Program-made: the position numbers and the translations under genes
Notes under the pieces: model-generated
The model's database searches: none
The model's input: only the letters and a program-made list of their open reading frames with translations
Told to the model about the DNA's origin: nothing
Part shown: positions 1 to 64,000 of the stretch, piece by piece
How positions within the stretch are numbered: the stretch's first letter is position 1
How the letters are laid out: every line of letters starts with the position of its first letter
DNA from: an uncultured Candidatus Saccharibacteria bacterium
Lineage (GTDB): Bacteria > Patescibacteriota > Saccharimonadia > Saccharimonadales > Saccharimonadaceae
DNA: 64,000 nucleotides
Assembly: GCA_946406665.1 (NCBI GenBank)
Contig: CAMJLE010000002.1
Coordinates: forward strand, 1,200-65,199
Direction of reading: 5' to 3'

Positions 1-523
1 GTCCAACCGCCTGTTGCATACTGGACAATACGGTTGCGATGGCGAAAAGGAAAGGATTTATGGCGATTACGCGCATCATATTAATGGCGAGCGCCATAGC
101 GGATTCGTTGAGGCCAGGCGCAACTACGTAGCGGACTAGCGGATCTGCAAATACCATAATAAATATAGAGGCGATCAAGCACAGAATTGCGAGAAAATTG
201 AGAATACTACCACTTAGCTCCCAGGCGGATTTTTTATTGCCCGCCACTAGGCGCTGGTTGAATACCGGAATAAAGGTAACGGCAAGAGCGCCCGAAGTAA
301 TGATAAAGAAAAGAAAATCTGGGACCGTAAAAGCGGCCGTATAAGCATCGAGGCCTGCTGGATAGGTGTCGTAATACATTGAATTAAGCCAGCGATCCCG
401 AAAGATGCCGAGCAATGCCGAGATGAGAGTGGAGCTAGCAATGACGATTGCGGCGGTCTTGACCGATAGTCGCGTATTAACTAGTGAAACGACTGAGCGA
501 AAGCGATTTTTTTGTCCTTTCAT
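1..523 (-). CDS. murJ: Lipid II flippase MurJ/MviN, N-terminal part (gene continues past window start)
   Basis: Absent from the ORF track because it runs off the edge. My translation from the ATG (complement of 521-523) gives MKGQKNRFRSVVSLVNTRLSVKTAAIVIASSTLISALLGIFRDRWLNSMYYDTYPAGLDAYTAAFTVPDFLFFII..., a typical MurJ N-terminus and polytopic membrane protein. Confidence 0.7.
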   Translation of the reverse strand, partial: MKGQKNRFRSVVSLVNTRLSVKTAAIVIASSTLISALLGIFRDRWLNSMYYDTYPAGLDAYTAAFTVPDFLFFIITSGALAVTFIPVFNQRLVAGNKKSAWELSGSILNFLAILCLIASIFIMVFADPLVRYVVAPGLNESAMALAINMMRVIAINPFLFAIATVLSSMQQAVG

Positions 524-532
524 AGACCCCCT

Positions 533-2431
533 CTAATCATGCAACTTTGCAGCATCTGGCAGCGTAGTGCCTTCAAGTATTTTTGCGACTTCTTTATCCT
601 CGAGCGATTCTTTTTCGAGCAAGACAGTTGCTAGTTCATCGAGGTACTTGCGGTTAGCCTTGAGAACCGCCTCGGCGCGCATGACAGCTTCTTTGTTGAG
701 TGCTTCTATTTCCGAATCGATGAGCTCGGAGGTCTTTTCGGAATAAGTCTTTGCGCGGTCGCCGAAGAAATTAACTTCGTCGGAATTGAAGACTTGGTCA
801 CGTAGCTTTGCGCCCATACCCTCTTGTGCAACCATTTCGCGAGCAAGCTCAGCGACGTGTTGCAAATCGGAACTGGCGCCCGTAGTGATGCCGTCTTTGC
901 CGAGAATCATACGTTCCGCCACGCGGCCGCCCATCGCGCGAGCAAGTACATCTTTGAGTTCGTAAATGCTCTTGTAGCTGCGGTCTTCTGGCGGAATAAA
1001 CCAAGTCACGCCACCCGCATGTCCACGCGGGATAATAGTAACTTTGTGCACAGGATCGGAGTCGGGTAAAACATGACCAACAATGGCATGGCCGGCCTCA
1101 TGATAGGCAGTGATGCGACGTTCTTGGTCATTCATAACCTTCGACTTGCGCTCTGGGCCAATAGATACGCGCTCGAAAGCTTCAGTAATATCCGAATTGG
1201 TAACTTCGGTATGATTTAGACGCGCAGCAGTAATGGCTGCTTCATTGGCGATATTTGCCAAATCCGCACCAGAGCTACCAGCAGTTTTCGCGGCAAGAGC
1301 GTCAATATTAACATCCTTGGCGACTGGCTTATTTTTAAAATGAACTTTAAGAATTTCGACGCGATCTTTGCGTTCTGGCAAAGTAACGTTGACGTGACGG
1401 TCGAAGCGGCCCGGACGGAGGAGCGCCTTGTCAAGCATGTCGACACGGTTGGTGGCGGCCATTACGATTACGCCGGTATCATTATCGAAACCGTCCATCT
1501 CCACGAGAATCTGATTGAGCGTCTGTTCGTCTTCGCGACCAGCTCCACCACGGGCATCACGCTTGTGCGCGACAGCATCGATTTCGTCGATGAAGATAAT
1601 ACTAGGCGCATTCTTCTTGGCTTTGCCAAAAAGGTCGCGCACGCGAGAGGCGCCTACGCCGACGAACATTTCGGCAAATTCGGAACCGGAAATCGAGAAG
1701 AACGGTACGCCCGCCTCGCCAGCAACAGCACGCGCCATGAGAGTCTTACCAGTACCAGGATCGCCAGCTAGCAAAACGCCGCGTGGAATCTTGGCGCCGA
1801 GCTTTTCATATTTCTTTGGATTCTTGAGAAAATCGACAATTTCGGAAAGATCTTGCTTGGCAGATTCATTACCAGCAACGTCTTCAAAGGTGACGCGCTT
1901 CTTTTCGTTACCATAGAGACGAGCCTTAGCTTTGCCGAAACCCATCGACTGATTGTTCATACTCTGCGCTTGGCGCATCATGTAGGCGAGAAAACCGACG
2001 ATAATTAGAATTGGAACAACGATGAGTGCGACGTCAAGAATAATGCCCATAGTATCGACATTTTCGATGATTTCGACCGCAACCTTGCCCTCGTTGATAA
2101 CCTCCTCAAAGCCCTGCTCTTGCAGGGTGCCAGCACCATCCTTGCGCGAAATGATGGTTTTTGGCAAATCCGACCCGTCTTTTGTGGTGACCTTAAGTTC
2201 GTTTCCTTTAACCTCGATCTTTTCGAGTTTGCCGTCCTTTGCGTATGATAATACTTCGGTAAGCGTGCGCTCTTCGGTCTTGACCCCGGCGTCTGGATTG
2301 AAGGCCGTAAACGCGGCCATGCCTATGATGATTACAACCATCCAGAAGATAAACAGACGAACAGTATTGATGAATTTATTTGGCTTTTTTTGCGGACGCT
2401 TTCCGCTGACACTTTTTTTATATTCTGGCAT
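533..2431 (-). CDS. ftsH: ATP-dependent zinc metalloprotease FtsH
   Basis: 632 aa with an N-terminal TM, AAA+ Walker A GDPGTGKT, the second region of homology, and the HEAGHA zinc motif. Confidence 0.95.
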
Positions 2432-2614
2432 TTAAACTCCTAAAATTAAATGGGCGACACACTCTCACCCTATCATCTATTAATTATAACAAAGAACGGA
2501 TAAGTTGTCCGCCTTGGCTTTAATTGACTTTTTTGTATTTTTGTGGTATAATGTCCTTATACGTACTTTTTACTCGGAAGCACAAAAAAGAGAGCTCGCT
2601 GGCTCTATTTTTTG

Positions 2615-2690
2615 TGGTCGGGGTTAGCAGGCTCGAACTGCTGACCTCGCGCTCCCAAAGCGCGCGCGCTACCAACTGCGCCAAACCCCG
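2615..2690 (-). tRNA. tRNA-Pro (anticodon TGG), CCA encoded
   Basis: The reverse complement folds as a cloverleaf: CGGGGTT/AACCCCG acceptor, anticodon stem CGCGC/GCGCG with loop TTTGGGA, T-loop TTCGAGC. It is followed on the minus strand by hairpin AGAGC..GCTCT plus a T-run (2590-2612). Confidence 0.9.
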
Positions 2691-2729
2691 GCTTGGGTAA
2701 TTATATCATAATTATGGTAGAATTGAAAC

Positions 2730-4274
2730 ATGAAAGATTACTTGATGAAGAGGCGGCGTATTTTTTTAATTATGATGCCGGCTCTCCTTGGTGCGCTTTA
2801 TATGATTCTCTGCGCAGCTAATCTTAGGCAATCAATATGGTTCGATGAATCGTTTAGTTCTTATCTCACCCGTTTTGATCTAAAAAGTATCTGGGAGTTC
2901 ACTGCTGCTGATGTGCATCCGCCATTTTATTATTATCTGTTGAAAGCCTGGGCGCACGTCTTTGGTCATACGGATTTTGCGATGCGCATGTTGTCGACCG
3001 TGCTGGGCGCAGTGGCAATTTTATTTGCGTTCTTATGGCTAAAATACAAGTACGGGCTGAGAGCCGCCACCGTTGGAGGGTTTTTACTGAGCATTTCGCC
3101 GATTTTCATACGCTACGGACAAGAGATGCGTATGTATACGTTAGTGGTAGCGATTGTCTTCGCGGCAACATTTTTCTTGCAATTAGCTATAGATAATGGC
3201 AAAAAATGCTGGTGGATTATCTATGCAATATTAGTAGCGTTGGGGATGTGGACGCATTATTTTGCGGCGCTTGCCTGGTGTGCGCACGTATTCTACTTAC
3301 TCAAGATTTACGGGAAAAACTTCTGGACAAAAAAGATCTGGGCAATTTACCTCTTGTCTGTAGCATTATTCCTACCTTGGATGCCGAGTCTTTATAGGCA
3401 ATTTTCCGACGTAGAACAGAACGGTTTTTGGGTAAGCTCGGTTAATGTTTCAACTATCACGAGCTATTTTACAGAAGGCACATTCTATATGCGGGCGGAC
3501 GAGATAAAGAATTGGCTAATGATTTTTGCATCACTAGTATTTCTAGCAATTGGCTTCGTGTTGATTCGTTACAGAAAACAAATGAGTATGCTACTGGCGA
3601 TGGCTTTTGTGCCTTTAGCGCTTCTTTTGCTGCTGTCAATGCCGCCGCTAAATCCGCTCTTCATCTCGCGCTATATTCTTTTCGCGATGTTGGCTTTGCC
3701 GATAGCCTTTGGTGTAGGTCTGGTATTTTTAGCGAACGATTCTACAAAAAAGACACCTCGCAAAAAAACAAAGCTTTGGAAAAAGCGTTTGATTGCGCCA
3801 ATCCTTACCCTACTAATTATGGTGAGCTCAATAATTGGTATCGCTTCGGTCTACCAGAAAGGCAACTACAATATGGATACGGGAATGAAAACCGTAAGCA
3901 AGGATGTCTATGAATCGGTGATTAGTCTTGATGGTGGCGAGAATCTACCGATTGTGAGCAATTCGGCTTGGTTATATTATGATTTGGCCGCTTACACTTC
4001 GGAGGAACACCCGGTTCTATTTATCAATGAAAAGACGAGCTACAGGTATGGATCAACACTCCCGCTCAAGAACAGTTACTTTGGGCGAATTGACGATTTG
4101 GATGGCTGGCTGGCAAAGCATGATAGCTTTTGGTACGTTGGGAAAGCGCCAACCAAGGAAGGCCAGGATTATATCAAGTTTCCGCGAAGTGGCTGGCGTG
4201 TGGTGCAAGTCATGACTCAGAAGTTTGACGAGCATAGCGATACTTACCAAATCTTGAAATTAGAGAGAGAATAG
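2730..4274 (+). CDS. Polytopic glycosyltransferase, ArnT/PMT-like (GT39/GT83-type)
   Basis: 514 aa with many TM segments. The early loop motif FDESF...DVHPPFYYYLLKAW is typical of dolichyl/undecaprenyl-phosphate sugar transferases. Confidence 0.6.
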   Translation: MKDYLMKRRRIFLIMMPALLGALYMILCAANLRQSIWFDESFSSYLTRFDLKSIWEFTAADVHPPFYYYLLKAWAHVFGHTDFAMRMLSTVLGAVAILFAFLWLKYKYGLRAATVGGFLLSISPIFIRYGQEMRMYTLVVAIVFAATFFLQLAIDNGKKCWWIIYAILVALGMWTHYFAALAWCAHVFYLLKIYGKNFWTKKIWAIYLLSVALFLPWMPSLYRQFSDVEQNGFWVSSVNVSTITSYFTEGTFYMRADEIKNWLMIFASLVFLAIGFVLIRYRKQMSMLLAMAFVPLALLLLLSMPPLNPLFISRYILFAMLALPIAFGVGLVFLANDSTKKTPRKKTKLWKKRLIAPILTLLIMVSSIIGIASVYQKGNYNMDTGMKTVSKDVYESVISLDGGENLPIVSNSAWLYYDLAAYTSEEHPVLFINEKTSYRYGSTLPLKNSYFGRIDDLDGWLAKHDSFWYVGKAPTKEGQDYIKFPRSGWRVVQVMTQKFDEHSDTYQILKLERE

Positions 4275-4293
4275 AGATATAATAGGCTAGAGT

Positions 4294-4369
4294 CGGGGCG
4301 TGGCGCAGTTGGTAGCGCGCGCGGTTCGGGACTGCGAGGTCGCCTGTTCGAGTCAGGTCGCCCCGACCA
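4294..4369 (+). tRNA. tRNA-Pro (anticodon CGG), CCA encoded
   Basis: CGGGGCG/CGCCCCG acceptor, anticodon loop TTCGGGA, T-loop TTCGAGT, 76 nt. Confidence 0.9.
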
Positions 4370-4421
4370 GCGAAGTAATAAACGAGAATACCCTACAGAT
4401 GTAGGAGTATTTTTTATGAAT

Positions 4422-5636
4422 TTAGCGTTGAATGATCGCGCGAATGGCCAACAATATACCAAGGAAAATGGCCGCAATAAAGATGCCTGCCCCAATGAAC
4501 TTGGCAATAATTAGAGGATAGTCGTAGAAGTCTATTTCATCTTCAAGATAGATCTTGGTTGAATATAGCTCATCCTCGCCGTTATATATAGTAAAAGTTC
4601 CGAGCTCTGCTCCGAGCGGAACATCCGGAGTAATTTCGTTAATGCCGTCGAATTTATACGTCAATTGACTTAGCTCAATGTCTTTATGTAAAATTGCGCG
4701 AACGTCCTGTTTTGATCTGATTTCTAGGGTTTTTTGCTTGCTATCAGTAACAGTAAAGGTCTTCAGATAATCACCGGTGCGAAGTATTTCTCTCTCAATG
4801 TAGGTTTCTTTTACGTAAGTATAAATGCGGCTAGCATCTTTGAGATGCTCCGTAGAGTTGGGATTAGCACCGAGCGTCACAAGAATATAGTTGACACCGT
4901 TTAGTTTAGAATTGCTAGCAAGGCAACGCCCGGCAAGTTGCGTATATCCGGTTTTTCCGCCAATAATATCTGGTCGTTTCGTAAAAGTTTTTTCCGCAGT
5001 AAGATTGACTGATTTTAGCTGATATCTGTAAGTTTGAAAGATTTTGGCAAAGGTTTTATTTTTGAGTGCGGCCTGCAAAATTATTGCCATATCATGAGCA
5101 GTAGAGTAGTTATCTTCATTCATGCCTACCGGATTACTGAAATGAGTGTTTTTAAGACCCAGTTCCTTAGCTTTTTGATTCATGGCATTCGCAAAATTAG
5201 CAATAGACCCGCTAGTAGAGATTGCGAGAGCTTGGGCGGCATCGCCGGCGGATGGCAGCATCGTGGCGTAGAGCAAATCTTCAATCGTTACACGCTGCCC
5301 TGCCCTCAGTCCAATTGCTACGTAATCTCCGAGATTGCCCACCATTTCGTTGGTAATAACTACCGCTTCGTCAAGATTGCGATGCTCGAGCACCACGAGC
5401 GCTGTCATTATTTTAGTCAAAGATGCAATCGGTAATTTCTTATGAGCCTGATGGCTGAGAATAGTCTTGCCATGATCGATATCTTGCAAAAAGACAGCTT
5501 GCGAACTGACACCAAGGTCTTTAACTACTTCCGCATCAGTCCTAAGCGCCGCGACCGACGTGCTCTGCAAAAAGCAAAGAAGTAGCACTGCGGCACCGAT
5601 GGCCAATTTTGCGTTCGTGCGCATAAATGAAATCAT
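4422..5636 (-). CDS. D-alanyl-D-alanine carboxypeptidase (serine-type, PBP5/6-like) with C-terminal TM anchor
   Basis: SLTK (SxxK), SAGDA (SxN-like) and KTGYT motifs. I chose the start at MISFMRTNAKL (ATG at 5636), one nt after the upstream gene's stop. The track ORF extends further, to 5702. Confidence 0.8.
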   Translation of the reverse strand: MISFMRTNAKLAIGAAVLLLCFLQSTSVAALRTDAEVVKDLGVSSQAVFLQDIDHGKTILSHQAHKKLPIASLTKIMTALVVLEHRNLDEAVVITNEMVGNLGDYVAIGLRAGQRVTIEDLLYATMLPSAGDAAQALAISTSGSIANFANAMNQKAKELGLKNTHFSNPVGMNEDNYSTAHDMAIILQAALKNKTFAKIFQTYRYQLKSVNLTAEKTFTKRPDIIGGKTGYTQLAGRCLASNSKLNGVNYILVTLGANPNSTEHLKDASRIYTYVKETYIEREILRTGDYLKTFTVTDSKQKTLEIRSKQDVRAILHKDIELSQLTYKFDGINEITPDVPLGAELGTFTIYNGEDELYSTKIYLEDEIDFYDYPLIIAKFIGAGIFIAAIFLGILLAIRAIIQR

Positions 5637-5637
5637 T

Positions 5638-7641
5638 TTACATGCCAGGAATTCGGAATGCACTAGGATCAGCCGGATATACCTGGTCAGGCATAACGCC
5701 ATTCTGGATAGCGCCAGAGTCGTCCGATTGTACTGGCTCTGCTACGGCCGGCATTGAAATATCGGGGATAGATGAATCCACAGTTGCATTCGGGTCGCCA
5801 AGACCTTCAACCCCATTCTTTAGCTGATCGGCAAAATCTTGGGCCGAGGGCGACTCAAACGGTGCCGAAGCGGGCGCATCGGATACCGACTCTGGCGCAG
5901 CGGCTGGATCGAAAGGAAGCGGCGGAGGCGGAAGAACCGTATTAGCATCAGGCATCGGTAGTGGCGGATCGACATATTCGTTGTTTACAGTATCAGATTC
6001 GCCTTGCGCAATACTGGTCGGCTCCGGTGACGTATCCATAACTGGCATGTCGCTCGGTACTGGAGCTGACAGAGGCTCGGATTCAGAAATATCTTCCGTT
6101 GACGGCTGTTGCACTGGCTCGTCGGATAGTTCAGAAGCCATCATTGCGGCATAGTTTTTGGGGACTTTCGGCGGCTCAAGAGCTTCACTCGGCGGAACGA
6201 GGTTCTTTTTTACGTGGACATTTGGGTCCTGAAGCTCATTCAAAATTGAGCCGTCGCTATTTGCGCCGTTAGCTGGTGCGACTAGCTGTTCGAGTTTTGC
6301 GGCAGCATCTGGGTCTTCGCCCATCACGAAGTCCGGCTCGTCCACGGATAGCTTAATTTGCGGCTCCGGAACAGCTGGTGCGATTGGCGTAATAGGCGCT
6401 TCTATCACGGGTGGCTCGTCAGGCTCTGATGGTTGCTCAGATTGTGGTGACTGCTCGACTACTGGCGTTGGCGTTTCTTCTAATTTTGGATCTTGACCAA
6501 ATGCCTGCTCCGGTTGCTCGACAGGCTCTGATTGAGGTTCCGGTTTCGGTTCAGGCTGAGGTTCTGGCTGTGGCTCAGGCTGTGGTTCCGGCTGCGGTTC
6601 GGGTTCAGCCTGAGGAGCTTGAGGTACGGGCTGCTGTTTTGGCTCGGGCTGAGATTCTTCCTTTGAAGACGCGTCATTTGCTGGCTTCTCGTCGTCAGCC
6701 TTCATCTCGTGGTCGTCGGTCGCATGATGAATTTCTAGGCTGGTAGGATCCTTTGGCTTTTCAGCTTCGACAGCCTTCGTCTCGCCAATCACATCGCTAA
6801 GATCATCGTTTGAGCTCGCTTTGGCGTCCTCGGAAGCATCGACTACGTCGGAAGTAAGAATATCCACAGGGATGCTTGACGAAATTAGCTGCTGATCGGC
6901 GCCGGCGGCCATAAGTTTACTTGCGACGGCCATTGTCTCTGGAGAGGTGCGCTCGTTCGAGAAACGATTCGTAGCAGAAACAATACCAGCAAGAAGTGCG
7001 GTGGCCGTTGATTTATCTACGTCATCTTTATCTTTTTCTTTAATTGCTTCGGATAGCTTAAAAACCATCTCGGAGACAGAAGAAGCAGTGGGGTCGCCCC
7101 ACTCAAGGTCGCCAAATTTGCCTGGAACATTTGCCGAAATATTGATCGAGCTAGCGTCGTGCATGATGCGGCCATACTCAGTCAGAGCCGAATCAAGATC
7201 ATCGGAGCTAGCAACATTTAGCGCTATAACGAGGTCAACATTATAGTCGCCGTGGCTAAATTCCATATCTTGCTGATCGATAGTAGTCTTATACGGAGTA
7301 ATGAAGACTTTTACGTAATCGCCGTCAATCTTGTAACGAAGGTGGTCAGCCTTCTCTTTGTCTAGGGCGATAATGAAATCCTGCAAACTATTGGTATTCG
7401 TTTCGAAAGTTTTCTCTGGCTCAAGAAATTCGATGGCATTCGGCACAGCGCCAGAGAAAATAGCTGTAGCATGTTTGCCGATTCTGTCTAATATAAAAGT
7501 GAGACCTAGTGCGGCGGACAGTTCGTCGACGCTTGGATCCTTAGAGAGGGCGACTAATACGTTGTCGCTCTGCCGCACGCGTTCGGCGACCTGCGAAATA
7601 ACGCTAGCATCCCCTTTAGGCTGAGTATTTGGATTTGGCAT
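5638..7641 (-). CDS. Protein with degenerate DHH-phosphoesterase-like N-domain and long Pro/Glu/Gln-rich low-complexity tail
   Basis: 667 aa. The first ~300 aa has an NrnA-like layout (..VLVALSKDPSVDE.., ..DLVIALNV.., ..LLAGIVSATNRF..) but the DHH catalytic residues are not evident. The rest is PEPQ-type low complexity. Confidence 0.45.
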   Translation of the reverse strand: MPNPNTQPKGDASVISQVAERVRQSDNVLVALSKDPSVDELSAALGLTFILDRIGKHATAIFSGAVPNAIEFLEPEKTFETNTNSLQDFIIALDKEKADHLRYKIDGDYVKVFITPYKTTIDQQDMEFSHGDYNVDLVIALNVASSDDLDSALTEYGRIMHDASSINISANVPGKFGDLEWGDPTASSVSEMVFKLSEAIKEKDKDDVDKSTATALLAGIVSATNRFSNERTSPETMAVASKLMAAGADQQLISSSIPVDILTSDVVDASEDAKASSNDDLSDVIGETKAVEAEKPKDPTSLEIHHATDDHEMKADDEKPANDASSKEESQPEPKQQPVPQAPQAEPEPQPEPQPEPQPEPQPEPKPEPQSEPVEQPEQAFGQDPKLEETPTPVVEQSPQSEQPSEPDEPPVIEAPITPIAPAVPEPQIKLSVDEPDFVMGEDPDAAAKLEQLVAPANGANSDGSILNELQDPNVHVKKNLVPPSEALEPPKVPKNYAAMMASELSDEPVQQPSTEDISESEPLSAPVPSDMPVMDTSPEPTSIAQGESDTVNNEYVDPPLPMPDANTVLPPPPLPFDPAAAPESVSDAPASAPFESPSAQDFADQLKNGVEGLGDPNATVDSSIPDISMPAVAEPVQSDDSGAIQNGVMPDQVYPADPSAFRIPGM
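6536..6613. repeat. In-frame tandem hexanucleotide-type repeat encoding (E/Q)P repeats (EPEPQPEPQPEPQPEPQPEPKPEPQ)
   Basis: Repeated ggttc/ggctg units are visible on the + strand, inside CDS 5638..7641. Confidence 0.6.
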
Positions 7642-7798
7642 TGTTGTTATTTCTGTTTATTTTTGACCTTTGATGCTTAGAGTTTAGCATAAGTTTATTC
7701 TGTTTGCAAGTGTTAAATCATCTCAACACTTTACATATTGCAAATTTTAGAATATAATATGGGTTAATCGAAATAATAATTTAAGGAATAAAAGATAA

Positions 7799-8215
7799 AT
7801 GCCGATTATTAAATCCGCAAAGAAAGCTGCGCGCCAAGCTGAGAAGCGTCGCGACAACAATCAAGCGATCAAAAAGGTTATCCGCAATGCATTGAAGGAT
7901 TTCCGTAACAAACCAACTGCCGAAAAGATGGCAATTGTTCAATCCGAATACGACAAGGCCGTAAAGAAAGGCCTAATCAAGAAAAATACCGCTAGCCGTC
8001 GCAAGGCAAATCTTGCTAAGTGGGCAAAAGAGCACGGTGTTAAGTTTACTGAGAGCAAAAAGGCTGCTCCAGCAAAAGCTGCTACCAAGAAGGAAGTCGA
8101 GAAGCCAGCCGAAGCTAAGAAACCAGCTGCAAAGAAGAGCACTACTGCAAAGAAGCCGGCCGCCAAAAAGCCAGCCGCAAAGAAAACAACAGCAAAGAAA
8201 GCTGAAGAAAAATAA
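7799..8215 (+). CDS. rpsT: 30S ribosomal protein S20 with Lys/Ala-rich C-terminal extension
   Basis: MPIIKSAKKAARQAEKRRDNNQAIKKVIRNALK is a canonical S20 N-terminus. The last ~50 aa are AKKPAAKK-type repeats. SD AAGGAA lies upstream. Confidence 0.9.
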   Translation: MPIIKSAKKAARQAEKRRDNNQAIKKVIRNALKDFRNKPTAEKMAIVQSEYDKAVKKGLIKKNTASRRKANLAKWAKEHGVKFTESKKAAPAKAATKKEVEKPAEAKKPAAKKSTTAKKPAAKKPAAKKTTAKKAEEK

Positions 8216-8230
8216 ATACAAGTCCATAAC

Positions 8231-8262
8231 AAAATATCTCCGCAATTGCGGAGATATTTTTT
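8231..8262. terminator. Bidirectional intrinsic terminator
   Basis: AAAATATCTCCGCAATTGCGGAGATATTTTTT: a perfect hairpin flanked by an A-run and a T-run, between convergent rpsT and the 8261..8824 gene. Confidence 0.7.
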
Positions 8263-8824
8263 ATCCTGCAATAGTGTCGTGTTCGGCCGACTCGAGCAAC
8301 TCGCCGTAGCTCTGCTCAATCGGCTTGCCCTTTACTTTGAGAACCCGGAATGTCTCGACTAGGTCGGCATACGCTTCTTCTGGGTCATCCGCGTCACTGA
8401 GGACTGACTCGATACGCCCATAATATCCAGGAAGACCGTCAATCTTGTCGACATACATACTGATTGTGTCGCCCATATTGAGTTCTTCGCGACGACGACT
8501 CACTTCGTATTTAAGCTCATAGCCAAGTTGATAAACAATGTGCGCAGCCTCGGTATAATCTTTCACGATGGTGGAATTCACGATATCGAGATGCTTATCC
8601 TCGAAATGGCGACGAAGTACAAGAGCATAGACGGTTTTGTCTGGCGCCTTAACAATGGTGCGTAGTGAGAGCCTGGGCATAGATTTATCACGAGAATAGT
8701 TTTTGGGCACAAAAATGCGATCGTGTTGCCAATATGCCTCGGAAAATTTAAAATTAATTTCTTCGAGCGTCTGAATAAAGTCCACACGACTCTGTAGTTT
8801 CATTTTGACAATAGATTTTTTCAT
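8261..8824 (-). CDS. CYTH-like (class IV adenylate cyclase/triphosphatase-like) protein
   Basis: 187 aa. The size and beta-rich pattern resemble CyaB/CYTH proteins. The assignment is from memory only and is weak. Confidence 0.4.
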   Translation of the reverse strand: MKKSIVKMKLQSRVDFIQTLEEINFKFSEAYWQHDRIFVPKNYSRDKSMPRLSLRTIVKAPDKTVYALVLRRHFEDKHLDIVNSTIVKDYTEAAHIVYQLGYELKYEVSRRREELNMGDTISMYVDKIDGLPGYYGRIESVLSDADDPEEAYADLVETFRVLKVKGKPIEQSYGELLESAEHDTIAG

Positions 8825-9237
8825 AGCGTTGCTCCTTCGCGGGCCTTATTCGCCCATTCATCCGCATCCTCGTTGCCATCGGTGCCGACATGACCACGTG
8901 TCCATTCGAGGATGACATTCGGCTTACTGAGATATAGATTATATAGCTCTTGGACTAGCTCTAGATTTTTAATTTCACCAGTTTTCTTTTTCCACCCATT
9001 TTTTTGCCAATTAGTAGCCCACTTGGTGACAACGTTCACCCAAAACTCACTGTCGGTCGATATTTTGTCGCCAGCTTTGGCGATTTTGTATGCAGCTATG
9101 AGCGCCTGCGCCTCCATGCGGATATTAGTCGAATTCGCCTCGCGACCAAGCGCAACGGGTTGACCGTCGAGAATTACGGCATAGCCACCGGGGCCCGGAT
9201 TTGGGCTCGCGCTACCATCTGTAAAATAGTGTGCCAT
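8821..9237 (-). CDS. rnhA: Ribonuclease HI
   Basis: GSASPNPGPGGYAVIL, TNIRMEAQAL, WTRGHVGTDGNEDADEWA (DEDD residues). Its TGA stop overlaps the next start (ATGA). Confidence 0.9.
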   Translation of the reverse strand: MAHYFTDGSASPNPGPGGYAVILDGQPVALGREANSTNIRMEAQALIAAYKIAKAGDKISTDSEFWVNVVTKWATNWQKNGWKKKTGEIKNLELVQELYNLYLSKPNVILEWTRGHVGTDGNEDADEWANKAREGATL

Positions 9238-9270
9238 ATGTACAGTATTTTACCATAATTCAGCTTCCTA

Positions 9271-9299
9271 TTGCAAAAATGCTTATGATGTGCTATAAT
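9271..9299 (+). promoter_or_regulatory. Near-consensus sigma70-type promoter (TTGCAA-17 nt-TATAAT with TG extension)
   Basis: TTGCAA at 9271-76 and TGCTATAAT at 9291-99. It is followed by a + strand-specific hairpin plus T-run at 9311-9340, then a second TGTTAGAAT (9355-63) directly before tRNA-Leu. Confidence 0.5.
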
Positions 9300-9371
9300 A
9301 TATAGTATATGATCATTGCTTTCGGGCCGTGGTCTTTTTTGTATCTTTGAAAAGTGTTAGAATATAGCCAT

Positions 9372-9458
9372 GCCCGCGTGGCGGAATTGGCAGACGCGCT
9401 AGCTTCAGGTGCTAGTGCCTTTACGGGCGTGCTGGTTCAACTCCAGTCGCGGGCACCA
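9372..9458 (+). tRNA. tRNA-Leu (anticodon CAG), long variable arm, CCA encoded
   Basis: GCCCGCG/CGCGGGC acceptor, anticodon loop TTCAGGT, 87 nt. Confidence 0.9.
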
Positions 9459-9472
9459 CGGAATTATTGATT

Positions 9473-9511
9473 AAAAAATACTCACCCTCTTGTGGGTGAG
9501 TATTTTGTTTT
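9473..9511. terminator. Intrinsic terminator (bidirectional)
   Basis: ATACTCACCC..GGGTGAGTAT hairpin, preceded by an A-run and followed by TTTGTTTT. Confidence 0.7.
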
Positions 9512-11078
9512 ACCAAATTTTTCCTGAGTCGTCGCAAGCGGTCAACTCTTTTGCGTCAACGGCGTCGGCGGTCGAATCCCATTTGGATTCTTGATACGTA
9601 CAGTTGTTGGTAACGTAAAAGTCTTTTTCGATATTCCCTTCGTCGTCTTCTGTACCATCTGCAGCAAGGGCGTAGCTTACGACTGGGAAGTATGTGTCAA
9701 TGAGCTCAACACGCGCCTCGACGCGACGGAACAGGTCGTTGGCGCGGCCAGTAGAGTCGACGATAGGCTGGACGTTAGCGAAATCAACCGATTTGCACCC
9801 ATCTTCACTATCGGTATAAATGCTACTCGAGTCGTACTTGCATGATTTTAGCTCGACGCTAACTTCGGTATCTGGTGCATCGTACGGAAGATTTAGTACT
9901 AGGAAGAACGTCGTGAAGTTGCGCGTGTCACTGCCATTGTGAGCAATTGGGCGAGGTACATAAATGTCGGCCGTACAGGCATAACCATTCGGAGTATTAA
10001 TGCCATCATTCGTATAGCAGAATACATCAAGTGGCGTATTATGCGACTTCGTAGACGATAACGCAAATGGACCGCCACGATAAGAGAAGCAGTTGGAGCC
10101 AGAACCGCATTCATTCGAGCCATAGATATGGTTAGAATAGTCTTTGATAGCATTGCTCGGTGAGTCTATGTCGAGGTTACTATATACGCCATTCTCCTTA
10201 GTTGGGCGTAGCGTGATTGTGCCGCGGTTGGTTCTGCTCCCGCTGGCTGCATAAAACTCATCAAGCGAAAAGGTGCGCGCCGACTGAATGAGCGTAGCTT
10301 GGATAGTAGACGGAACGGTCGGCAGTGAATTGAAGGCGTTCTTATAGTCGGCATATGGCCTAAACATATTATTAAACGTGATTTTGCCTGACATCGTTAG
10401 TGAAGAATCTTTATAGGAATGATAGCTACTCTTGATGGCCCCCGCAGGCGTGCTAGCATCTGCGAGATTTTTGCGGCTAAACCAGCTAAGCACGATGCGA
10501 TTTACACTATTAGTGTCGGCATCGCTAATTGTGCGAATCGGCACAATTTTGGTGGGGTACTTTGGTGCCAATGTTGTGAGATAATTACGGTTTTTGGCAG
10601 ACACCCTTACACAAGTATAGGCTTGATCGTAAGACTTAGCAGACTCGGCGACATCGCTGTTCTGGCTTTGCGTCTGAATAATTGTCTCATGGTTGCTAAT
10701 ATTATAGCCAAGCAGCTTGCTGACCGCATCACAATCTTTAGCGGTATTTTCGACGTCTGCCGTAAAGGCCTTTACTAAATCTTCACAGTTAACAGGGTTG
10801 CCGTCAATCTTGTAATTATACGTAATGTGACCATTAACATCAGTCGACCTTGCATTCATACAGTTCTGATAACGTAGTAAGACGATTTTAGCGTCTTCGA
10901 TCCCGGCAAGCGCAGAGTTGAGGGCGGACTGAGAGAGACTATAATTAGTCGTGCGGCTCATCTCCGACAACATTAGGCGCACGAAGCTTAGTGCGATAAT
11001 GCTCAGAAGCGTAGCCGTAAAAATCACTACGTATATGGCTGCTGCGCCTTTTTTAACTATCTTTTGCCTGATCGACAT
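9510..11078 (-). CDS. PilX-like large pilus-associated protein (N-terminal pilin-like hydrophobic segment, no E5)
   Basis: 522 aa. MSIRQKIVKKGAAAIYVVIFTATLLSIIALSF is followed by a Cys-containing extracellular domain. It is the last gene of a four-gene pilin-like operon. Confidence 0.5.
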   Translation of the reverse strand: MSIRQKIVKKGAAAIYVVIFTATLLSIIALSFVRLMLSEMSRTTNYSLSQSALNSALAGIEDAKIVLLRYQNCMNARSTDVNGHITYNYKIDGNPVNCEDLVKAFTADVENTAKDCDAVSKLLGYNISNHETIIQTQSQNSDVAESAKSYDQAYTCVRVSAKNRNYLTTLAPKYPTKIVPIRTISDADTNSVNRIVLSWFSRKNLADASTPAGAIKSSYHSYKDSSLTMSGKITFNNMFRPYADYKNAFNSLPTVPSTIQATLIQSARTFSLDEFYAASGSRTNRGTITLRPTKENGVYSNLDIDSPSNAIKDYSNHIYGSNECGSGSNCFSYRGGPFALSSTKSHNTPLDVFCYTNDGINTPNGYACTADIYVPRPIAHNGSDTRNFTTFFLVLNLPYDAPDTEVSVELKSCKYDSSSIYTDSEDGCKSVDFANVQPIVDSTGRANDLFRRVEARVELIDTYFPVVSYALAADGTEDDEGNIEKDFYVTNNCTYQESKWDSTADAVDAKELTACDDSGKIW

Positions 11079-11079
11079 A

Positions 11080-11934
11080 TTATCTTTCTCCGTATTGATT
11101 TGTATTATGTGTTTGTCCAGATGCGCGCACTGCGAAGTTAAACTTATTCACGGCGCAGTAATTGAATTCTTGCTGCGTAGACTCAACATTTGAGCTATAC
11201 ATAGTATCGGTGCCAGTACAGAAGTCTCCGTTGGAGAGGATATTTACGCCGCCGCGCATAGTAGCGAGAATAAACATCCCGGAATAAAATACCTGGCCCG
11301 TCTTATTATTCTGCGTTGCGGGAAGTACGACGAAATCATACAAGGCAAGATCACTCTCATTGTCGCCGATTAGGCTCACGATGCTATCGTCTTCAACGCC
11401 AGTAATCTTAGTGCTGTCAAGGACTCCGCCATGATGCGCGCAGGCAGTACGATCAGTGTCAGGGAATCTGGCGAATTTATAGTAATTGTCGTTAATGAGA
11501 AATAGTCTGTTTTTGTTGGAGCTATCTTTGCGAACACTCTCGATTGCTGGGGCCGTGTTCCAAACATAGGAGTATGCACCAGTACAAAATACACCGCCCG
11601 CCTGGACCGATTTCCCATTGGACGTCATCATCGTCTCATTGAAATAATTGCGATACGCTACTTTAATATCGTCTGGGGTTATGTTCATTCCGTTCGAGGC
11701 TTCAGGATTAATATGTTCGACAATCGGAGATCCGCCAACAGTACGTGTCAGATCGTTCAGGATATCGCGACCGTTGGCATTGATTTCGCGCATAGTGAGG
11801 CCTTTGCGATATATCTCAAGTATGCGCATCGTAATGGCTGTAATACCCATCAACATGACCGCTAGAAAAGTCATGGCGAGCATGAACTCAATAATAGTAA
11901 AAGCTTTTTTCTTGCGCACAAAACGTTTTTTCAT
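11080..11934 (-). CDS. Type IV minor pilin / pseudopilin (prepilin-type N-terminal methylation domain)
   Basis: MKKRFVRKKKA|FTIIEFMLAMTFLAVML class III signal peptide. Confidence 0.7.
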   Translation of the reverse strand: MKKRFVRKKKAFTIIEFMLAMTFLAVMLMGITAITMRILEIYRKGLTMREINANGRDILNDLTRTVGGSPIVEHINPEASNGMNITPDDIKVAYRNYFNETMMTSNGKSVQAGGVFCTGAYSYVWNTAPAIESVRKDSSNKNRLFLINDNYYKFARFPDTDRTACAHHGGVLDSTKITGVEDDSIVSLIGDNESDLALYDFVVLPATQNNKTGQVFYSGMFILATMRGGVNILSNGDFCTGTDTMYSSNVESTQQEFNYCAVNKFNFAVRASGQTHNTNQYGER

Positions 11935-12800
11935 TACTCTATTACCTCTGGATTATACAAGCGAACAATAGTCGTTAGCGTGCTTGGTGCGATTGAGCCA
12001 ACACTATGCCAACAAGTACGAATATAGAAGTCGAAATAATTAGAGTTGGCGGGATTCTCGCCCGGTTTTGCTCCTTTGTCGCCAACCGCAATAATGAACA
12101 CACCCTCAGCACTCGCGATTCTATTGTAGATTTTCTTTTCGGCAAGCGAGCCATCATCGTTGCTGCTCGAGCCTCCGCCGCCCCATATCTGGCGCTCGAT
12201 GCTGCTGCTTCCGTCCTCGGAGCTGGTTTCCTTATAAACGATACGCGGATAAACGACCGCATTTTTTAGGCGAGGATCATTGCCGATAGCACCATTTTCA
12301 AGCTCTTTTCTTATACCGCCAACTACAATATCTTCAATCATTGTCTGATACGATTCGCCATTATAGTTTGTTCCAAAGTCGGGCAAAATCAGGCGAGTAT
12401 TCAGAACGAAAGCATTATAGGAAAACACCATACCGTTGCTCGCGTATGCGTCGCTACAGCTACTTAAATGATTAATATCAAAATCAGCTCTCGCGCCCGT
12501 CACATCGTCTTCTGGCGTAGCTGGCTGCTGCGCGATCTGTCGCATAGCATTCCAGAGTTTACGGAATTGGCTAGCATCCTTGTCTAGCTGACGCTCAGCC
12601 ACGTAGCTTTGGTGAATATAGCGCAAAGCTTCGGCTTGACTATCAATCTCATTTCTCGCCATTAATTCTTCGAGTGTGCGCTGAGCAGCATTCAGGCCGC
12701 TATTCATAAGGTTGATTGTTATGATAGCCAAAACAGCAAAAACTGCAACGGCCATCATTACCTCGATAATTGTATCGCCACGTTTTTTTATTAATTGCAT
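11934..12800 (-). CDS. Type IV minor pilin-like protein
   Basis: MQLIKKRG|DTIIEVMMAVAVFAVLAII. Its start overlaps the upstream gene's stop (TAATG). Confidence 0.65.
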   Translation of the reverse strand: MQLIKKRGDTIIEVMMAVAVFAVLAIITINLMNSGLNAAQRTLEELMARNEIDSQAEALRYIHQSYVAERQLDKDASQFRKLWNAMRQIAQQPATPEDDVTGARADFDINHLSSCSDAYASNGMVFSYNAFVLNTRLILPDFGTNYNGESYQTMIEDIVVGGIRKELENGAIGNDPRLKNAVVYPRIVYKETSSEDGSSSIERQIWGGGGSSSNDDGSLAEKKIYNRIASAEGVFIIAVGDKGAKPGENPANSNYFDFYIRTCWHSVGSIAPSTLTTIVRLYNPEVIE

Positions 12801-13801
12801 GACGTCACCCCCGATGTGGTACCCTCCGTCGCGTCTTTTTCGGAATCGAGATTCATTAGCTCTACGTCACTTTGCCCCATGGCGCCGCTTCGAACTTTGA
12901 TTAGGCGACGGGCGTTGTTGTAAGTCTGCCCATCGCCGGAGTCTAAGCAGATGTCCAAATCGGCAATTTTGAAACCCAACTTGCCCGGCTCATCGACTCT
13001 CAAGAATTGGTTGATGCCGTAACGATCAATGGCTTGCTTATCTGTTGCCGAGATGCCTTGGCCGCTATTTGCGTTATTTACTTGCGTATAGTAATCTACG
13101 GGCGTCTGATTTACCGTCACGAGGCCATCCATAACATATGTCCTAATAGAGCCATCTCGAGGAGAACGGAAAATTAGGAGCGTCTTTTGTAGCGGATTGC
13201 CCTCTACGTCGAGCATCCTGGTGCCCCACTTCGTGTTCTGCTTTATTACTCTACCTGCTGTATGAATATAGCATGCCGTGTATCCAGAAGTGCAGTTGAA
13301 GGATAGATTGTTTGCCTTGACATACTTGCCTAGAACTTCAAGTTCAGTGGCGTTGGCAGGAATGCCGTTTGGTAGCTCGCGATTCACTGTTAAATAATCT
13401 TTCCCTAACAATTCCGTAGTTTCCATGCGATTTTCGTCGATAGTGACGACTGCGCCGTATACTACACAATTTGTGCGCCCACGATGAGACATTGAATCTG
13501 GCGCAGAAAGATTCTTTAGGCGAAAATAATCAGTCGGTTCGCCCCCTTCTATGTCTGATGAGACTAGACCATAGCAACTCGTGTCTGCTTCGCGAACAGT
13601 GATTTGCGTATCGGCCACAAACGAATACTGATCACGCAATATATTTACTACATCTTGTACGGCATCGTTATAGCGTTGCCTGGCAATATTATCCCCGAGG
13701 CCACCAAGTATACCCACCAGGAGAAGACCGCTCAGCGCGAGGAATAGCATTACCTCAATAATGGTAAAGCCCTTGCGAAATGCTCCCATATTTTTGTCCA
13801 T
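12791..13801 (-). CDS. Type IV minor pilin-like protein
   Basis: MDKNMGAFRKG|FTIIEVMLFLALSGLLLVG. The start could be the ATG at 13801 or at 13789. The track ORF extends to 13870. Confidence 0.7.
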   Translation of the reverse strand: MDKNMGAFRKGFTIIEVMLFLALSGLLLVGILGGLGDNIARQRYNDAVQDVVNILRDQYSFVADTQITVREADTSCYGLVSSDIEGGEPTDYFRLKNLSAPDSMSHRGRTNCVVYGAVVTIDENRMETTELLGKDYLTVNRELPNGIPANATELEVLGKYVKANNLSFNCTSGYTACYIHTAGRVIKQNTKWGTRMLDVEGNPLQKTLLIFRSPRDGSIRTYVMDGLVTVNQTPVDYYTQVNNANSGQGISATDKQAIDRYGINQFLRVDEPGKLGFKIADLDICLDSGDGQTYNNARRLIKVRSGAMGQSDVELMNLDSEKDATEGTTSGVTSCN

Positions 13802-13876
13802 GCTATTATTATACATTAACATAAGCAAAATGGGCGTATTTCTGTTCAAAAAATCGTCTTCTCTGCCCAATAAAAT

Positions 13877-15394
13877 CTATTTAGCGTATTCAATGGCGCG
13901 GGTTTCGCGAATAACGTTGACCTTAATGACGCCAGGATATTGCATAGTGGCCTCAATCTTGTCTGCTATGTCGCGGGCGAGTTTGAGCGCAGATAGATCG
14001 TCGATCTGTTTCGGCTCGACAATGACGCGAATTTCGCGACCGGCAGAAATAGCGTAGGCCTTGTCGATGCCCGGGAAGCTAGTTGCAACATTCTCGAGGG
14101 CCTTCATACGTTCAGCGAAGTTCTCGGCGGAAATATTGCGCGCTCCTGGGCGAGCAGCAGAAATAGCATCAACAATCTTGACAATTACCGCTTCGGGCGT
14201 GGTTGGCTCGATATCGTCATGATGCGCTGCGATTGCATGTACGACTTCATCTTTCATGCCAAACTTTTTGGCTAGCTCAGCACCAATGTCGGCATGTTTT
14301 CCTTCGATCTTGTGCGTGACAGCCTTGCCAATATCATGGAGAAGAGTGGCGGTCTTAGTCACACTAACATCTGCGCCAACCTCTTCGGCAATCATGCCGG
14401 CAATGTGAGCCATCTCAATGGAATGCAATAGGACGTTTTGGCCATAGCTCGTGCGGAACTTTAACTCGCCGAGCAGATGAAGGATTTCAGACGGAATACC
14501 AATAACGCCAACTTCACGAGCAGCATCCTCGCCGGCGCGAACGACTTCTTTTTCGATTTCGCGTTCAGCTTTTGCGACAGCATCTTCGATGCTAGATGGA
14601 TTAATGCGACCGTCTTTCATGAGGCGCTCAAGCGCATAGCGCGCAACTTGACGGCGAATAGGATCGAAACTACTAAGCACTACCATGCCTGGAGTATCGT
14701 CGACGAGTACATCTACGCCAGTGGCGTGCTGAAGCGCCTGAATATTGCGGCCTTCTTTTCCGATAATGCGCCCCTTCATATCGTCATCGGGCAGCTTGAG
14801 GGCCGTAATGGTGCGATCGGCCGTAACTTCTGAAGACATGCGCTCCATGGCCGTAAGAAGAATCGCCTCGGCGGTATCGTCGATGTGGTCATTGTAAGCT
14901 TTTTGCTCCTTAATCATAAGCTCGGAGAGGTCATTCTTAATGTCGCGCTCAGTCATAGAAATGAGTTTTTCCTTAGCGTCAGCTTTACTGAGGCCGGCAA
15001 TCTTTTCGAGCTTTTCTTGAGCTTTCGTGCGAATAGCGCGAACTTCGTCTTTTAACTCTTCGATTTCGCTTTCCTGCTTGCGCAATGCCTCGGAACGCTT
15101 GTCGAGCTGGTCGAGCTTCTTGTCGAGCAAAGTCTCACGTTCGACTAGGCGATTTTCGGTGCGCTTCCACTCTTTGCGATGCTCATTTTCTTCACGCTGA
15201 GCCTTATCGCTAATTTCGGAGGCCTCTTTCTTGGCGCTGAGAACTATCTCGGACGCCTCATGCTTAGCCTTGCGAACTAATTCATCGGCCTTGTTCTTGC
15301 CTCCGTTTTCTTTGCTTTTATTTACGGCATAAAAACCACCAACGCCAGCCCCTACCCCTAGGACTAACCCGGCGATAAGTAAACCTATCTCCAT
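13877..15394 (-). CDS. rny: Ribonuclease Y
   Basis: 505 aa with an N-terminal TM, a coiled-coil Lys/Glu region, a KH domain (GRIIGKEGRNI) and an HD domain (LLHDIGK..HH). Confidence 0.9.
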   Translation of the reverse strand: MEIGLLIAGLVLGVGAGVGGFYAVNKSKENGGKNKADELVRKAKHEASEIVLSAKKEASEISDKAQREENEHRKEWKRTENRLVERETLLDKKLDQLDKRSEALRKQESEIEELKDEVRAIRTKAQEKLEKIAGLSKADAKEKLISMTERDIKNDLSELMIKEQKAYNDHIDDTAEAILLTAMERMSSEVTADRTITALKLPDDDMKGRIIGKEGRNIQALQHATGVDVLVDDTPGMVVLSSFDPIRRQVARYALERLMKDGRINPSSIEDAVAKAEREIEKEVVRAGEDAAREVGVIGIPSEILHLLGELKFRTSYGQNVLLHSIEMAHIAGMIAEEVGADVSVTKTATLLHDIGKAVTHKIEGKHADIGAELAKKFGMKDEVVHAIAAHHDDIEPTTPEAVIVKIVDAISAARPGARNISAENFAERMKALENVATSFPGIDKAYAISAGREIRVIVEPKQIDDLSALKLARDIADKIEATMQYPGVIKVNVIRETRAIEYAK

Positions 15395-15518
15395 TCTTCC
15401 TCTTTCCTTCTATACGCAAATATCAAAATTAAGATGAAGGTGCGCATATCAATAAATTAAATAAATAATCGTAAAATTAAACGGCAACTTTGTACCTATT
15501 TTTTATTGTAGCACGTAA

Positions 15519-15851
15519 TCACTTCTTTGGGGGAGTGATATTTGCTGGTCGCCCGTACTCGGGCATAATGAGGTCCACTTCTTCGCCGCGATGGTTATAT
15601 AGCGGGATTCCTAATTGGTTGGCTAATGTGTTAACGACCGTTGCGCCGATACGTAATCCAGTAAAGCTACCTGGTCCAGACATGAATGTTATCGATTCGA
15701 GGTCTCGCCAGTCTTTATTGTTTTCTTGAAGCTTATCGTGGATATACTTTAAGAGGTGCTTGGCGAGATCGCGCCCTGCTTCCCATTCATAATAACGCTC
15801 ATCAAGCTTAATGACGACAGTAGGCTGCGAGGTGTCGAGATAGAGCTTCAT
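15519..15851 (-). CDS. tsaB: tRNA t6A biosynthesis protein TsaB, short form (N-terminal half only)
   Basis: MKLYLDTS...SGPGSFTGLRIGATVVNTLA. Only 110 aa. Confidence 0.7.
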   Translation of the reverse strand: MKLYLDTSQPTVVIKLDERYYEWEAGRDLAKHLLKYIHDKLQENNKDWRDLESITFMSGPGSFTGLRIGATVVNTLANQLGIPLYNHRGEEVDLIMPEYGRPANITPPKK

Positions 15852-16252
15852 TTTATGGTAATCTCCCGCGTATCTTCGTTAATATATTTAATTTCAATGA
15901 TATGACGATCCTCCGGCAAGACATCTTTAATACTCTGCCCCCATTCAACTACCGTGATAGTATCTGGATCGGTCATTGTGTCGGCAAGATTTTCGGCCAT
16001 AATGCCAGGGTCAGCCAAGCGGTAGAAATCATAGTGAACGAGACGATATTCTTTACCGGCGTATTCTTTCGAAAGGGTGAACGAAGGAGACGTAACCCCC
16101 TCTTTGACGCCCAGCCCCTGCGCAATTCCGCGCGTAAATGTAGTCTTGCCCGCTCCTACGTCGCCTATTAGTTCCAGAACGGCCGGCGCCGTGAGCGTTT
16201 TGGCAAAATCACTACCAGCTTTAATCATTTCCGCTTCAGAGTGAATTAACAT
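15848..16252 (-). CDS. tsaE: tRNA t6A biosynthesis ATPase TsaE
   Basis: GDVGAGKTTFTRGIAQGLG, SPSFTL, HYDFYRL. Confidence 0.85.
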   Translation of the reverse strand: MLIHSEAEMIKAGSDFAKTLTAPAVLELIGDVGAGKTTFTRGIAQGLGVKEGVTSPSFTLSKEYAGKEYRLVHYDFYRLADPGIMAENLADTMTDPDTITVVEWGQSIKDVLPEDRHIIEIKYINEDTREITIK

Positions 16253-17721
16253 GCATATATTTTACCATATTTTTGAGAATTATCCAGGACGGCGATTGGC
16301 CGGTAACTATGCTTTGTGATGCGCCAAAGAACAAGAGTGATAGCGATTATTGGGATAAAAAGCAAAAATGATGCCGGTTGAGATTGTGCAAAGCTAACGG
16401 TCGCCCATTTTATTTCACTCAAATGACGGATTACAAATATCTGAAAGGTGAGGATCGTTTTATCGACAAATACTATCAAAGTTGAGAGCGTACCTAACGG
16501 AATTATAGACAACAAACTAAGAAGCATAACGACCGGGATTAACGGCGTAACCAGCATATTCCCGACTATACTAATTACGGAGAATTGACCGAAATAGAAA
16601 ATGCTAAGTGGCAAGCAATATAGCTGAGCAGAAATTGTAACGATTATTATGTCCGCGAAAAAACTTGGACGGGCGTGGCCATAGAGAGTTTTAATAAGCA
16701 ATGGCGACAAAAACATAATGCCGGCGTATGAAGCCATAGAAAGTTGCCAAGCCATACTCAACAAAACGCCCGGATTAGCCATTGCGGAAATAGCCGCCAC
16801 ATAGACTAGAAGCCGACCGGGATGGAATCTTCGTCCATAATATCCAAATAACAACGACAGCCCCGACACTAGCCCAGCGCGTAGCAAGCTTGGGCTTAGC
16901 CCAGCGACAAGTATGAAGCAGGTCATCAAAACGGTAGCAGAAGAAAAGCCGGCAAAGCGGGAAATCTTACCGATTCATTTTCTCGCCGCACTCACGAGAA
17001 CTGATAGGCTAAAACCAGATGCTACAACAATATGCGAGAGTCCGACAATTTTTAGTTGCTCTTTGAGCTCAGCGGATAGCGGTTTTTCGCCAACCAAAAA
17101 GCCGAGTGCTAGATCGACAGCTGGGCTACTTATCGATTCACGTAGGTGCGCCACAGCAAACGAGTGGATGGCGGCAAAATAGTCTGGCGGATCAGGCTTA
17201 CTAGACCCCAAAATAACGGGGCGACTGATTGAAAAACTATAATCACCAAAACCCGCCCGTATCCTGGCGCGCATCTTTACCCGATCGGAGCGCGAGAGTG
17301 AGGGCTCTTCTCCGGCTAGAACCGCATATGCTTGACATTTCAGCTGTTTTGTGCTATTATTAAATAGTATGTCCCCTATTTGAAGGCGGACTTGATTGTT
17401 GGTGTCTTTCGATAAATCTAAAACCGTTGCGTTAACAATAGCTTCTCGGCCGACATAGCTACTAATTATCGCTTCATCATGATTGATTTGGCCGGTACGA
17501 AAAAGACCTGCTAGCACTCCTCCTAATAAGGCGCAAAAAATACGGGTAAAATTTGATGGCGCGAATGAGACTAAAAGCAAGACTAACGCGATTACGATAA
17601 GCTCAAAGAACGTAGTTGCTCAGGAAGTTACTAATGTGACTATAGTTCCCGCTATTATGCCAACCCCAAAGAGAAGAGGCGATATCGAGATATGCAGTAA
17701 GCGTTTATTGGACGAAAACAT
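16246..17721 (-). pseudogene. comEC: DNA internalization channel ComEC/Rec2, one continuous frame interrupted by two in-frame TGA codons
   Basis: Track ORFs 16975..17580 and 16246..16929 are in the same frame, separated only by a TGA (complement of 16975-77). A further upstream ATG at 17721 (MFSSNKRLLHISISPLLFGVGIIAGTIVTLVTS) joins in frame through a second TGA (complement of 17620-22). ComEC motifs are LSHIVVASGFSLSVL and LVAGLSPSLLRAG. Confidence 0.7.
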
Positions 17722-17788
17722 ACCGTAATTATATCGTTGGCGAAAAGACGAATGAAGCATAAGTATAAATATCTGTTATAATGATGTA

Positions 17789-19672
17789 GTGAAAAAGTTT
17801 TTGAAGAAGCTCAGCTTGAGGCAACGCTATCTTTTATGCTCAGCAGTTTTTCTTTTTGTGACCGCACTGTTACTCACCTGGTTCCTCGAATATCGTTATT
17901 TTTTAGGCAATATGTCGGGCACGTGGGAGTTTGTATTTGGTAGATTTCAGATTTATCTATTTAATACGTTCTTGATGTGGCTAATGCTCATTTTTATCTG
18001 GGGCATATTGGGCTCACCAATTGCCGCGACTGGCGTATCCTGGGTGTTAATTTCGATTTTGACATATATACATATCAATAAATATTACTCACGTCAGACG
18101 CCTCTTTTGCCAGAAGATTTTCAGCTAGCTAGCCAAGCTACGACTTTGACGAAATTCGTGGACTACGGCTCGATTACGCGATTAGTTATAGCCTGCCTGT
18201 TGATGATTTTTCTCACTGCACTTTTCTATAGGTTTTGGGCGAAAAAACTTCACCTAAAGAGAACTTGGAAGACTCATTCATTTGCACAGAAGCACGCTAT
18301 TGCTATGCGGTTATTAATCGTAGTAGTAGCAGGTGGCGCATTTTTCTTCTGTACCGATTTCATTCGCCATCACGACGGCTCCCGCTACGAAGACGTTCCA
18401 TTTCTGAACACTACTTTCACGGCCTGGAATCAAAATCGAAACTATACGGAAAATGGTTTTATCGTAGGATTCTTATACAATTTTCAGAAGCTTCAACTCG
18501 AGGAGCCTGATGTTTATTCCGAGAATAAGATTCGTTCCATCAAATCAAAATACGATGCTAAAGCCGATGAAGAGAATCTCAATCGTAAAGATTTAGCAAA
18601 GGACGATATTAATGTTGTAGTAATATTAAACGAGTCGTTCTTTGACCCGAACGTTGAGTTTAATGGCGAAAAATTCGAGGACTATTACCCACATACTGGG
18701 GGTGATATATTGCCAAACTTGCACGAGATTCAGAAGAACTATCCGAGTGGACTAATGTATTCGCTCGATTACGGCGGAGGTACAGCAAATATCGAATTCG
18801 AAACGCTCACGAGCATGACGAATTACTGGGTGAATACCGTCCCATACACTGCCTTAGTACCAAAAGCTGGGCAAATTCCTTCGATTGCACAAATGCTAAA
18901 AACAAAAGGCTACGCAACGACCGCAATTCACCCCTTCAATGGTGGCATGTACAAAAGAAATATCTCGCTTGCAAATGAGGGCTTCGATACTTTTATCACC
19001 GAGAATGAGATGGATTACAAGGACCACGATGGCAACTCTGAGTATATAAATGACCGCTCGGCGTATCGCCAGGTGCTAAAAGTACTAAAAGAGAGCGATC
19101 AGAAACAGATGATTGGACTGATTACGATGCAGAACCATACGCCATATAACGCTGAAAACTACGAGAAAACCCAATTCGCCGTGACAAACGACGACATTGA
19201 AGATCAAAGAAAGTCCGACATTGCGATATATTACCAAAGCTTGCATAATTCTGATCAGTATTTTGGCGAATTCATCGACGAAATTAATAAGTTAGACGAA
19301 AAAGTAGTTATACTATTCTTCGGCGATCATGCGGCTGGCCTGTTCGATAATGTCAATTCGCACGAGTCTAAGCAGGTACGCGATTTGGCGCGTGTCACGC
19401 CCTACTTTGTTTATTCGAACTACGATTCCGGTTTCCGAGGAAAGCAATCATTGCCAACCACTACGCCAAACTGCATGGTTAATACGATGCTGAATGGCCT
19501 AAACTGGCAAAAGGATTCATTATATTATATGGTAGATCAGGTTTGCGAGAATGAGCCAATACTAGCGGCTAGCTATATGGAGGGGCGCGAAGTGCGCATG
19601 GCGGACGTAATGGACGATTACGAACTCGTTACTTACGATATCTTAGGCGGCAAAAAGTATTGGACAAAATAA
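17789..19672 (+). CDS. LTA synthase/phosphoglycerol-transferase family sulfatase-fold membrane protein
   Basis: 627 aa with a GTG start. About 5 N-terminal TMs precede an extracellular sulfatase-like domain (VVVILNESFFDP..., FFGDHAAG). Confidence 0.65.
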   Translation: MKKFLKKLSLRQRYLLCSAVFLFVTALLLTWFLEYRYFLGNMSGTWEFVFGRFQIYLFNTFLMWLMLIFIWGILGSPIAATGVSWVLISILTYIHINKYYSRQTPLLPEDFQLASQATTLTKFVDYGSITRLVIACLLMIFLTALFYRFWAKKLHLKRTWKTHSFAQKHAIAMRLLIVVVAGGAFFFCTDFIRHHDGSRYEDVPFLNTTFTAWNQNRNYTENGFIVGFLYNFQKLQLEEPDVYSENKIRSIKSKYDAKADEENLNRKDLAKDDINVVVILNESFFDPNVEFNGEKFEDYYPHTGGDILPNLHEIQKNYPSGLMYSLDYGGGTANIEFETLTSMTNYWVNTVPYTALVPKAGQIPSIAQMLKTKGYATTAIHPFNGGMYKRNISLANEGFDTFITENEMDYKDHDGNSEYINDRSAYRQVLKVLKESDQKQMIGLITMQNHTPYNAENYEKTQFAVTNDDIEDQRKSDIAIYYQSLHNSDQYFGEFIDEINKLDEKVVILFFGDHAAGLFDNVNSHESKQVRDLARVTPYFVYSNYDSGFRGKQSLPTTTPNCMVNTMLNGLNWQKDSLYYMVDQVCENEPILAASYMEGREVRMADVMDDYELVTYDILGGKKYWTK

Positions 19673-19700
19673 ATAATACCCCTTTCGGGGTATTATTTAT
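19672..19700. terminator. Bidirectional intrinsic terminator
   Basis: AATAATACCCC-TTTC-GGGGTATTATT hairpin between convergent genes. Confidence 0.7.
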
Positions 19701-21110
19701 TTAATTCTTCGGGAATAGCGGCGTAACGGGTGGCTGAATATCTGCCGCCGTAAAGATTTCTTTAATCTTTGCAGAAATATCCGGTAAGAAGATCTGCAAA
19801 CGATCATTGATGGCTAGCAAGTCAGCTACAAGCTTAATCAAGACCTTTTCTGCCTTTTCTGGGTCGGTCTTAGCGAGCGCCCATGGCTTTTCAGCATCAA
19901 TGCGCTTGTTAAGCTCGGAGATACCATCCCATAGTACGTCGAAAGCGAAATTGAACTCGTATTTTTGCATGCGACGGTCAAACTCCTCGTCTGGCCGCTG
20001 CTCAACTTTCTGACCAGGGATGTTGTTTTTCTTGCAAAGTGTAGCAAGGCGCTGAACAAGATTGCCGAGGTCGTTTGCTAATTCATTATATGCAGCTTCG
20101 TATTTATCCCAAGTAAAGTCCGCGTCGTCGGTAGTAGAAGCATGTCGCAAGAAATAATAGCGAAAAGGCGCAAGACCGTGCTTGTCGATAATTTCTTGAG
20201 GGTCAATCACATTTCCGATTGACTTAGACATCTTCTCGCCATTAGCAGTAATCCACCCGTGCGCAAGCAAGTTACGCGGCAATGGTAGCCCAAGACCTAA
20301 CAAGATGGCAGGCCAAATACCGGCATGAAAACGCAAAATATCTTTGCCAACAATTTGCGTGTGGGCGGGCCAGTCGGCGGAAATATCCTTCTCGGGATAA
20401 CCTAGAACGGTAATGTAGTTCGAGAGTGCATCTATCCAGACATACATGACCTGATTTTCATCGTCAGGTACAGGAATCCCCCATTGAACCTGCTCTTTTG
20501 GGCGAGAAATCGAAACATCAGGCATATCCTTGAGCATATTCAAAAACTCTTTTTTGCGAGATGATGGGGTAATTTTGAGTTCGTCCGATTCTATCGCTTC
20601 GCGAATTCGATCTTTAAAGTCGGCAATTCGAAGATAGTAGTTTTCTTCCGATAACTTCGTATACGGCTTTTTGTGGTCGGGACATTCACCATGATTATCG
20701 TTGTATTCTTTCTCTGTCACATAGCCTTCGCAGCCCTCGCAATACCAACCTTCATATTTGTCTTTGTAGATATGGTCTGAAAGTTTGGTCCATATAGCCT
20801 GACAACGGCGCTCATGATCTGGGTCGGTCGTGCGAACGAAGTCTGTATATTCAACACCCAGCGAATGGATAAAATCTTGGTATTTTTGGGCTTTTTGGTC
20901 AACGAATTCTTGAACCGGAACGCCCTGCTCTGCCGCTTTCTTGAAATTCTTACTACCATGCTCGTCCGTGCCGGCCTGGAGGCGAACTTTTTCGCCGCGG
21001 TACATCATATAACGGCGGAGAGTATCCGCAAGTAGATAATCCATAGTGTGGCCAAGGTGCGGATTACCGTTGACGTATGGAATAGCTGTCGTAATATATG
21101 ATTCTTTCAT
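19701..21110 (-). CDS. metG: Methionyl-tRNA synthetase (short form)
   Basis: PYVNGNPHLGH (HIGH-type) and KMSKS motifs, 469 aa. Confidence 0.95.
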   Translation of the reverse strand: MKESYITTAIPYVNGNPHLGHTMDYLLADTLRRYMMYRGEKVRLQAGTDEHGSKNFKKAAEQGVPVQEFVDQKAQKYQDFIHSLGVEYTDFVRTTDPDHERRCQAIWTKLSDHIYKDKYEGWYCEGCEGYVTEKEYNDNHGECPDHKKPYTKLSEENYYLRIADFKDRIREAIESDELKITPSSRKKEFLNMLKDMPDVSISRPKEQVQWGIPVPDDENQVMYVWIDALSNYITVLGYPEKDISADWPAHTQIVGKDILRFHAGIWPAILLGLGLPLPRNLLAHGWITANGEKMSKSIGNVIDPQEIIDKHGLAPFRYYFLRHASTTDDADFTWDKYEAAYNELANDLGNLVQRLATLCKKNNIPGQKVEQRPDEEFDRRMQKYEFNFAFDVLWDGISELNKRIDAEKPWALAKTDPEKAEKVLIKLVADLLAINDRLQIFLPDISAKIKEIFTAADIQPPVTPLFPKN

Positions 21111-21149
21111 GAACCATATTTTAACATCTTTTACAGATAAAGGCGAATG

Positions 21150-21881
21150 CTACTTTCTGGTGACGAGGAAGATTACGACGCCAGCAATAGCAACAACTGC
21201 AATTAAGCTGACGGCGATAATGATAGGAGTCTTACTCTTGCGGCCAGGAACAGTGATGGCATCCGCTGCTGGAGCGGGTTGCTCGCTAGGCGTGGTAGCT
21301 GGCGCCTCGGCAGGCGCTGCGGATGAACTTGCGGGGTCTGCTTGAGCGACAGATTGATCGATAGGCGTCGTTTCGAAATTAGCTAACGGATCGGAATTAA
21401 TATTATCGTATTGCTTTGGCGCTTCGGTCTTTTGCTCACTAGGAGTTTCCGTCTCATCTATAATGTCGCCAGAAACGAACGAGGCGCTTGGCGTAGCTGG
21501 TTTTTCTGCAGTGGCTGGGTCTTCGCCGTTCATCTCGGCAGCATTTGCAGTAAGTGCGCTCAGTGTTGGATTGACGGCTGCTACAGGATCAGTCGCCGCG
21601 TCGGTAGTGCTAGCTGCGCCACCGGCAAGACTCATATTAGGATCTTGCCTAAGTTGCTGATCGAGCTCGTCTTGCGAACTCGGTACGTTATCTAGGCTAA
21701 TATCGTTAATATCAAAAGCCGCGGCCGGGCTTGAGCCGGCATCGCTTGTAGCAGCGATAGCCTCATTAATCGCATTCATACCTTCGGACTGGTCAACAAA
21801 ACTGACTGGTGCCCCGAAGTCATTTGCGGCCGAATCCGTGTTCGTGTTTGCCGTTGCAGAGTTCTGATTGTCTAAATCCAT
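21150..21881 (-). CDS. Low-complexity acidic/Ala-Ser-rich protein with C-terminal TM anchor
   Basis: 243 aa ending in PIIIAVSLIAVVAIAGVVIFLVTRK. No recognisable domain. Confidence 0.45.
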   Translation of the reverse strand: MDLDNQNSATANTNTDSAANDFGAPVSFVDQSEGMNAINEAIAATSDAGSSPAAAFDINDISLDNVPSSQDELDQQLRQDPNMSLAGGAASTTDAATDPVAAVNPTLSALTANAAEMNGEDPATAEKPATPSASFVSGDIIDETETPSEQKTEAPKQYDNINSDPLANFETTPIDQSVAQADPASSSAAPAEAPATTPSEQPAPAADAITVPGRKSKTPIIIAVSLIAVVAIAGVVIFLVTRK

Positions 21882-21931
21882 GCGGATCCGCCTCCATTAA
21901 AATATAATTATCCGTTTTACCTAATTATATT

Positions 21932-22702
21932 TTAGTGCTTATGGATATTTTTTTCAAGCATTAGCCAATCGGAAATCGATAAATCGGCTGGGCGAAGATT
22001 CTCATCTAGGTGCTGACTGGCGAAAATGTCCCTCAACTTCTCTTTTGGCAGATGAGTACCAACGGTTAGGTTAGAAATTAGTTTTTTGCGTGGCGCAATG
22101 AATCCAAGCTTTATTAAGGCCATCGTGCTCTCACTAGCAAGCGGCTCTTTCAGCGGCTCCAGAATAACGACTTGACTGTCGACTTTCGGCGGAGGCGTAA
22201 AGAATTCTCTGCCTACGACTGGACCTAAAGTAACTTTCGCATATATCTGAGCTGAGAGACCAAGAACGGAGTAGTCGCCCGCCTCTGCAGCAAGGCGTTC
22301 AGCCACCTCTTCTTGGATAAGTAGCACAATCTTTGCGGGAGGGTGGTCAGCATGCAAGAATTTTTGAATAATCGGGGATGTGATGTAGTATGGAATATTG
22401 CCCGCCACGACGTAGTTTTTGGGCAAATCAAGCGTATTTAGATCCAGAGACAGAATATCTTGATTGTGAACGACAAGATTCTTGCCGGGAAATGATTTTG
22501 GCAAATTCTCGGCTAACCGATTATCTAGTTCGATGGCTATAACTTTATCGAAGTTTTTAAATAGAGTTGAGGTAAGTGTGCCAAGGCCTGGCCCAATCTC
22601 GACCACCGTATCTACGCCGTCCGCTGCGGCAAAATTAGAGATATCCAACAGGATATCTCGGTCCTTGAGCCAGTGTTGTCCGAGAGATTTACGATTCCTC
22701 AT
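21932..22702 (-). CDS. rsmA: 16S rRNA (adenine1518/1519-N6)-dimethyltransferase
   Basis: MRNRKSLGQHWL..., VVEIGPGLGTLT. Start taken at the ATG at 22702; the track ORF's upstream extension overlaps the preceding gene. Confidence 0.9.
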   Translation of the reverse strand: MRNRKSLGQHWLKDRDILLDISNFAAADGVDTVVEIGPGLGTLTSTLFKNFDKVIAIELDNRLAENLPKSFPGKNLVVHNQDILSLDLNTLDLPKNYVVAGNIPYYITSPIIQKFLHADHPPAKIVLLIQEEVAERLAAEAGDYSVLGLSAQIYAKVTLGPVVGREFFTPPPKVDSQVVILEPLKEPLASESTMALIKLGFIAPRKKLISNLTVGTHLPKEKLRDIFASQHLDENLRPADLSISDWLMLEKNIHKH

Positions 22703-22709
22703 TTTTCTA

Positions 22710-23942
22710 TTACCACCAATGATTAACTGTCCAGAATTGATACGCCTTGGCCCAACTACCGTAGCGCCCCACAGCATAACCATTACACCATCGGAGCTGA
22801 GTGATAGGGTTCGTAGCCCAGTCGCTTCCGGCCGATGCCATTTTGTTGCCAGGGAGAGCCTGACAAAGACCAGTGGCGCCACTAGATCGGTTTCTTGCCA
22901 ATGGGTTCCAATGCGATTCGTGCGTGATAATAAAGTTCACATATCCATAGTCGCTCGAGGATATACCGGCCCGCGACATCCAATCTTCGTGCGATCCGGC
23001 CGGCAGATTAACTTTCATGCCAACACGAACTTCTTGCTCGACTGGTTTTTTCGTAACGATGGAGGAGATTACTTTGCGCGAAACCTCTTTGCCATTACGC
23101 ATTTCAATTTCGTAAGTAACCATCTTCTTGCCATCGCTTCCCTCTTTGACGACTTTGCGTGTTCCGTAATCCATGGAGTAATCTTGGATAGTTTTAGTAT
23201 CAAACTTCACTACTTCTTCGACCGTCTTTGTCTGTTTGCCCTGTTTATACACTGCGAAGTCGATGCCGTCCGTAATCTTGACGTTGTCCTCTAGTGATGC
23301 CCAAGTATCCTTATGGTCAACAGATATCTCGCGTTCAGCTAAAAATTCCCCGATTGTGTCGGCCTGCGTACGAACTACCATTTCCTCGCCATAAAAATCG
23401 AAATTAATTTGTTTGGCGCGAGTAATTTGATATGCCGCCATCATGCCACTCTCGAGTAATCCGTCATACGGCACAACTTCCACGACATCTTCGTCGAAAA
23501 GCTCAATGCCAGCATCCGATACGACTGCTTCTGGATCAGTGGATGAAGTATGAATATGACGTTTTACGGTGTCGTCAACAACGACGGTTTCGCGCGCGCG
23601 GTAAATGTTAATGCTAAACGATTCAGAATCGATTTTATCGTCGAGCCCTGGCTCTATCGTGTCATACTCGTCGTATTGAATTCCGGCACGAGCAAGCAAA
23701 TCACGAACAGTAGTCGCGCCAGATCGCATCGTGGTCTTATTCTCGCCGTCGTAGATAGTAATAAAACTCTGCGCGCCATCAGCGGTAGCGCCGTCAGCGG
23801 AAATTGCGCTCGCAAAAAAACCACTCTGCTTCATAACTATACTAACAACAAGAATAGCAGCAGTGATGCCAAGAATTACTAAGGATGGAATGGAGAACAT
23901 TCCTAATACCTTGCGTATTTTCATGCATATAAATTTTAACAT
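22710..23942 (-). CDS. YabE/RpfB-like cell-wall protein: DUF348 repeats + G5 domain + C-terminal transglycosylase-like domain
   Basis: N-terminal TM, G5-like segment (KVVKEGSDGKKMVTYEIEMRNGKEVSRKV) and C-terminal HESHWNP...GATGLCQALPGNKM. Sitting next to rsmA matches the yabE-ksgA synteny of Firmicutes. Confidence 0.65.
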   Translation of the reverse strand: MLKFICMKIRKVLGMFSIPSLVILGITAAILVVSIVMKQSGFFASAISADGATADGAQSFITIYDGENKTTMRSGATTVRDLLARAGIQYDEYDTIEPGLDDKIDSESFSINIYRARETVVVDDTVKRHIHTSSTDPEAVVSDAGIELFDEDVVEVVPYDGLLESGMMAAYQITRAKQINFDFYGEEMVVRTQADTIGEFLAEREISVDHKDTWASLEDNVKITDGIDFAVYKQGKQTKTVEEVVKFDTKTIQDYSMDYGTRKVVKEGSDGKKMVTYEIEMRNGKEVSRKVISSIVTKKPVEQEVRVGMKVNLPAGSHEDWMSRAGISSSDYGYVNFIITHESHWNPLARNRSSGATGLCQALPGNKMASAGSDWATNPITQLRWCNGYAVGRYGSWAKAYQFWTVNHWW

Positions 23943-23977
23943 ATCTAGCTCCTTCGGGCAAATTCGGGTAGCCCAAT

Positions 23978-24814
23978 TTACGCTTTCTTAATTAAAATAC
24001 GATACTTCGTAATCTGGATGAAATGATCTTTGCCGAGCGGATATTTTTTGCCCGGCGCATAATCGCGAATGGCGGCGATTGCGCGTTTTAGCTGAGGACG
24101 AGTTTGAGAAACCTGATATCGCAAAAGAAGACCTCGCAATAGCTCCAGGGCTGAATCGTCATCAATCCGGCAAAAGACATCACGGGAATAGCCGACTGAA
24201 CTATCTCTTAGGCATTCGTTGAGGATAGCCTCAATTTCTTTCGCAATCGCACACTGTCTACGATATAGCTCGCGGAGTTGTATTTTTTGCTCATCGTTGG
24301 CGTACATGAAGCGTGCGCGAATACGATTGCGCAGATAGTCGTCTTCAGTGTTAGTCTGATCTTGGCGAAAATGGAGCTGGTATTTGGCCGCATACTCATA
24401 AATATCTTTTTTTCGCCAGGAAATTAGCGGGCGCTCAATTGCTGGGTTGCGAAACGGCGCCAGCCCACGCCAACCAGTGCCGCGCAGGCAATTGATGGCA
24501 ATAGATTCATACACATCATCTAGGTGGTGCGCAACGTAAAGTCTGCCATCATGTTTCTCACAGATGGAATTTAGAAAATCATAGCGAGCTTGGCGCGCTA
24601 AGGCCTCAGATGCACCAAGGCCAAGATGGGCACTTTTAGCCTCAAATTCAAGACCATAGTCGTGAGCGAGCTTCTGGACAAATAATAGATCGTCGGCTGA
24701 GTTTGGTCGAATGCCGTGGTCGAAATGAGCCACAACCACATCTGGATCATCGCGGAAGATATGAAGTAGTGTAACCGAATCTATTCCACCAGATACCGCA
24801 AGGATTTTTTTCAT
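23978..24814 (-). CDS. tilS: tRNA(Ile)-lysidine synthase (short form)
   Basis: PP-loop AVSGGIDS at the N-terminus, 278 aa. Confidence 0.85.
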   Translation of the reverse strand: MKKILAVSGGIDSVTLLHIFRDDPDVVVAHFDHGIRPNSADDLLFVQKLAHDYGLEFEAKSAHLGLGASEALARQARYDFLNSICEKHDGRLYVAHHLDDVYESIAINCLRGTGWRGLAPFRNPAIERPLISWRKKDIYEYAAKYQLHFRQDQTNTEDDYLRNRIRARFMYANDEQKIQLRELYRRQCAIAKEIEAILNECLRDSSVGYSRDVFCRIDDDSALELLRGLLLRYQVSQTRPQLKRAIAAIRDYAPGKKYPLGKDHFIQITKYRILIKKA

Positions 24815-24851
24815 GTGCTACAATTATTCCATAAGCGGAGAAAAAAAGAAA

Positions 24852-25478
24852 ATGCTAATGGTTGGCTCAAACATGACCGACTTTCCAGTACTAAGCCTGC
24901 ATGTAGGTGGCGAGATTGCGCGCACAAAACGAGCCATCATCGACCCAGAGGATTTGCGAATCTTAGCCTACACTGTTGGTGGGCCGGCTATTGATAATGA
25001 CCCGGAAGCTGGGGATATTCTCGATTTGTCCGACGTACGAGAGATAAGCGATATTGGATTCGTCATTGATTCTGTAGATAATCTTACGACACGGAACGAA
25101 GTCATTAAGCTAGATGAGATTATGGCTCTGGACTTTGATTTGGTTGGGCTTAAAGTCGTAGACCAGAAGGGTAAAAAGATGGGCAAGGTCGTTGACTACA
25201 CCGTCGATTCCGGCAGCTTTATGGTCTATCAACTAATTGTTCAGCGTCCATTAATGTCCTCTTTTATCGACCCCCAGCTAACAATTAATCGCTCGCAAAT
25301 TGTAGAAATTGACGATTTTAAGGTAGTTATTAAACATAGCACCTCAAAGGTGAAAGTCCCGAAGAAGACCGAGGTGCCGGAAGAAGAATTTGTACCCAAT
25401 TTTGTTAATCCATTCAAAAAACCAGACTATGCTCCGTCGGACGAAAAAGTAGATAGCTCTTCAGATACGTCAGAATAA
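24852..25478 (+). CDS. PRC-barrel-like domain protein (two repeats)
   Basis: The start at ATG 24852 is preceded by GGAG. The PRC-barrel call is from memory of YlmC/YmxH-like proteins. Confidence 0.4.
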   Translation: MLMVGSNMTDFPVLSLHVGGEIARTKRAIIDPEDLRILAYTVGGPAIDNDPEAGDILDLSDVREISDIGFVIDSVDNLTTRNEVIKLDEIMALDFDLVGLKVVDQKGKKMGKVVDYTVDSGSFMVYQLIVQRPLMSSFIDPQLTINRSQIVEIDDFKVVIKHSTSKVKVPKKTEVPEEEFVPNFVNPFKKPDYAPSDEKVDSSSDTSE

Positions 25479-26155
25479 TTAAAACCTTGACGGACAAGAT
25501 ATTGCATTAGTTTTTGACGGTCAGCGTAGCGACTCGCCTTGCGTGCTATGACCTTGCGTAGTTCCTCTCGCTCATTACGAGTATCGTCTTGTAAGACTGC
25601 ATCGATAATGCGCTTATCGACCCCCTTCTCTGTCAATTCATTGCGAAGCTTCCGATTGCTGATACCTTTTTTGATGTGGCGATTTTCCACCCAAATGCGC
25701 ACAAAGCGCTCATCGTCAAGGTGTCCATGTTGCTCGAGTCGCTCAATGACAAGCGGCATAAGACTAGCGTCGTAGCCTTCGCGAATCTTCGTCTGATATT
25801 CGCCAGTCTTGGGATTCCTAATGCGCACTTTCTTGTTGATAGTCTTGCGCTTTAAATAGTCTTTGATTTCCTTAGTGGAATGAGGCCGCATCAGAACATA
25901 TTCAAGTGCGCGACTATAGAATTTACCGAATTCCGAAGCACGCTTGAGTTGAGCGAGCTCCTCTTCGGAAATCTCACGGCCTATTTTAACACCAAAATCT
26001 ACAACTTGAGAGATATCGAGGGAACAATAATACTTACTATCGATATAGATATTTACGCGATTGCGGTCGCGGACCGCCTCTTTGATATCAGTTACTCGAT
26101 GCGCGTGTGCATTGTTTTTCTGCTCGTCATCGAAAATAGTTTGAATTTCAAGCAT
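25427..26155 (-). CDS. recX: RecA regulator RecX
   Basis: Lies immediately downstream of recA (TAATG overlap). Helical-repeat protein of 242 aa. Confidence 0.8.
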   Translation of the reverse strand: MLEIQTIFDDEQKNNAHAHRVTDIKEAVRDRNRVNIYIDSKYYCSLDISQVVDFGVKIGREISEEELAQLKRASEFGKFYSRALEYVLMRPHSTKEIKDYLKRKTINKKVRIRNPKTGEYQTKIREGYDASLMPLVIERLEQHGHLDDERFVRIWVENRHIKKGISNRKLRNELTEKGVDKRIIDAVLQDDTRNEREELRKVIARKASRYADRQKLMQYLVRQGFNYSDVSEELSTFSSDGA

Positions 26156-27225
26156 TAATCTTCGTCGGTCTTAGCAGCCTCACGGACCTTAGCTTCAATC
26201 TCGGACATAAGCTCTGGCTTCTCTTTGAAAAGACGCTTCACTGCTTCGCGACCTTGACCAAGAGTCTCGCCATTATATTTGAAGAATGCGCCAGCCTTTT
26301 CTAGAACTCCATACTGAACGGCGAGGTCGAGCACGTCACCAGTTTTGCTGATACCCTCGTTATACATAATATCGAATTCGGCCGTACGGAATGGCGCGGC
26401 AATCTTATTTTTTACAACCTTAATCTTTGTGCGGTTTCCCGATACATTCTCGCCATCTTTAATCTGACCAATACGGCGAATGTCTACGCGGACGGAAGCG
26501 TAGAATTTAAGAGCGTTGCCGCCAGTTGTGGTCTCAGGATTGCCAAACATAACGCCGATCTTCATACGAATCTGGTTGATAAAGATAACCGTAGCTTTAG
26601 TCTTGCTAATGATGCCAGTGAGCTTGCGCATAGCTTGAGACATGAGGCGTGCCTGGAGCCCCATCTGGGCATCACCCATGTCGCCATCGATTTCTGCTTG
26701 CGGAACCAACGCGGCGACGGAGTCGACAATAATTAAGTCAACGGCACCAGAACGAACGAGCGTTTCGCAGATTTCTAACGCTTGCTCGCCATTGTCTGGC
26801 TGAGATATGAGCAGATTATCGGTATCGACGCCGATTTTGCGCGCATAGGCAGGGTCGAGAGCATGCTCTGCATCGATGAAGGCCGCCTGGCCTCCTTGCT
26901 TTTGTATTTCAGAAATAGCATGGAGTGCGAGCGTTGTTTTACCGGACGATTCTGGCCCATAGATTTCAATAATGCGCCCTTTCGGAAAACCACCACCAAG
27001 CGCTAAATCTAGCGCGAGTGAACCGGACGAAAATAGTTCGACGTCTATTTTGGACTGTTCGCCCAGTTTCATGATGGAGCCATCACCGAATTGCTTCGTA
27101 ATCTGAGTTAAGGCAAGATTCAAAGCCTGTTTTTTGCTGTCGTCCATTGCGGATACTTTATTTTCTTTACTAGCTTTTTTGTCTTTATCTGACGCGCCCA
27201 CCACTTCCTGACTCTTCTTAGCCAC
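26155..27225 (-). CDS. recA: Recombinase RecA
   Basis: [12 protein letters not shown] Walker A and a canonical RecA core, 356 aa. Confidence 0.97.
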
Positions 27226-27276
27226 TTGAGAACCTCCTGTTTATACTTATATTTTAGCGAATTATTAGGGTAAAAT

Positions 27277-27675
27277 CTAGCGCGACGGCGCTTGTAAACT
27301 ATGCGTCTGGTAGACATGTTGCGCTTTAGGGCGATAGGCGGCAAAATCTTCAAAAAAGTAAGCCAAGAGAGTCTCAATACGATTACAAGTCTTGTGTGGG
27401 ATGGTTTTAAGATTACGAAAAGCCCGATTCATACGATTTACGACTGGAGCGTAATAAATCTCGCCGGAGGACAAATCAAGACCAAGACCATAGATGTCTT
27501 TGGCGTGAGAATGATATTTATATATCAACGAATCTCGTAGATCCATCAAGAATTCGTCCCCAGCCGCAATGACGCCTTTGTCTACATCGACAGCAACCCA
27601 AATATAGTTGTTCGAACGGCGCCTAATTTGGGCGACTTCTGCCGCATTCAATTTCATTCGTTTTAAGAATTTCAT
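27277..27675 (-). CDS. Hypothetical protein
   Basis: 132-aa ORF in an intergenic-sized slot, with no domain recognised. Confidence 0.45.
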   Translation of the reverse strand: MKFLKRMKLNAAEVAQIRRRSNNYIWVAVDVDKGVIAAGDEFLMDLRDSLIYKYHSHAKDIYGLGLDLSSGEIYYAPVVNRMNRAFRNLKTIPHKTCNRIETLLAYFFEDFAAYRPKAQHVYQTHSLQAPSR

Positions 27676-27837
27676 CCTTTCTCCTTTCGTTTATATTTTT
27701 AAAGACATAGCCACAAAATATCATTTAGCCTGATGCGCAAAAAAGCATCAGCTCAATATTTTTGACAAAGGGCACATATATCTAGTAGAAAATATGTTAA
27801 AATATAGAAAATATTCAACAAAAAGTAAGGGAGAAAC

Positions 27838-28539
27838 ATGAGCGGACATAGCAAATGGGCAACCACAAAGCGCCAAAAAGCCGTCGTTGACGCCAAGCGC
27901 GGTGCGTTGTTTACGAAAATCGGCAACCAAATCGCCATTGCGGCGCGTAGCGGTACCGATCCTGCCATGAACCCGTCGCTTGCAATGGTGTTGGAAAAAG
28001 CTCGCCAGGCCAACATGCCAAAGGCGAACATCGAACGCGCAATTGCGCGTGTGGCAGATAAGAGCGCCGCCGCACTGATTGAGGAGACTTACGAAGCATA
28101 TGGACCCGGCGGAGTTGGCATCATTATCGAAGTTGCAACAGATAACAAAAACCGAACGATGCCAGAGGTGCGCCATACACTAGAGAAAAATGGTGGCCGC
28201 ATGGCCGATCCAGGCTCAGTGATGTTTCAATTTACGCGTAAGGGTGTGATTTTCGTAAAAGCAAAAGGCGACGAAGTCATGATGGCCGCGCTTGATGCGG
28301 GCGCTGAAGACGTTGCGGACGAAGAAGATGGAACGACTATCTATACAGTAGCTGGCGATCTCGCTAAGGTGCGCAGTGGCCTGATTGATGCTGGTTTCGA
28401 AATTGACTCCGCGGAATTGCAATACGTCCCAAATAACACCGTACCAATTGATGAAGAGACTTCGACAAAAGTCGAGAAAATTCTAGACGCGATTGATGAC
28501 CTCGACGATGTCGTGGCGGTACATACGAACGCCGAGTAG
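27838..28539 (+). CDS. yebC: YebC/PmpR family DNA-binding regulator
   Basis: MSGHSKWATTKRQKAVVDAKRGALFTK. SD AAGGGAG lies upstream. Confidence 0.9.
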   Translation: MSGHSKWATTKRQKAVVDAKRGALFTKIGNQIAIAARSGTDPAMNPSLAMVLEKARQANMPKANIERAIARVADKSAAALIEETYEAYGPGGVGIIIEVATDNKNRTMPEVRHTLEKNGGRMADPGSVMFQFTRKGVIFVKAKGDEVMMAALDAGAEDVADEEDGTTIYTVAGDLAKVRSGLIDAGFEIDSAELQYVPNNTVPIDEETSTKVEKILDAIDDLDDVVAVHTNAE

Positions 28540-28567
28540 ACGCGCTGTGGCTAATATTGGGGAGATG

Positions 28568-30007
28568 TCATTGTCTCCCCATCTTTTCGAGCCCTACTTC
28601 GTCAAATTGCGTCACAAGTTTTTGCAACGCCCGCTTTAAAGGAAGGTTAAAATCGATTGCAATTTTTTCGAATTCAGACAGTTCTATATCTATGTTTTCC
28701 GCCTTTTTCCAATATCGTATCCTATCTTTGGCCGCCAGATTCAGGAAGCCAATTACCGTATCTTGATGTTTCTCTATGACGTCTTGCGCCTTTTCGCCGT
28801 ATAGCGGCCTCAGCTGATGGAAAATGGCCTTTGTTTTATCTTGCTCATCTTCCGAAAGGCCCCTAAAAAAGACTAGCATATCATAATCATCTTGCTCCTC
28901 TTCCGTAAGCTCGCCTTTAGCTGCCGATTCTTCATATTTTCTGATGCGTTGCTCTTTTTTTAGCTCATCGCTCGCTGTCTGCCTGTCTTTTTCGCTAAGG
29001 ATATTATTATCCCTCAGGAAAAGTAATATTTCATACTCGTCTTGCTCTTCTGGAGACAAGCTTTCTTCTGACGTTTTCTTCTTTTCATATGAGTCAATTT
29101 TCTCTTGGTCGTCATATGTTCTATGGTCTACGATTACGATTGGCACGTTATGATACGCCGCATGTCGTAAAGCTATTTCATTTATTTCTCCATAATCGTT
29201 GGCCTGCCCTTTTTCACCCTGGCTTTTAGTCGTAATAAAATCGGGCAGTCTAGGTTCTCCTTGTTTATCGTAGCGGGACCAAGCTACTTCGTTATAGCTG
29301 GCATGGGATTTGCTCCCATCATTGGCCGGATTCATGATGCCGGCCAGGATGCTGGCATCAAACGCGTCAACCGTCGTCTTTTGGTCGCCAGCCAAATGAC
29401 TGACACCCGCGTCATGAGGCTTGGCCGCTATCACTGAACTAGGAGGGACGGAATTCCAGGCATATCCACACGACGTTGGCAGTTGCATTTCCCTGCTGAT
29501 GCGGTCCGCGGCGTTCACGTAATTTGCGCTGATAGTACTCCCCATCCCGCCGCTCTTAGAAGTAGAGGTGAGTGCGATTTTTTCTTCTAGCTCTTTTTTA
29601 TTTTTAGCCCACAATGACGGATCTCCTATTAGTTGGTTGGAGATCTCATGCCCTCCAGTCCACCCGGAACCTTGTGCTTGCCTATAGTCTATGGCGCTCT
29701 GAAAAAAGCAAACTGGATAACCATACCTCAACACATAAACTGGAATCTTTTTGTCATCATATTCCGCTGTGTGCCTGTAGACGTGTATGTCGCCTAGCTC
29801 CGCTAAGGCGTCCAGTTCTTCAAAATCTACGCCCGCAGCCTCATTGAGTCTACGCTCGATTTGTTCTTGTGCTCTTTGGCGAGCATATCCTACATTGTCA
29901 CCAGTCTCGGCGTCTCCATATTTATTTCGATAGATCTCCATCTCCCGGATGAGCTCTTCTTCATCGCCGCTCAATTCGGACCTTACTCTCGATTCCATAT
30001 TACTCAT
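28568..30007 (-). CDS. Hypothetical protein with internal acidic repeat
   Basis: 479 aa. Repeats are SPEEQDEYEILLFLRDNNILSEKDRQ and TEEEQDDYDMLVFFRGLSEDEQDK. No known domain recognised. Confidence 0.45.
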   Translation of the reverse strand: MSNMESRVRSELSGDEEELIREMEIYRNKYGDAETGDNVGYARQRAQEQIERRLNEAAGVDFEELDALAELGDIHVYRHTAEYDDKKIPVYVLRYGYPVCFFQSAIDYRQAQGSGWTGGHEISNQLIGDPSLWAKNKKELEEKIALTSTSKSGGMGSTISANYVNAADRISREMQLPTSCGYAWNSVPPSSVIAAKPHDAGVSHLAGDQKTTVDAFDASILAGIMNPANDGSKSHASYNEVAWSRYDKQGEPRLPDFITTKSQGEKGQANDYGEINEIALRHAAYHNVPIVIVDHRTYDDQEKIDSYEKKKTSEESLSPEEQDEYEILLFLRDNNILSEKDRQTASDELKKEQRIRKYEESAAKGELTEEEQDDYDMLVFFRGLSEDEQDKTKAIFHQLRPLYGEKAQDVIEKHQDTVIGFLNLAAKDRIRYWKKAENIDIELSEFEKIAIDFNLPLKRALQKLVTQFDEVGLEKMGRQ

Positions 30008-30088
30008 ATCTTGATTCTAACACGGACAACAATGTAGACGCTTAGGTTGATTATTCACTAGCTATGCCAATGGTTCACGAAGCGGCTA

Positions 30089-30520
30089 TTATATACCCGT
30101 ACTGCCGAATCCGCCACTGCGACCCGTCTTGGAGAGTTCGGAAACCTCTTCGAATTCCACTTGCTCATATTTCGTAACTACCCCCTGAGCGATGCGCATA
30201 CCTGGCTTAATCGTGAAAGCCTCGTCGCCGAAGTTTTTAAGTAGAACGCGTATCTCGTTTCGAAAATCCGAATCAATCACGCCAATACCATTCAAAAGAG
30301 ATATGTGATTCTTAAACGCGAGACCACTACGCGAAGATAGGCGGAGTTCGTATCCGTTGGGTATCTCGACCCCTATACCGGTGCCAAAATCCTTGATTTC
30401 GCCAGGTCGCATCGTATATGGCTTATCAATGTAGGCGCAAAGATCGAAACCGGCAGCGCCGGCGGTTTGGTAGCTAGGAATAACGACGTCGTTGTGAAGC
30501 TTCATGATTTTCATCTTCAT
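30089..30520 (-). CDS. dut: dUTP diphosphatase
   Basis: AAGFDL, RSGLA, GVIDSDFRNEI and GGFGSTG motifs. Confidence 0.9.
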   Translation of the reverse strand: MKMKIMKLHNDVVIPSYQTAGAAGFDLCAYIDKPYTMRPGEIKDFGTGIGVEIPNGYELRLSSRSGLAFKNHISLLNGIGVIDSDFRNEIRVLLKNFGDEAFTIKPGMRIAQGVVTKYEQVEFEEVSELSKTGRSGGFGSTGI

Positions 30521-30560
30521 ATGAGGATATTATATAGGATGTGATATAATAGCGCCTAGT

Positions 30561-30649
30561 GGAAGGATGGCCGAGCGGTTTAAGGCACCGGTCTTGAAAA
30601 CCGGCGTGGTTAATAGCCACCGTGAGTTCGAATCTCACTCCTTCCGCCA
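30561..30649 (+). tRNA. tRNA-Ser (anticodon TGA), CCA encoded
   Basis: GGAAGGA/TCCTTCC acceptor, anticodon loop CTTGAAA, long variable arm. Promoter TGATATAAT lies at 30542-50. Confidence 0.9.
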
Positions 30650-30668
30650 CGGACTGATTTTGAAACTA

Positions 30669-30842
30669 TTATTTTACTAAATATTCCCAACCTGGTTGCC
30701 AGGCTTTTATTTTTCTCCAGTCTTTTTCGATGGCCCCATTCCAAGAAATACCCTTCGTAATAACCTCGAGCGCTAGCTGTGACTTGTGCTCGGCATTATC
30801 CGTAGTAGTGCCATGCACGAAATAGATAATCTTGACTGCCAT
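30669..30842 (-). CDS. Possible 57-aa small protein (below ORF-track cutoff)
   Basis: My translation is MAVKIIYFVHGTTTDNAEHKSQLALEVITKGISWNGAIEKDWRKIKAWQPGWEYLVK. The N-terminus faintly resembles a histidine-phosphatase motif. Speculative. Confidence 0.25.
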   Translation of the reverse strand: MAVKIIYFVHGTTTDNAEHKSQLALEVITKGISWNGAIEKDWRKIKAWQPGWEYLVK

Positions 30843-30930
30843 TAATAATTCTCCATGGTTGTTAATCTATATCTTAACTATAACAGTTTTTTCTTGATAC
30901 TATTTCCATGGTAAAATTTAAATACTGATC

Positions 30931-32940
30931 ATGGCAAATAAAAAGTACAAAATACTAGAGATTGACCCGTGGCTAGAACCATATGAGGGTGATATTGATT
31001 TACGAATGCAACGTTACCGAGACACTTATCGTTCGTTAGTGGGAGACGGTAGTCTGGCGGGCTTTGCAAATGGATACATGTTTTTTGGACTCGCCAGGAC
31101 AAACACGGGCTGGGTCTATCGCGAGTGGGCGCCTGGCGCCGACGAAATGCATCTGATTGGCGACTTCAATAACTGGGATAGATTGGCACACCCCATGCAC
31201 CGTACCGAATCTGGTATTTGGGAAGTAAAGATCAAAGGGCGCAACAAAATCAAACATGGCCAGAAAATTAAAGTGCAGGTTACGCGTGGTGGCCGTAAGT
31301 TTGACCGTATTCCTCTATACATGAATCATGTCGTACAGGATAAGCTAACGCGTAGCTTCGTCGGCGAAGTGTGGGCGCCGGAAAAACCCTTCCGTTGGAC
31401 AGATAGCGGTTGGCGTGAGCGCAAAACAGATTCGTTAATGATTTATGAAGCGCATGTGGGGATGGCACAGGAGAAAGAGGCAATTGGAACTTACCGCGAA
31501 TTTGCAGACATTATTTTGCCGCGCATTGTAGATGAAGGCTATACGGCCGTACAACTAATGGCAATTCAAGAGCATCCGTATTATGCATCGTTCGGCTATC
31601 AGGTGTCGAATTTCTATGCCCCGTCGAGCTGGTATGGCGACCCAGATGATTTAAAATACCTAATAAATAAGGCTCATAAGCTTGGGTTGAAAGTATTGCT
31701 TGACGTAGTGCATTCGCACGCGATAAAAAATACGGCCGAAGGTATCAATATGTTCGATGGCACATTTAATCAGTTCTTCATGACAGGCGATGCCGGCGAT
31801 CATCCGGCTTGGGGAACGAAGCTCTTTAATTACGCGAAGCATGAGGTGATTCACTTCTTGCTGTCGAATTTAAAATATTGGGTAGACGAATACCATTTTG
31901 ATGGCTTCCGCTTCGATGGCGTAACGAGCATGTGCTATCACCACCATGGGCTCGGCGTTGATTTTACTGACTACAAGCAGTATTTCGATGTATTTACGAA
32001 CACTGACGCTATTACTTACTTACAACTCGCGAATGCGTTAATACACGAGATTAATCCCAATGCCATTACAATTGCCGAGGAGATGAGTGGTCTGCCAGGG
32101 ATGTGTATCCCAATCAAAGACGGTGGCATTGGTTTTGATTATCGTCTAGCAATGGGGATTCCCGACTACTGGATTAAGTCTCTCGAGAAGGAAAAAGACG
32201 AAGATCGAAATATGCACGCGATGTGGCACGAGCTAACAACGCGGCGCCCAGGCGAGAAAAGTATTGGCTATGCGGAATCGCATGATCAAGCACTCGTAGG
32301 AGACAAAACTCTAATCTTCCGAATGGCAGACGCCGAAATGTATAACGGGATGAATAAAGCTTATCACTCCCCCGTCATTGACCGCGCGATTGAGCTACAC
32401 AAGATGATTCGTTTTGCTACGCTGACGATGGCGTGTGAGGCATATCTCAATTTTATGGGCAATGAATTTGGACATCCGGAATGGATAGATTTTCCGCGCG
32501 AGGGTAACGGATGGAGCTTCAAATATGCGCGCCGACAGTGGTCGTTGGCGGACGATGGATTCTTGAAATACGAATGGTTGCTGAACTTCGACAAAGCCAT
32601 GATAGATTTCGCCAAGAAGAATAAGGTCGTCAAGCAGGGCCACGCAGAAAATCTCTGGCTAGACGAAAAATCGAAGATTATTGCTTTTGCCCGAGGCGAT
32701 TTGCTTTACGTTTTCAATTTTCACCCGAGCGAATCGGCGACCAAGTTCTTCCTGCATACGCATCCGACTGGCGCTGGTGAGTATAAAGCTATCTTTTCGA
32801 CGGACGATAAAGAATTCGGTGGCCAAGATCGCATCGACAAGAAATATGTTTATTCTACGATGAACGACAAGCGCGGACTAGGTTTTGAGATATATCTACC
32901 CTGCCGGACGGCGGTAGTCTTCCGCAAGAAAAGAAACTGA
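30931..32940 (+). CDS. glgB: 1,4-alpha-glucan branching enzyme (GH13, eukaryote-like type)
   Basis: 669 aa with GH13 catalytic regions (DVVHSH, GFRFDGVTSM, AEEMSG, YAESHD) and an N-terminal CBM48-like region. Confidence 0.85.
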   Translation: MANKKYKILEIDPWLEPYEGDIDLRMQRYRDTYRSLVGDGSLAGFANGYMFFGLARTNTGWVYREWAPGADEMHLIGDFNNWDRLAHPMHRTESGIWEVKIKGRNKIKHGQKIKVQVTRGGRKFDRIPLYMNHVVQDKLTRSFVGEVWAPEKPFRWTDSGWRERKTDSLMIYEAHVGMAQEKEAIGTYREFADIILPRIVDEGYTAVQLMAIQEHPYYASFGYQVSNFYAPSSWYGDPDDLKYLINKAHKLGLKVLLDVVHSHAIKNTAEGINMFDGTFNQFFMTGDAGDHPAWGTKLFNYAKHEVIHFLLSNLKYWVDEYHFDGFRFDGVTSMCYHHHGLGVDFTDYKQYFDVFTNTDAITYLQLANALIHEINPNAITIAEEMSGLPGMCIPIKDGGIGFDYRLAMGIPDYWIKSLEKEKDEDRNMHAMWHELTTRRPGEKSIGYAESHDQALVGDKTLIFRMADAEMYNGMNKAYHSPVIDRAIELHKMIRFATLTMACEAYLNFMGNEFGHPEWIDFPREGNGWSFKYARRQWSLADDGFLKYEWLLNFDKAMIDFAKKNKVVKQGHAENLWLDEKSKIIAFARGDLLYVFNFHPSESATKFFLHTHPTGAGEYKAIFSTDDKEFGGQDRIDKKYVYSTMNDKRGLGFEIYLPCRTAVVFRKKRN

Positions 32941-32983
32941 CCGCTCGGCCTCTTCGCGGCACAGTTAGCTGGGAGTAGCCAGC

Positions 32984-33015
32984 AAAAAACAGCCCCGGAC
33001 GGGGGGCTGTTTGTG
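32984..33015. terminator. Intrinsic terminator
   Basis: AAAAAACAGCCCCGGACGGGGGGCTGTTTGTG. Confidence 0.7.
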
Positions 33016-33016
33016 T

Positions 33017-33673
33017 CTATATTTCCGTGAAGTTATCCGGATTCGTGATTACTTTGCGTAGCAATCCGCCAGTCTGCGAAGCCGTAGGCATACTCTGCTC
33101 ATCGCAAACAGCATGCCACCCCATAAATACAAAGTCATAGTCGCCCTTTGAGAATGCGATATTTTCAGACACTCTCCCTTTTGGCAAACGGATGAGGCCG
33201 GCGCTATTGCAAGATGATGAATCAGTAGAGTCATACTTGCCAGCGTCTTGTGCGCTACGATAGGCCACAATTAATAGGTCGGACGTTCCTGCTGAGGCAT
33301 ACCAAGCCGCGTCATTACCAGTATCCTCGCGGGTGTTGTTGACTGTATATTTAACATCGTGGAGCCCATCTGGCAGTTTGAGCTTCAGCCCCCATTCGCT
33401 GATATAGATATATTCTTCCGCATTGACCTTCTTGGATGGGTTTTCAGGGGTGGTCGATGTACCAGTGTCGTCGCATTTAGCGCCCGTTTCCTCACCTGTG
33501 CCCTTAGCGGTTTGGCTATGCTCTTTCTCGCCCTGAGTACTTTGCGTCATTCCGTAAACGCCAAAGCCGACCCCGCAAGCAGCAATAATGATCGCGATGG
33601 CTGTGACGATTTTGAGTCCCACTCCGCTGCTCTGCTTATTTGGCACCTGAACTGGCGTTGAGTTTTGTTCCAT
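33017..33673 (-). CDS. Membrane-anchored hypothetical protein
   Basis: 218 aa with an N-terminal TM (GLKIVTAIAIIIAACGVGFGVYGM) and no known domain. Confidence 0.45.
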   Translation of the reverse strand: MEQNSTPVQVPNKQSSGVGLKIVTAIAIIIAACGVGFGVYGMTQSTQGEKEHSQTAKGTGEETGAKCDDTGTSTTPENPSKKVNAEEYIYISEWGLKLKLPDGLHDVKYTVNNTREDTGNDAAWYASAGTSDLLIVAYRSAQDAGKYDSTDSSSCNSAGLIRLPKGRVSENIAFSKGDYDFVFMGWHAVCDEQSMPTASQTGGLLRKVITNPDNFTEI

Positions 33674-33809
33674 CCTTTTTCCTTTCTCTACTTATGCTTT
33701 TATTTTATCACTCAGGCGACTCACTCGGGAAAAAATACGCCTTATGCGAAAAAGTGACAAGAGCGTCATCTTATGATATACTAATTTGAGTAAATACCTT
33801 TTCATAAGT

Positions 33810-33886
33810 GGCACCATAGCTCAGCTGGTTAGAGCGTAGGACTCATAAGCCTAAGGTCACTGGTTCGATCCCAGTTGGTGCTACCA
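33810..33886 (+). tRNA. tRNA with CAT anticodon (elongator Met or lysidine-modified Ile2)
   Basis: Anticodon loop CTCATAA, T-loop TTCGATC, CCA encoded. Promoter GTGACA-17-TATACT lies at 33753-81. Met and Ile2 cannot be told apart by eye. Confidence 0.85.
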
Positions 33887-33961
33887 TTGAAAAGGTATTT
33901 TGTTTTTAACAGCACGACACGACTTAGCGACCATGTTAGGCTATTATGCTAGAATAAGAAT

Positions 33962-34360
33962 ATGGATACAGAGACGAAAAAAGGTTTTACTGTTTTAGAG
34001 CTGATTGTTTGTATTATTTTTGTGGGGATTTTTGTAGTACTCTTCTTCTATCAGAAGATGAATGCGGATGCGATGGGGCGCGACGAAATGCGCAAGACAG
34101 CATTGAACGCCATGTTCTATTCGCTCGAGGAGGGCTATTACGAGAAGAATGGCGGTTACCCGGAAAAAATCAGCAACGCCGAAGTGTTGCCATGGATGGA
34201 TCCAAATCTCTTTACCGACCCATACGGAACACCGCTGTGGGATGACGGTAGCAATTATAGCTACGAAGGCAAAAATTGCGAAGACGGAAAATGTAAGTCA
34301 TACGAGCTTCGTTCGACGATGGAACGAGAAGAGGACTTCAAGAAAACAAGTCGGAATTAA
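33962..34360 (+). CDS. Type IV pilin (PilA-like), prepilin-type N-terminus
   Basis: MDTETKKG|FTVLELIVCIIFVGIFVVLFF, 132 aa, with C-terminal Cys residues. Confidence 0.7.
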   Translation: MDTETKKGFTVLELIVCIIFVGIFVVLFFYQKMNADAMGRDEMRKTALNAMFYSLEEGYYEKNGGYPEKISNAEVLPWMDPNLFTDPYGTPLWDDGSNYSYEGKNCEDGKCKSYELRSTMEREEDFKKTSRN

Positions 34361-34386
34361 AATATCCCCTTTGGGGGATATTTTTA
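34361..34386. terminator. Bidirectional intrinsic terminator
   Basis: AAATATCCCCTTTGGGGGATATTTTT. Confidence 0.7.
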
Positions 34387-35010
34387 GTCCTCGTCGCCGT
34401 CGTGCTTATTGCGTTTTTTGTTTTCGTATACGAGATGAGAAATGATCGTGACCTCATCGCGAGGCGTATCTAGAAACCTGAAAGTATAAGTAGTCTCATC
34501 GCCGACAGTAGACATGCGTAAGATGCCAATCTGAAAAAGATGATCCAGCAGGGTTTCTTGGCGGAAGGAAACGTCCTCGATACGACGGAGCTCGATTATA
34601 TTGGTGGAGTTCGCAAAGAGTGAGACGCGAGATTTTTGAATAGCACGACGGTTTGTGATATACATCTCATTTGCTTTATAGATGCTCTGCCCCACAACGC
34701 CGCCGGCAATAATAATGGCATAAAGCGCAAAAATAGCAATGCGCAAATAGCCTAACGCATCATCGTTGATTGTTAATAGTGTTTGATTATTCTTTAGGTT
34801 GTTAGCAATCATGATTAACGCGAAGCTCAAAACAACGATGCAGAATGCAACCATACACCAGATCGCAATGAGTCCAATACGCGAACGTACCAGGTGGAGC
34901 ACGACATGCTCGTCTGGCTCAAGTTTGATTTCTGGGTAGTCTTTTTCGCTGCGCGCGTGTTTAACTTGCGCTAGTTCGTCTTTCATGTTTTGATTATACC
35001 ACATCCTCAC
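34384..35010 (-). CDS. Membrane protein with bacterial PH (YdbS/YdbT-like) domain
   Basis: 208 aa. Two TMs are followed by a PH-like region. Assignment from memory. Confidence 0.4.
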   Translation of the reverse strand: MRMWYNQNMKDELAQVKHARSEKDYPEIKLEPDEHVVLHLVRSRIGLIAIWCMVAFCIVVLSFALIMIANNLKNNQTLLTINDDALGYLRIAIFALYAIIIAGGVVGQSIYKANEMYITNRRAIQKSRVSLFANSTNIIELRRIEDVSFRQETLLDHLFQIGILRMSTVGDETTYTFRFLDTPRDEVTIISHLVYENKKRNKHDGDED

Positions 35011-35086
35011 CTAAGGTGCTATATTTAACTTTGACATACTTAGTCTTAAATGGTATAATTGCCGCGTATACAGGAATACAAAATCT

Positions 35087-35599
35087 ATGCCAGAAAAAAT
35101 AGTAATAGGTCGTGAAACTCGAGTCGATTTCGGGAAGTACGCAATTGGCGTGCCGGCTAAGGTCGATACGGGTGCAGACGGATCCGCAATTTGGGCGAGT
35201 GATATTCGCATAGACAAGGAAGGGCGGCTTCGCTTCAAGCTTTTTGATGAAACTTCGCCATATTATACCGGCAAGGTAATGAAGCGCACGGAATATAAAG
35301 TAGCGCAAGTCAAAAGCGCATCTGGAAATATATCATTGAAATTTCAAGCATACATTACGGTCAAGATTTGCGGAAAACGCGTAAAGGCCCTGTTTGGGCT
35401 ATGCGATCGCTCAACGCATGCATACCCAGTACTGATCGGACGCCGAACGCTGCATGGAAGATTTATCGTAGACGTAACTAAGAATGAAGGCATATATACT
35501 CCAAAAAATATGATGACCCTGAATTTGCGCCAGCAATTAGCCGAAAATCCGCGTGATTTTTATAAAAACGTATACCTAAGAGGAGAAGTCACACAATGA
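35087..35599 (+). CDS. RimK-associated retropepsin-like/ATP-dependent zinc protease family protein
   Basis: AKVDTGADGSAIWA motif. ATGA overlap with rimK. Confidence 0.6.
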   Translation: MPEKIVIGRETRVDFGKYAIGVPAKVDTGADGSAIWASDIRIDKEGRLRFKLFDETSPYYTGKVMKRTEYKVAQVKSASGNISLKFQAYITVKICGKRVKALFGLCDRSTHAYPVLIGRRTLHGRFIVDVTKNEGIYTPKNMMTLNLRQQLAENPRDFYKNVYLRGEVTQ

Positions 35600-36507
35600 A
35601 AATTGCAATTCTTTCAAACGGAAATGGAAATTATTCTACCAAACGCTTAGTCGAAGAAGCCGAAAAGCGTGGCCATAAAGTTAAGGTCATTAAATATAAA
35701 TACTGTTATATAACCATCGAACAAGGCAGCAACCAAGTCTATTACAAAGGTAAGCCATTGCGCCACTACGACGCAGTGATTCCACGCGTGGCGTCGCATA
35801 TGACAAAATATGGTACAGCAATCGTGCGCCAGCTTGAGATGCAGGGCGAGTATTGCGTATCGAAGTCATTAGCCATCACGCGCGCACGCGATAAGCTGCG
35901 CTCAATGCAGTTATTGGCAAAGTATGGCATCGATGTGCCGAAAACCGTCGTGTCTCGCGATTCGGGCGATATAGATCAGCTCCTAGAGCAGTTGGGTGGC
36001 GCTCCTGTAATTATTAAGTTAGCAAGTGGCACGCACGGCAACGGTGTAGTCTTGGCAGAAACCAAGAAAGCCGCAAAATCTACGCTCCAGGCTTTCTACC
36101 TCTCTAACGATCAGGGTACAAACATTTTGTTACAGGAATTTATTGAGGAGTCGGCCGGAACAGATATTCGTGCTTTCGTGGTTGGCGGAAAAGTAGTTGC
36201 AAGCATGAAACGCCAAAGTCTTGATGATGATTTCCGTTCTAATTTGCACAAGGGTGGTAGCGGAACGATTATTAAGCTAACTCCAGAAGAAGAGAAAGTC
36301 GCCGTTAGGGCAGCAAAGGTAATGGGCCTGAGCATCGCAGGTGTCGACATCATGCGTTCGAAGCGCGGTCCGCTCGTTCTCGAAGTGAACGCCTCGCCAG
36401 GATTCGGTATAGAAAAGGTGACTGGTCGCAACGTAGCTGGGAAGATTATTGAATATGTCGAGCGAAACGCTACTCGAACCATTAGAAAAGATCGTATAGG
36501 AGCTTAA
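35596..36507 (+). CDS. rimK: ATP-grasp ribosomal protein S6 glutamate ligase RimK family
   Basis: 303-aa ATP-grasp fold (MKIAILS...,GGAPVIIKL..GTHGNGV, EVNASPG). Confidence 0.85.
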   Translation: MKIAILSNGNGNYSTKRLVEEAEKRGHKVKVIKYKYCYITIEQGSNQVYYKGKPLRHYDAVIPRVASHMTKYGTAIVRQLEMQGEYCVSKSLAITRARDKLRSMQLLAKYGIDVPKTVVSRDSGDIDQLLEQLGGAPVIIKLASGTHGNGVVLAETKKAAKSTLQAFYLSNDQGTNILLQEFIEESAGTDIRAFVVGGKVVASMKRQSLDDDFRSNLHKGGSGTIIKLTPEEEKVAVRAAKVMGLSIAGVDIMRSKRGPLVLEVNASPGFGIEKVTGRNVAGKIIEYVERNATRTIRKDRIGA

Positions 36508-36518
36508 GGGCTCACACC

Positions 36519-36553
36519 AAAAAATCAAGGCGCTCATCAGCCTTGATTTTTTA
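36519..36553 (+). terminator. Intrinsic terminator
   Basis: ATCAAGG..CCTTGAT hairpin followed by TTTTTT. Confidence 0.7.
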
Positions 36554-36574
36554 TGCTAGAATAGTAAATAGCTT

Positions 36575-37033
36575 ATGGTATTAATAGTCGTCTTTGCAGC
36601 ATTGCTTCTCTGTTTCCTGTTGGTACGCCATCACGTTGGAGTGCCGTTCTTGGCAATGATTGCGGGGCTGGCGGTGTACGAATACTTTGGTGCCGGATTT
36701 GCGAATGCAATAAGCAATATTATAACGGCGATTCCTGTCAACATTGCAGATACTGGTCTATACGTGTTATTCGTGGCGCTTGCGCCGATAGTGCTCTACT
36801 TTAGAGCAGGACGAAGCGGTTTATTTGGGACGTTGCGCGCAATTGAGTCCATCGTGTTTGCCGCCATGCTTACGATTTTGCTATCAGCGCCACTGATTTC
36901 ATTGTTTAATTTCGACACGCTGTCTGCTGATATAGCGGGCTACATCGCTGGCGCAAAAAGTATTATCATGGCTATAGGAATTATCTTTGCGTACGTAGAC
37001 GCATTTCTCTATCGCTCTGGGCGGCTTTACTAA
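36575..37033 (+). CDS. Hypothetical polytopic membrane protein
   Basis: 152 aa, about 4 TMs. Confidence 0.45.
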   Translation: MVLIVVFAALLLCFLLVRHHVGVPFLAMIAGLAVYEYFGAGFANAISNIITAIPVNIADTGLYVLFVALAPIVLYFRAGRSGLFGTLRAIESIVFAAMLTILLSAPLISLFNFDTLSADIAGYIAGAKSIIMAIGIIFAYVDAFLYRSGRLY

Positions 37034-37511
37034 TTTCCCACATTGCAATGCCGGCAGCTACAGATACATTGAAGGATTCTTTCTTGCCACGCATTGGTAT
37101 CTCAATTAGCTCGTCGCACTCGGCTAACACCTCTTTTGGAATGCCATGCACCTCCTCGCCGAGGACGAGTGCGGTTTGCTCTGGATATTCATTGATGCTC
37201 GTAATGTCTAGCGACGGTCGCTCTATGCCCTGCTCGAGGGCGTAGATTTTGTATCCTTGATTGCGCAGTTTTGCAAAAGCCGCCAAGATGTCGTCTTGAC
37301 GCTCCCACGAAACGAGCTCTTCGGCGCCAAGTGCTGTTTTATGGATTTGCTTGCGCAACTTTTCTTGCTCATGCGGAAGACCCTTATCTAAAAATGGCGT
37401 GTAGCCCGAAAAAAATACACCGTCTATGCCGAGGCATTCGCACGTACGCAGAATAGCTCCAACATTGTAGGTGGACCGGATATTATACAGGATAACAATA
37501 AGCGATTTCAT
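36981..37511 (-). CDS. SpoU/TrmH-family RNA 2'-O-methyltransferase
   Basis: NIRSTYNVGAILRTCE, LVLGEEVHGI, ESFNVSVAAGIAMWE. Confidence 0.75.
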   Translation of the reverse strand: MKSLIVILYNIRSTYNVGAILRTCECLGIDGVFFSGYTPFLDKGLPHEQEKLRKQIHKTALGAEELVSWERQDDILAAFAKLRNQGYKIYALEQGIERPSLDITSINEYPEQTALVLGEEVHGIPKEVLAECDELIEIPMRGKKESFNVSVAAGIAMWEISKAAQSDREMRLRTQR

Positions 37512-37525
37512 GCTACAATTAGATT

Positions 37526-39136
37526 ATGAATGAGGAAGAAGTTCAAATCAAGCGTAGGCAAAATGAGGAGGATGCGACCGTCCGCCACGCAAGAATTATC
37601 GGATTGCCATATCTAGACACTCGCAATTTCGAACGAGACGAGGGGTTGATTCGCGACGTTCTTACCAAAGAAGAGATGCATAAGAACTTCATTATTCCTC
37701 GACAGGTCGGAGAAGGTAGCAAACCGTACGAGTTCATGGTTACAAGCCAGACTCCTCGTAGTGTGATTGAGTCTCTACAGAAGAAGTACGACGAGGAAGG
37801 TATGCGCGTTGAGTTTTATTTAATCTCAAATTCGGCATACCAAATTTACATGTTGCGGCACGACCCGCCACAAGAAGCGCACTATGATGATATCGAGATT
37901 GCATCCGAGGGCGACTCCGAGACTATTCAGCAGGTTTCGCGTACGCTCAATAGCGTAGCGACCGATAAGGTATTCGATTACCTGCTAGACCAGGCCGATA
38001 GGCTCGGTGCTTCAGATATACATATCGAGAACTTGCGCCACGTTATCCGAATCAGGATGCGCGTCGATGGCATACTGCACCCAGTCGCCGAGATTAATCG
38101 CGACCGTTACCGCATCTTTATGGGCGAGCTAAGTTCGCGAGCGAGCGTTTCGACGGCTTCAATGCGACCGCAATCGGGACATATGCAAAAAGACATTACG
38201 CGCGACGGCGCAACGCATTTGCTGAATATTCGCGTCGAGACAGTGCCAACAATGTACGGCCAAGATGCAGTACTTCGTCTCTTTAACTTTGACGAAAGCT
38301 TGTTGAATTTGGATTTGTTAGGCATTACTCCAGAAGAGCGCGCACAAATTGACGAAGTGATATCACATCCGCGCGGCCTGCTTTTGATGGTCGGTCCGAC
38401 CGGTTCTGGTAAATCTACGACTCTATACTCGATTATTAACGCCTTGAATACGACCGAACGCAAGATTATCACACTAGAGGACCCGATTGAGTATGGTCTT
38501 ACTGGCATTTCGCAAATTCCAATTATGACCAATCAGGGTGGCTCATTTGCCGAGGGACTACGCTCCGTGTTGCGTCTCGACCCAGACGTAGTGATGGTTG
38601 GTGAGATTCGCGATCAGGATACTGCACGTACGGCAATACAGGCGTCCATTACGGGGCACTTAGTACTTTCATCCTTCCATGCCAATTCTTCGTCGGCCGC
38701 TTTCTCGCGCATGATTGACATGATTGGCGTGAACCCCGTCTTCTCTTCATCGGTACGGTTAGTGATAGCGCAGAGACTATTGCGCAAATTGGACGAGAAC
38801 AAGGAAGCATACAAGCCAGATGTACAAACGGTGAAATACATCAAAGATGTAATGAGCAATGTCGAGCTAACTGATTACAATATGGATGATATTACACTTT
38901 GGCGCCCAAAGCCGAGCCAGGAGCATCCATTTGGCTATAGCGGGCGTACGGCAATTATGGAGCAGCTCATCGTGGACGAGTCTATTCAAAGATTTATCCG
39001 CGGCGAGATGATGCCGGATACGAACCTGATTGAACAAACCGCAAGGCAAGGCGGCATGCTTACATTACAACAAAAAGGCATCATGGCGGCACTGCGCGGT
39101 GATACTACGATAGAAGAAGTAGCACGCGTGATTTAA
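37526..39136 (+). CDS. pilB: Type IV pilus assembly ATPase PilB/GspE family
   Basis: Walker A GPTGSGKST, Asp box, Walker B and His box, 536 aa. Confidence 0.85.
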   Translation: MNEEEVQIKRRQNEEDATVRHARIIGLPYLDTRNFERDEGLIRDVLTKEEMHKNFIIPRQVGEGSKPYEFMVTSQTPRSVIESLQKKYDEEGMRVEFYLISNSAYQIYMLRHDPPQEAHYDDIEIASEGDSETIQQVSRTLNSVATDKVFDYLLDQADRLGASDIHIENLRHVIRIRMRVDGILHPVAEINRDRYRIFMGELSSRASVSTASMRPQSGHMQKDITRDGATHLLNIRVETVPTMYGQDAVLRLFNFDESLLNLDLLGITPEERAQIDEVISHPRGLLLMVGPTGSGKSTTLYSIINALNTTERKIITLEDPIEYGLTGISQIPIMTNQGGSFAEGLRSVLRLDPDVVMVGEIRDQDTARTAIQASITGHLVLSSFHANSSSAAFSRMIDMIGVNPVFSSSVRLVIAQRLLRKLDENKEAYKPDVQTVKYIKDVMSNVELTDYNMDDITLWRPKPSQEHPFGYSGRTAIMEQLIVDESIQRFIRGEMMPDTNLIEQTARQGGMLTLQQKGIMAALRGDTTIEEVARVI

Positions 39137-39212
39137 CTCTCTTATATACCCTTTTCAAATTGGCAAAAATATGCTAAAATGAGACAAGTTTTTAAATATA
39201 AAAGGTAAAATC

Positions 39213-39659
39213 ATGTCATTTGAACTATTAAAGTTGGTGGGAGATGCCCAAAAGAAGAAGGCCGTCATTGACGTCCGCCCTGGCGATACCGTCCGTGTGT
39301 CCCAAAAGATTAAGGAAGGTGACAAGTTCCGTATTCAGGTTTTTGAAGGTACGGTAATTCGTGTTGACCGCAAACAATCCCATACAGAGCGCATTGTCGT
39401 ACGCAAGGTTGCTTCTGGTGTTGGCGTCGAGAAAAGCTTCTTGATGCACAGCCCACTCGTAGAGAAGGTAGAGATCGTTCGTCGTGGCAAAGTTCGCCGC
39501 AACAACTTGCGCTATCTCCGCGAGCGTTCTGGTAAGTCCGCACGTCTTGCTCAGAAAGATTTTGATCGTCATGCAGTGAATACGCTTCCGGAAGAAGAGG
39601 TTGCAGAAGAAGCCCCAGCCGAGGAAGTCAAAGAAGCCGAAACGGCAGAAGCTGCCTAA
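39213..39659 (+). CDS. rplS: 50S ribosomal protein L19 with acidic C-terminal tail
   Basis: RPGDTVRV...RIQVFEGTVI...RRGKVRRNNLRYLR. The tail is EEEVAEEAPAEEVKEAETAEAA. Confidence 0.95.
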   Translation: MSFELLKLVGDAQKKKAVIDVRPGDTVRVSQKIKEGDKFRIQVFEGTVIRVDRKQSHTERIVVRKVASGVGVEKSFLMHSPLVEKVEIVRRGKVRRNNLRYLRERSGKSARLAQKDFDRHAVNTLPEEEVAEEAPAEEVKEAETAEAA

Positions 39660-39660
39660 A

Positions 39661-40578
39661 TTGGCAATTTTAGGAATAGATGAAGTAGGAAGAGGTCCCT
39701 GGGCGGGACCTCTTGTTGTTGGTGCGTGTGTTTTGAGTGATGCGCAAATCGAAGGCTTAACCGACTCTAAGAAGCTTACGCCTAAGAAACGCGAGGCATT
39801 GGCGCCGATTATTCAGGAGAAGGCCGCTGTCGGCCTTGGTTGGGTTTCGGCCGCAGAGTTGGACGAGCTCGGCATGACGGCTGCGCTCTGCAAAGCTTGC
39901 CGCGAAGCAGTGAAGCAAATCCATGTGCCTTTTCATGAAATTATTATCGATGGCACAATTAACTTCCTGCGCGACACGCCGTTAGCATCACACGTGCAGG
40001 TTTTGACCAAGGCGGATTTGTTAGTGCCGGAAGTATCGGCGGCGTCGGTTGTGGCTAAGGTTGCGCGTGATAATTATATGTATAAGTTGGCCGAAAAATA
40101 TCCTGGTTATGGATTCGAAAAACATGTCGGCTACGGTACGGCAGCACACCGCAAAGCGCTAGAAGAACTCGGCGTATGCCCAGAACACCGAAAAAGTTTT
40201 CGCCCAATTGCGGAGATGCTAGGCATTGTGCCGGCAAAGAATAATCCAAAAAGCACCAAGACGAAAGGCGACCGTGGCGAAACAGCGGTTTGCGACTATT
40301 TAATTAAAAGTGGGCATGAAATTGTAGCGCGAAACTGGAAGAATAAGTTTTGCGAAATTGATGTAGTATCGAGGTTTAACGGCGTGTTATGTTTTACGGA
40401 AGTTAAATATCGACGCGCTGGGGCAGGGCTGGATGCGATAGACAAAAAGAAACTCGAGAAGATGCGTTTTGCGGCGGAGTTTTACTTGGCCCAGAATGGT
40501 GGCGGTGCGGCAATTTTAGCGGCCGCCGAAGTATCGGGCGACAATTACGAAGTTACGGATTTTCTAGTCCTACAGTAG
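39661..40578 (+). CDS. rnhB: Ribonuclease HII fused to YraN (UPF0102) endonuclease-like domain
   Basis: GIDEVGRGPWAGPLVV and DSKKLT (RNase HII), then C-terminal KGDRGETAVCDYL..EIDVV..FTEVKYR (YraN-type). I prefer the TTG start at 39661, right after the rplS stop. The track ORF starts at TTG 39601, inside rplS. Confidence 0.75.
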   Translation: MAILGIDEVGRGPWAGPLVVGACVLSDAQIEGLTDSKKLTPKKREALAPIIQEKAAVGLGWVSAAELDELGMTAALCKACREAVKQIHVPFHEIIIDGTINFLRDTPLASHVQVLTKADLLVPEVSAASVVAKVARDNYMYKLAEKYPGYGFEKHVGYGTAAHRKALEELGVCPEHRKSFRPIAEMLGIVPAKNNPKSTKTKGDRGETAVCDYLIKSGHEIVARNWKNKFCEIDVVSRFNGVLCFTEVKYRRAGAGLDAIDKKKLEKMRFAAEFYLAQNGGGAAILAAAEVSGDNYEVTDFLVLQ

Positions 40579-41302
40579 GCTCATCTGGGCATAGCGCGAG
40601 AACTTTTTGCATGGCGGACTTTTCGGAAGGCGTTACCCAAAGGTGGTATTTGTATTTAATTGAGATTTGGCGCGCAACATATTGACATTGAAATGCTTGG
40701 TTTGAGGGGAGCCAGGAGTCGGCGGAGGCATCGGATTTATCTTGATTAGCCTGCCCCTCTACGGCAAGAAGATTGAGTGGATCCTGACTAAGCTCGTAGC
40801 GCTTCTCGGCGTCAAGTTTATAGGCGCCAGTAGCCCAAGCATTACTGAGAGCAACAACATGGTCGATTTGGACTTCTTCCGAAGTACCCTGCCCGCGCTT
40901 AAAGTTAACGACTTGGCCAGTATAAGGATCGTCTAGGGTGCCAGTTTGGACTTTGCAGCCTTTCAAGACGGTATTTTTAAGATCACGATTTAAGATAACT
41001 TCGCGCATACTACAGCCGTGCTCATCGATTCCCCAGCTATCATAGAAAAGTTTACGATAATACTTCTGCGAATGGTCTTTTTCCTGAACGGCGAGACTTT
41101 CTAGGACATCTTTCGCTTTCGTGGAGTCGGCCTTGGTTTGCTCTGGCTTGAGTGCGATTTTATCAGGTTCCTGAATTGCCGGATCGAGTAAGGCGGCATA
41201 TTCGTAAGAGTTTGGGTTTAGAAAAATATAGACACAAAAAGCTCCTACCGCTAGGAGAATAGCAATAATTCGCCGAGTGCGATAGGAGATTTTCTGAGGC
41301 AT
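40553..41302 (-). CDS. Membrane-anchored/secreted DUF1524 (HNH-like, GmrSD C-terminal type) nuclease
   Basis: Start at MPQKISYRTRRIIAILLAVGAFCVYIF (ATG 41302), giving one TM. The C-terminal QIDHVVALSNAW...NLLAVEGQANQDKSD is typical of DUF1524. Confidence 0.6.
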   Translation of the reverse strand: MPQKISYRTRRIIAILLAVGAFCVYIFLNPNSYEYAALLDPAIQEPDKIALKPEQTKADSTKAKDVLESLAVQEKDHSQKYYRKLFYDSWGIDEHGCSMREVILNRDLKNTVLKGCKVQTGTLDDPYTGQVVNFKRGQGTSEEVQIDHVVALSNAWATGAYKLDAEKRYELSQDPLNLLAVEGQANQDKSDASADSWLPSNQAFQCQYVARQISIKYKYHLWVTPSEKSAMQKVLALCPDEPTVGLENP

Positions 41303-41303
41303 A

Positions 41304-41846
41304 TTAATAGTTTTCGGCTTGGATTTCGAAATAGGCCTGCGGATGCTTACAAACTGGGCATTCTTCTGGGGCGCTGTCGCCGATGTGAATATAGCCACAG
41401 TTGCGGCACTTCCAGACCGTTACGCCGTCACCCTTGAAGACGATGCCTTTTTCGAGGTTGTCGAGAAGTTTGCGGTAGCGCTTCTCGTGCTCAGCCTCGA
41501 TTTTGCCAACTTCTTCGAATAGTTTGGCGATTTCCTCAAAACCTTCTTCGCGGGCCTCTTTAGCGAACTTTACATACATTTCGGTTTCTTCGTATTCTTC
41601 GCCAGCAATGGCATCTTTGAGGTTTTCCTCGGTGTCCGGCACGCCGCCATCGTGGAGCAGCTTATACCAGATTTTGGCATGTTCCTTTTCGTTGTCGCTA
41701 GTTTCCGTGAAGATGGCAGCGATTTGCTCGTAGCCTTCTTTTTTAGCTTTGCTTGCGTAGAATTGATATTTTACGCGCGCTTGGGATTCCCCCGCGAAAG
41801 CGGCGTTGAGATTTTTCTCGGTCTTTGTGCCTTTTATTTCTGCCAT
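41304..41846 (-). CDS. Rubrerythrin
   Basis: MAEIKGTKTEKNLNAAFAGESQARVKY with ExxH pairs, and a C-terminal rubredoxin-like CRNCG...CPVC. SD AGGAG lies upstream of the ATG at 41846. Confidence 0.9.
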   Translation of the reverse strand: MAEIKGTKTEKNLNAAFAGESQARVKYQFYASKAKKEGYEQIAAIFTETSDNEKEHAKIWYKLLHDGGVPDTEENLKDAIAGEEYEETEMYVKFAKEAREEGFEEIAKLFEEVGKIEAEHEKRYRKLLDNLEKGIVFKGDGVTVWKCRNCGYIHIGDSAPEECPVCKHPQAYFEIQAENY

Positions 41847-41985
41847 ATATTTCTCCTTAGTTAATCCTATTTTAGCAGATGTTGACGAGGTGGAAAAAGC
41901 ATAGGGCATATCATTCGTTATCCTAGTTGCTACGGGGGGGATGCGGGTTTACAATGAATCTCAATAGTACACAGAAGACGGCAAC

Positions 41986-42666
41986 ATGAAGGTAAGTGAT
42001 TTAAACCCCGAATACAATAAGTTACAACGCAAGTACGGAGCAAAAGAATTAACTTCCATATACAATGGAGGGTGCACCAACAACCCCGATTATTGTTTCG
42101 TATTCATGAACCCTACAGGAAAGAACATCGCGTCAGACCCGAATTGGAAAGGGAGAAGGTCTCCGTGGATAGGGACTAAAAACATATGGAAACTGTTTCA
42201 CAGGATTGGCCTACTCGATGAAGGAATTTATGCCAGCATTATGGCTAAGAGGCCGAATGAATGGAACGAAGAGTTTGCGGATTTAGTATACGGTGACGTG
42301 GAAAAGCACAAATATTTCATAACGAATCTGGGGAAATGCACCCAGGTCGACGCAAGAGTGTTGCCAAATTCGGTCTATGTCCAATATCTAGACTTGTTGC
42401 GCAAGGAAATAGAAATAATAAACCCGAAAGTTATTATTGCGTTCGGGAACCAAGTTAGTTCGGTCTTGTCTGGCAATGCCATTTCAGTGTCAAAATGCAG
42501 AAAGCAGAGCTTCCCGATGGAAGTTGCTGGTAAAACATATGACGTTTATCCAGTTTTCTATCCAATAGGCAACGGCATGATGAACATCGATAAAGCCGTA
42601 GAGGACTTGGAATTTATCATAAAAAATACCGAGAAAAGATTGGCGCCTTCTAGCGCGTTGATTTAA
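41986..42666 (+). CDS. Uracil-DNA glycosylase superfamily-like protein
   Basis: 226 aa. FMNPTG and a late FYPIGNG resemble UDG-superfamily motifs A and B. Weak, from memory. Confidence 0.4.
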   Translation: MKVSDLNPEYNKLQRKYGAKELTSIYNGGCTNNPDYCFVFMNPTGKNIASDPNWKGRRSPWIGTKNIWKLFHRIGLLDEGIYASIMAKRPNEWNEEFADLVYGDVEKHKYFITNLGKCTQVDARVLPNSVYVQYLDLLRKEIEIINPKVIIAFGNQVSSVLSGNAISVSKCRKQSFPMEVAGKTYDVYPVFYPIGNGMMNIDKAVEDLEFIIKNTEKRLAPSSALI

Positions 42667-42684
42667 TAGCACCAATTTAGTGCG

Positions 42685-43269
42685 CTATTGCTCGTACAGT
42701 TTTAGGATTTTCTCGACCTCCTGTTTGGAGAGATGATCTAATTGGGTTTGATGAGAGAGCTCTAGGTTCTTGTTGCCCCAAGGCGCAGCTTTTTCGTCGT
42801 ATAGGCTCTTCGAATAAATCCAGCAATCGTACGGCAGTTTCTCGGCAGAATACTTTTCTCCCACGAAACCAAGCTTCTCGTATAGTCGGACAGCGTCAGC
42901 ATTGCCGACAATATCCGTATACAGCCTCATCGTCTTGAAGCCGCGCCGTTTTGCCATACGCATCGTTTCCTCGAGTATTCTTCTCCCATAGGATCTTCTG
43001 CGTTTGTCTGGGAGTACGCCGAACCACGCAAGCCATGCCGATTCATCATCGTAGCAATATAGGCCCGTTATCCCTATTGCTTCTCCGTTATCATATGCGA
43101 TGTAATATTTAACATAGTCGTCGATATAGTCTATTCCCGTCTTTCTTATGAAGGTATCTCTATCCAGAGACGCCAAGATATTAATAGTGCCATCTTCGTC
43201 TGGGAATATTTGGTTTTGAATCTTAATTGCTTCCTTGTAGTTTGCATGATCTACTAAGACGAGTTTCAT
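42685..43269 (-). CDS. GNAT family N-acetyltransferase
   Basis: The segment VLPDKRRRSYGRRILEE matches the acetyl-CoA binding motif, 194 aa. Confidence 0.75.
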   Translation of the reverse strand: MKLVLVDHANYKEAIKIQNQIFPDEDGTINILASLDRDTFIRKTGIDYIDDYVKYYIAYDNGEAIGITGLYCYDDESAWLAWFGVLPDKRRRSYGRRILEETMRMAKRRGFKTMRLYTDIVGNADAVRLYEKLGFVGEKYSAEKLPYDCWIYSKSLYDEKAAPWGNKNLELSHQTQLDHLSKQEVEKILKLYEQ

Positions 43270-43281
43270 AGTCTAGCTCCT

Positions 43282-44121
43282 TTATAATTCCAGAATTGGC
43301 ATTTCTTCCCTGTACCTCTTTTGCGCTTCTAAATCCAGGTCTGCCGTAAGCATACCTTCTTCGTTTCCTAGCGCTCGCAGGTTTTCGCCATCATACTTGA
43401 TGATTTTCGTGTCCGCACATAGCTTTTCGCCCGTTTGGTTAACTGCGCAAAAGTAGACTTGGTTTTCGATTGCTCTAGCTCGTGGCAGGACGTCCCAGGC
43501 TACGGCTCCAGTTGACTTGTTGAAGTGCGCTGGGAGAAAGATGATTTCGGCGCCGCCTTTGGCCAGCTCTCTAAAATACTCTGGGAATCTTAGGTCGAAA
43601 CATATGCCGACGCCAATTTTGATGCCATCTATTTCGAATAAGCCAATCGTTTGTCCCGGAATGGTATCGTCATTTTCGTCTAGCTTGAAGTCTGGCCTAT
43701 TAACTTTGTACAGATATTTTTTATCGTATCTGCCGATAATATTCCCCTCGCGATTAATCACGAAACTCGTATTCGTAGTTTTGCCTGGCACGTCACTTTC
43801 TAGAGCGACGCTTCCCAGGATGATATTTACATGGTTTTCTCGAGCGAAATCTTGGTACTTTGCTATTTCGTCTAGCCTCACCGCCCCGCCATAATAGTCT
43901 TTACCCCACGACAGGAATAATTCGGAAAGACATATGATATCGGGCGAGTCTTTGACGGCCTCGCTCAATCGGCCGAGGACTTTTTGTTCGTTCTCGTTTT
44001 TCGTGCCGTTGGATTCTGTTTGGATAAGACTTACTCTGACCATAGATTTGTGCTCTGATGGAATTATAGCATCGATTATCGGCGCGCCGAAAGCGTGGTG
44101 ACTACTTATTAACGCACTCAT
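43282..44121 (-). CDS. Carbon-nitrogen hydrolase (nitrilase superfamily)
   Basis: ICLSELF (Glu) and GICFDLRFPE (Cys) motifs. The start may instead be the ATG at 44043 (MVRVSLIQ). Confidence 0.75.
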   Translation of the reverse strand: MSALISSHHAFGAPIIDAIIPSEHKSMVRVSLIQTESNGTKNENEQKVLGRLSEAVKDSPDIICLSELFLSWGKDYYGGAVRLDEIAKYQDFARENHVNIILGSVALESDVPGKTTNTSFVINREGNIIGRYDKKYLYKVNRPDFKLDENDDTIPGQTIGLFEIDGIKIGVGICFDLRFPEYFRELAKGGAEIIFLPAHFNKSTGAVAWDVLPRARAIENQVYFCAVNQTGEKLCADTKIIKYDGENLRALGNEEGMLTADLDLEAQKRYREEMPILEL

Positions 44122-44252
44122 GCTTTATTAAAATCGTTTTTATTGGTTTGATTGATATGTGTTGGCTCGTTTCGTAACACATAAGGTTCGCCTCGCGGGG
44201 GCCTTATAGAACGATGTTCTAGGCGCCATCAAGACTCCCGAGAAAGGGAAAA

Positions 44253-44315
44253 ATGAGTATACAACTGCGCGTGTGGCGCGTGAGAGTTATGCTCACGTTG
44301 AAGTTTGCGAAGTAA
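44253..44315 (+). CDS. Cassette copy 4 small ORF, 20 aa (MSIQLRVWRVRVMLTLKFAK)
   Basis: SD GAGAAAGGG lies upstream. The peptide is a paralog of the sORFs at 47555, 47872 and 48176, with shared residues encoded by different codons. Confidence 0.45.
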   Translation: MSIQLRVWRVRVMLTLKFAK

Positions 44316-44384
44316 CGGAAGATCCGTCCTAAATTAGGACGGATCAACCAACACATCAATACGCTTCCTAGAGGCGTATTATAT
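44316..44384 (-). ncRNA. Predicted antisense sRNA of cassette copy 4
   Basis: Minus-strand TGATATAAT (complement of 44391-99), hairpin AATACGC/GCGTATT (44358-80) and hairpin GATCCGTCC/GGACGGATC (44321-45). The ends are approximate. Confidence 0.35.
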
Positions 44385-44396
44385 GGTTTTATTATA

Positions 44397-44921
44397 TCAT
44401 GGCGCTTTGACTGCCTTAGCGATGACGCTAACAATTTCTTGGCGGGACATTTTTTCGGGGTTGCGGAAACGCGCAAGCGGGATGTTGGCGGCTTTAAAAA
44501 TGCGCTCGACTTCCGCGTCGCGCTCGGCGCGAGATTTGCTGTCGTGCGAGGCATCGTCGAGCTCAATGGCACAGACTGGCTTGCCGGTTTCCTTGCTGAG
44601 CAAAACGTAGTCGACGGACTTGCCGTTAATGTGACGGAAGGCAGCGTTCCAATTCTGGCCTTTGACTTTGTGGTTTAGCAAGGCGGAAAGATGAACTTGT
44701 GGAATGATATACCATTTACCGCCGAGCATGTCGTTGAGTTGCTTGAAGAATTCGTTTTCGCGTTGCGTCATAATGTAGCTCTTGGCGAAATAACGGTAGG
44801 TAGATTTTTTGATTTCTTCTTCGTCGTCGGTTTGCTTTACGGCGAAGAGCTTGCGCGAAGCGAAGTCCGCTGCGACGAGAATGACTAGAGCGATGATGAT
44901 AATGATGTATGTTTTATCCAT
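44397..44921 (-). CDS. DUF2726 (restriction-endonuclease-like fold) protein with N-terminal TM
   Basis: YIIPQVHLSALL...SVDYVLL...VCAIELDDASHD...RDAEVERIF. Confidence 0.65.
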   Translation of the reverse strand: MDKTYIIIIIALVILVAADFASRKLFAVKQTDDEEEIKKSTYRYFAKSYIMTQRENEFFKQLNDMLGGKWYIIPQVHLSALLNHKVKGQNWNAAFRHINGKSVDYVLLSKETGKPVCAIELDDASHDSKSRAERDAEVERIFKAANIPLARFRNPEKMSRQEIVSVIAKAVKAP

Positions 44922-44938
44922 GATTCTATATTATCTCC

Positions 44939-46036
44939 TTATTTATCGCTTTTTCTACGATTGCAATCTCGGCAAAGCATTTGGCAGTTTTCAGCAACAG
45001 TTTTACCGCCTTGGCTCCATGGCGTAATATGGTCGGCTTCCATCTCGTCGATTTCGAAGTGTTGGTTGCATTCAGAGCAAATTCCCCGCTGGCGTTCGTA
45101 AGCCTCGCGCTTCATGTTGTCTGTAAATGCACGAATGCTTAAATGACGTTCGTCGCCACATAACAGGTATTCGTAGATGCCCTTCTTGGCAGTAACATCC
45201 TCGTCCTGCATGAGGCGGATGATTTCTTTTTCCATTTTCTGAGCATCGTAGGAATAATTATGGTATTTATTATAGAAGTCGCCCCATTCGAGGCCTTTCA
45301 TTTCTTTGCGATAATTCGGGAACAGCATTTGTGCCCATGCGATGACGGTCTGGAAATATTGCCAAAGTTCGGAGGCATTATCGTCGAACTGGTGCTTAGA
45401 CATATATTCTTCAATGTTGTCGTCGGAAATCCATTTCAAAGCAGATTGTAAATAGTCCTGGCGAATCGGCGAACCATTCATGTATTTTTCGGCTAGTCCA
45501 TAGGCGGCGCAGCCAGTTTTGCTAAAGTGGCGCTTAGCGTCAGTTAGCCATGGGCCGGCATAGACCGCGTTGCGAAGTTCCTGATCGGTAAGCTTTTCGC
45601 CGGCGATATTGATAGTCTTGAACCATTCGAGTTTTTCGCTGTCTGTACCGTCGCAAATGTAGATATATAAATCGTAGTTTTCAATTTGTGCACGTTCATC
45701 AGAAGTGAGGCTGTGAAAATATTTGTTGTTGATGGAGAAATCGCCCTGCACGTATTGGCAGAAAGAAATCGTACGCTGCTGGCCGTCGAGAATTTCGTAA
45801 CCAGTCACCTCCCCACTGTCATTTTTAACGACGGACCAATACATAACATTGAGCGGGAATTCTTTGCGAATAGTATCAATTACGGCATTTCGCTGAGCAT
45901 CTTTATATACGAATTCGCGTTGGAATTTTGGGCGGATGTCGAGCCTACCGCCGTAGCCAACAACGCCTTCTTCATTGCCGTCTTTATAGCCATCAAATAC
46001 ATCTTTGATTTTGATTTTTTGAAGCTCAATTTTCAT
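44939..46036 (-). CDS. DUF262 (ParB-like, DGQQR) + C-terminal HNH nuclease, GmrSD-related
   Basis: ILDGQQRTISF in the N-domain and CSECN...ADHITPWSQGG...NCQMLCRDCNRRKSDK in the HNH domain. Overlaps the methyltransferase stop by 11 nt. Confidence 0.8.
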   Translation of the reverse strand: MKIELQKIKIKDVFDGYKDGNEEGVVGYGGRLDIRPKFQREFVYKDAQRNAVIDTIRKEFPLNVMYWSVVKNDSGEVTGYEILDGQQRTISFCQYVQGDFSINNKYFHSLTSDERAQIENYDLYIYICDGTDSEKLEWFKTINIAGEKLTDQELRNAVYAGPWLTDAKRHFSKTGCAAYGLAEKYMNGSPIRQDYLQSALKWISDDNIEEYMSKHQFDDNASELWQYFQTVIAWAQMLFPNYRKEMKGLEWGDFYNKYHNYSYDAQKMEKEIIRLMQDEDVTAKKGIYEYLLCGDERHLSIRAFTDNMKREAYERQRGICSECNQHFEIDEMEADHITPWSQGGKTVAENCQMLCRDCNRRKSDK

Positions 46037-47093
46037 GGATTCTCCTTTTTATAAAAATACGCGAAAATACAACTACTGGAAGATTATTATCGTCCAATAG
46101 ATATACATTTTGTAATCGCCAAGTTTTATTGTATGCTTTATACTTTTTTATAGTTTCTTCAGGGGGTGGCGTGAAAAAAGAACAATCATTAAACACCCAA
46201 TTCGTGTCGCCGCTTCTTCCAATTATCTCAAACTGGTCAGGATCATAACTATTTATAAAGCTGTCTGGTACGCCCATGTAACCATAATAATCATCAGGAA
46301 TATCGGCTATCCTATCTATATTAATTGCATTAAAGTTACCGTATTTAGGATAATCACTCGGATTATAGTGTTTATAGAGTATTAGCCCTTCATGCCGCTT
46401 TTCAATATCTAGATTCGTAAACCATATGACGTTCCCGAATTTTTTCGTGGTTCCATCGGGGCGCATAAACTCTTTTATGTGGTTATATCCAAGCCAAACT
46501 TTATTATTAGCAATTAATGGAAATATTTCTTGATAATGGAGTTTATTAGAGTCGCCGATTGTTAAGAACTTCTTATCATATTCTATAAGTTGTAGGATAT
46601 AGTCTGGGAATAGGCTAAAGGGCGGGTTAGTAACGACAATATCAGCCTCTTTAAGATACTCGATTGATTCTTCACTTCTAAAGTCACCGTCGCCGTCAAG
46701 TATTGTAAGGTTATTATCATTGCTTTTAAGCAGAAGTTCGATATCCGAGAGATCTGTTGCTCCATCGCCATTTAGATCTGGGACTTCGGTTATTTCTATT
46801 TTGTAGGGTAATTTCTCGTCTTTATGGAATAACGGCAAATCATTAAATTCCGTATAGCTAACTGGCGATCCGGCATAGCACGTACAGATTAGCTTTTTTA
46901 AGCCAAGATGATTAAAATTCATAGCAAAATATTTGAAGAAATTACTCTCAAATGGATCGTCGCAATTGCAAAATACGGTTTTACCTCTGAAGTGTTCTTT
47001 ATAATGGCATAATTCGTTTTCTATGTCTCTTAGAAAGGTATAGTGCTCATCGTCTTTTGCTACTTTTGCCTTTCCTAGGCTAGTGTTGGCTAT
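46026..47093 (-). CDS. N6-adenine DNA methyltransferase, EcoRI-methylase-like family; apparent ATA start
   Basis: VVTNPPFSL motif IV. The frame is open upstream of the track's ATG (46922): (ATA)ANTSLGKAKVAKDDEHYTFLRDIENELCHYKEHFRGKTVFCNCDDPFESNFFKYFAMNFNHLGLKK matches my memory of the family N-terminus. AGGAGG lies 4 nt before ATA (complement of 47091-93) and an in-frame TAA lies at 47109-11. Confidence 0.7.
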   Translation of the reverse strand: MANTSLGKAKVAKDDEHYTFLRDIENELCHYKEHFRGKTVFCNCDDPFESNFFKYFAMNFNHLGLKKLICTCYAGSPVSYTEFNDLPLFHKDEKLPYKIEITEVPDLNGDGATDLSDIELLLKSNDNNLTILDGDGDFRSEESIEYLKEADIVVTNPPFSLFPDYILQLIEYDKKFLTIGDSNKLHYQEIFPLIANNKVWLGYNHIKEFMRPDGTTKKFGNVIWFTNLDIEKRHEGLILYKHYNPSDYPKYGNFNAINIDRIADIPDDYYGYMGVPDSFINSYDPDQFEIIGRSGDTNWVFNDCSFFTPPPEETIKKYKAYNKTWRLQNVYLLDDNNLPVVVFSRIFIKRRIHEN

Positions 47094-47124
47094 GGCGCCT
47101 CCTAACTCTTAGCGCCACAACTTC

Positions 47125-47349
47125 AAAAAGAAAATAAGACACCTTGCGATGTCTTGTTCAATATATGTTGCCGATTACATCATGAATCCGGGAACGTAAC
47201 ACCGCATGATGTCTTAAATCAATTTCTGCACTTAGACTGAAACAGCCTAACCGGAGCGATGAACCTTCCCGGATTTACGGGTTGTTTCAAAACACTGCCG
47301 CAAGTGCAGAATTGTAGCCTAAGTGCAAATTATTAAATTGATTTAAGAC
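47125..47349 (-). ncRNA. Structured ~225-nt leader/ncRNA upstream of the methyltransferase, with own promoter and terminator
   Basis: Minus-strand TGATATAAT (complement of 47356-64). A 15-bp helix (47211-25 with 47335-49) plus a 9-bp helix (47227-35 with 47319-27) enclose a multi-stem domain. The terminator is AAGACATC-GCAA-GGTGTCTT plus ATTTTCTTTTT (47125-55). The G-U pairs fit only the minus-strand RNA. Confidence 0.45.
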
Positions 47350-47554
47350 AATTTAATTATATCACTTAGGGACAGGGGTTGAGAAGTGTTCTGTTTGAAC
47401 TCATGCTTTTATGCCGTTCTGAGTTCTCCTATACTAAAAAGGCGCCGCAAGGTGTCTTAAATCAATGGTTTAAACTGACATTGAAGTTCATGAGAGCTCG
47501 CAGGGCTTCAATAAACAGGATTCTAGATAACTAGACACTCTGAGGAAGATTGTC

Positions 47555-47614
47555 ATGGTCATCACAGTTCGACTTTGGATTGTGGAATTCAGAATAAGAA
47601 TCAGGTTTGTTTAG
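47555..47614 (+). CDS. Cassette copy 1 small ORF, 19 aa (MVITVRLWIVEFRIRIRFV)
   Basis: SD GAGGAAG lies 6 nt upstream. There is codon-level conservation with copy 3. Confidence 0.5.
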   Translation: MVITVRLWIVEFRIRIRFV

Positions 47615-47618
47615 AGAT

Positions 47619-47688
47619 GAAAAATAACCCATAGGGGTTATCTTTCATCAAAACCATTTCGAGCGTAGTTTCTAGAGCTGCGCTCAAT
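47619..47688 (-). ncRNA. Predicted antisense sRNA of cassette copy 1
   Basis: Minus-strand TGCTATAAT (complement of 47695-703), hairpin GAGCGCAGCTCTAGAAACTACGCTC, and terminator ATAACCCC-TAT-GGGTTAT plus TTTTT. Confidence 0.4.
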
Positions 47689-47871
47689 AAGTATATTATA
47701 GCAAAAGCATTAAACTTACGCTTTTGCTTCTAGTTAATTAGGCATATTGTCTTTGAGGGTACGTGTTTTGCCCTATTGAATGTTTTAGCCATAAGCCATT
47801 GGAGGCCAGCTCGCTGGGGCTTCAATGAACGGTGATTCTAGATAGCTAGAGGTCCCGGAGAAAGTCTTTGC

Positions 47872-47952
47872 ATGAGCGTTCGGATTACCATCATGGGCGT
47901 AAGTGTGGAGTTTGGAATTCGGTTTCCGAAATTCAAAAAAATTCGTCGCTAA
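47872..47952 (+). CDS. Cassette copy 2 small ORF, 26 aa (MSVRITIMGVSVEFGIRFPKFKKIRR)
   Basis: SD GGAGAAAG lies upstream. The C-terminus IRF.K.KKIRR parallels copy 3 (IRLVRKPKKVSR). Confidence 0.5.
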   Translation: MSVRITIMGVSVEFGIRFPKFKKIRR

Positions 47953-48006
47953 ATAAATAACGACGAACCAAACACGTCGAGTGTAGTTTCTAGAACTGCG
48001 CTCGTT
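47934..48006 (-). ncRNA. Predicted antisense sRNA of cassette copy 2
   Basis: Minus-strand TGATATAAT (complement of 48013-21), hairpin GAGCGCAGTTCTAGAAACTACACTC, and terminator TTCGTCG..CGACGAA plus TTTTTTT, which overlaps the last sORF codons. Confidence 0.4.
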
Positions 48007-48175
48007 GAATATATTATATCAAATAATTGAACTCATGCTTTTATGAGTGAAATCTAAACATTAATATGTGAACGGGTTATTTTGGCATCGCGTGAGGCTC
48101 GGAGAGAACTCTCGCTCGCAGGAGCCTCACTGAACGGTGATTCTAGATAGCTAGACGCTCCTGAGAAAGATTCAG

Positions 48176-48259
48176 ATGTCACTCACTTTCAGGATTTGGA
48201 TTGTGGAGTTGAGGTCCGAAATTCGCTTGGTGCGGAAGCCAAAAAAAGTTAGCCGCTAG
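48176..48259 (+). CDS. Cassette copy 3 small ORF, 27 aa (MSLTFRIWIVELRSEIRLVRKPKKVSR)
   Basis: GAGAAAG lies 6 nt upstream. The stop codon sits inside the terminator hairpin of the antisense RNA. Confidence 0.5.
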   Translation: MSLTFRIWIVELRSEIRLVRKPKKVSR

Positions 48260-48307
48260 CGGCTAACCAAACCCAAACAGAGCGTAGTTTCTAGAGCTGC
48301 GCTCGTT
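48241..48307 (-). ncRNA. Predicted antisense sRNA of cassette copy 3
   Basis: Minus-strand TGATATAAT (complement of 48314-22, abutting the permease stop codon), hairpin GAGCGCAGCTCTAGAAACTACGCTC, and terminator GTTAGCCGCTAGCGGCTAAC plus TTTTTTT. Confidence 0.4.
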
Positions 48308-48324
48308 GGATATATTATATCACG

Positions 48325-49104
48325 CTACTCGACATTCACGCCTTTACTAAACAGTTTCTTACCACCGAAGTACAAGCCGGTTGTCAGCACGAGATACAAT
48401 GCATCAGTTACGGCAATGAGCGTGCGGTAGGTCGAGAAGCCGATTGCAACATCCATCGCGTCGCCAAACATGGCTTTGACACTATCGTCAAAAATGCCAA
48501 TTCCGTAAATGATGCCGAGCAGCAAGCTCTGCAGAGTGAAATATAACACTATGCCAAGAACCGCCGAACGAATCATGCGGCCATTATTTGCGCGATGACC
48601 AACGGTAAGGCTAAACATGCCAACATTCACGGCGTAAACTACTTCCAAGACAGCCGTAACGAGAATCCCGAGAACAATAAATGTCATATCGCCATCTTTG
48701 AAGACCGAGCGAAAATACTCATACATATCATTGTTCCAAAATGCAATAAAGAAACAAGTAATCACGACGGCGAGAGATAATAAAATGGCACAGAGTCCAG
48801 AAAGAACTTTGCTATCGTAGAGCGTATTTTTGCTTACTGGTAGCGTATGCGTCAAATATGCTTCGTCTTTATAGAAACTTTGGCGGAAACGTTCCCATAT
48901 TCGAATTGCCGAATTAATGACAGCATTAGCGAAAGCTGCAATCGTAAAACCACGCAAAATGCCAAAGACGAGATCACCAATTACGGAGCCCGTAAAGTTG
49001 CTGGAAATGCGAGTGAGGATAGATAGAATAGCCGTAATAGCAAAAATTACAACCATGTTACGATTCATCCACAGGAAGTCGTATTTAATTAGCTTTTTTA
49101 GCAT
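48325..49104 (-). CDS. ABC transporter permease-like membrane protein
   Basis: About 6 TMs. Start taken at MLKKLIKYDF (ATG 49104), overlapping the ATPase gene's end by 20 nt. Confidence 0.6.
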   Translation of the reverse strand: MLKKLIKYDFLWMNRNMVVIFAITAILSILTRISSNFTGSVIGDLVFGILRGFTIAAFANAVINSAIRIWERFRQSFYKDEAYLTHTLPVSKNTLYDSKVLSGLCAILLSLAVVITCFFIAFWNNDMYEYFRSVFKDGDMTFIVLGILVTAVLEVVYAVNVGMFSLTVGHRANNGRMIRSAVLGIVLYFTLQSLLLGIIYGIGIFDDSVKAMFGDAMDVAIGFSTYRTLIAVTDALYLVLTTGLYFGGKKLFSKGVNVE

Positions 49105-49792
49105 GGAACATCCTCCTAAATATTTCATCGATTGATGCTTTTTCTTTACTGCGAAGTTTGTCAGCATCGCTAGTTAGCGCAATTTTACCTTTATCGATGA
49201 AGATTACCTCATCGAGGATGCGCTCGATATCAGATATTAGATGCGTGGATATAATTACACTGGAGCCTTCTTTGAAATTGGACAAGATTGTATCGAGAAT
49301 ATAATCGCGCGTGGCAGGGTCGACGCCGCCAAGCGGCTCGTCCAAAATATACAGATCCGCGGCGCGCGACATTACCAAAATCAGCTGTAGTTTTTCTTGC
49401 ATACCCTTAGACATTTTGGATATTTTTGAGTCTGCATCGAGATCTAAATCTTCGAGCAATTTATATGCGCGATCCAGGTCGAAATCCTCATAGAAATCTT
49501 CGAACATTTTAATCGCTTGGCTGACCCGCATATTTTTGTCCAAATATGTGCGTTCAGGCAAGTACGAAATGTGCGCCTTCGATGGGGCGCCGATAGCCTT
49601 CCTTTTGAATAAAATCGTGCCGTCGGTTGGTGTGAGTAAATCGTTAATTAACTTTATTAGCGTTGTTTTGCCGGCACCATTTTTGCCGAGCAGACCGTAA
49701 ATTTTGCCGGGCTCAATTTTGAGACTAACGTCGTCGAGTACGGTTTTACGGTCGAATGTTTTCGTGAGATGTTTGCATTCTAGCAAAGTCAT
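49085..49792 (-). CDS. ABC transporter ATP-binding protein
   Basis: Walker A GKNGAGKTT, signature MSKGMQEKL, Walker B LYILDEP. Confidence 0.9.
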   Translation of the reverse strand: MTLLECKHLTKTFDRKTVLDDVSLKIEPGKIYGLLGKNGAGKTTLIKLINDLLTPTDGTILFKRKAIGAPSKAHISYLPERTYLDKNMRVSQAIKMFEDFYEDFDLDRAYKLLEDLDLDADSKISKMSKGMQEKLQLILVMSRAADLYILDEPLGGVDPATRDYILDTILSNFKEGSSVIISTHLISDIERILDEVIFIDKGKIALTSDADKLRSKEKASIDEIFRRMFHAKKAN

Positions 49793-50154
49793 CTGCCGCC
49801 TCCTATTTCTTGCAAGGTATTAATTGCTTCTTCGAAAGTGACGCCGATTTTTTGCGCTTCGGCAAGATAGGCTTTGGCCGCAGCGACTGCGAGTTGCTTC
49901 TTGTATTTCGCAATCAGCTTTTGATCTTCAGTGACGAATTTACCGTTCGTGCGCTCGGTAAAAATCAGCTGCTGGTCTTCAAGTTCTTGAAGAGCTTTTT
50001 GCATTGTGTTGGGGTTAACTCGCGCCTGGCTGGCCAATTCGCGCACAGACGGGAGTCGACTTCCCGCCGCGTACTGTCCCGACACAATCATCAGCCGCAA
50101 CTGCTCTACCAGTTGAAGATAGATTGGTCTTTCGTTGTCGAAAACGAATTGAAT
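49789..50154 (-). CDS. GntR family (YtrA-subfamily) transcriptional regulator; apparent ATT start
   Basis: The wHTH segment is LPSVRELASQARVNPNTMQKAL. The frame is open upstream of the track's TTG (50100) and encodes (I)QFVFDNERPIYLQLVEQL, the expected YtrA N-terminus. GAAAGGA lies 5 nt before ATT (complement of 50152-54). Confidence 0.7.
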   Translation of the reverse strand: MQFVFDNERPIYLQLVEQLRLMIVSGQYAAGSRLPSVRELASQARVNPNTMQKALQELEDQQLIFTERTNGKFVTEDQKLIAKYKKQLAVAAAKAYLAEAQKIGVTFEEAINTLQEIGGGR

Positions 50155-50220
50155 AAGCGTCCTTTCTATTGTATTACTTGCTTAATACAATAATACATAG
50201 TAGATGCTTATTCGTAAATA

Positions 50221-52023
50221 CTATTTGTTGTTCTTCGTATACGCTTCGATGAAACTTTTTAGTTTCTCGCCATTCAGCTTCACAAAATCTTCGTAGCTCT
50301 TCTCTGCTATAGCATCCGTCAAGAACTTTTGGTCCGCTTCATCAAGTTTGTCCGAACCTCGAAGCTGCTCGGAAATACAGTAAAGCAGATATGCTAGGCT
50401 GGCATTTTTATTTTCGCCATCTCCGAGTTTTACGACATGCTCAATCTCGTGGCTGGTGTCGGCAAGCGGTTCTTTATAGCGAAGCTTGATTGTGCAGAGT
50501 TCGTCCGAATCATTCACTACGGCAGTTTGATATTTGAACTCGCCGCCCGTAGCGGAGCCGTCGTTCATAGTTAGCTCATATAGCGCAATACCATGACCGC
50601 CGCTACCATATGGCTCGGAAATGACTGTATCGTTTTTGAAATCTTCGTGATTGAGTTCGCGATTTTCGTAGCCGAGCAAACGATATTCCTTGACAAACTT
50701 TGGATTGAATTCGACCTGAGCTTTGACGTCTTTGGCAATAATATTAGTTAGGCTTTCATAGCGTTTGTCGATGGACTCGGACACGTCTTCGAGACTATTG
50801 ACGACACAGTAAGTTCCATTACCATGTTTGGCTAGAACTTCGAGTTTTTCGTCCTGATAATTCCATAGGCCCGTGCCGATGACGGAAAGAAATAGACTTT
50901 CTTTTTTCTTTTCTTCGATGAGTTTTTCGAGGCCGCCTTTGTCGGTGATGCCGAAATTGAGGTCGCCGTCCGTAATGAGAATAACTTGATTGTTCCAGGC
51001 GGCGTCGTAATTATGCTTGCCAATCTCGTATGCCGTCTCGATGCCCTTGGAGCCATAAGTGCCGCCATTAATCAGGAGAGTTAGTACTTTGCCCATAATG
51101 TATTCTTTGTCGTAGCCTGAGCGGATGGCGTAATTTTTGAGCACCGTTTCATCTACGGAGCTATACGTAACTAGGCTAAATATATCGCCAACCTTAAGCT
51201 TGCTCACAATAACCGCAATAGATTGCTGCGTAACTTCTGTATTGCGACTCATGCTGCCAGAAACATCGAGCAATAGAATAATGTTTTGGTGTTCTTTGAT
51301 TTCGGATTTGGCCTGCGCGTTAATATATAGCAGTTTTTTAGTATCGCTCTTGTCCAGAATCTCGGTGCTAATATTAAACGTATCTTGCTTTGGTTTTGGG
51401 TTATCGTAATCAAAATAATTGAGCAATTCTTCAATGCGAACTTGCGATAAATCTACGTCGCGGCCATTGCGAATTTGGTTCATGACAACACCCATAGATG
51501 CGGTCGTGGTGGTCATGCGGAAAGTGGAAGTTGGCGCCGCAAATACGCCTTTAGCATCTTTTTCCTCAATGGGCGCGTAAGAGTCTGTGGAAATATTTTC
51601 CATAAACCCATCCGGTAAATCCTCAGAAAAACTCATGCGAATAGCCATTGACGCACCCACCTCCACCATAGCGCCATCTTCCGGCTCGCTCACTTTGGCG
51701 CGCCCCTTGCTCGCGCTCTTAGCAACGCTAGCTAGGCGGATACTGCTGTTTGGAATGTTGTCGTAATTGTATCTTCTGGTTGAGTATTTTTCGTAGATGC
51801 GCCGAACAGCCACGTCGATATCATCATCACCGACAAAGTCGTAAATTTTAGCCAGCAAGTTTTCCTCGCCAAGTTCTTTGAAAAATTTATTCACGGTTCG
51901 ATTATTGCCATAAGTAAAACAGGACAGGACGCTAGCGGCTTCTTCGGAATAGCCCAAGCCAGCATAGAAATCATACTTCTGCTTGAGTTTGGCGGTGTTT
52001 TTGATAGAGTCTTTTAATGCCAT
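50221..52023 (-). CDS. von Willebrand factor type A domain protein (YfbK-like)
   Basis: 600 aa with the MIDAS motif LLLDVSGSMS and a conserved C-terminal region like YfbK-type proteins. Confidence 0.75.
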   Translation of the reverse strand: MALKDSIKNTAKLKQKYDFYAGLGYSEEAASVLSCFTYGNNRTVNKFFKELGEENLLAKIYDFVGDDDIDVAVRRIYEKYSTRRYNYDNIPNSSIRLASVAKSASKGRAKVSEPEDGAMVEVGASMAIRMSFSEDLPDGFMENISTDSYAPIEEKDAKGVFAAPTSTFRMTTTTASMGVVMNQIRNGRDVDLSQVRIEELLNYFDYDNPKPKQDTFNISTEILDKSDTKKLLYINAQAKSEIKEHQNIILLLDVSGSMSRNTEVTQQSIAVIVSKLKVGDIFSLVTYSSVDETVLKNYAIRSGYDKEYIMGKVLTLLINGGTYGSKGIETAYEIGKHNYDAAWNNQVILITDGDLNFGITDKGGLEKLIEEKKKESLFLSVIGTGLWNYQDEKLEVLAKHGNGTYCVVNSLEDVSESIDKRYESLTNIIAKDVKAQVEFNPKFVKEYRLLGYENRELNHEDFKNDTVISEPYGSGGHGIALYELTMNDGSATGGEFKYQTAVVNDSDELCTIKLRYKEPLADTSHEIEHVVKLGDGENKNASLAYLLYCISEQLRGSDKLDEADQKFLTDAIAEKSYEDFVKLNGEKLKSFIEAYTKNNK

Positions 52024-52089
52024 ATCTCCTCCTATTTATGAGGTTATTATAGTCCAGTGTAATACATTTTTCGTATATAATATCCATGA

Positions 52090-52618
52090 ATGATGTTCGT
52101 AGCTGGAGAGACACTGTCGTTGCTGGCTGCGCTTGCTTTGGTATATTCTACATTCACCAACAAGAAGCAGGAAATGATGAAATGGCAAGCACTGAAATGC
52201 GGTCTTTCTCGGGTTTTCGGATTGGTTTCTGGGTGCCCATTCGGCCGTTGTGACAAATGTTCTGACCTTCGTTAGAAATATTCTATCCGCGAAGGGGAAG
52301 CTAAGCAAAAGTTTAACTTTGGTTATTTGCGCGCTAATGATTGTCGTTGGCTCGCTATTCAATAATCGGGGCTGACTGGGCGTGTTGCCGATAGTCGCTT
52401 CGGTGCAATTTACGCTTTGCGTCTATTCGCTAAAGTCTGCGCAGCATATGAGAATTGCGCTCATAGTTAATTTGATGCTGTGGGCAATTATTGACTTCTT
52501 AATCCAGGCTTACCCAATGTTCGTTGCCGATATAGTGATTGCCATAGTGACGTTCGTAAATGTATTGAGATTTCGAGACGAACGTGGCAATAAGAAGCGC
52601 AAGAAGGCGACCAAGTAA
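52090..52618 (+). pseudogene. YgjV-like inner-membrane protein remnant (one frameshift plus one in-frame TGA)
   Basis: Three pieces: MMFVAGETLSLLAALALVYSTFTNKKQEMMKWQAL (frame 1); NAVFLGFSDWFLGAHSAVVTNVLTFVRNILSAKGK...NNRG (shifted frame, switch near 52190-52200); then TGA at 52373-75 followed in frame by LGVLPIVASVQF... The family call is from memory. Confidence 0.4.
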
Positions 52619-52818
52619 CCTCGCGAGTGGGAACAAAAAAGTGGGCTTGGTTGCTACCCGACGGCTGCAAGCCGCCCTTCTTCTCTTTATCGTATTTACG
52701 CAATTCTACCTTTTCTGCCCATCTAGTAATTGTATCTTTAACTTCCGCGCAACAAAAGCGTGAGTTTATTCCGACCGACGCGATGCTCCCGCTTGGCGCT
52801 AGGTGTTATAATACAGAT

Positions 52819-53820
52819 ATGGCAATCGAGAGGGTGATTGATACTAGTCTCCACGAAGACGACAGCGATGAGCGAGCCGTTGAGTTTTCGCTACGCCCCA
52901 CAAACTTCAATGAATATATCGGCCAGCGACGCCTGAAAACTAACTTAAAGCTAGCTATCGATGCGGCAAAGAAACGCGGCGACGTGATGGATCACGTATT
53001 GCTATTCGGGCCTCCAGGACTTGGAAAAACGACTATGGCTGGCGTAATTGCACATGAAATGGGGGCGAATTTTCGGGCTACTTCTGCTCCATCGATTGAA
53101 AAAGCAGGCGATTTAGCAAGTATTCTAACAAACTTAGCCGATGGTGACATATTATTTATTGACGAAATTCATCGCTTGCGGCGTGCGGTTGAGGAAATCC
53201 TCTATTCGGCAATGGAGGATTATAAGCTTGATATCGTGATCGGTAAAGGACCGGCTGCGCGAAGCGTCAAGCTCGACCTACCGCGCTTTACATTAATCGG
53301 TGCCACTACGCAGGCCGGAAATCTCGCTGGACCGCTGCGTGACCGTTTTGGGCATTCCTATAGATTAGAGTATTATGCAAATGATGATATCCAACAAATA
53401 ATAGAACGCTCGGCAAGTATTCTAAACACGTCGATTGACTCAACGGCCTCTAAGCTGCTGGCGGAACGTTCGCGTTTGACGCCACGCATCGCAAACAGAC
53501 TGCTAAAGCGTGTACGCGATTACGCCGACGTAAATGGCGATGGAATAATTGACGAGCCGATTGCGAGGAGTGCTCTAAAAATGTTGGAAATCGACGATTT
53601 AGGTCTGGATCCGGCTGATCGCAATATGCTCACTTTAATGTACGAAAAATATGGCGACAGGCCGGTTGGGCTAAATACAATTGCGGCTTTAACTGGCGAT
53701 GAGGCTTCGACGATCGAGGATTATTTGGAACCTTTCTTGGTGCAAATGGGAATGATCCAACGCACGCCACGCGGCCGCATCGTAACGGACGTAGCGAAGA
53801 ATCATCTTGGCCTCGTTTAG
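52819..53820 (+). CDS. ruvB: Holliday junction branch migration helicase RuvB
   Basis: MAIERV..., LLFGPPGLGKTT, ILFIDEIHRL. TGTTATAAT at 52804-12 lies 6 nt before the ATG, so the mRNA is possibly leaderless. The track ORF's upstream extension is rejected. Confidence 0.95.
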   Translation: MAIERVIDTSLHEDDSDERAVEFSLRPTNFNEYIGQRRLKTNLKLAIDAAKKRGDVMDHVLLFGPPGLGKTTMAGVIAHEMGANFRATSAPSIEKAGDLASILTNLADGDILFIDEIHRLRRAVEEILYSAMEDYKLDIVIGKGPAARSVKLDLPRFTLIGATTQAGNLAGPLRDRFGHSYRLEYYANDDIQQIIERSASILNTSIDSTASKLLAERSRLTPRIANRLLKRVRDYADVNGDGIIDEPIARSALKMLEIDDLGLDPADRNMLTLMYEKYGDRPVGLNTIAALTGDEASTIEDYLEPFLVQMGMIQRTPRGRIVTDVAKNHLGLV

Positions 53821-56432
53821 TTTTTTCTAGTCTTACTGCTACTTCTAACGGAACGATACAATTGGTCGAGTTGCCGTTTACTAATTGCCCAGTATGACAG
53901 CCCGCACACTATACAGACGCACGCAATTGTGGCAACCGTAATCTCGATAGGTCCCGTGGCGGGCAGTTTATCCGTTTCCTCGATAGTTACGACGGCCGAA
54001 TCATCATCCTCACCACCATTCACTTCCGTAGTATCATCTATGCTCTCGTCTTTATCGTATGGTCTAGAATCTATGGGGCTATCCGCGGTACCGACAATTG
54101 GAGTTGGCGTAATTATTTGCCAAACCGCATAGAGCTTGACGCTTTCTGCATCCTTAATTATGTCGCCAGGTTGATAGCTAGCAGCCGTGCTGTCTTTATC
54201 GGTAGCCCACCCAATAAATAGATATCCAGAACGGGTCGGCCGAGTTTGAGGAAGCACTATCTCGCTCTCCGCGATAGAAATCGGAAGAGGTGCATTCGTG
54301 CCGCCATTTGCGTCAAAGGAAATCGTTTTTGATTCAAGTTCCCAAATCGCATATAAGCGTACATCGCTCTCGAATGACACCTGTTCGCCCGGTGTGTATT
54401 TTGCATCTTTTGAATCCGAGTCTATATTCCAACCGAGGAACTTGTAGTTGTCACGTGTGGGGATAGTTGCCGATAGGGTAAACGGTTGCCCAATAATTGC
54501 AGTCTGAGTGGCGGGGGCATTTGAGCCGCCATTTACGTCAAAAGCGACAGTGATATTTTGCTGTCGCCATACGGCAAAAAGCGTAATACTAACTGCGCCA
54601 TTATATTTCGCGCCAGGCTGATAGTCGGCCGCAGTGCCGCCCTTGCTTACGGACCATCCGATGAAGGTGTAGTCACTACGAGTTGGCTTAGTGCTCGACA
54701 ATACTAATTTACCAATTTCTGCGGTTGTCGCGATGGGCGCGCTGGAGCCGCCGTTTGCATCGTAAGTGACCGTAATCGTTTGCGCAACGGGAGTTGGCAA
54801 CGGAGTCGGAGTTGGGTTTGGAGCTGCTTTCCAGACGGCATAGAGTGTAATATCGGAATTCCCGGTAAAATCGCTTCCCGATACATATTTCGCACTAGTA
54901 GCGTTTTGACTATCAGACCAGCCAAGGAAGGTATAGCCACTACGAGTTGGTTGCACTTTAGATAGAGAAATCACTCTCCCTCCTGTTGCAGTTTGAGTCG
55001 CCGGTGCGCCAGAGCCGCCATTCGCATTATAAATAATGCGATAAGTGCCGCTCTTCCAAATAGCATAAAACGTGACCGCCCTCTTGGCGCTATATGTAGC
55101 ACCTGGTCGATAACTGGCGACGGTAGCTCCTTTGTTTGTAGACCAGCCAAGGAAGGTATAGCCACTACGAGTTGGCTTGATATCCGAGACGATGGCTGTT
55201 TCCGTCTGAGGAACTACTTGAGCTGAGGGCGCATTGGAGCCTCCATTTGCGTCGTAGCGGATCGTGTAAGTATTCTGCCGCCAGACCGCATAGAGCTTGA
55301 CGTTGGCATTCTTGCTGCCATAGGCCTTGAGATATTTTGCCCCTGCTGAATAGCTAGCCTTTGATGCGCTTTTGTTCGTAGACCAGCCAAGGAAGGTATA
55401 GCCACTACGAGTTGGTTTAGCGCTCGAGAGAGTCTTCCCTATTCCTACGTAGGCGGTTTGTCCTTTTGGCGCGCCAGAGCCACCATTGTCAAAATAAGAG
55501 ATGGTATAACTTTGGCGTAATTGCTTTAATAAATTCGGATCAGTTACTTTATAAATCGAATAATTGCCAGACGGGCCATTAAAGGCGAGGTATGGGATGT
55601 TTTTTTCGTCGAAATCCATACTCTCAACTTCGTACAGCGGATTGTCGATATAATAGGCGTGAGTAAAACTTCCATCCAAACCAAATTGATAAATAATAGT
55701 CGTATGTTTCTTGAAGACATCATCATAGGTTGTGCCCGCATAAGTACCGGCCGATTCCCAGGTCGGACGGTAAAGGTAGCCGTTATTATATGCGAGGCCT
55801 TGGTTGACTTGATTGTGTCGTTCATTGAAGCTGAAGATTAATTGATTCTTAGAATTAAATGAGCGAATTAGTGGACCCGCAGACATATGATATTCGTTGT
55901 GATCTCCATCGTAAGCGATACCGCTGCCGAATTGAACTTGTCCTTTGGCGTCAACTAGCTTGGCGATGCCTTTTTTCTCAAATGTGTTCGCATCAAGGCG
56001 AACGAGCACTTTTCGGCCCCCGTCGATTACGATGACCTCATTATTCTTCTCGTTCCAAGTAGCATCATTGCCGTGGCCCATATTATATACAGGTTTTCCA
56101 AGCACCGATGTTACATTTTTATTGTCGCTGCGACGTATTACTACGACCTGATTATGGTCCTCCTGTCCGGGCGGGCGCATGATTAGAACATAGTATTTAC
56201 TAGTCAACGTAAAACCCTGCAAACTACCAGCACCGCTTGGCAACTTTGCCGTTAAGACTTTTTTTAGTGAAAGACGCGTCATTTTACTCTTCGGATATTT
56301 TACGAGATCATGAGTAATTGCTTCTACAGGTTTTCCATGAATAGCGAAGAGGAGGCTGACGAAGACCGCCGCCATAAGTACGCACGCTCGTCGAACGATG
56401 TTCCGAATGCTGGAGATACTTCTTTTTTCCAT
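53817..56432 (-). CDS. LPXTG-anchored surface protein with six Listeria-Bacteroides-type (InlB B-repeat-like) repeats
   Basis: 871 aa with a signal peptide and an N-terminal ~300-aa globular domain. Six units follow of ..NGG.GAP......PTRSGYTFLGWS......Y.PG......LYAVW, then LPATG plus a hydrophobic stretch plus a basic tail. Confidence 0.75.
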   Translation of the reverse strand: MEKRSISSIRNIVRRACVLMAAVFVSLLFAIHGKPVEAITHDLVKYPKSKMTRLSLKKVLTAKLPSGAGSLQGFTLTSKYYVLIMRPPGQEDHNQVVVIRRSDNKNVTSVLGKPVYNMGHGNDATWNEKNNEVIVIDGGRKVLVRLDANTFEKKGIAKLVDAKGQVQFGSGIAYDGDHNEYHMSAGPLIRSFNSKNQLIFSFNERHNQVNQGLAYNNGYLYRPTWESAGTYAGTTYDDVFKKHTTIIYQFGLDGSFTHAYYIDNPLYEVESMDFDEKNIPYLAFNGPSGNYSIYKVTDPNLLKQLRQSYTISYFDNGGSGAPKGQTAYVGIGKTLSSAKPTRSGYTFLGWSTNKSASKASYSAGAKYLKAYGSKNANVKLYAVWRQNTYTIRYDANGGSNAPSAQVVPQTETAIVSDIKPTRSGYTFLGWSTNKGATVASYRPGATYSAKRAVTFYAIWKSGTYRIIYNANGGSGAPATQTATGGRVISLSKVQPTRSGYTFLGWSDSQNATSAKYVSGSDFTGNSDITLYAVWKAAPNPTPTPLPTPVAQTITVTYDANGGSSAPIATTAEIGKLVLSSTKPTRSDYTFIGWSVSKGGTAADYQPGAKYNGAVSITLFAVWRQQNITVAFDVNGGSNAPATQTAIIGQPFTLSATIPTRDNYKFLGWNIDSDSKDAKYTPGEQVSFESDVRLYAIWELESKTISFDANGGTNAPLPISIAESEIVLPQTRPTRSGYLFIGWATDKDSTAASYQPGDIIKDAESVKLYAVWQIITPTPIVGTADSPIDSRPYDKDESIDDTTEVNGGEDDDSAVVTIEETDKLPATGPIEITVATIACVCIVCGLSYWAISKRQLDQLYRSVRSSSKTRKN

Positions 56433-56514
56433 TCGATGTTTATTTGACCTATCTACACTTTGTGAGTATATGAGAAAGACACCTGTAAGTCAATCGAGCG
56501 ACCGCTAGTACCAA

Positions 56515-57411
56515 TTAACCGAAAAACGAACGTTTCTTAGCTTTGTCGAACTCTTCAATAAGCTCTTTCTGCTTACGTGTTATGTTCTTTGGAATTTCGA
56601 CATTTACCGTGACGATATGTGGACCGCGCTCATCGGAGCCGAGACGCGGGGCGCCGTGTCCGGATAGCTTAAAGTTAGTACCTGGCTGAGTGCCAGCCGG
56701 TATCTTCATAGTCACTTCTCCGTCCACAGTCTCGACGTCAACTTCTGTGCCGAGCACAGCTTCCACCATCGAGATTGTTACCTCGGAAAGAATCAAATCA
56801 CCTTCACGCGTTAGGCGCTTATGTGCGCGAACGCGCACCTCAACATAGAGATCGCCACGTTGACCGCCCTCTTGAGGGGCTGGGCCACCTTTGCCGTTGA
56901 GGCGAATAGACTGACCGTCGTAAATCCCCGCCGGAATTTTGAGCTTTATTTGTTCCCCATCAACACTAACATTTTTTGTGCAGCCAAAAATAGCTTCTTT
57001 AAAATCAATGGTTGTAGTCGTGCGATAATCACGACCGCGACGCACACCACGAAAACCGCCGCCGAACATGGCGCCGAGAATATCGTCGAGACCGCCAAAG
57101 CCGCCACCGCCGAAATCGAAGTTGAAACTTTGGCCATTGAAGTTGAATCCTTCGAACGGATTACCACCTGCACCGCCACCAGCACCGCCGACGCCGGAGT
57201 GCCCAAATTGGTCATAACGTTGGCGCTTGGTCTTATCGCTTAGAACAGAATATGCCTCATTCGCCTCTTTGAACTTCGCCTCTGCCTCTTTGTCGCCTGG
57301 ATTTTTGTCAGGATGGTATTTAATAGCAAGCTTGCGAAAAGCTTTCTTAATTTCATCATCAGAGGCGTTCTTATTTACGCCGAGAACTTCATAATAGTCT
57401 CTTTTGCTCAT
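56515..57411 (-). CDS. DnaJ-family co-chaperone lacking the zinc finger (CbpA/class B type)
   Basis: J domain with HPD ([10 protein letters not shown]), a Gly/Phe-rich region and C-terminal substrate-binding domains. No CxxCxGxG repeats. Confidence 0.8.
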
Positions 57412-57452
57412 GGACTAGATTATATATTTTAGCAGTCTATAGGTCAAGAGTG

Positions 57453-58403
57453 CTAAGAATTCATGAGGATGATACCGACGGATATGATTATCGCAGCAAC
57501 GACGTAGTACAAGATTATTTTCTTCGTCATTCGCTTTGCCGTAATAAACTTCGGAAAAGCGCGACCAAGGAACAACACGATAAAGAACGACACGAAAAGA
57601 TTAGACACACGAGCGATTGGCGCCAACAAAGAAACCACCGGCGCAACAATAAGTGCAAATTTATAAAGAATCTCGCCACCGAGCAAGGTAAAATTATCTG
57701 CAAGTTCGGCAAATAGGTAAAAGTGCCGGCGGCGGCTAGTAATGAAGGTACGCTTTAGCGCCTTGCGCCACGATTCAAAGAAGATGAAACACATAATTAC
57801 GGTAATCAGCGAACCGAGCTGGAAGAAGAAAAAACCTTGCGCAAAAAGCGTATAGTCTGCGATGCGATTACCAATAAACAACGCGTAGACGATGTCTGAG
57901 AGAATCGAGAAGAAACAATACACGATTGTCGTCAATGCTACGTCGACATTCGGGCTATGTTTTTCGCGCTTGCCGCTCGTGCCGAAAATCACAATTAACG
58001 TGGCTGCCATTATCATAACGAAGCCTAAGCTTTGGTTAGAATTAATCGTCTCGCCAAGCAGAAGTACGCCGAGCCCTATAGAGATAAGCGGAGCGACTTG
58101 GCCGAAAATCGTGACATCTATATTGTCGCCTTTCTGAATGGCTTTGTAATAGAAAATGGCCCCGGTAACATTAATAGCACCAGCCATCATTAGCCCGAGT
58201 GCGTTGCCGAGTGGCATCATAAAAACAGCGCGGCCAAAAATAAAGATTAATGCGATTATGGAAACCAAAAAACTCAGCGCATGCATAATAGCCAAAGAGC
58301 CTGCACGCTTTTTTGGCAAAGCAACGTCAGTAAGGTAATTTTGGATGTAGCCGTTGAAGCAGTAAAAAACAGATGCAGCAACGGGAAGAACTAGCCACCA
58401 CAT
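57453..58403 (-). CDS. EamA/DMT superfamily transporter
   Basis: 316 aa, about 10 TMs. Confidence 0.65.
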   Translation of the reverse strand: MWWLVLPVAASVFYCFNGYIQNYLTDVALPKKRAGSLAIMHALSFLVSIIALIFIFGRAVFMMPLGNALGLMMAGAINVTGAIFYYKAIQKGDNIDVTIFGQVAPLISIGLGVLLLGETINSNQSLGFVMIMAATLIVIFGTSGKREKHSPNVDVALTTIVYCFFSILSDIVYALFIGNRIADYTLFAQGFFFFQLGSLITVIMCFIFFESWRKALKRTFITSRRRHFYLFAELADNFTLLGGEILYKFALIVAPVVSLLAPIARVSNLFVSFFIVLFLGRAFPKFITAKRMTKKIILYYVVAAIIISVGIILMNS

Positions 58404-58430
58404 ATTATTATTATAACATAATAATAATGC

Positions 58431-59090
58431 TTATTTCTTGCTCCGTTTTGCCACTGCAGCGGCACTACTATCATTATCGAACGAATCGGCTATTTCGCGA
58501 CCAAAAAGGACGTACATTAGGGTGTCTAGGGTGACGTATCCCTCGATTTTCTCGTCTCGATTAATCACGATGCAGTATGAGCTATTGGTGCGCAAAAATG
58601 TCGCTAGGAGCATTTCGAGGGTATAGTCAGTGCGCACAAAGAATACGTCGGTGCTCATATATTTTGTAATCGGAGTTTCCTCGGTAATTGCTAGCGGATC
58701 GGCGTCATCAGTATTGAGAATACCGCAAACTTGATTATCCTGGTTTAAAACTGGAAAGCGAGTAGCGCCAGATTTGTATAGCTTGTCAAAAGTTAAAGGT
58801 CCAAGAAAATCCGTTTCATGCAAGAATTCCATATCGCGTTTTGGCGACATAATGACAGATACCGCCATTCTATCAAAGGCCATGGCGCTGGCAAGAAGGT
58901 TACGAGCCTGGGCGTCAAGCAAAGTTTTTGGCGTGCGCTTGATGACGCCAATTAATTCATCTTCGGTTTTTGGAGTAAATGGGGGTTCTTTCTTCTTTGG
59001 TGGACGATATTTTTCAAGCTTAGGATCGATAGCGGCCGTAAACTTTGCCATGATTCTATAAAAGAGTGATTTCTTGCTCTGGCTTGGCAT
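58431..59090 (-). CDS. CBS-pair domain protein (CorC/CNNM cytosolic part without DUF21 membrane domain)
   Basis: SVIMSPKRDMEFL...RFPVLNQDNQVCGIL...YMSTDVFFV...YCIVINRDEKIEGYVTL. Confidence 0.55.
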   Translation of the reverse strand: MPSQSKKSLFYRIMAKFTAAIDPKLEKYRPPKKKEPPFTPKTEDELIGVIKRTPKTLLDAQARNLLASAMAFDRMAVSVIMSPKRDMEFLHETDFLGPLTFDKLYKSGATRFPVLNQDNQVCGILNTDDADPLAITEETPITKYMSTDVFFVRTDYTLEMLLATFLRTNSSYCIVINRDEKIEGYVTLDTLMYVLFGREIADSFDNDSSAAAVAKRSKK

Positions 59091-59158
59091 AATGTATTTG
59101 CTCCGTTCCTCGTGCTATAATTATAGCATCTTATTAAGTGAGGATTCAGGAGTTACTA

Positions 59159-59887
59159 ATGAACAAGTTTACCGCAGTGGCAATTGCTGTATTAATTCTC
59201 TGCTTTGGCGGGTTGGTTTTATGGTCGGCGAATAGCAGAACGAAAAAAATGAACTTAGGAGATTACGACCCGGCTATCGTAATAGGAGCCGATGAGAATA
59301 ATGGAAATATCGGCGATCATGTTCGCGGAAAGGCCGACTCGAATGTTGTAATCGTAGAGTATGCCGATTTGTCATGTCCTGGCTGCGCTTCATTGATGCC
59401 TTATATGACTAAATTACACGAGGAATACGGTGATAGAGTTGCTTTTGTATTCAGGCATTTTCCGTTACAGTCCCATCCAAATTCACGTTCCGCCGCAGCA
59501 GCAATTGAAAGCGCGGCTAAGCAAGATTACTACTGGGAAATGCTGGAAGCGCTGTATGAAAATCGCTCAGACTGGTTAGTTGCTACTGGCCAAGAGCGCA
59601 CAGATATCTATGCGAAGATTTTTAAAGAGATTGCGCCCGATGGCAACGAAGAACAATTCCGACTCGACATGAACGACTCGGATATAGAAAAGAAAATCAG
59701 CTTCGATTACAATTTAGGCAAAGAACGTTCCAAAGTCAGTGCGACGCCATCGATTTTTATCAACGGAGAGCAGATAGATATCGCGGGCGATAGTACATCG
59801 AGCGAGGAGAGATCCTTCGAAGATGTCATTAAAGACGTAAAAAAGGTACTAGACGAACGCCTAAAGGGCGTCGAGAAAAAAGAATAA
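59159..59887 (+). CDS. DsbA-family thiol:disulfide oxidoreductase, membrane anchored
   Basis: CPGC active site (YADLSCPGCASL). The ATG at 59159 follows AGGAG; the track ORF starts at GTG 59138. Confidence 0.8.
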   Translation: MNKFTAVAIAVLILCFGGLVLWSANSRTKKMNLGDYDPAIVIGADENNGNIGDHVRGKADSNVVIVEYADLSCPGCASLMPYMTKLHEEYGDRVAFVFRHFPLQSHPNSRSAAAAIESAAKQDYYWEMLEALYENRSDWLVATGQERTDIYAKIFKEIAPDGNEEQFRLDMNDSDIEKKISFDYNLGKERSKVSATPSIFINGEQIDIAGDSTSSEERSFEDVIKDVKKVLDERLKGVEKKE

Positions 59888-59902
59888 GCCGTACATGACA
59901 AC

Positions 59903-59931
59903 AAAAAGCCTCCCAAAATGGGAGGTTTTTT
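59903..59931. terminator. Bidirectional intrinsic terminator
   Basis: AAAAAGCCTCCCAAAATGGGAGGTTTTTT. Confidence 0.75.
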
Positions 59932-59939
59932 GAATATTA

Positions 59940-60011
59940 CTACATTTCGATGTATTCATTCCATCGAAGTGTATCCACTCGCAGCGTCCCCTTACGAGTA
60001 CGCTTTTTCAT
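59940..60011 (-). CDS. Possible 23-aa basic small ORF (MKKRTRKGTLRVDTLRWNEYIEM)
   Basis: A strong SD (AGCAGGAGAAAACC-ATG) and its own TGCTATAAT promoter (complement of about 60091-99). It ends at the bidirectional terminator. Confidence 0.3.
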   Translation of the reverse strand: MKKRTRKGTLRVDTLRWNEYIEM

Positions 60012-60142
60012 GGTTTTCTCCTGCTTAGTAATGTACCGCTCTAAACGACCTTTGTCCCCTACCGATAATTACGGTTTTTGAAGCGGTAATAAGCATTATA
60101 GCAAAGATTTTTGGGCGCTTCAAGCATTAGCTTTTTATGCCA

Positions 60143-60721
60143 CTAGCGCTTCTTGAGAGCCTCTCTAATGCGGTCCTCAACCGGCAAGTTGATATCTATA
60201 CCGTCTAGCGCCTTTGTTGCGTCTGCTAACGTAAAGCCTAACGACATAAGAGCATCAAGCGCATCGTCATTTTTAGAAAGCGACTGCTGCTCTGGCTCCG
60301 TTTTTCGGCCATAATATGTCGGGAGCCCGACTTTATCTTTGAGATCAACGATGACACGCTCTGCAGATTTCTTGCCCACACCGCTAGCTTTCGAGATGTA
60401 GCCAGCGTCCGCGTTCGCAATCGCATTGCGCACTTCCTCTACTGGCGCAAGACTCAGGATGGCCATAGCGGCCTTCGGCCCAATCCCCTGCACCGTAATT
60501 AAAAGCTCAAAAAGCTTTTTGGCGGCAAGGCTAGAAAAGCCAAATAATTCTTCGGACTGCTCACGAATGTGATGGTATGTATATAGTTTTATATCGTCGT
60601 TGAGATTTATGTCGTCAAAATCAATGGCCGTAAGCGAAACCTCATACCCAACGCCGTTGACGTCAATAATAGCGGAATTAGCGAATTTTTCGGCAACTTG
60701 GCCGCGAACATGTGCAATCAT
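60143..60721 (-). CDS. ruvA: Holliday junction DNA-binding protein RuvA
   Basis: MIAHVRGQV..., HhH motifs (VQGIGPKAA, ASGVGKKSAERV), 192 aa. Confidence 0.9.
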   Translation of the reverse strand: MIAHVRGQVAEKFANSAIIDVNGVGYEVSLTAIDFDDINLNDDIKLYTYHHIREQSEELFGFSSLAAKKLFELLITVQGIGPKAAMAILSLAPVEEVRNAIANADAGYISKASGVGKKSAERVIVDLKDKVGLPTYYGRKTEPEQQSLSKNDDALDALMSLGFTLADATKALDGIDINLPVEDRIREALKKR

Positions 60722-60750
60722 AGGAGAATTATACTAGATTTCGCATCTTA

Positions 60751-61245
60751 TTATCTATAGGAAGCTCGAGTCATCAGGGCGTGCGTAATTGCCGCAGCGA
60801 GCGCATCGGCAGCATCATCGGGTTTAACGATTTGCCGCATGTTGAGAAACGTCCGAACAGCCTCTTGCATCTCTTGCTTCTTAGCGCGTCCATAGCCAGT
60901 CAAGGTTTGCTTAATCTGAAGTGGCGTGTATTCGAAAATCGGCAGATTGTGTTGCTTCGCAACAAGCAAGCAGACCCCCCTAGCTTCTGCAACCGTGATA
61001 CCCGTAGTGATATTTTGACTAAAAAACAATTTTTCGATAGCAAATTCGTCCGGATGAGTCTCTTCGATAATTTCATTCAGAGAATCAAATATGTCTAGTA
61101 ATCGATCGGCGAGCGGAGTATGGGCTGGCGTCGTGACGACACCTGCGGTCACCATGAGCGGTTGCTTATGAGTCGCAAAATCGACCACACCAAAACCGCA
61201 AATACCAGTACCTGGATCAATACCAAGAATACGCTTTGCTGACAT
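60751..61245 (-). CDS. ruvC: Holliday junction resolvase RuvC
   Basis: MSAKRILGIDPGTGICGFGVV. Start at ATG 61245; the track's extension overlaps the upstream gene. Confidence 0.9.
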   Translation of the reverse strand: MSAKRILGIDPGTGICGFGVVDFATHKQPLMVTAGVVTTPAHTPLADRLLDIFDSLNEIIEETHPDEFAIEKLFFSQNITTGITVAEARGVCLLVAKQHNLPIFEYTPLQIKQTLTGYGRAKKQEMQEAVRTFLNMRQIVKPDDAADALAAAITHALMTRASYR

Positions 61246-61252
61246 GGCATTA

Positions 61253-62812
61253 TTATACCCTACGAAACTTTGACAGAACACGCCGAGCAACACGGCAAAG
61301 CTCGCGTCGATATTGATATATGACATATATGATGCTTGCGGCCAATATGATTACAATTGTCGCTAATGCCGTAAATACTTTTGGGTTTTGATACGTTTCG
61401 CTATTATCTACGGGCGTAGGGGCGTAATCGACAGATTCGCCATCATTCTCGCGAATCTTGCGACATCGATTTGTCTCGGGATTACGCTCATAGCCATCTT
61501 TACAGGGGGCGAGATTGTTAGCGCTAGCAGTAGTTTTCTTGCGACAACGGTTCGTTTCTGGATTACGCTCATAGCCATCTTTACATGGAGCAAGCGCCAC
61601 CGCGGCCGTCTCTATTGTTTTGCAACGACGAGTGAGCGGATTAAGGTATTTTCCAGCAGGACATGTAATAGGCGTATTTTCTTGCTCTTTAATACAATTC
61701 CCGGTGGCCTTATTTATAATTTTTCCCGACGGGCAACTTTGAAATTCTTGGTATTTGTTTGGGGCGCCTGGGGTTGGCGAATATGTCTGGAGCCAGCCGG
61801 AATCGTCAGTGTCTATACCGAATAAGGCATAGGATACACCTTTTCTTTGACCGTGCGGATAGTTCACGGAGGCAACAATCGCATCCTGAACATCCTTTAT
61901 TACGATCGTGTTTGTGGCGGTCGGATTTTTTGTGAGCGCAAGCTCGGCATCTTGAAAGAGATAGTAGCCTCCCGGCGAAACAACCCCATCTAGGGCGAAT
62001 GACGATGTTTTATATTCTAGCGAGCATCCAGTAAGTGACAGGTTGTTTTGCGAGGGATTATATAGCTCTATAAATTGCTCTTGCGGCGAATTAATGTAGT
62101 AACTGTAGATTTCACTAATAACTATACCATCGCAAGAATCTTGCGGAAGGCTCTGCTCGGGTTCGACATTAATATCGGGCTCCGGCGATGACAGTTCTGG
62201 CGGCGCGGATTCTGGCGCCTTCTCCGCGATGCTGTCAAAATTTGGTTCTGGATAATATTTCTGCGTAACATAAGTGGAATTATCGGGGCAATCTTCTTCG
62301 CAGCGCACAATAGAAGTGTTGTCTTCTGCCTTAGTAGAGAACTTTGCGTAGTTTTGCTCGCATTCTATCTTCCCCCAGCAGACTTCGTCTATTAAATTCT
62401 CCCCATGATATAGCTCAAGCTTCCCTGCGGTGGAGGCTAAGCCGGCAGTGCCGAAATTATAGACGTAGGGGCTACTCGGGATGGAGCTATACTGGGGGTT
62501 GACAGATGCTCCGAGAATGAGGCGGTTAGATGAGAGTACTAGATTTTCGGCAAATGTTATTTCGCCCGCATGATTCCCTGAACTATTCGTATAAACGAGT
62601 CGGAATGACTCAAGTTCTAATTCCGAGTCATACATACGTTCTAGTTCTATAAAATCATAGTGCTGATTCGAATCATCATCCTTAAAGCCCGCGTTCATTG
62701 CATATATGCGCAAAAGCGGTTGACCAGAATCGTCTTCCGCAAAAGATGGGCGTGTTCAAATAAAACAGCTCGCGATAGTGATAATTGGCAAAATATACAA
62801 CAGTTTCTTCAT
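61253..62812 (-). CDS. Surface protein with two lamin-tail-like (LTD) domains, four CxxG..N..T..C repeats and C-terminal TM; signal peptide separated by an in-frame TGA
   Basis: FIELYNPSQNNLSLTGCSL (LTD). The repeats include APCKDGYERNPETNRCRK twice. The upstream in-frame ATG at 62812 gives MKKLLYILPIITIASCFI-TGA-TRPSFAEDDSGQPLL and continues into the track ORF (TTG 62713). Confidence 0.6.
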
Positions 62813-62890
62813 GCATTTAGAATAACCCCCCTCTAGACCTCGCCCCCAAGCATAAGTGCAATATTTTGTTAAGCATGCTAAACTGTAACC

Positions 62891-63574
62891 ATGAGCGATT
62901 TATTAAATATCGCTACAATAGTCCTGGCGGGCATTATTCAGGCTTCCCTTCAGTTGAGTTTGGGTGGTCTTGTTTTGCTGTACTATTCCAGCATGGGACA
63001 CCATAAGAGACGCAAAACTAGGTATTTGGCAAAAAGCTACATCTGGGGGGCAAGCGCAATCAGTTTCGTAATTGTCTGTGCGGGGGCATTTGTCTTGCAG
63101 AATACATTAGGCGGGCCAATACCGCACGGTTGGATGATGGTAGCAGTGGGTGCTCTAATAGCCTGCGCACTAGTGATGTTGCTAGGTTATTTTCGTGACG
63201 GAAATGGGACGGAGTTATGGTTACCGAAAAGTGTCTCCCGATACATAACCCGTCGAGCAAAGACTGCGAACGACAACGTCGAAGCGTTCTCACTCGGAAT
63301 GCTGAGCGCTTTCGCAGAGCTGCCAATTACTATAGTCACTTATTTTATAGTGGCCAACTGCCTAGTCGGCGTTAGGATGCCACTTGCTGCCGCCCTGCTC
63401 TATATAGTCATTGTCGCCACACCAATGATTGCATTAAAAGTCGGCATTAAGACTGGAAGGAATGCGATTGCCGTACAACAATGGCGAATTAGGAACAAAG
63501 GATTCGTTAAACTATTTGCGAGTAGCGGATTCGCAATAATGGCATTATTTATAGTCGCTTTTTGGGTATTGTAA
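62891..63574 (+). CDS. Hypothetical polytopic membrane protein
   Basis: 227 aa, about 6 TMs. TGCTAAACT ends 6 nt before the ATG, so the mRNA is possibly leaderless. Confidence 0.5.
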   Translation: MSDLLNIATIVLAGIIQASLQLSLGGLVLLYYSSMGHHKRRKTRYLAKSYIWGASAISFVIVCAGAFVLQNTLGGPIPHGWMMVAVGALIACALVMLLGYFRDGNGTELWLPKSVSRYITRRAKTANDNVEAFSLGMLSAFAELPITIVTYFIVANCLVGVRMPLAAALLYIVIVATPMIALKVGIKTGRNAIAVQQWRIRNKGFVKLFASSGFAIMALFIVAFWVL

Positions 63575-63831
63575 TGGGAAGAAAAAGAATTACCTACGAA
63601 TATACGCATGATGGCATAAAAGAGAGCATCCTGCGCCATGCAAAATCTTTACGCCTACCGGAAGGCTGGGGAGAACAGGTGGCCGAAAGAGTTGCGAAGG
63701 CAGCAGATAAATGGATAGACGACAAGGATGTGGTCACTGAAGACGATCTGCGAAACTTTATCAGCAAAGAACTTGACGATGTTAGCCCAGATATCGCTTT
63801 TGCTTATCGAAACCATGATAAAATAATATAA
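63562..63831 (+). CDS. Small ATP-cone-like domain protein
   Basis: 89 aa. Size and helical pattern resemble a stand-alone ATP-cone. Weak, from memory. Confidence 0.35.
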   Translation: MGIVMGRKRITYEYTHDGIKESILRHAKSLRLPEGWGEQVAERVAKAADKWIDDKDVVTEDDLRNFISKELDDVSPDIAFAYRNHDKII

Positions 63832-63833
63832 AG

Positions 63834-64000
63834 ATGAGCAAGCGTTTCGATTATGACCTGGCCGTCATTGGAAGTGGCGACGCAGGCGGTAAAGCGGCCT
63901 TAATTGCAGCCGAATCAGGACTGCGCGTAGTCTTGATTGAAGCAAACAAATGGGGCGGATCTAGCCTCAACTCAACAAATGTGCCTTTTGGCGCACTCTT
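63834..64000 (+). CDS. FAD-dependent pyridine nucleotide-disulfide oxidoreductase (dihydrolipoyl dehydrogenase-like), N-terminal fragment at window end
   Basis: My translation gives MSKRFDYDLAVIGSGDAGGKAALIAAESGLRVVLIEANKWGGSSLNSTNVPFGAL, containing the GxGxxG FAD fold. Confidence 0.6.
   Translation, partial: MSKRFDYDLAVIGSGDAGGKAALIAAESGLRVVLIEANKWGGSSLNSTNVPFGAL

What the first reader, a model, noticed from the sequence alone, without database searches (positions are those of the whole stretch)
16246..17721. comEC is a single intact frame broken only by two in-frame TGA codons
The pieces from 17721 to 16246 are all in one frame. The only interruptions are TGA at 17620-22 (..LVTS*ATTFF..) and TGA at 16975-77 (..VSAARK*IGKISRF..). 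There are no frameshifts and no TAA or TAG.

ComEC together with type IV pili is thought to be the DNA-uptake route that nucleotide-auxotrophic Saccharibacteria depend on, so its loss would be significant. Two more genes in this window (LTD protein, ygjV-like) show the same TGA-only interruption.

Possible explanations are recent TGG>TGA or CGA>TGA nonsense mutations (G>A/C>T bias), sequencing or consensus errors, or some level of UGA read-through.
Basis: partly seen in the sequence, partly recalled or inferred. Interest (0 to 1): 0.6.

Follow-up and report, generated by a model that had tools for sequence, protein, structure and literature searches.

The report
UGA read as tryptophan in competence genes
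The two "stop" codons inside this DNA-uptake gene are not damage: across a whole genus of Saccharibacteria, UGA sits where tryptophan belongs in a small set of genes, mostly genes for natural transformation, while UGA still ends ordinary genes.

Summary
In detail: comEC (16246-17721, minus strand) is one frame broken only by TGA at 17620-22 and 16975-77.

It is neither a fresh nonsense mutation nor an assembly error. The same two TGAs occur in two other species, and 28 of 59 species genomes of the genus carry 1-5 in-frame TGAs in comEC. comFC (48/54), comM (22/53), dprA (about 27/55), an LTD surface protein (about 42/59) and a cutinase-PKD protein (about 27/53) do too. uvrA, secY, prfA and prfB have none in the genus; pilB/T/C have none in the five genomes tested.

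Every strongly conserved column hit by TGA is Trp. The 62 comEC, comM and comFC loci I read show no in-frame TAA or TAG and no frameshift. dN/dS is 0.05-0.27.

RF2 is intact. TGA ends about 15% of genes. The only tRNA-Trp has anticodon CCA. So this is UGA read through as Trp, not a code change.

dprA of two species instead needs a +1 shift at CUU UGA, the prfB-type site.

My best reading is that RF2-limited UGA recoding throttles or gates the transformation machinery. I found no paper describing this. No protein evidence exists.

The parts
16246..17721 (-). comEC/rec2-type DNA-uptake channel gene. It is 491 codons from the ATG at 17721; an alternative ATG at 17760 gives 504 aa. It ends in TAA just after the conserved C-terminal ..KYGKIYAC.
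   Evidence: Pfam PF03772 1e-32 and TIGR00360 1.4e-17; orthologs.
17620..17622 (-). In-frame TGA no. 1 (codon 34 from the 17721 start), in the first transmembrane stretch. I read it as Trp.
   Evidence: In the 20-locus alignment the same column is TGA in five species and TGG (Trp) in three. G052, outside that set, also has TGA here. Trp stands here in P0006 and P0014.
16975..16977 (-). In-frame TGA no. 2 (..AARK-TGA-IGKISRF..), inside the Competence domain. I read it as Trp.
   Evidence: The same column is TGA in G052 and G008. The closest database homolog, P0002, has Trp here (AKKWAGKISFF). The Pfam domain spans the site.
61253..62812 (-). Lamin-tail-domain (LTD) surface protein of 519 aa when read through. 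It belongs to the same UGA-bearing gene set.
   Evidence: Pfam LTD PF00932 3.5e-11. TGA lies inside matches in about 42 of 59 genus genomes.
62756..62758 (-). In-frame TGA in the signal peptide of the LTD protein (..ASCFI-TGA-TRPSFA/EDD..).
   Evidence: G052 has TGA at the same column within diverged flanks.
52373..52375 (+). TGA in the Imp-YgjV-like gene. This is probably genuine recent decay, not part of the conserved trait.
   Evidence: G052 has TGG here in a ~99% identical copy. G000 also has a 1-nt insertion upstream.

Best explanation
**Shown.** The comEC gene is intact and under purifying selection. Its two TGA codons belong to a trait of one Saccharibacteria genus. UGA remains the ordinary stop of about 15% of genes, and RF2 is kept. 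UGA also stands in-frame, at positions where relatives have Trp, in a small recurrent set of genes:
- the transformation-specific genes comEC, comFC, comM and dprA;
- an LTD surface protein;
- a cutinase-PKD secreted protein.

**Inferred mechanism.** At these codons the single tRNA-Trp (anticodon CCA) reads UGA by near-cognate pairing, in competition with RF2. Full-length protein is therefore made, but at reduced yield, and the yield depends on RF2 activity. In dprA of G000 and G062 the same dependence comes from a +1 ribosomal frameshift at CUU UGA, the prfB-type site.

**Inferred purpose, less certain.** The UGAs are kept by selection as a translational throttle or gate. They hold the DNA-translocation and recombination part of competence at low or conditional levels. 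The type IV pilus genes, which have other uses, are left unaffected.
For: **Conservation at Trp columns.**
- ComEC W338 'AWQLS' is TGA in 3 species and Trp in 15 of the other 17. 'AWYFGR' is TGA in 3.
- ComFC 'DDVWTTGSS' is TGA in 6 species and Trp in the other 24.
- ComM 'NLRELWLF' is TGA in 9 of 12 loci and Trp in 3.
- DprA 'xLW' is TGA in 14 species and Trp in 18.
- The 62 comEC, comM and comFC loci have 30 distinct TGA columns, no in-frame TAA or TAG, and no frameshift.

**Prevalence in the genus.** comEC 28/59, comFC 48/54, comM 22/53, dprA about 27/55, LTD about 42/59, cutinase-PKD about 27/53.

**Controls without TGA.** uvrA 0/59, secY 0/52, prfB and prfA 0, pilC and pilB/T 0 of 5 genomes.

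**Restricted to the genus.** No TGA in comF in the matches listed for the other genera that had a hit, among 95 sampled in the family (150 of 184 matches listed). None in comEC of 16 other families of the order.

**Purifying selection.** dN/dS is 0.15-0.27 for comEC, 0.08-0.19 for comFC and 0.05-0.10 for comM. The stretch of comEC after its last TGA was also tested (0.18-0.45).

**The code is otherwise standard.**
- TGA ends 101 of 654 ORFs of at least 100 aa, with short downstream extensions. G052 and G006 behave the same.
- RF2 passes the model cut-off in 54 of 59 genomes, with SPF and GGQ intact in the sequences I aligned.
- Only tRNA-Trp(CCA) is found, and no tRNA with anticodon UCA.

**Genome-wide pairwise scans.** G000, G052 and G006 return the same gene set.

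**Codon counts.** In comFC, TGA:TGG is 40:38. Nearly every species has exactly one TGA, spread over 13 different columns.

**dprA frameshift.** The switch is at CTT TGA C in G000 and CTT TGA T in G062. Both frames are conserved on either side.
Against:
- With 4-5 UGAs in one gene (comEC of G007, G019 and G066), ordinary read-through of 1-5% would leave essentially no protein. Read-through must therefore be efficient or stimulated by something unseen.
- I found no conserved sequence motif around the in-frame TGAs. Their +4 base bias (A or C in 74%) is close to that of TGG codons in the same genes.
- There is no excess of back-up stops after TGA terminators (p=0.16). This argues against strong global leakiness.
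- tRNA-Trp carries no known UGA-reading change: the C11-G24 pair and the 5-bp anticodon stem are the same as in an outgroup.
- The gene set is not purely competence. The cutinase-PKD protein belongs to it, and YraN-like and YgjV genes carry sporadic TGAs.
- The 'one TGA per comFC' pattern is confounded by shared ancestry.
- The purpose, a gate rather than neutral tolerance, is inference only.
Confidence: 0.62

Rival explanations
1. Neutral tolerance. UGA is somewhat leaky in this genus, perhaps through a weakened RF2. TGG>TGA and other changes to TGA then drift to fixation only in genes whose protein level hardly matters: rarely used, low-copy, non-essential genes. The UGAs have no regulatory role. 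This would be an early 'ambiguous intermediate' stage of UGA-to-Trp reassignment, as proposed for Providencia siddallii symbionts.
For: - The TGA:TGG ratios in comFC (40:38) and comM (9:3) are near what mutation alone could give if the two codons were equivalent there.
- The set includes genes with no obvious link to competence: cutinase-PKD, YraN-like in G006 and YgjV.
- RF2 of TGA-bearing species carries derived residues next to SPF and GGQ that the TGA-free species G002, G015 and G059 lack.
- There is a precedent. PSOF and PSLP each have 9 genes with UGA at Trp sites while keeping RF2 and tRNA-Trp(CCA) (PMC10540940).
Against: - The affected genes are the same across about 50 species, and four of six form one functional module.
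- comFC has at least one TGA in 48 of 54 species but rarely more than two, at changing positions. Naively that is under-dispersed against a Poisson model: 6 genomes with zero, against about 18 expected from the mean of 1.1.
- The dprA +1 site gives the same RF2 dependence by a different route in two species.
- TGAs cluster near the 5' ends of comEC, comFC and dprA.
- There is no spread to further genes and no RF2 loss anywhere in the 59 species.
Confidence: 0.24
2. Gene decay. comEC and the other competence genes are being lost in this lineage, and the TGAs are inactivating nonsense mutations.
For: - By table 11 the genes are broken.
- ComEC evolves fast: 59% identity between G000 and G052, where ComM is 78% identical.
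- The YgjV-like gene in the window does look like real decay, with a TGA plus a 1-nt insertion.
Against: - TGG>TAG is as easy a mutation as TGG>TGA, yet there are 83 TGA against 0 TAG or TAA, and no frameshifts, in 62 loci.
- TGAs sit on invariant Trp columns.
- dN/dS is 0.05-0.27, and stays below 1 (0.18-0.45) in the stretch of comEC after its last TGA.
- The ComM TGA is kept at one column through speciation.
- The genes are retained at full length in 53-59 of 59 genomes.
Confidence: 0.06
3. A dedicated decoding device not visible in the DNA I read. Candidates are a suppressor tRNA(UCA) on an unassembled replicon, a modification of C34 of tRNA-Trp, or A-to-I editing of UGA to UGI (read as UGG) in these mRNAs.
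For: - Efficient decoding is needed where 4-5 UGAs lie in one gene.
- All these assemblies are metagenome bins. G000 shows only 30 tRNAs.
Against: - No UCA tRNA is present in G052 (two contigs, 795 kb, 39 tRNAs) or in the 735-kb contig of G006 (41 tRNAs).
- The sites do not fit the TadA target motif U-A-C-G (my knowledge), because the A is preceded by G. The +4/+5 positions show no C-G preference.
Confidence: 0.06
4. Sequencing, assembly or consensus error at the two sites.
For: None beyond the a priori possibility in a metagenome-assembled genome. Raw reads could not be inspected.
Against: The same two codons are TGA in independent assemblies of other species. The pattern is gene-specific across 59 assemblies.
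Confidence: 0.01

Closest known systems
Early or intermediate UGA-to-Trp reassignment in 'Candidatus Providencia siddallii' leech symbionts (PMC10540940)
   Same: RF2 (prfB) and a tRNA-Trp with anticodon CCA are retained. UGA still ends some genes. In strains PSOF and PSLP only about 1.3-1.5% of genes (9 each) carry in-frame UGA at Trp positions, and some of these UGAs are shared between strains.
   Different: - There the affected genes are functionally miscellaneous, and many are essential.
- The genomes are extremely AT-rich (22-24% G+C) intracellular symbionts, and one strain has moved on to 20% of genes.
- Here the genome is 45-46% G+C.
- The same six or so genes, four of them the transformation module, are hit recurrently at different columns in about 50 species.
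- There is no sign of spread or RF2 decay.
- A +1 frameshift at CUU UGA occurs in the same module.
Genetic code 4 (UGA=Trp): Mycoplasmatales, Hodgkinia, Nasuia, Zinderia and Stammera, the Patescibacteriota family JAKLIH01 (PMC13092985) and Eggerthellaceae (PMC13462651)
   Same: UGA stands for Trp at conserved Trp columns.
   Different: - RF2 is intact in 54 of 59 genomes.
- UGA is a working terminator for about 15% of genes.
- There is no tRNA-Trp(UCA) and no 4-bp anticodon-stem tRNA-Trp.
- Only about 1% of genes are affected.
- JAKLIH01 lies in class Minisyncoccia, not among the Saccharibacteria.
Leaky UGA read by tRNA-Trp: phage Qbeta A1 read-through protein, and low-level UGA-as-Trp decoding in Bacillus subtilis and E. 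coli (my knowledge)
   Same: Near-cognate decoding of UGA by tRNA-Trp(CCA) in competition with RF2. The product carries Trp.
   Different: Those cases extend a protein past its normal stop, or are background noise. Here the UGA lies inside conserved domains of cellular genes, and read-through is required for any function.
prfB (RF2) autoregulatory +1 frameshift at CUU UGA C (my knowledge; reviewed in PMC5009743)
   Same: dprA of G000 has the identical heptamer CTT TGA C, and G062 has CTT TGA T. The downstream frame is +1. G000 has GAGGT three bases upstream of CTT. Efficiency should rise when RF2 is scarce.
   Different: It lies in dprA, not prfB. prfB in this genus matches its model in one frame, with no shift. 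The stimulatory Shine-Dalgarno-like element is unproven, and frameshifting has not been demonstrated.
bldA / TTA-codon control of development in Streptomyces (my knowledge)
   Same: Conceptually alike: a rare, poorly decoded codon confined to a functional set of non-housekeeping genes makes their translation depend on one decoding factor.
   Different: That case uses a sense codon and a regulated tRNA. Here it is a stop codon, and presumably the RF2/tRNA-Trp balance. No regulator has been identified.
Code 25 (UGA=Gly) of the CPR lineages Absconditabacteria (SR1) and Gracilibacteria
   Same: UGA is recoded in a CPR (Patescibacteria) lineage.
   Different: The amino acid is Trp, not Gly. The conserved columns under TGA are all Trp. 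Code 25 is a genome-wide reassignment; here RF2 is kept and UGA still ends genes.

Membership tests
ComEC/Rec2 DNA-internalisation protein | Polytopic 'Competence' membrane domain (PF03772 / TIGR00360) | tested here: met
   PF03772 E=1e-32 over residues 224-480; TIGR00360 E=1.4e-17.
ComEC/Rec2 DNA-internalisation protein | N-terminal OB-fold domain (DUF4131) and C-terminal metallo-beta-lactamase nuclease domain of long ComEC forms | tested here: not met
   DUF4131 scores only 20.9 bits, below the 31.6 cut-off. There is no beta-lactamase domain. The roughly 500-aa Saccharibacteria orthologs also lack it, so this is the short ComEC form.
Genetic code 4 organism (UGA=Trp) | In-frame UGA at conserved Trp positions | tested here: met
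Genetic code 4 organism (UGA=Trp) | Loss of RF2 (prfB) | tested here: not met
   prfB passes the model cut-off in 54 of 59 genus genomes, G000 included. SPF and GGQ are intact in the sequences aligned. The five shortfalls lie at contig ends or masked stretches, or in incomplete bins.
Genetic code 4 organism (UGA=Trp) | UGA no longer used as a terminator; many genes carry in-frame UGA | tested here: not met
   TGA ends 101 of 654 ORFs of at least 100 aa. Read-through extensions are short (median 10.5 codons). Only about 7 genes carry in-frame TGA.
Genetic code 4 organism (UGA=Trp) | tRNA-Trp with anticodon UCA, or a 4-bp anticodon-stem tRNA-Trp(CCA) | tested here: not met
   Only tRNA-Trp(CCA), with a 5-bp anticodon stem, is found in G000, G052 and G006.
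Tolerated or programmed UGA read-through as Trp (Qbeta A1; Providencia PSOF/PSLP type) | UGA at Trp positions, with RF2 and tRNA-Trp(CCA) retained and the downstream frame under selection | tested here: met
Tolerated or programmed UGA read-through as Trp (Qbeta A1; Providencia PSOF/PSLP type) | Full-length product with Trp at the UGA, demonstrated | not testable with these tools
   This needs proteomics or a reporter assay.
Code 25 (UGA=Gly) | UGA at conserved Gly columns; RF2 absent | tested here: not met
   The conserved columns under TGA are all Trp. Gly appears only at variable columns. RF2 is present.
Selenocysteine recoding | tRNA-Sec, and UGA aligned with Cys or Sec | tested here: not met
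   ARAGORN found no tRNA-Sec in G000 or G052. The conserved aligned residues are Trp, not Cys. SECIS elements and selB were not searched.
prfB-type programmed +1 frameshift (applies to dprA, outside the window) | Slippery CUU followed by UGA, with 0 and +1 frames both conserved | tested here: met
   G000 C1:50395-50409 reads GGT TGC CTT TGA CGC. G062 reads GGG TGT CTT TGA TGC. Thirty other species have CTN GAY in frame.
prfB-type programmed +1 frameshift (applies to dprA, outside the window) | Shine-Dalgarno-like stimulator about 3 nt upstream | tested here: inconclusive
   G000 has GAGGT followed by a 3-nt spacer. G062 has only GTGGG. The bases are also constrained by the Arg-Gly codons.
Pseudogene | Relaxed selection, mixed stop types, frameshifts | tested here: not met
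   dN/dS is 0.15-0.27. Only TGA occurs, and there are no frameshifts.

The most novel reading that the evidence does not exclude
A 'UGA-gated' transformation regulon. In this Saccharibacteria genus the late competence proteins (ComEC, ComFC, DprA, ComM, and perhaps an LTD-domain surface DNA receptor standing in for the undetected ComEA) are made only when termination at UGA by RF2 is inefficient. Two recoding routes are used: Trp read-through, and a prfB-like +1 frameshift in dprA. RF2 activity, or the RF2/tRNA-Trp balance, would then act as the physiological switch for natural transformation. That would be a stop codon used as a regulon-wide regulatory codon in a bacterium.
Probability: 0.3. 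Interest if true: 0.92.

Novelty: new variant of a known kind. Interest (0 to 1): 0.8.

Why it matters
**Annotation.** Table-11 gene calling splits or drops comEC, comFC, comM and dprA in this genus. Metabolic and lifestyle reconstructions would then wrongly report loss of DNA uptake and transformation in these nucleotide-auxotrophic epibionts.

**Genetic-code evolution.** This is a stable, multi-species example of ambiguous UGA (stop and Trp) with RF2 retained, in a 45% G+C genome and in a phylum where I found UGA=Gly and one recent UGA=Trp family reported. It is a natural test bed for the ambiguous-intermediate route of codon reassignment.

**Regulation.** If the UGAs are kept by selection, this would be a translational gate on natural transformation, built from stop-codon read-through plus a prfB-like frameshift. 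Among the precedents I compared, none is of that kind.

**Practice.** Saccharibacteria genetics relies on natural competence (PMC10633639, title and abstract only). Members of this genus may be poorly or only conditionally transformable. Swapping UGA for UGG could be a way to improve that.

Tried and rejected
- **Raw reads.** Cross-species recurrence was used instead.
- **Codon-usage coding score for in-frame stops genome-wide.** Useless: antisense frames scored as coding, and comEC itself was missed.
- **Listing code-4 ORFs.** Too noisy.
- **tblastn of G000 against G052 with code 4.** Swamped by conserved antisense frames and by read-through past true stops. It became usable only after the codon-position test and the clean-HSP filter against the more distant G006.
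- **G052 or G016 as fully recoded genomes.** Their low 'completeness' and missing RF2 suggested this. Rejected for G052: TGA ends 109 of 672 ORFs there, and the extensions are short. The apparent RF2 fragments in G007 are contig ends and masked bases.
- **A special tRNA-Trp.** No Hirsh-type A24, no 4-bp anticodon stem and no UCA copy. The 14-nt 'insertion' in G007 is a masked run of N.
- **Read-through context motif.** None found. The depletion of T at +4 is explained by coding composition.
- **Back-up stops after TGA terminators.** No significant excess.
- **Competence-wide effect.** Rejected: pilC and pilB/T carry no TGA.
- **In-frame TAA or TAG reported by the genome search in some comEC matches.** In the loci I read, they lie upstream of the true start or are the real stop. 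Those in G057, G065, G051, G060, G063, G050 and G073 were not inspected.
Full report
**1. The observation**

On the minus strand, 17721->16246 is one reading frame. Its only interruptions are TGA at 17620-22 and TGA at 16975-77. There is no TAA or TAG and no frameshift.

Read through, the product is a short-form ComEC:
- Pfam Competence PF03772, E=1e-32, residues 224-480. The domain spans the second TGA.
- TIGR00360, E=1.4e-17.
- Full-length orthologs of 490-510 aa exist in other Saccharibacteria.

The window is C2:1200-65199 of a 756-kb, 47-contig, 84%-complete genome with about 46% G+C.

**2. The organism uses the standard code for termination**

- In G000, ORFs of at least 100 aa end in TAA 356 times, TAG 197 times and TGA 101 times.
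- Reading past the TGA of those ORFs gives extensions no longer than after TAA or TAG. The medians are 10.5 codons against 13 and 15. Only a handful are long.
- RF2 (prfB) passes the model cut-off in G000 (C6:25308-26345) and in 54 of 59 species genomes of the genus. The SPF and GGQ motifs are intact in the sequences I aligned. The five exceptions are contig ends, masked bases or incomplete bins.
- The only tRNA-Trp has anticodon CCA, a C11-G24 pair and a 5-bp anticodon stem. It is 99-100% identical across the genus. Its D and anticodon arms are the same as in an outgroup genus.
- No tRNA with anticodon UCA is found in G000 (30 tRNAs), G052 (39) or the 735-kb contig of G006 (41).

**3. The TGAs in comEC are old, recurrent and sit where Trp belongs**

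Same-genus relatives, each a different species, also carry 1-5 in-frame TGAs in comEC. This holds for 14 of the first 24 sampled and for 28 of 59 overall. None of 16 other families of the order do.

Both of the window's TGAs are shared with G052 and G008, at 52-59% protein identity.

I read twenty loci codon by codon:
- TGA occupies 16 different alignment columns.
- The invariant Trp of 'AWQLS' is TGA in three species and Trp in 15 of the other 17.
- The Trp of 'AWYFGR' is TGA in three species.
- Other TGAs fall at variable columns, mostly in the first transmembrane segment.
- All 20 genes end in TAA or TAG; 18 do so directly after the conserved C-terminal GKIYxC, and two (L016, L019) end slightly earlier.
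- There is no in-frame TAA or TAG and no frameshift.

dN/dS is 0.15-0.27 for whole comEC, including pairs at dS of about 0.1. For the stretch after the last TGA the estimates were 0.34-0.45 in the three closest pairs (small counts) and 0.18 in one distant pair.

A decaying gene would show TAG as often as TGA, because both are one transition from TGG. It would also show frameshifts and dN/dS near 1.

**4. The trait is confined to a small, recurrent gene set**

Comparing G000 with its nearest relative G052 (fetched whole), with a codon-position test, gave genuine in-frame TGAs only in:
- comEC (2);
- comM/yifB (C9:9386-10903; 1);
- comFC (C4:30676-31341; 2);
- a cutinase+PKD secreted protein (C10:10744-12273; 2);
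- the LTD surface protein of the window (1);
- the YgjV-like gene (1).

dprA (C1:49821-50667) was added by a family search. A second scan against the distant species G006 returned the same genes plus a YraN-like one.

| Gene | Genomes with in-frame TGA |
|---|---|
| comFC | 48 of 54 |
| comM | 22 of 53, all at one column |
| dprA | about 27 of 55 |
| LTD protein | about 42 of 59 |
| cutinase-PKD | about 27 of 53 |
| uvrA (control) | 0 of 59 |
| secY (control) | 0 of 52 |
| prfB, prfA (controls) | 0 |
| pilC, pilB/pilT (controls) | 0 of 5 |

- In comFC the invariant Trp of 'DDVWTTGSS' is TGA in six species and Trp in the other 24. TGA:TGG is 40:38.
- In dprA the invariant 'xLW' Trp is TGA in 14 species and TGG in 18.
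- Six species (G002, G015, G049, G058, G059, G073) have no TGA in any of the four transformation genes.
- Among 201 genomes of 95 genera of the family, TGA in comF appeared only in this genus. The tool listed 150 of 184 matches.
- dN/dS is 0.08-0.19 for comFC and 0.05-0.10 for comM.

**5. A second kind of UGA recoding in the same module**

dprA of G000 is in two frames. The switch is at ..CAC CGA GGT TGC CTT TGA CGC CGG.. (C1:50395-50409). Frame 0 reads AHRGCL and then TGA. Frame +1 continues DAGGITIAVLGTPID, which is the DprA consensus.

G062 has the same layout (..GGG TGT CTT TGA TGC AGG..) with different synonymous flanks. Thirty other species read CTN GAY in frame.

CUU UGA C is the heptamer of the prfB +1 frameshift site (my knowledge). 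G000 also has GAGGT three bases upstream, which I can only call suggestive.

Trp read-through and +1 shifting at CUU UGA both become more efficient when RF2 is limiting.

**6. Mechanism: what is shown and what is inferred**

Shown:
- The TGAs stand for Trp at the conserved columns.
- The genes stay under selection across the TGAs.
- The trait is specific to this genus and to these genes.
- RF2 and tRNA-Trp(CCA) are retained.
- UGA is still a terminator.

Inferred:
- Decoding is by near-cognate tRNA-Trp in competition with RF2.
- Protein yield is therefore reduced and sensitive to RF2.

Lead only: RF2 of TGA-bearing species has derived residues beside the recognition and catalytic motifs (SPFNADH, YHSGGHGGQ, TTNSAVR). 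The TGA-free species G002, G015 and G059 and the outgroups have N, R and D at those places. G046, G049 and G058 are mixed. This is confounded by phylogeny.

Against a simple picture:
- Genes with 4-5 UGAs need efficient read-through.
- There is no context motif.
- There is no excess of back-up stops after TGA terminators.

**7. Purpose**

Two readings remain.

The first is a selected throttle or gate on the transformation-specific steps: channel, ssDNA handling, RecA loading and branch migration. The evidence for it:
- the functional coherence of the gene set;
- the near-universal 'one TGA, position free' pattern in comFC;
- the 5'-proximal clustering of TGAs in comEC, comFC and dprA;
- the independent +1 site in dprA.

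The second is neutral tolerance in rarely needed genes under leaky UGA. The evidence for it:
- near-equilibrium TGA:TGG ratios;
- non-competence members such as cutinase-PKD;
- the Providencia precedent.

I favour the first, at about 0.6 against 0.25.

The LTD protein may belong functionally to the module. LTD domains occur in extracellular DNA-binding nucleases (my knowledge), and ComEA's HHH_3 domain was not detected in four of five genomes. That link is speculation.

**8. Comparison with what is known**

I found no paper describing in-frame UGA in Saccharibacteria competence genes.

- PMC13462651 lists UGA-to-Trp as previously known in Bacillota, Pseudomonadota and Verrucomicrobiota, and adds Actinomycetota.
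- PMC13092985 adds a Patescibacteriota family, JAKLIH01 (class Minisyncoccia), in which Codetta infers UGA decoded as Trp.
- The closest precedent is Providencia siddallii PSOF and PSLP. Each has nine functionally unrelated genes with UGA at Trp sites, and keeps RF2 and tRNA-Trp(CCA) (PMC10540940).

The present case differs in four ways. It is module-specific. It recurs across about 50 species. It shows no progression toward full reassignment. It is paired with a prfB-like frameshift. I file it as a new variant of a known kind.

**9. Caveats**

- All the genomes are metagenome bins.
- Kinship inflates the counts, and no species tree was built.
- The YgjV-like TGA in the window is probably real decay. 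It is a TGG>TGA change plus a 1-nt insertion in a copy about 99% identical to an intact G052 gene. Not every TGA in this genome is functional.

Noticed in passing
outside the window: G000 contig C1:49821-50667 (minus strand), shift site C1:50395-50409; also L202 (G062:C7:41500-43500): dprA is in two frames joined at CTT TGA C (CTT TGA T in G062). This is the same heptamer as the prfB +1 frameshift site. Both frames are conserved. Thirty other species of the genus read CTN GAY in frame.
   Followed up: yes
window 16246-16290 (C-terminus of ComEC) and alignment A1: Saccharibacteria ComEC orthologs end in a strongly conserved ..LDKSxKYGKIY(x)C at the very C-terminus, directly before the stop. I did not find it covered by the Pfam or NCBIfam matches. 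Its function is unknown.
   Followed up: no
window 52060-52630 (G000 C2:53260-53830) versus G052 C1:259540-260120: The YgjV-like region is about 99% identical at the DNA level between G000 and G052. Other genes of the two genomes are far more diverged: ComEC is 59% identical and ComM 78% at the protein level. This suggests recent exchange of the segment. The G000 copy has a 1-nt insertion and a TGG>TGA change.
   Followed up: partly
G000 C6:25308-26345 and loci L021-L026, L129-L133, L204-L213: RF2 of TGA-bearing species has derived residues next to the SPF and GGQ motifs (SPFNADH, YHSGGHGGQ, TTNSAVR). TGA-free members of the genus and outgroup genera keep N, R and D. prfB matches its model in a single frame in all the genomes searched, so it lacks the usual autoregulatory frameshift.
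   Followed up: partly
genomes G006, G007, G024, G052: No ComEA-type HHH_3 domain was detected in four of five genomes of the genus. A membrane-anchored LTD protein with Cys-rich repeats (window 61253-62812) shares the UGA trait and might be the surface DNA receptor.
   Followed up: no
G006 C3:453806 (ortholog of window 39484-40578): A YraN/UPF0102-like part of a longer ORF carries an in-frame TGA in G006 (..RGDKGE-TGA-VVAEFL..) where G000 has Thr. This is a sporadic further member of the UGA-bearing set.
   Followed up: no
G000 C10:10744-12273 (minus strand) and orthologs: A secreted cutinase+PKD protein has two in-frame TGAs. One (..DE-TGA-RQF..) is shared by G000, G052 and G006. In G006 the Trp just before the GYSQG active-site motif is TGA.
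   Followed up: partly

Follow-up and report, generated by a model that had tools for sequence, protein, structure and literature searches.

A probable type I toxin–antitoxin cassette family flanking a predicted restriction–modification exchange slot in Saccharibacteria

The stretch of Saccharibacteria DNA analyzed here (64,000 nucleotides, hereafter the window) contains four diverged copies of a cassette of ~270 bp, each with a small open reading frame (ORF) and a convergent antisense RNA gene. Three copies form a tandem array, and the fourth is separated from them by restriction–modification (R-M) genes. We consider it likely that the cassette is a type I toxin–antitoxin module, belonging to an undescribed Saccharibacteria family, and that it flanks a slot in which R-M systems are exchanged. 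The features of the region are as follows.

44136–44405, plus strand: cassette copy 4, subfamily D2 (leave-one-out nhmmer, 37-cassette profile, alignment)
44397–44921, minus strand: DUF2726 gene (Pfam PF10881, E=4e-28)
44939–46036, minus strand: type II restriction endonuclease, DUF262/GmrSD_N plus HNH (PADLOC REase_II, full-length match, E=3.5e-145; Pfam)
46026–46922, minus strand: EcoRI-like type II adenine methyltransferase (Pfam PF13651, E=1.9e-88, from profile position 55; PADLOC MTase_II, E=1.8e-72)
47085–47385, minus strand: conserved element of ~290 nt, located between methylase gene and array (conservation, fold z=-6.2, promoter/terminator scan)
47446–47714, plus strand: cassette copy 1, subfamily A, peptide MVITVRLWIVEFRIRIRFV (alignment)
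47756–48032, plus strand: cassette copy 2, subfamily B, peptide MSVRITIMGVSVEFGIRFPKFKKIRR (alignment)
48057–48334, plus strand: cassette copy 3, subfamily C, peptide MSLTFRIWIVELRSEIRLVRKPKKVSR (alignment)
48325–50100, minus strand: operon of GntR regulator, ABC ATPase, and permease, abutting the array (Pfam)

The first-pass annotation had described copy 4 as a diverged paralog of the other three in the same orientation. Alignment and two profiles confirm this. An nhmmer profile built from copies 1–3 alone has copy 4 as its sole further match within the window (44158–44400, E=3.3e-7, near-full model aligned; next match E=0.32). With the profile of 37 cassettes from many genomes, copy 4 scores E=3.7e-34, and no fifth copy is found in the window. 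The composite pattern TTCTAG-N(130-160)-TTYCTAGAR-N16-TATTATA matches the window four times, at the four cassettes, compared with a shuffle expectation of 0.00. Judged by its sequence, 44136–44405 is a diverged, functional-looking cassette paralog. It contains a 5' UTR, the small ORF, and two hairpins, with the antisense promoter at its 3' edge.

44181–44207, plus strand: 5' stem-loop, ATAAGG...CCTTAT around an invariant CTCGC motif (sequence)
44217–44229, plus strand: leader CTAG patch TTCTAGGCGCCAT, candidate second target for the loop of the antisense RNA (CTAG in all leaders)
44240–44248, plus strand: Shine-Dalgarno (SD) sequence GAGAAAGGG (GAGRAAG conserved 6–7 nt upstream of the start codon in cassettes)
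44253–44315, plus strand: small ORF of 20 aa, MSIQLRVWRVRVMLTLKFAK, putative toxin (orthologs in L047 (MSIQLRVWRMKIVLTLMFVK) and L049, pN/pS)
44312–44384, minus strand: predicted antisense RNA of ~70 nt with inferred ends (fold -32.2 kcal/mol, z=-7.19)
44321–44345, minus strand: antisense terminator hairpin GATCCGTCC/GGACGGATC, arms 44321–29 and 44337–45 (sequence, fold)
44358–44380, no strand assigned: 5' hairpin AATACGC/GCGTATT, arms 44358–64 and 44374–80, loop TTCCTAGAG (sequence; family folding)
44391–44399, minus strand: extended -10 element TGATATAAT, plus strand ATTATATCA (near-invariant TGnTATAAT)

All parts listed in the first-pass annotation are found where it placed them, including the ATAAGG/CCTTAT stem (44181–86 and 44202–07) enclosing GCCTCGCGGGGG, AGAACGATGTTCTAGG at 44208–23, and the small ORF from the ATG at 44253 to the end of the stop codon at 44315. 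The codon differences from the other copies are likewise as described, with Ser encoded by AGT rather than TCA or AGC and Arg by CGC rather than AGG or CGA.

Between copy 4 and its L047 ortholog, the small ORF shows a pS of 0.64 and a pN of 0.145. Across the family, pN/pS is 0.36 in frame, compared with 0.80 and 2.40 in the other two frames. Because the in-frame ratio is accompanied by a conserved SD sequence and start codon, at fixed spacing, the small ORF is, on these measures, coding and under purifying selection. The peptides fall into five subfamilies (A, B, C, D1, and D2) that are conserved between genomes. They are 19–27 aa long (19 aa in subfamily A), cationic with charges throughout, and without signal peptide, and their mean hydrophobicity is 0.08–0.64. 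The hydrophobic moment is maximal at 160–170 degrees, indicating beta-strand amphipathicity, and is low (0.10–0.41) at 100 degrees. The alternating hydrophobic/charged pattern is preserved through all five subfamilies despite heavy nucleotide divergence. No Pfam or NCBIfam model matches the peptides at E up to 10. An exact look-up among 15 billion predicted proteins, covering one B variant and the main peptides of all subfamilies but the 19-aa A (four of five), finds none of them, indicating that annotation misses the family entirely. Since the peptides lie outside the usual class of type I toxins, small hydrophobic membrane peptides, and are unlike the hydrophobic helices of its known members, we treat their toxicity as an assumption.

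The predicted antisense RNA consists of a 5' hairpin with a CUAG loop, a linker, and the terminator hairpin. In the 5' hairpin, compensatory changes occur in all seven pairs, none of 500 shuffles reaches the observed score, and 91.8% of the cells are paired, compared with 29–41% when the partner is slid. Across the family, the CTAG-loop hairpin forms as readily from one strand as from the other (224 and 236 of 264 cells paired), which makes its strand assignment ambiguous; the strand preference comes down to G-U in sense versus C-A in antisense at one pair, and is offset at another. The AATACGC/GCGTATT hairpin is terminator-like on the plus strand in the scan and probably also serves as the 3' stem-loop of the peptide mRNA. 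As for the antisense terminator, the U-tract of copy 4 is weak, without a clear run; the equivalent hairpins of copies 2 and 3 are scored as minus-strand terminators, and in subfamilies B and C the hairpin overlaps the last ORF codons.

The antisense -10 element TGnTATAAT is present in nearly all full cassettes, with CGATATAAT, TGATACAAT, and TGCTAAAAT as exceptions, and the n position and the flanks vary around it. In copy 4, it overlaps the TCA at 44397–99 that is the stop codon of the DUF2726 ORF; in copy 3, 2 nt separate it from the permease stop codon. The earlier remark that in both copies this promoter adjoins the stop of the minus-strand gene upstream is correct. At the level of sequence, the cassette has an antisense gene that is complementary to the putative toxin mRNA and carries a promoter and a terminator of its own. 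At the gathering threshold, no Rfam family matches anywhere in the window, and a search of both strands of 43900–48500 at E up to 10 returns chance-level matches only (E of at least 3.8).

The leader is also structured. The 3' strand of the 44181–44207 stem has an alternative partner, CTCCCG, just upstream of the SD sequence, and in most cassettes the segment after CTCGC is complementary upstream as well as downstream. The leader helix that ends just 5' of the SD sequence has compensatory changes in five of its seven pairs, and again none of 500 shuffles reaches its score. A promoter scan and alignment by eye find no convincing sigma-70-type promoter for the peptide mRNA; the conserved inter-cassette motif TTGAACTCATGCTTTT includes a -35-like TTGAAC without a consistent -10.

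The first-pass annotation had argued that the leader and 3' hairpin patches changed together in copy 4, as expected if they pair in trans. We do not adopt this argument. The L047 ortholog of copy 4 has the leader CTAGGCT yet the hairpin CTAGAGGCG. Neither the duplex energies nor the family matrix shows cognate preference: whole-leader energies from RNAduplex are -19.4 for cognate and -19.3 and -19.0 for non-cognate pairs, and the short-window matrix of antisense/leader pairing has no diagonal. Relative to shuffles, the mean z of the antisense–leader duplex energy is only -0.68. A CTAG-centered repeat of 7–10 nt is present in both the leader and the 3' hairpin, with the start codon outside the repeat. 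Pairing in trans may nevertheless occur, because short complementarity around the palindromic CTAG is universal in the cassettes; in the divergent L040 cassette, leader and antisense RNA could form 14 contiguous pairs.

Genome and metagenome searches yield 45 distinct cassette copies, 37 of them full-length. They are seen only in metagenome-assembled genomes (MAGs) of Saccharibacteria/Nanosyncoccaceae and in metagenome contigs, singly or in tandem arrays of 2–4. Pattern matches in unrelated taxa (10 of 20 genome matches and about half of the metagenome matches) were judged to be chance, and nhmmer recognizes none of 13 pattern matches on viral contigs as a cassette. Subfamilies are arranged differently from genome to genome: A-B-C in the window and D1-C-B-A in L013. 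The L040 cassette keeps the RNA layout with an unrelated peptide. In all seven internal partial copies, the antisense half remains and the leader or the SD sequence is missing. In L013, a subfamily A copy has a TGG-to-TGA stop at Trp8 and an intact antisense gene. The decay pattern, representing perhaps 4–5 independent events, fits toxin–antitoxin logic, with the antisense gene spared in both situations, and lends indirect support to toxicity of the peptides.

As the first-pass annotation had it, copy 4 and the three-copy array enclose the R-M block, which comprises a type II methylase, a DUF262-HNH type II endonuclease, and DUF2726. The methyltransferase and endonuclease ORFs are adjacent and co-oriented and overlap by 11 nt; the methyltransferase frame is open upstream to about 47108, without a canonical start codon. 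The cargo is a predicted type II R-M system. The DUF2726 homolog of L049 is 78% identical and likewise abuts a D2 cassette. The description of the block as ~2.7 kb of AT-rich DNA applies to the methylase gene and the intergenic region (GC 0.34–0.40) but not to the DUF2726 gene (0.51) or the endonuclease gene (about 0.45), the window mean being 0.458. The ~290-nt element comprises, in order, an extended -10, an RNA with strong predicted folding, a hairpin resembling a terminator, and AGGAGGCGCC. It recurs in L047, L043, and L028 with 83% column identity, and, from its sequence, would provide a promoter and a ribosome-binding site (RBS) to unrelated methylase genes. On the other side of the array, the regulator and the ATPase of the GntR/ABC operon match the NCBIfam models PmtR (E=2.6e-13, second-ranked, level with Rv1152; 50 bits compared with a curated cut-off of 200) and PmtA (E=2.6e-47, top-ranked; 161 bits compared with a curated cut-off of 350). 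It is a further possibility that the peptides are exported via this Pmt-like transporter and act on the host bacterium.

Comparison of loci supports the suggestion that the cassettes border variable cargo. The arrays, which lie near ruvB, border type III Mod/Res genes in L010, L013, L016, L018, L023, and L049. Bracketing is also seen elsewhere: orthologs of copy 4 lie on the far side of different cargo in L047 (a helicase with weak Tsp45I-like and Eco57I-like matches) and L049, so D2 bracketing occurs in three lineages only, all of them related genomes with shared ancestry. In L048, one cassette between a NUDIX gene and ruvB takes the place of the whole region. Compared with the sister-strain contig L027, the window has no differences in 44131–44434, ~11% divergence in 44435–45992, and three differences in 45993–47159; this recombination mosaic comes from one strain pair. 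Its breakpoint at the copy 4 edge, together with different cargos between the same cassette positions, supports the earlier suggestion that the region may be a hotspot. A search for cassette-free variants among contigs encoding the same CN-hydrolase returned only the same strain. An apparent short gap in L004 is not a deletion but a frameshift that lengthens the DUF2726 ORF. Saccharibacteria are naturally competent and integrate DNA via homologous arms (PMC10633639). The comparisons support the view that paired cassette positions mark a swap site for defense genes, as far as sequence can indicate.

The following mechanism is proposed. The plus strand would give an mRNA encoding the 19–27-aa peptide, with a structured 5' UTR whose central segment could pair either upstream or with the bases before the SD sequence. 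From the TGnTATAAT promoter, the minus strand would give an antisense RNA of ~70 nt that has a CUAG loop (YUNR-type) in its 5' hairpin, stops at a Rho-independent terminator of its own, and is complementary over its full length to the 3' end of the peptide mRNA. The two RNAs would meet loop to loop first in the mRNA 3' region, and the antisense RNA might also contact the leader CTAG patch. Pairing would destabilize or silence the mRNA, so that the peptide would be made only upon a drop in antisense RNA. At the scale of the locus, the slot between the tandem arrays by ruvB and the solo D2 copy a few kb away holds R-M systems that vary between genomes. The cassettes and the ~290-nt leader element would act as conserved flanks between which cargo is traded by homologous recombination. 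Addiction-type cassettes may in addition raise the cost of losing the region, and such an addiction-module role is plausible.

Among known systems, the Fst/par family is similar in layout. The fst-Sm/srSm locus of Streptococcus mutans spans 318 nt and has an mRNA of ~200 nt and an sRNA of ~70 nt, and Fst peptides have the motif APUU(A/V)GUU within a hydrophobic segment (PMC3543317). Like the Fst/par modules (RNA I/RNA II of pAD1; fst-Sm/srSm), the cassette is a compact module of about 300 bp that lies between genes in variable or island DNA, with a small ORF, a predicted mRNA of roughly 200 nt, and a cis-encoded RNA of ~70 nt that converges toward the ORF 3' end from a -10-only promoter. Hairpin terminators between the genes are also shared, and a short direct repeat in the leader may be complementary to the antisense RNA. 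However, all five peptide subfamilies lack APUU(A/V)GUU and are not hydrophobic helices; the cassette has two separate hairpins, whereas Fst/par has one shared bidirectional terminator; and the leader repeat is short and lies 20–35 nt upstream of the start codon, whereas that of Fst/par lies over the start. The cassettes also differ in having no Rfam or Pfam match and in their host phylum, Saccharibacteria.

In txpA/RatA and bsrG/SR4 of Bacillus, toxin mRNA and antitoxin RNA overlap at the 3' end of the former, which is expected to trigger degradation of the mRNA, and SR4 also alters the structure around the SD sequence. The cassettes share the 3'-end overlap, and their switchable leader parallels the SR4 effect on the SD region, but they have no Rfam match down to E=10, encode another type of peptide, and form tandem arrays of diverged subfamilies, which are not known from the Bacillus loci. 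The ldr/rdl, ibs/sib, and zor/orz loci of enterobacteria encode hydrophobic helical toxins, and there each antisense RNA overlaps either the 5' UTR or coding sequence. As in the cassettes, diverged chromosomal copies lie side by side, each with its own antisense RNA, and copy number and completeness vary by strain; to our knowledge, these loci do not frame an exchangeable R-M slot. Defense islands and integration hotspots carry variable R-M systems alongside toxin–antitoxin genes. The locus resembles them in having differing R-M types at one chromosomal position, conserved flanks, and toxin–antitoxin-like genes nearby, and differs in that the flanks are small cassettes and a ~290-nt leader element and that the host is a reduced-genome, naturally competent epibiont. 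The cassettes are probably an undescribed type I toxin–antitoxin family of Saccharibacteria.

The adjacent operon raises the question of whether the peptides are instead exported amphipathic effectors, similar to phenol-soluble modulins (PSMs) or leaderless bacteriocins, with the GntR/ABC operon as exporter or immunity system and the antisense RNAs tuning output. PmtR and PmtA are among the strongest named NCBIfam matches of the regulator and the ATPase, and Pmt is the PSM exporter. In the window, L010, L012, L018, and L024, the operon abuts the array on its 3' side; in L047 and L049, it abuts D2 on the 5' side, and L047 also has a CAAX/CPBP protease beside the transporter. The peptides are short, cationic, amphipathic, and without signal peptide, and occur in tandem sets; sets of peptides of about 20–27 aa without signal sequence, together with a GntR/ABC operon, are also a feature of the PSM/Pmt system of staphylococci. 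However, the Pmt matches are far under the curated cut-offs, this operon type is very common, and no such operon is in view beside many cassettes, namely those of L007, L020, L021, L032, and L048 and the arrays lying directly at ruvB. PSMs are alpha-helical, with a hydrophobic moment maximal near 100 degrees, whereas that of the cassette peptides is at 160–170 degrees; the combination of alpha-helical peptide and Pmt-type exporter that defines the PSM/Pmt system is not found here. A convergent antisense RNA for each ORF and antisense-sparing decay are typical of toxin–antitoxin systems and not of PSM or bacteriocin operons. We therefore regard export as the main function as unlikely.

It is less probable still that the product is RNA only, that is, that the cassettes are repeated small-RNA genes or regulatory or terminator elements in which the small ORF is incidental. 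Conservation is stronger in the RNA features than in the peptide, both RNA structures covary, partial copies retain the antisense gene alone, and L040 keeps the RNA layout with an unrelated peptide. Yet the in-frame synonymous excess (0.36 versus 0.80 and 2.40), the fixed SD/start spacing, and the hydrophobic/charged alternation through five subfamilies argue against this reading. Lowest of all we place the idea of the cassettes as MITE-like mobile units or integron-cassette-like units of site-specific recombination, whose transposition or integration, and not homologous exchange, would have brought in the R-M block. The copies are repeated, co-oriented, and located at junctions of variable DNA, their subfamily order differs between genomes, and the L028 cassette adjoins an rve-family transposase; but neither integrase nor transposase is present in or beside the arrays in the window and most loci, no terminal inverted repeats, target-site duplications, or attC-like sites stood out in the cassette alignment, ~66% identity between copies is too low for recent transposition, no cassette is found on viral contigs, and the L027 mosaic resembles homologous recombination. 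Type I toxin–antitoxin modules flanking an exchange slot thus remain our preferred reading. A more specific version, in which lineage-specific, antisense-controlled, cationic, beta-amphipathic toxins, as diverged tandem copies, together with the leader/RBS element make up a dedicated platform on which naturally competent epibionts exchange entire R-M systems by homologous recombination, and whose loss is penalized, we put forward only tentatively.

A literature search found no paper in which type I toxin–antitoxin systems are mentioned alongside Saccharibacteria, Patescibacteria, or TM7. Should the cassettes prove to be genuine toxin–antitoxin modules, they would be a family from a new phylum with unusual peptide chemistry, and a small, testable case of RNA-based regulation in reduced genomes. 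They would also define a locus near ruvB for the exchange of restriction systems between epibionts. Such a locus would bear on phage defense, on barriers to genetic manipulation in Saccharibacteria, and on strain-level methylome diversity, and its conserved flanks may offer landing pads for engineering.

The cassette at 44136-44405 (copy 4) is separated from the tandem array of three cassettes by the R-M block. Reading of 43900-44700 recovers every element that the first-pass annotation had assigned to copy 4, each at the position given there. The parts stand in identical order in the four window cassettes, which align over their full length.

Copy 4: stem ATAAGG/CCTTAT around GCCTCGCGGGGG
Copy 4, leader: AGAACGATGTTCTAGG
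Copy 4: SD GAGAAAGGG
44253-44315, copy 4: ORF of 20 codons
Copy 4: two hairpins
44391-99, copy 4: ATTATATCA, on the minus strand TGATATAAT
44397-44921: DUF2726 ORF, whose stop codon is the last three bases of ATTATATCA
About 47446-47714, 47756-48032 and 48057-48334: the other three cassettes

A composite pattern matches exactly the four cassettes, with 0.00 matches expected from shuffles. The fair homology test for copy 4 is a profile that leaves copy 4 out. Such a profile retrieves copy 4 at 44158-44400 with E=3.3e-7, the next match being at E=0.32, and a 37-cassette profile from multiple genomes gives copy 4 E=3.7e-34 and no fifth cassette in the window. Copy 4 is therefore homologous to copies 1-3 and a bona fide paralog.

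The cassette has no Rfam match on either strand. A scan of species-representative genomes with the composite pattern yields 20 loci, and nhmmer on these loci finds cassettes only in Candidatus Saccharibacteria/Nanosyncoccaceae MAGs, whose sources include horse faeces and goat omasum. Flanking proteins in these MAGs share 91-98% identity with their counterparts in the window, indicating that the window is from a Saccharibacterium. Further copies come from a metagenome scan, and the viral contigs scanned contain no cassette. The total is 45 distinct copies (37 full-length), either solitary or arranged in tandem arrays of 2-4.

The small ORFs fall into five peptide subfamilies that recur across genomes.

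Subfamily A: MVITVRLWIVEFRIRIRFV
Subfamily B: MSVRITIMGVSVEFGIRFPKFKKIRR
Subfamily C: MSLTFRIWIVELRSEIRLVRKPKKVSR
Subfamily D1: MSVCIKLWIVRVTLSIDVTKRKKVARR
Subfamily D2 (copy 4): MSIQLRVWRVRVMLTLKFAK

The ORF frame has a within-subfamily pN/pS of 0.36; the two alternative frames give 0.80 and 2.40. Between copy 4 and its ortholog in L047, a related locus, pS is 0.64 and pN is 0.145. In addition, the spacing from the SD (GAGRAAG or GGAG) to the start codon is fixed. This pattern of substitution indicates that the cassette ORF is coding. Pfam and NCBIfam contain no match to the peptides, and none of the five looked up (B, C, D1, D2, and a B variant) has ever been called in a 15-billion-sequence protein collection. 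They are cationic, most with a charge of +3 to +7, and their hydrophobic moment is maximal at 160-170 degrees, the periodicity of a β strand. Amphipathic helices have their maximum near 100 degrees, and Fst and TisB are plain hydrophobic helices. The Fst motif is absent from the cassette peptides. A divergent cassette of a low-GC (0.36) organism (L040:235-527 and L041:630-828) keeps the RNA layout with an unrelated peptide (MIQIGLFIINRTKQDDEPKKKVTKP).

At the 3' edge, the minus strand reads TGnTATAAT in nearly all cassettes, with n and the flanks variable, and a plausible antisense promoter is present in every full copy. The hairpin that follows shows compensatory changes at 7/7 pairs; 91.8% of cells are paired, as against 29-41% with the partner slid, and 0/500 shuffles reach its score. 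Next come a G/U-rich linker and a second hairpin with a U-run; in copies 2 and 3, this second hairpin scores as a terminator on the minus strand. The predicted antisense RNA is ~70 nt long, and that of copy 4 has a predicted fold of -32.2 kcal/mol (z=-7.19). CUAG is present in every loop of the antisense hairpin and conforms to the YUNR loop motif, a feature of many antisense RNAs. For the CTAG hairpin, folding is about as good on one strand as on the other.

In the leader, the bases after an invariant CTCGC pair with the bases just 5' of the SD, with compensatory changes at 5/7 pairs and a score reached by none of 500 shuffles. The central segment has a second complement upstream, which gives the stem of the first-pass annotation. 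Because this segment is complementary both ways, the leader can probably switch between two folds. The leader and hairpin patches had been thought to change together, as if pairing in trans. This co-change is not maintained, since the L047 ortholog of copy 4 combines leader CTAGGCT with hairpin CTAGAGGCG. Duplex energies of cognate leader/antisense pairs are no better than those of non-cognate pairs. Contact between the leader and the antisense RNA may still occur, because a short complementarity around the palindromic CTAG (7-10 bp with a 2-nt bulge) is universal, and the divergent cassette of L040 can form 14 contiguous pairs between its leader and its antisense hairpin, with wobble-compatible differences.

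No convincing promoter was found for the peptide mRNA. The motif (T)TGAACTCATGCTTTT is conserved ~75 nt upstream of each cassette's CTCGC, at inter-cassette junctions (e.g. 47397-47412, 47713-47728, and 48027-48042) and at 44113-44128 upstream of copy 4, where the divergent CN-hydrolase gene has the motif's CAT as its start codon. The motif may belong to the promoter of the peptide mRNA.

All seven internal partial copies keep the antisense half and lack the leader or the SD. In one A copy (L013), Trp8 TGG is changed to a TGA stop and the antisense gene is intact. Toxin-dead cassettes with intact antisense genes are as follows; their lesions are Trp8 TGG to TGA, a small deletion removing the SD, or a replaced leader.

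L013:1610-1894
L043:13802-14092
L049:6324-6614
L024:3773-4069

The ORF, antisense gene, leader, and decay evidence together point to a convergent type I toxin-antitoxin layout. The size and arrangement of the cassette very closely resemble those of fst-Sm/srSm, a 318-nt locus with an mRNA of ~200 nt and an sRNA of ~70 nt (PMC3543317). Judged from sequence, the cassette most likely represents a new family of modules that resemble type I toxin-antitoxins but have peptides of an unusual type; for these modules, we infer transcription, toxicity, and silencing mechanism. No type I toxin-antitoxin is described for the phylum Saccharibacteria in the literature searched. That the cassette functions through RNA only is improbable, as this is contradicted by the codon-level selection on the ORF. 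A transposon or integron nature is more improbable still; at most loci, the window included, the arrays have no recombinase gene within or beside them, and no mobility signature was noticed in the cassette alignment.

Less remote, though unlikely, is that the peptides are exported effectors, instead of or alongside being addiction toxins. This reading comes from an operon next to the array.

48325-50100, minus strand: GntR regulator, ABC ATPase, and permease operon

PmtR and PmtA are proteins of the staphylococcal PSM exporter. Both are among the strongest named NCBIfam matches of the operon, PmtA as the top match of the ATPase and PmtR as the second-ranked match of the regulator, level with Rv1152, but both matches are far below the curated cut-offs. 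The operon adjoins cassettes in two different arrangements. In L047 and L049, its position is across the R-M cargo, where it neighbours the D2 cassette.

As proposed, the R-M block is framed by cassettes, with copy 4 on one side and the array on the other. The block is made up of a type II R-M system and DUF2726. The endonuclease matches PADLOC REase_II over the full length (E=3.5e-145), and the methylase is EcoRI-like. The description of the block as AT-rich holds for the methylase gene and intergenic DNA (GC 0.34-0.40) but not for the DUF2726 gene (GC 0.51). The suggestion that cassettes adjoin variable cargo is borne out in relatives. Their arrays occupy the corresponding chromosomal position, immediately next to ruvB or next to the same GntR/ABC operon. 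Six loci (L010, L013, L016, L018, L023, and L049) have type III Mod/Res on the other side of the array. L047 carries a UvrD-like helicase and genes with weak Tsp45I-like and Eco57I-like matches, and the D2 cassette on the far side of this cargo is identified as the ortholog of copy 4 by its peptide (MSIQLRVWRMKIVLTLMFVK). The D2 cassette of L049, whose leader is decayed, likewise sits on the far side of the cargo, immediately past a DUF2726 gene with 78% identity to that of the window. L048 lacks the stretch matching window 41986-52023 and has a single A cassette between a NUDIX gene and ruvB. The subfamily order is A-B-C in the window and D1-C-B-A in L013. These comparisons support the view that cassettes flank a defence slot of variable content. 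The ruvB ORF as listed (52627-53820, plus strand) has a GTG start and 397 aa; ortholog ORFs have 332-333 aa and align only from about residue 60, and the listed ORF probably extends too far in the 5' direction.

Between the methylase gene and the array lies a ~290-nt element, which also occurs in three other loci.

Window 47085-47385, minus strand
L047:9567-9852
L043:14146-14431
L028:81-378

It has 83% column identity, far above its surroundings, and no Rfam match. An extended -10 (GTGWTATAAT) precedes a long fold that is very stable (-91 kcal/mol, z=-6.2). A terminator-like hairpin carrying a U-run comes next, and then a hairpin that contains AGGAGGCGCC. The element looks like a structured leader or attenuator of the R-M operon. 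The methylase frame is open for ~60 codons upstream of the called ATG (46923-47108, minus strand). This extension corresponds to the 54 N-terminal positions of the Pfam model that the match lacks. It is free of ATG, GTG, and TTG, and starts directly after AGGAGGCGCC with codon ATA. The junction is identical in base and frame in L047 (9420-9580), where the element leads into an unrelated methylase (blastp E=0.14, NPPY motif) whose frame starts with ACG. This shared junction points to the use of near-cognate start codons, or to a common leader/RBS platform that takes different R-M operons.

In a single comparison, L027, an 8-kb contig of a sister strain, is a mosaic relative to the window and so directly indicates recombination. 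The cassette (44131-44434) has 0 differences, and the sequence to its left diverges by ~3.6%. Divergence is ~11%, mostly at third codon positions, over DUF2726 and the endonuclease (44435-45992), and the methylase (45993-47159) has only 3 differences. One breakpoint is thus at the edge of copy 4, and the endonuclease and DUF2726 have a history different from that of the partner methylase. Because Saccharibacteria have natural competence and integrate DNA by way of homologous arms (PMC10633639), conserved flanks offer a simple route for exchanging the cargo between them.

Follow-up and report, generated by a model that had tools for sequence, protein, structure and literature searches.

What does a densely structured stretch of DNA, lying directly in front of a methyltransferase gene, contribute to the operon that follows it? 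A preliminary description of the window (the whole 64-kb stretch analysed here) had proposed that it encodes, on the minus strand, a structured RNA that runs from a promoter to a terminator and serves as a methyltransferase leader. Every piece described for the flagged stretch is present on the minus strand. As judged by comparison with related loci, the predicted RNA is a divergent, genus-specific and enlarged subtype of an uncatalogued leader-RNA family of ultrasmall Saccharibacteria-type bacteria. Its features, and those of its surroundings, are the following.

47356 to 47385, minus strand: putative promoter, with a -35-like TTCTCA (47385-47380), an 18-nt spacer and the extended -10 box TGATATAAT (47364-47356)
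47335 to 47349, minus strand: 5' strand of closing helix P1, GUCUUAAAUCAAUUU (47349-47335), starting GUCUUAA (family hallmark GUCUWA); probable 5' end of the RNA
47316 to 47327, minus strand: 5' strand of helix P2, UGCACUUAGGCU, forming 12 bp with 47238-47227
47239 to 47288, minus strand: inner core, in which P3 joins GAAACAACC (47288-47280) to GGCUGUUUC (47247-47239)
47256 to 47275, minus strand: 5' strand of the pseudoknot (B'B), AAUCCGGGAAGGUUCAUCGC, counterpart of the family core segment GGCACCGCA
47227 to 47238, minus strand: 3' strand of P2, AGUCUAAGUGCA
47211 to 47225, minus strand: 3' strand of P1, AAAUUGAUUUAAGAC (family hallmark UWAGAC), its last three bases, GAC, common to hairpin T1
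47198 to 47213, minus strand: T1, hairpin of the family terminator type, GACAUC-AUGC-GGUGUU, directly adjoining P1
47185 to 47205, minus strand: 3' strand of the pseudoknot (DD'), GCGGUGUUACGUUCCCGGAUU, recognised by inverted repeat, duplex and alignment
47177 to 47212, minus strand: alternative hairpin H, ACAUCAUG (47212-47205) with CAUGAUGU (47184-47177)
47125 to 47155, minus strand: T2, putative intrinsic terminator, AAGACAUC-GCAA-GGUGUCUU (47155-47136) with the U-run AUUUUCUUUUU (47135-47125)
47093 to 47117, minus strand: hairpin holding the SD sequence, UGGCGC (47117-47112) with GCGCCA (47098-47093), 100% paired in 14 relatives
46026 to 47093, minus strand: gene for an EcoRI-like N6-adenine DNA methyltransferase (Pfam PF13651, E = 3.5e-118)
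47435 to 47475, minus strand: upstream orphan copy of the 3' module of the family, ..AUUGAUUUAAGACACC-UUGC-GGCGCC-UUUUU (covariance model, 17.7 bits)

The minus strand folds with a minimum free energy (MFE) of -75.3 kcal/mol (z = -5.2), and none of 200 shuffled sequences folds as well. The plus strand reaches z = -5.3 and, since the two values are nearly equal, the z-score does not assign the strand. The assignment to the minus strand is instead based on the promoter, the U-runs, the comparison with the family, and G-U pairs that vary between GC and GU in relatives; the last point upholds an argument already made in the preliminary description. The promoter matches the consensus at 10 of 12 positions, TG included. 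G47349 is preceded by the 6-nt TAAATT and, further upstream, by the extended -10 box, and this TGnTATAAT-N6-G spacing is identical in all 14 members of the subtype. The pieces, the z-score and the 13 full-length relatives described below bear out a structured minus-strand leader, from which we infer transcription of an RNA that is probably ~225 nt long, with its 5' end at or beside G47349. No small ORF with an SD sequence had been noticed in it, and the minus strand inside the RNA indeed holds no ORF of at least 20 aa starting with ATG, GTG or TTG. A promoter search between the U-run (47125) and the methyltransferase start (47093) gave no match to a second promoter, for which there is also no room.

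The RNA is closed by two helices. P1 has the 15 bp proposed for the 5'-end helix (47349-47335 with 47225-47211), and a repeat search returned it as an inverted repeat of 16 nt with 100% complementarity. The helix that continues it, P2, had been described as 9 bp; it is present and is longer, with 12 bp (47327-47316 with 47238-47227). In the genus alignment, two neighbouring P2 pairs exchange GC/GU for GU/GC, so this pairing is possible only as RNA on the minus strand. Further inward, the hairpins GAAACA.CC/GG.UGUUUC (P3) and CCCG/CGGG were found as described, with P3 enclosing the latter as a local hairpin together with the 5' strand of the pseudoknot. Inspection of the alignment by eye shows matched changes of P3 in relatives (GAAUA.. 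with ..UAUUC); a column count scores some P3 pairs as unpaired because of an indel. Four elements do not vary within the subtype and thus give no covariation information: P1, the greater part of P2, hairpin H and the stem of T1. The helices had been expected to be conserved in homologous leaders, and this is the case in the 13 full-length relatives, where compensatory pairs occur in the pseudoknot.

This pseudoknot departs from the earlier picture, in which 47275-47256 and 47205-47185 were read as parts of local hairpins. The two strands covary as one long-range duplex of 18 bp (-27.6 kcal/mol). CAUCGC (47261-47256) pairs with GCGGUG (47205-47200), and 12 further pairs connect 47275-47263 with 47197-47185. 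Because the 3' strand lies outside P1, the structure is a true pseudoknot. Among 14 relatives, 96-98% of cells are paired and four pairs carry compensatory double changes, which, the relatives being close kin, may represent few independent events. As in the family, where the consensus GGCACCGCA follows an A-rich run, the core segment can pair with both the loop and the 3' half of the first hairpin after P1; the core sequence has diverged.

Several predicted pairings compete for the same bases. Hairpin H, which encloses the 3' strand of the pseudoknot, cannot coexist with the pseudoknot or with T1; its sequence does not vary among 14 relatives, so that covariation speaks neither for it nor against it. 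The 5' half and loop of T2 can alternatively pair with 47206-47199, and this is possible in 14 of 14 relatives, changed loop bases included. Changes in this cross-pairing of T1 and T2 are one-sided only, and it exists partly because the two modules nearly duplicate a single palindromic hairpin. The unconstrained nested MFE structure has the cross-pairing and lacks T2, whereas T2 forms when the pseudoknot strands are withheld from folding. The energies of the states are close (-74.2 versus -55.8 - 27.6 kcal/mol, with the pseudoknot penalty not yet added), and another near-isoenergetic predicted fold contains T2. Mutually exclusive pairings are genuine features of the RNA, but the particular switch that the preliminary description proposed, between CUGCACUU and a strand of P2, is unsupported: the segment is invariant, its single variant CUGCACUC loses a pair without compensation, and there is no covariation.

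Termination appears to have moved within this RNA. The covariance model of the family aligns T1 to the family terminator; however, T1 is weak (-3.9 kcal/mol as a duplex) and is followed by ACGUUCCC in place of a U-run. In the canonical arrangement, the GAC of P1 is also part of a GACACC-loop-GGUGUC hairpin, and a U-run comes directly after this hairpin. Here the U-run comes only after the second module (47155-47125), and the RNA was accordingly filed as a variant subtype and not as a canonical member. T2 is a second copy of the family module 'UAAGAC + hairpin', with a stem of 8 bp and a GCAA loop. It is 100% paired in 14 relatives, one pair being altered on both sides (UA, CG, UG), and it is probably the working terminator of this subtype, replacing T1. 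The terminator with its U-run, the AGGAGG (47103-47098) and the ATA start (47093-47091) are all as first described, and a direct-repeat search showed that the three modules of the type 'hairpin + CTTAAATCAAT' are real.

Downstream of T2, 31 nt separate the U-run from the start codon, so that a same-strand gene with an SD sequence follows shortly after the terminator, as is usual in the family. In the SD hairpin, AGGAGG occupies the loop and the stem edge, and the stem ends on the first base of the start codon. No ATG, GTG or TTG occurs before codon 58 of the methyltransferase, while the PF13651 match begins at residue 6 and covers profile positions 2-344 of 345. At the start position, relatives have ATA GCN (11 of 14) or ACG (3 of 14). 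The operon continues with a DUF262-HNH nuclease and a DUF2726 gene. Taken together, the leader, the SD hairpin and the non-AUG start suggest a deliberately very low expression of the restriction-modification (R-M) genes.

The 13 full-length relatives of the subtype, at 84-94% identity, always stand ahead of a methyltransferase. Leader, SD hairpin and a start other than AUG (ATA or ACG) are retained, and at least four unrelated methyltransferase genes come after these elements. The conserved block extends unbroken over the SD hairpin as far as the second codon of whichever methyltransferase follows, with the start codon, 120 nt from the inverted repeat, as the swap junction. Read from these alignments, the locus is a slot in which different DNA-methylase genes are exchanged behind one conserved leader, and such a fusion marks a swap site for defence genes.

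Of 151 genomes sampled from the bacterial family, 49 (about a third) carry the wider leader family, with 1-10 copies each. Three features mark its members: a -10 box, a closing helix with GUCUWA and UWAGAC, and pairing with covariation between a segment of the core and the 3' half of the adjoining terminator. The -10 box is of the sigma-70 type, usually TGnTATAAT, and ends 6 nt before the first G of the RNA, here as elsewhere; a -10-like box at equal spacing was present in 13 of the 13 printed members that had been found by the covariance model alone. In most members an SD sequence and a start codon lie within about 10-90 nt downstream on the same strand. The genes concerned are many unrelated accessory genes, including restriction enzymes, methylases and small membrane proteins, which argues against the R-M-specific control suggested at first.

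The covariance model was built solely from canonical members of other genera, and its calibration is rough. With filters off, its best match in the window is 47349-47192 on the minus strand (27.4 bits, E = 4e-5), over the full length of the model (positions 1-126). P1, with GUCUWA on its 5' side and UWAGAC on its 3' side, and then P2 further inward are both aligned to the P1 and P2 of the model. This is the lowest-scoring of all accepted matches; relatives of the subtype score 28-30 bits, and canonical members 60-127 bits.

In 66 family sequences P1, P2 and P4 are 88-97% paired, and nearly all pairs have changed on both sides (for P1, 97% paired, 10 of 11 pairs). The core-to-terminator pairing, which is not part of the model, is 98-100% paired in the same sequences, with double changes in 5 of 10 pairs. 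It averages 9.5 contiguous bp and was found in 39 of 39 members, compared with 5.2 in shuffles; its mean energy is -17.7 kcal/mol, compared with -8.6 kcal/mol for the terminator hairpin formed locally. The long-range helix extends one covarying pair further than the local hairpin in 37 of 39 members; the local hairpin is itself less conserved, its outer pair failing in 10 of 66 members. The bases of the terminator loop also covary with the distant segment. For canonical members, MAFFT with RNAalifold returned the core-to-terminator helix only; the nested helices were supplied by hand and checked by counting.

The window RNA shares with the canonical family the -10 box 6 nt before G1, P1, the stacked P2, the GAC-sharing hairpin, the core strand that pairs with the region 3' of P1, and the SD sequence and gene that follow. 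It differs in several respects. Firstly, its inner core is unrelated in sequence, and the J2/1 motif GUGAAUGG is missing. Secondly, its pseudoknot has 18 bp, compared with about 10 in the canonical family, where the 3' half of the terminator hairpin serves as the 3' strand of this pairing. Thirdly, it has an extra ~70 nt with a second terminator module, and its first hairpin lacks a U-run. Finally, its downstream genes are always methyltransferases, unlike those of the family at large.

We consider that the RNA acts as a cis-acting attenuator leader that keeps read-through low or conditional, with a probability of about 0.6. P1 and P2 would form a long closing stem around the core, from which the strand 47275-47256 reaches out to pair with 47205-47185. 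T1 having lost its U-run, termination would take place 45 nt further on, at T2 (47155-47125). When the pseudoknot is formed, 47206-47199 would be tied up, T2 could form, and most transcripts would stop at 47125, giving a short RNA. Without the pseudoknot, 47206-47199 could pair with the 5' half and loop of T2; T2 would then be blocked, and RNA polymerase would read through into the methyltransferase, DUF262-HNH nuclease and DUF2726 genes. Together with the SD-holding hairpin and the AUA start, the terminator would keep R-M expression low or conditional in spite of a strong promoter. That the alternative pairings switch in vivo, and which state is ON, is inferred from the predicted structures. 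The long-range helix of canonical members extends exactly to the U-run and could itself terminate rather than antiterminate, so the polarity of the switch may be either way.

The strongest competitor is an unlikely one, namely a constitutive damper that does not switch, and that leaves a stable RNA as its by-product. The pseudoknot would then be architectural, providing a compact, nuclease-resistant 3' region or, in canonical members, the terminating helix itself, and termination at a large, fixed fraction would allow a constant trickle of read-through to the R-M genes. The long-range helix of the family, which is much stronger and more conserved than the local terminator hairpin and adjoins the U-run, would fit this well, as would the three layers of weak expression that are hard-wired at the locus (terminator, SD hairpin, AUA/ACG start). 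Moreover, the window subtype offers a natural experiment: the U-run after T1 was lost, but the helix was kept and lengthened, which indicates that the helix has a role of its own, independent of termination at the T1 site. A fixed damper would nevertheless have no need of near-isoenergetic predicted states, or of conserved mutually exclusive pairings (core segment A with B, H versus pseudoknot, T1 with T2 versus T2 alone).

An RNA of this kind also invites comparison with riboswitches, and the preliminary description had called it riboswitch-like. In that case the core inside P2 would be an aptamer, and a metabolite or second messenger would choose between the pseudoknot and the alternative fold. 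The closing helix does overlap the expression platform, as in the pbuE adenine ON switch, whose closing helix and terminator overlap, the former with its 3' strand and the latter with its 5' strand. A long-range pseudoknot lies beside the platform in the ZTP (pfl) and fluoride (crcB) classes, and mutually exclusive states of similar energy are predicted here as in all three. In addition, the commonest subtype of the family has the conserved unpaired stretches AAAACGGCACCGCAUAAGCA and GUGAAUGG, and the downstream genes are as heterogeneous as those of second-messenger riboswitches. However, the most conserved 'loop' is accounted for by pairing with the terminator and not by a pocket, and the window subtype, like other subtypes, lacks the junction motif GUGAAUGG as well as the inner core. 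In contrast to the three known classes, the leader has no Rfam match, no known ligand and no conserved pocket, and the family conserves the platform, which is universal, rather than the aptamer. The regulated genes (R-M enzymes, small membrane proteins) suggest no metabolite, and nothing at the locus points to a ligand. We therefore regard a metabolite riboswitch as improbable.

The Rfam searches agree with the expectation that no known riboswitch class would be matched. Rfam 15 at the gathering score returned four tRNAs only in the window, and nothing meaningful at E <= 10 for 46900-48400; ten canonical loci of the family likewise gave tRNAs only at the gathering score. A blastn search of phage records with a canonical member found nothing, and the full-text literature searched on riboswitches and on non-coding or structured RNAs of Saccharibacteria and Patescibacteria yielded no description of the leader RNA.

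Less probable still is that the RNA is an independent trans-acting sRNA (for example, a regulator or protein sponge) that stands before the methyltransferase by coincidence. It has the strong predicted promoter, the terminator of its own, the lack of an ORF and the compact conserved fold that such a gene would have, but the conserved block continues through the SD hairpin into the methyltransferase codons, the downstream operon has no promoter of its own, family members keep their position 10-90 nt ahead of a same-strand start codon, and no conserved single-stranded seed was seen across the family. A DNA-level element (the termini of a miniature transposable element, a site of recombination, or operators for a protein with GACAC/GTGTC half-sites) is very improbable: the perfect 16-bp inverted repeat, the three copies of the TTAAGACA-hairpin module, the gene-swap site and the equally good folding of the plus strand could all be cited for it, but pairs are kept through G-U and GC/GU swaps that are A-C mismatches on the other strand, terminator loop bases covary with a distant segment, distances to the -10 box and U-run are fixed, the swap junction is 120 nt from the repeat, no flanking duplication was seen, and neither the RNA nor the upstream cassettes have a second copy in their own genome.

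The attenuator reading places the leader among known systems of transcriptional control. Like classical attenuators, from the trp leader with its chained hairpins (1:2/2:3/3:4) to protein-dependent antitermination of the PyrR or LicT type, it has a promoter-proximal terminator ahead of an operon, and complementary segments (A', A, B, C, D) that overlap in a chain and would decide the fate of the terminator. Unlike these, it has no leader peptide, no regulator gene linked to it and no site recognisable as RAT, PyrR or TRAP. R-M systems can be controlled by C-protein operators, antisense RNAs and methylase autoregulation; like these elements, the leader would limit or time expression, and it stands directly before the M gene of an operon in which the nuclease follows the methyltransferase. 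It differs from them in that it would act in cis at the RNA level, without a C-protein gene, and in that the family also heads genes outside R-M systems. A pseudoknot that engages the terminator by its 3' half and extends to the U-run is a feature of this family, and we know of no described riboswitch platform with such an arrangement. The window subtype adds a plausible two-terminator logic.

Ultrasmall Saccharibacteria-type bacteria have few recognisable regulators and, to our knowledge, no riboswitch-like RNAs have been described in them. The leader family, carried by about one in three of the genomes sampled, would represent a major point of control for their accessory genome. More speculatively, and with the odds against it, the family may be a new class of regulatory RNA, whose terminator-3'-strand pseudoknot, either free of a sensor or dependent on a factor, gives these epibiotic bacteria a master gate over genes acquired horizontally, such as those for R-M enzymes and small membrane proteins. 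One signal or protein (for example, host contact or phage attack) might then release a regulon of mobile and defence genes, and the window leader might double as a homology handle for the exchange of methyltransferase operons.

Further matches to the covariance model were seen in the window. A weak one at 19657-19698 on the plus strand is an ordinary terminator, unrelated to the family, and a plus-strand match at 47052-47159 is an artefact of the palindromic T2. Another is the orphan module at 47435-47475, with which the third of the upstream cassettes closes; an arm of this module could pair with the 5' strand of P1 in the leader, to which it is complementary.

The ABC-2-type permease gene and the gene for the EcoRI-like methyltransferase are separated by a stretch of 1.2 kb that has no long ORF. 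Three tandem cassettes, each 305-318 nt long, fill its distal 0.93 kb, and the proximal 260 nt, on the minus strand, is the leader RNA region, where all the elements listed in the preliminary description are found. The operon behind it encodes the methylase, an overlapping DUF262-HNH nuclease and a DUF2726 protein, in that order; such a nuclease is an unusual restriction partner for an EcoRI-like methylase.

Features of the locus and of the leader RNA (window positions)
48325-49167, minus: ABC-2-type permease gene, the upstream flank of the 1.2-kb stretch
-10 ending at 47356, minus: promoter TTCTCA-18 nt-TGATATAAT, from sequence
47349-47335 (GUCUUAAAUCAAUUU) with 47225-47211, minus: P1, 15 bp, perfect pairing
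47327-47316 (UGCACUUAGGCU) with 47238-47227, minus: P2, 12 bp, by pairing
47288-47280 with 47247-47239, minus: inner helix, by pairing
47213-47198, minus: T1 hairpin GACAUC-AUGC-GGUGUU, from sequence
47212-47205 with 47184-47177, minus: alternative local hairpin H, ACAUCAUG/CAUGAUGU, by pairing
47155-47125, minus: T2, 8-bp GCAA-loop terminator with AUUUUCUUUUU, from sequence
47117-47093, minus: GC-rich hairpin holding AGGAGG, from sequence
47093-47091, minus: methyltransferase start ATA, from sequence
46026-47093, minus: EcoRI-like methyltransferase (Pfam PF13651, E = 3.5e-118)
44939-46036, minus: GmrSD_N (DUF262) and HNH nuclease gene, overlapped by the methylase gene
44397-44921, minus: DUF2726 gene, 3' of the nuclease gene

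Six bases separate the end of TGATATAAT (47356) from GUCUUAAAUCAAUUU. The minus strand folds to -75.3 kcal/mol (z = -5.2), far more stably than shuffled sequence, and the plus strand folds equally well (z = -5.3), so the strand must be called on evidence other than the z-score. The window leader has no match in Rfam.

A DNA search of 200 genomes from the same bacterial family returned a 92% identical copy of the leader in one congener, as well as short matches to its first 60 nt in other genera. The matched loci share a -10 box, six bases, GUCUWA, a variable interior and then UWAGAC, to which a hairpin GACACC-loop-GGUGUC and a U-run are fused. When a pattern of these anchors alone was run against 401 genomes, it matched 46 sites, spread over 37 genomes and 21 genera; the reversed pattern matched none. 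Ten pattern-matched loci gave nothing except tRNAs with Rfam 15. A covariance model was then built from 24 canonical members, in which the U-run directly follows the terminator, with P1, P2 and the inner helix P4 entered by hand. Of 151 genomes sampled from the bacterial family, 49 (36 of 95 genera) have the leader family by this model, with 1-10 copies each; the rest of the phylum yielded it in only a few genomes. Where a member was detected solely by the model, a -10-like box again stands at this spacing (13 of 13 printed). An alignment of 66 members gives 97% pairing for P1, with 10 of 11 pairs changed on both sides, and 88-97% for P2 and P4, where all pairs have changed on both sides. The genes behind other members encode a Tsp45I-type restriction enzyme, N4/N6 and C5 methylases, DUF4352 and OmpA-like proteins, and many small membrane proteins. 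Given this variety, the RNA is a leader for accessory genes in general and not a restriction-modification device as such. No description of the family was found in the full-text literature searched or in Rfam, and blastn with a canonical member matched no phage record.

The most conserved 'loop' of the core is an A-rich segment followed by GGCACCGCA (consensus). The core segment complements the terminator hairpin over its loop and 3' half, and the two sides change together: at least a dozen matched core/terminator variants occur, among them CACCGCG / CGCGGUG, CACCGUG / CACGGUG, CACCAUG / CAUGGUG, GGCAGCCAC / GUGGCUGUC and GACGCCGUGUAG / CUACACGGUGUC. Over 39 of 39 members the uninterrupted pairing has a mean length of 9.5 bp; shuffled cores give 5.2 bp. 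This pairing is also the RNAalifold consensus structure. In the 66-sequence alignment, whose model did not contain it, it is 98-100% paired, with double changes in five of ten pairs. In 37 of 39 members one further covarying pair (C-G, G-C or U-A) lies beyond the local hairpin, directly at the U-run, and the long helix is twice as stable as that hairpin (-17.7 versus -8.6 kcal/mol). An upstream segment, UGCGGU or CUAUGC, pairs with this core segment too, in its 3' part, and also covaries. Together, the core-terminator pairing and its upstream competitor indicate that the family is built on a chain of mutually exclusive pairings ending in a terminator.

The window carries an enlarged, genus-specific subtype of this leader. 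The model's best match in the whole window is 47349-47192 (minus), at full length, with 27.4 bits and E = 4e-5 under a shortened calibration; this score is significant, but lower than that of every canonical member. P1, P2 and T1 align to their family counterparts. Among 58 other genomes of the genus there are 13 full-length relatives and two at contig ends (84-94% identity), which, coming from one genus, form a shallow alignment. P1, most of P2, hairpin H and T1 are invariant in it. Within P2, GC/GU has been exchanged for GU/GC, a change workable only as minus-strand RNA. The sole long helix with compensatory changes is a pseudoknot missed in the preliminary description, in which AAUCCGGGAAGGUUCAUCGC (47275-47256) pairs with GCGGUGUUACGUUCCCGGAUU (47205-47185) over 18 pairs (duplex -27.6 kcal/mol). 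Double-sided changes affect four of these pairs, two of them going from A-U to G-C, and pairing is kept in 96-98% of cells. Since its 5' strand lies inside P1 and P2 and its 3' strand outside, it is the core-terminator pairing of the family, lengthened by 12 pairs; the final six of the 18, CAUCGC with GCGGUG, are what is left of the canonical pairing.

The defining departure of the subtype is that T1 has no U-run. The 'UAAGAC + hairpin' module occurs a second time as T2, which supplies a U-run 45 nt downstream. In canonical members the long helix touches the U-run and might itself terminate. In either case, the window subtype retained the helix and made it longer after loss of the adjacent U-run, which means that it does more than form that one terminator. 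Several long-P1 members (L047, L048, L056, L057) have an interrupted U-run after the terminator, e.g., GGUGUCCUAUUUUAU and GGUGUCCCUUAUUGUUUU, and look intermediate between the canonical form and the window subtype.

The conserved block extends past T2 through the SD hairpin and the first two codons, and then ends. Behind it, in the window, L018 and L073-L084, are at least four unrelated methyltransferase genes: EcoRI-like in eight genomes, Eco57I/TaqI-like in four, and two further types in one genome each. The SD hairpin is 100% paired in all 14, and the start reads ATA GCN in 11 and ACG in three; ATG, GTG or TTG is found at this position in none of the 14. Whatever the methylase type, the non-canonical start lies 4 nt after AGGAGG, at the foot of the conserved GC hairpin. 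In the window, the methylase matches the Pfam profile from position 2 at residue 6, which places ATA at the true N-terminus. The 31 nt from the T2 U-run to the methylase start have no place for a promoter-like site, so the operon would depend on read-through of T2; its expression would be further lowered by the SD-holding hairpin and the near-cognate start codon.

The start site, termination and switching of the leader are inferred here. The best nested fold (-74.2 kcal/mol) lacks the pseudoknot. It pairs the 3' half and loop of T1 (47206-47199) with the 5' half and loop of T2 (47153-47146), and UAAGACAUC (47216-47208) with the 3' half of T2, and T2 is consequently absent. With the pseudoknot strands removed, the remainder reaches -55.8 kcal/mol and has a clean T2 hairpin; once the -27.6 kcal/mol duplex is counted in, the pseudoknot state becomes competitive despite a pseudoknot penalty, and the two folds are predicted to be near-isoenergetic. 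In the polarity proposed here, a formed pseudoknot would leave T2 free to terminate; if it fails, 47206-47199 would act as an antiterminator. The T1-T2 cross-pairing is possible in 14 of 14 relatives, including those with T2 loops changed from GCAA to GCGU or GCAU, but counts as weak evidence, since the changes are one-sided only and the modules are near-copies.

A fixed damper whose pseudoknot is purely structural would account for a long helix this strong and conserved, but leaves several conserved alternative pairings unexplained. A metabolite riboswitch is unlikely, since what is conserved across subtypes is the platform and not the would-be aptamer. A trans-acting sRNA is also unlikely, as the conserved block runs unbroken to the translation start of any downstream gene. 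A DNA-level repeat or transposon end is ruled out by the G-U-mediated covariation, the single copy and a swap junction 120 nt from the repeat.

Each of the three cassettes (47385-48322) contains a TGnTATAATATA promoter-like box, a GAGCGCAG..CUACGCUC hairpin, a terminator and a second promoter-like site. No further copy was detected by DNA similarity in the genome itself, and one unit is found at a different locus in a congener (L028). An orphan copy of the 'UAAGAC + hairpin' module, the third after those of T1 and T2, closes the neighbouring third cassette (47475-47435, minus). This 3' module (AUUGAUUUAAGACACC-UUGC-GGCGCC-UUUUU) lies 100 nt upstream of the leader, scores 17.7 bits by the model and has an arm complementary to the 5' strand of P1; it suggests that family members were once duplicated in tandem or recombined with one another. 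In a congener (L018, G178:C9, 391-1524) the same leader directly and divergently adjoins ruvB, whereas in the window about 5 kb, holding the cassettes, a GntR-ABC transporter operon and a VWA protein, separate the two (window 52627-53820 on the ruvB side). By this comparison, the locus beside ruvB looks like an insertion hot spot.
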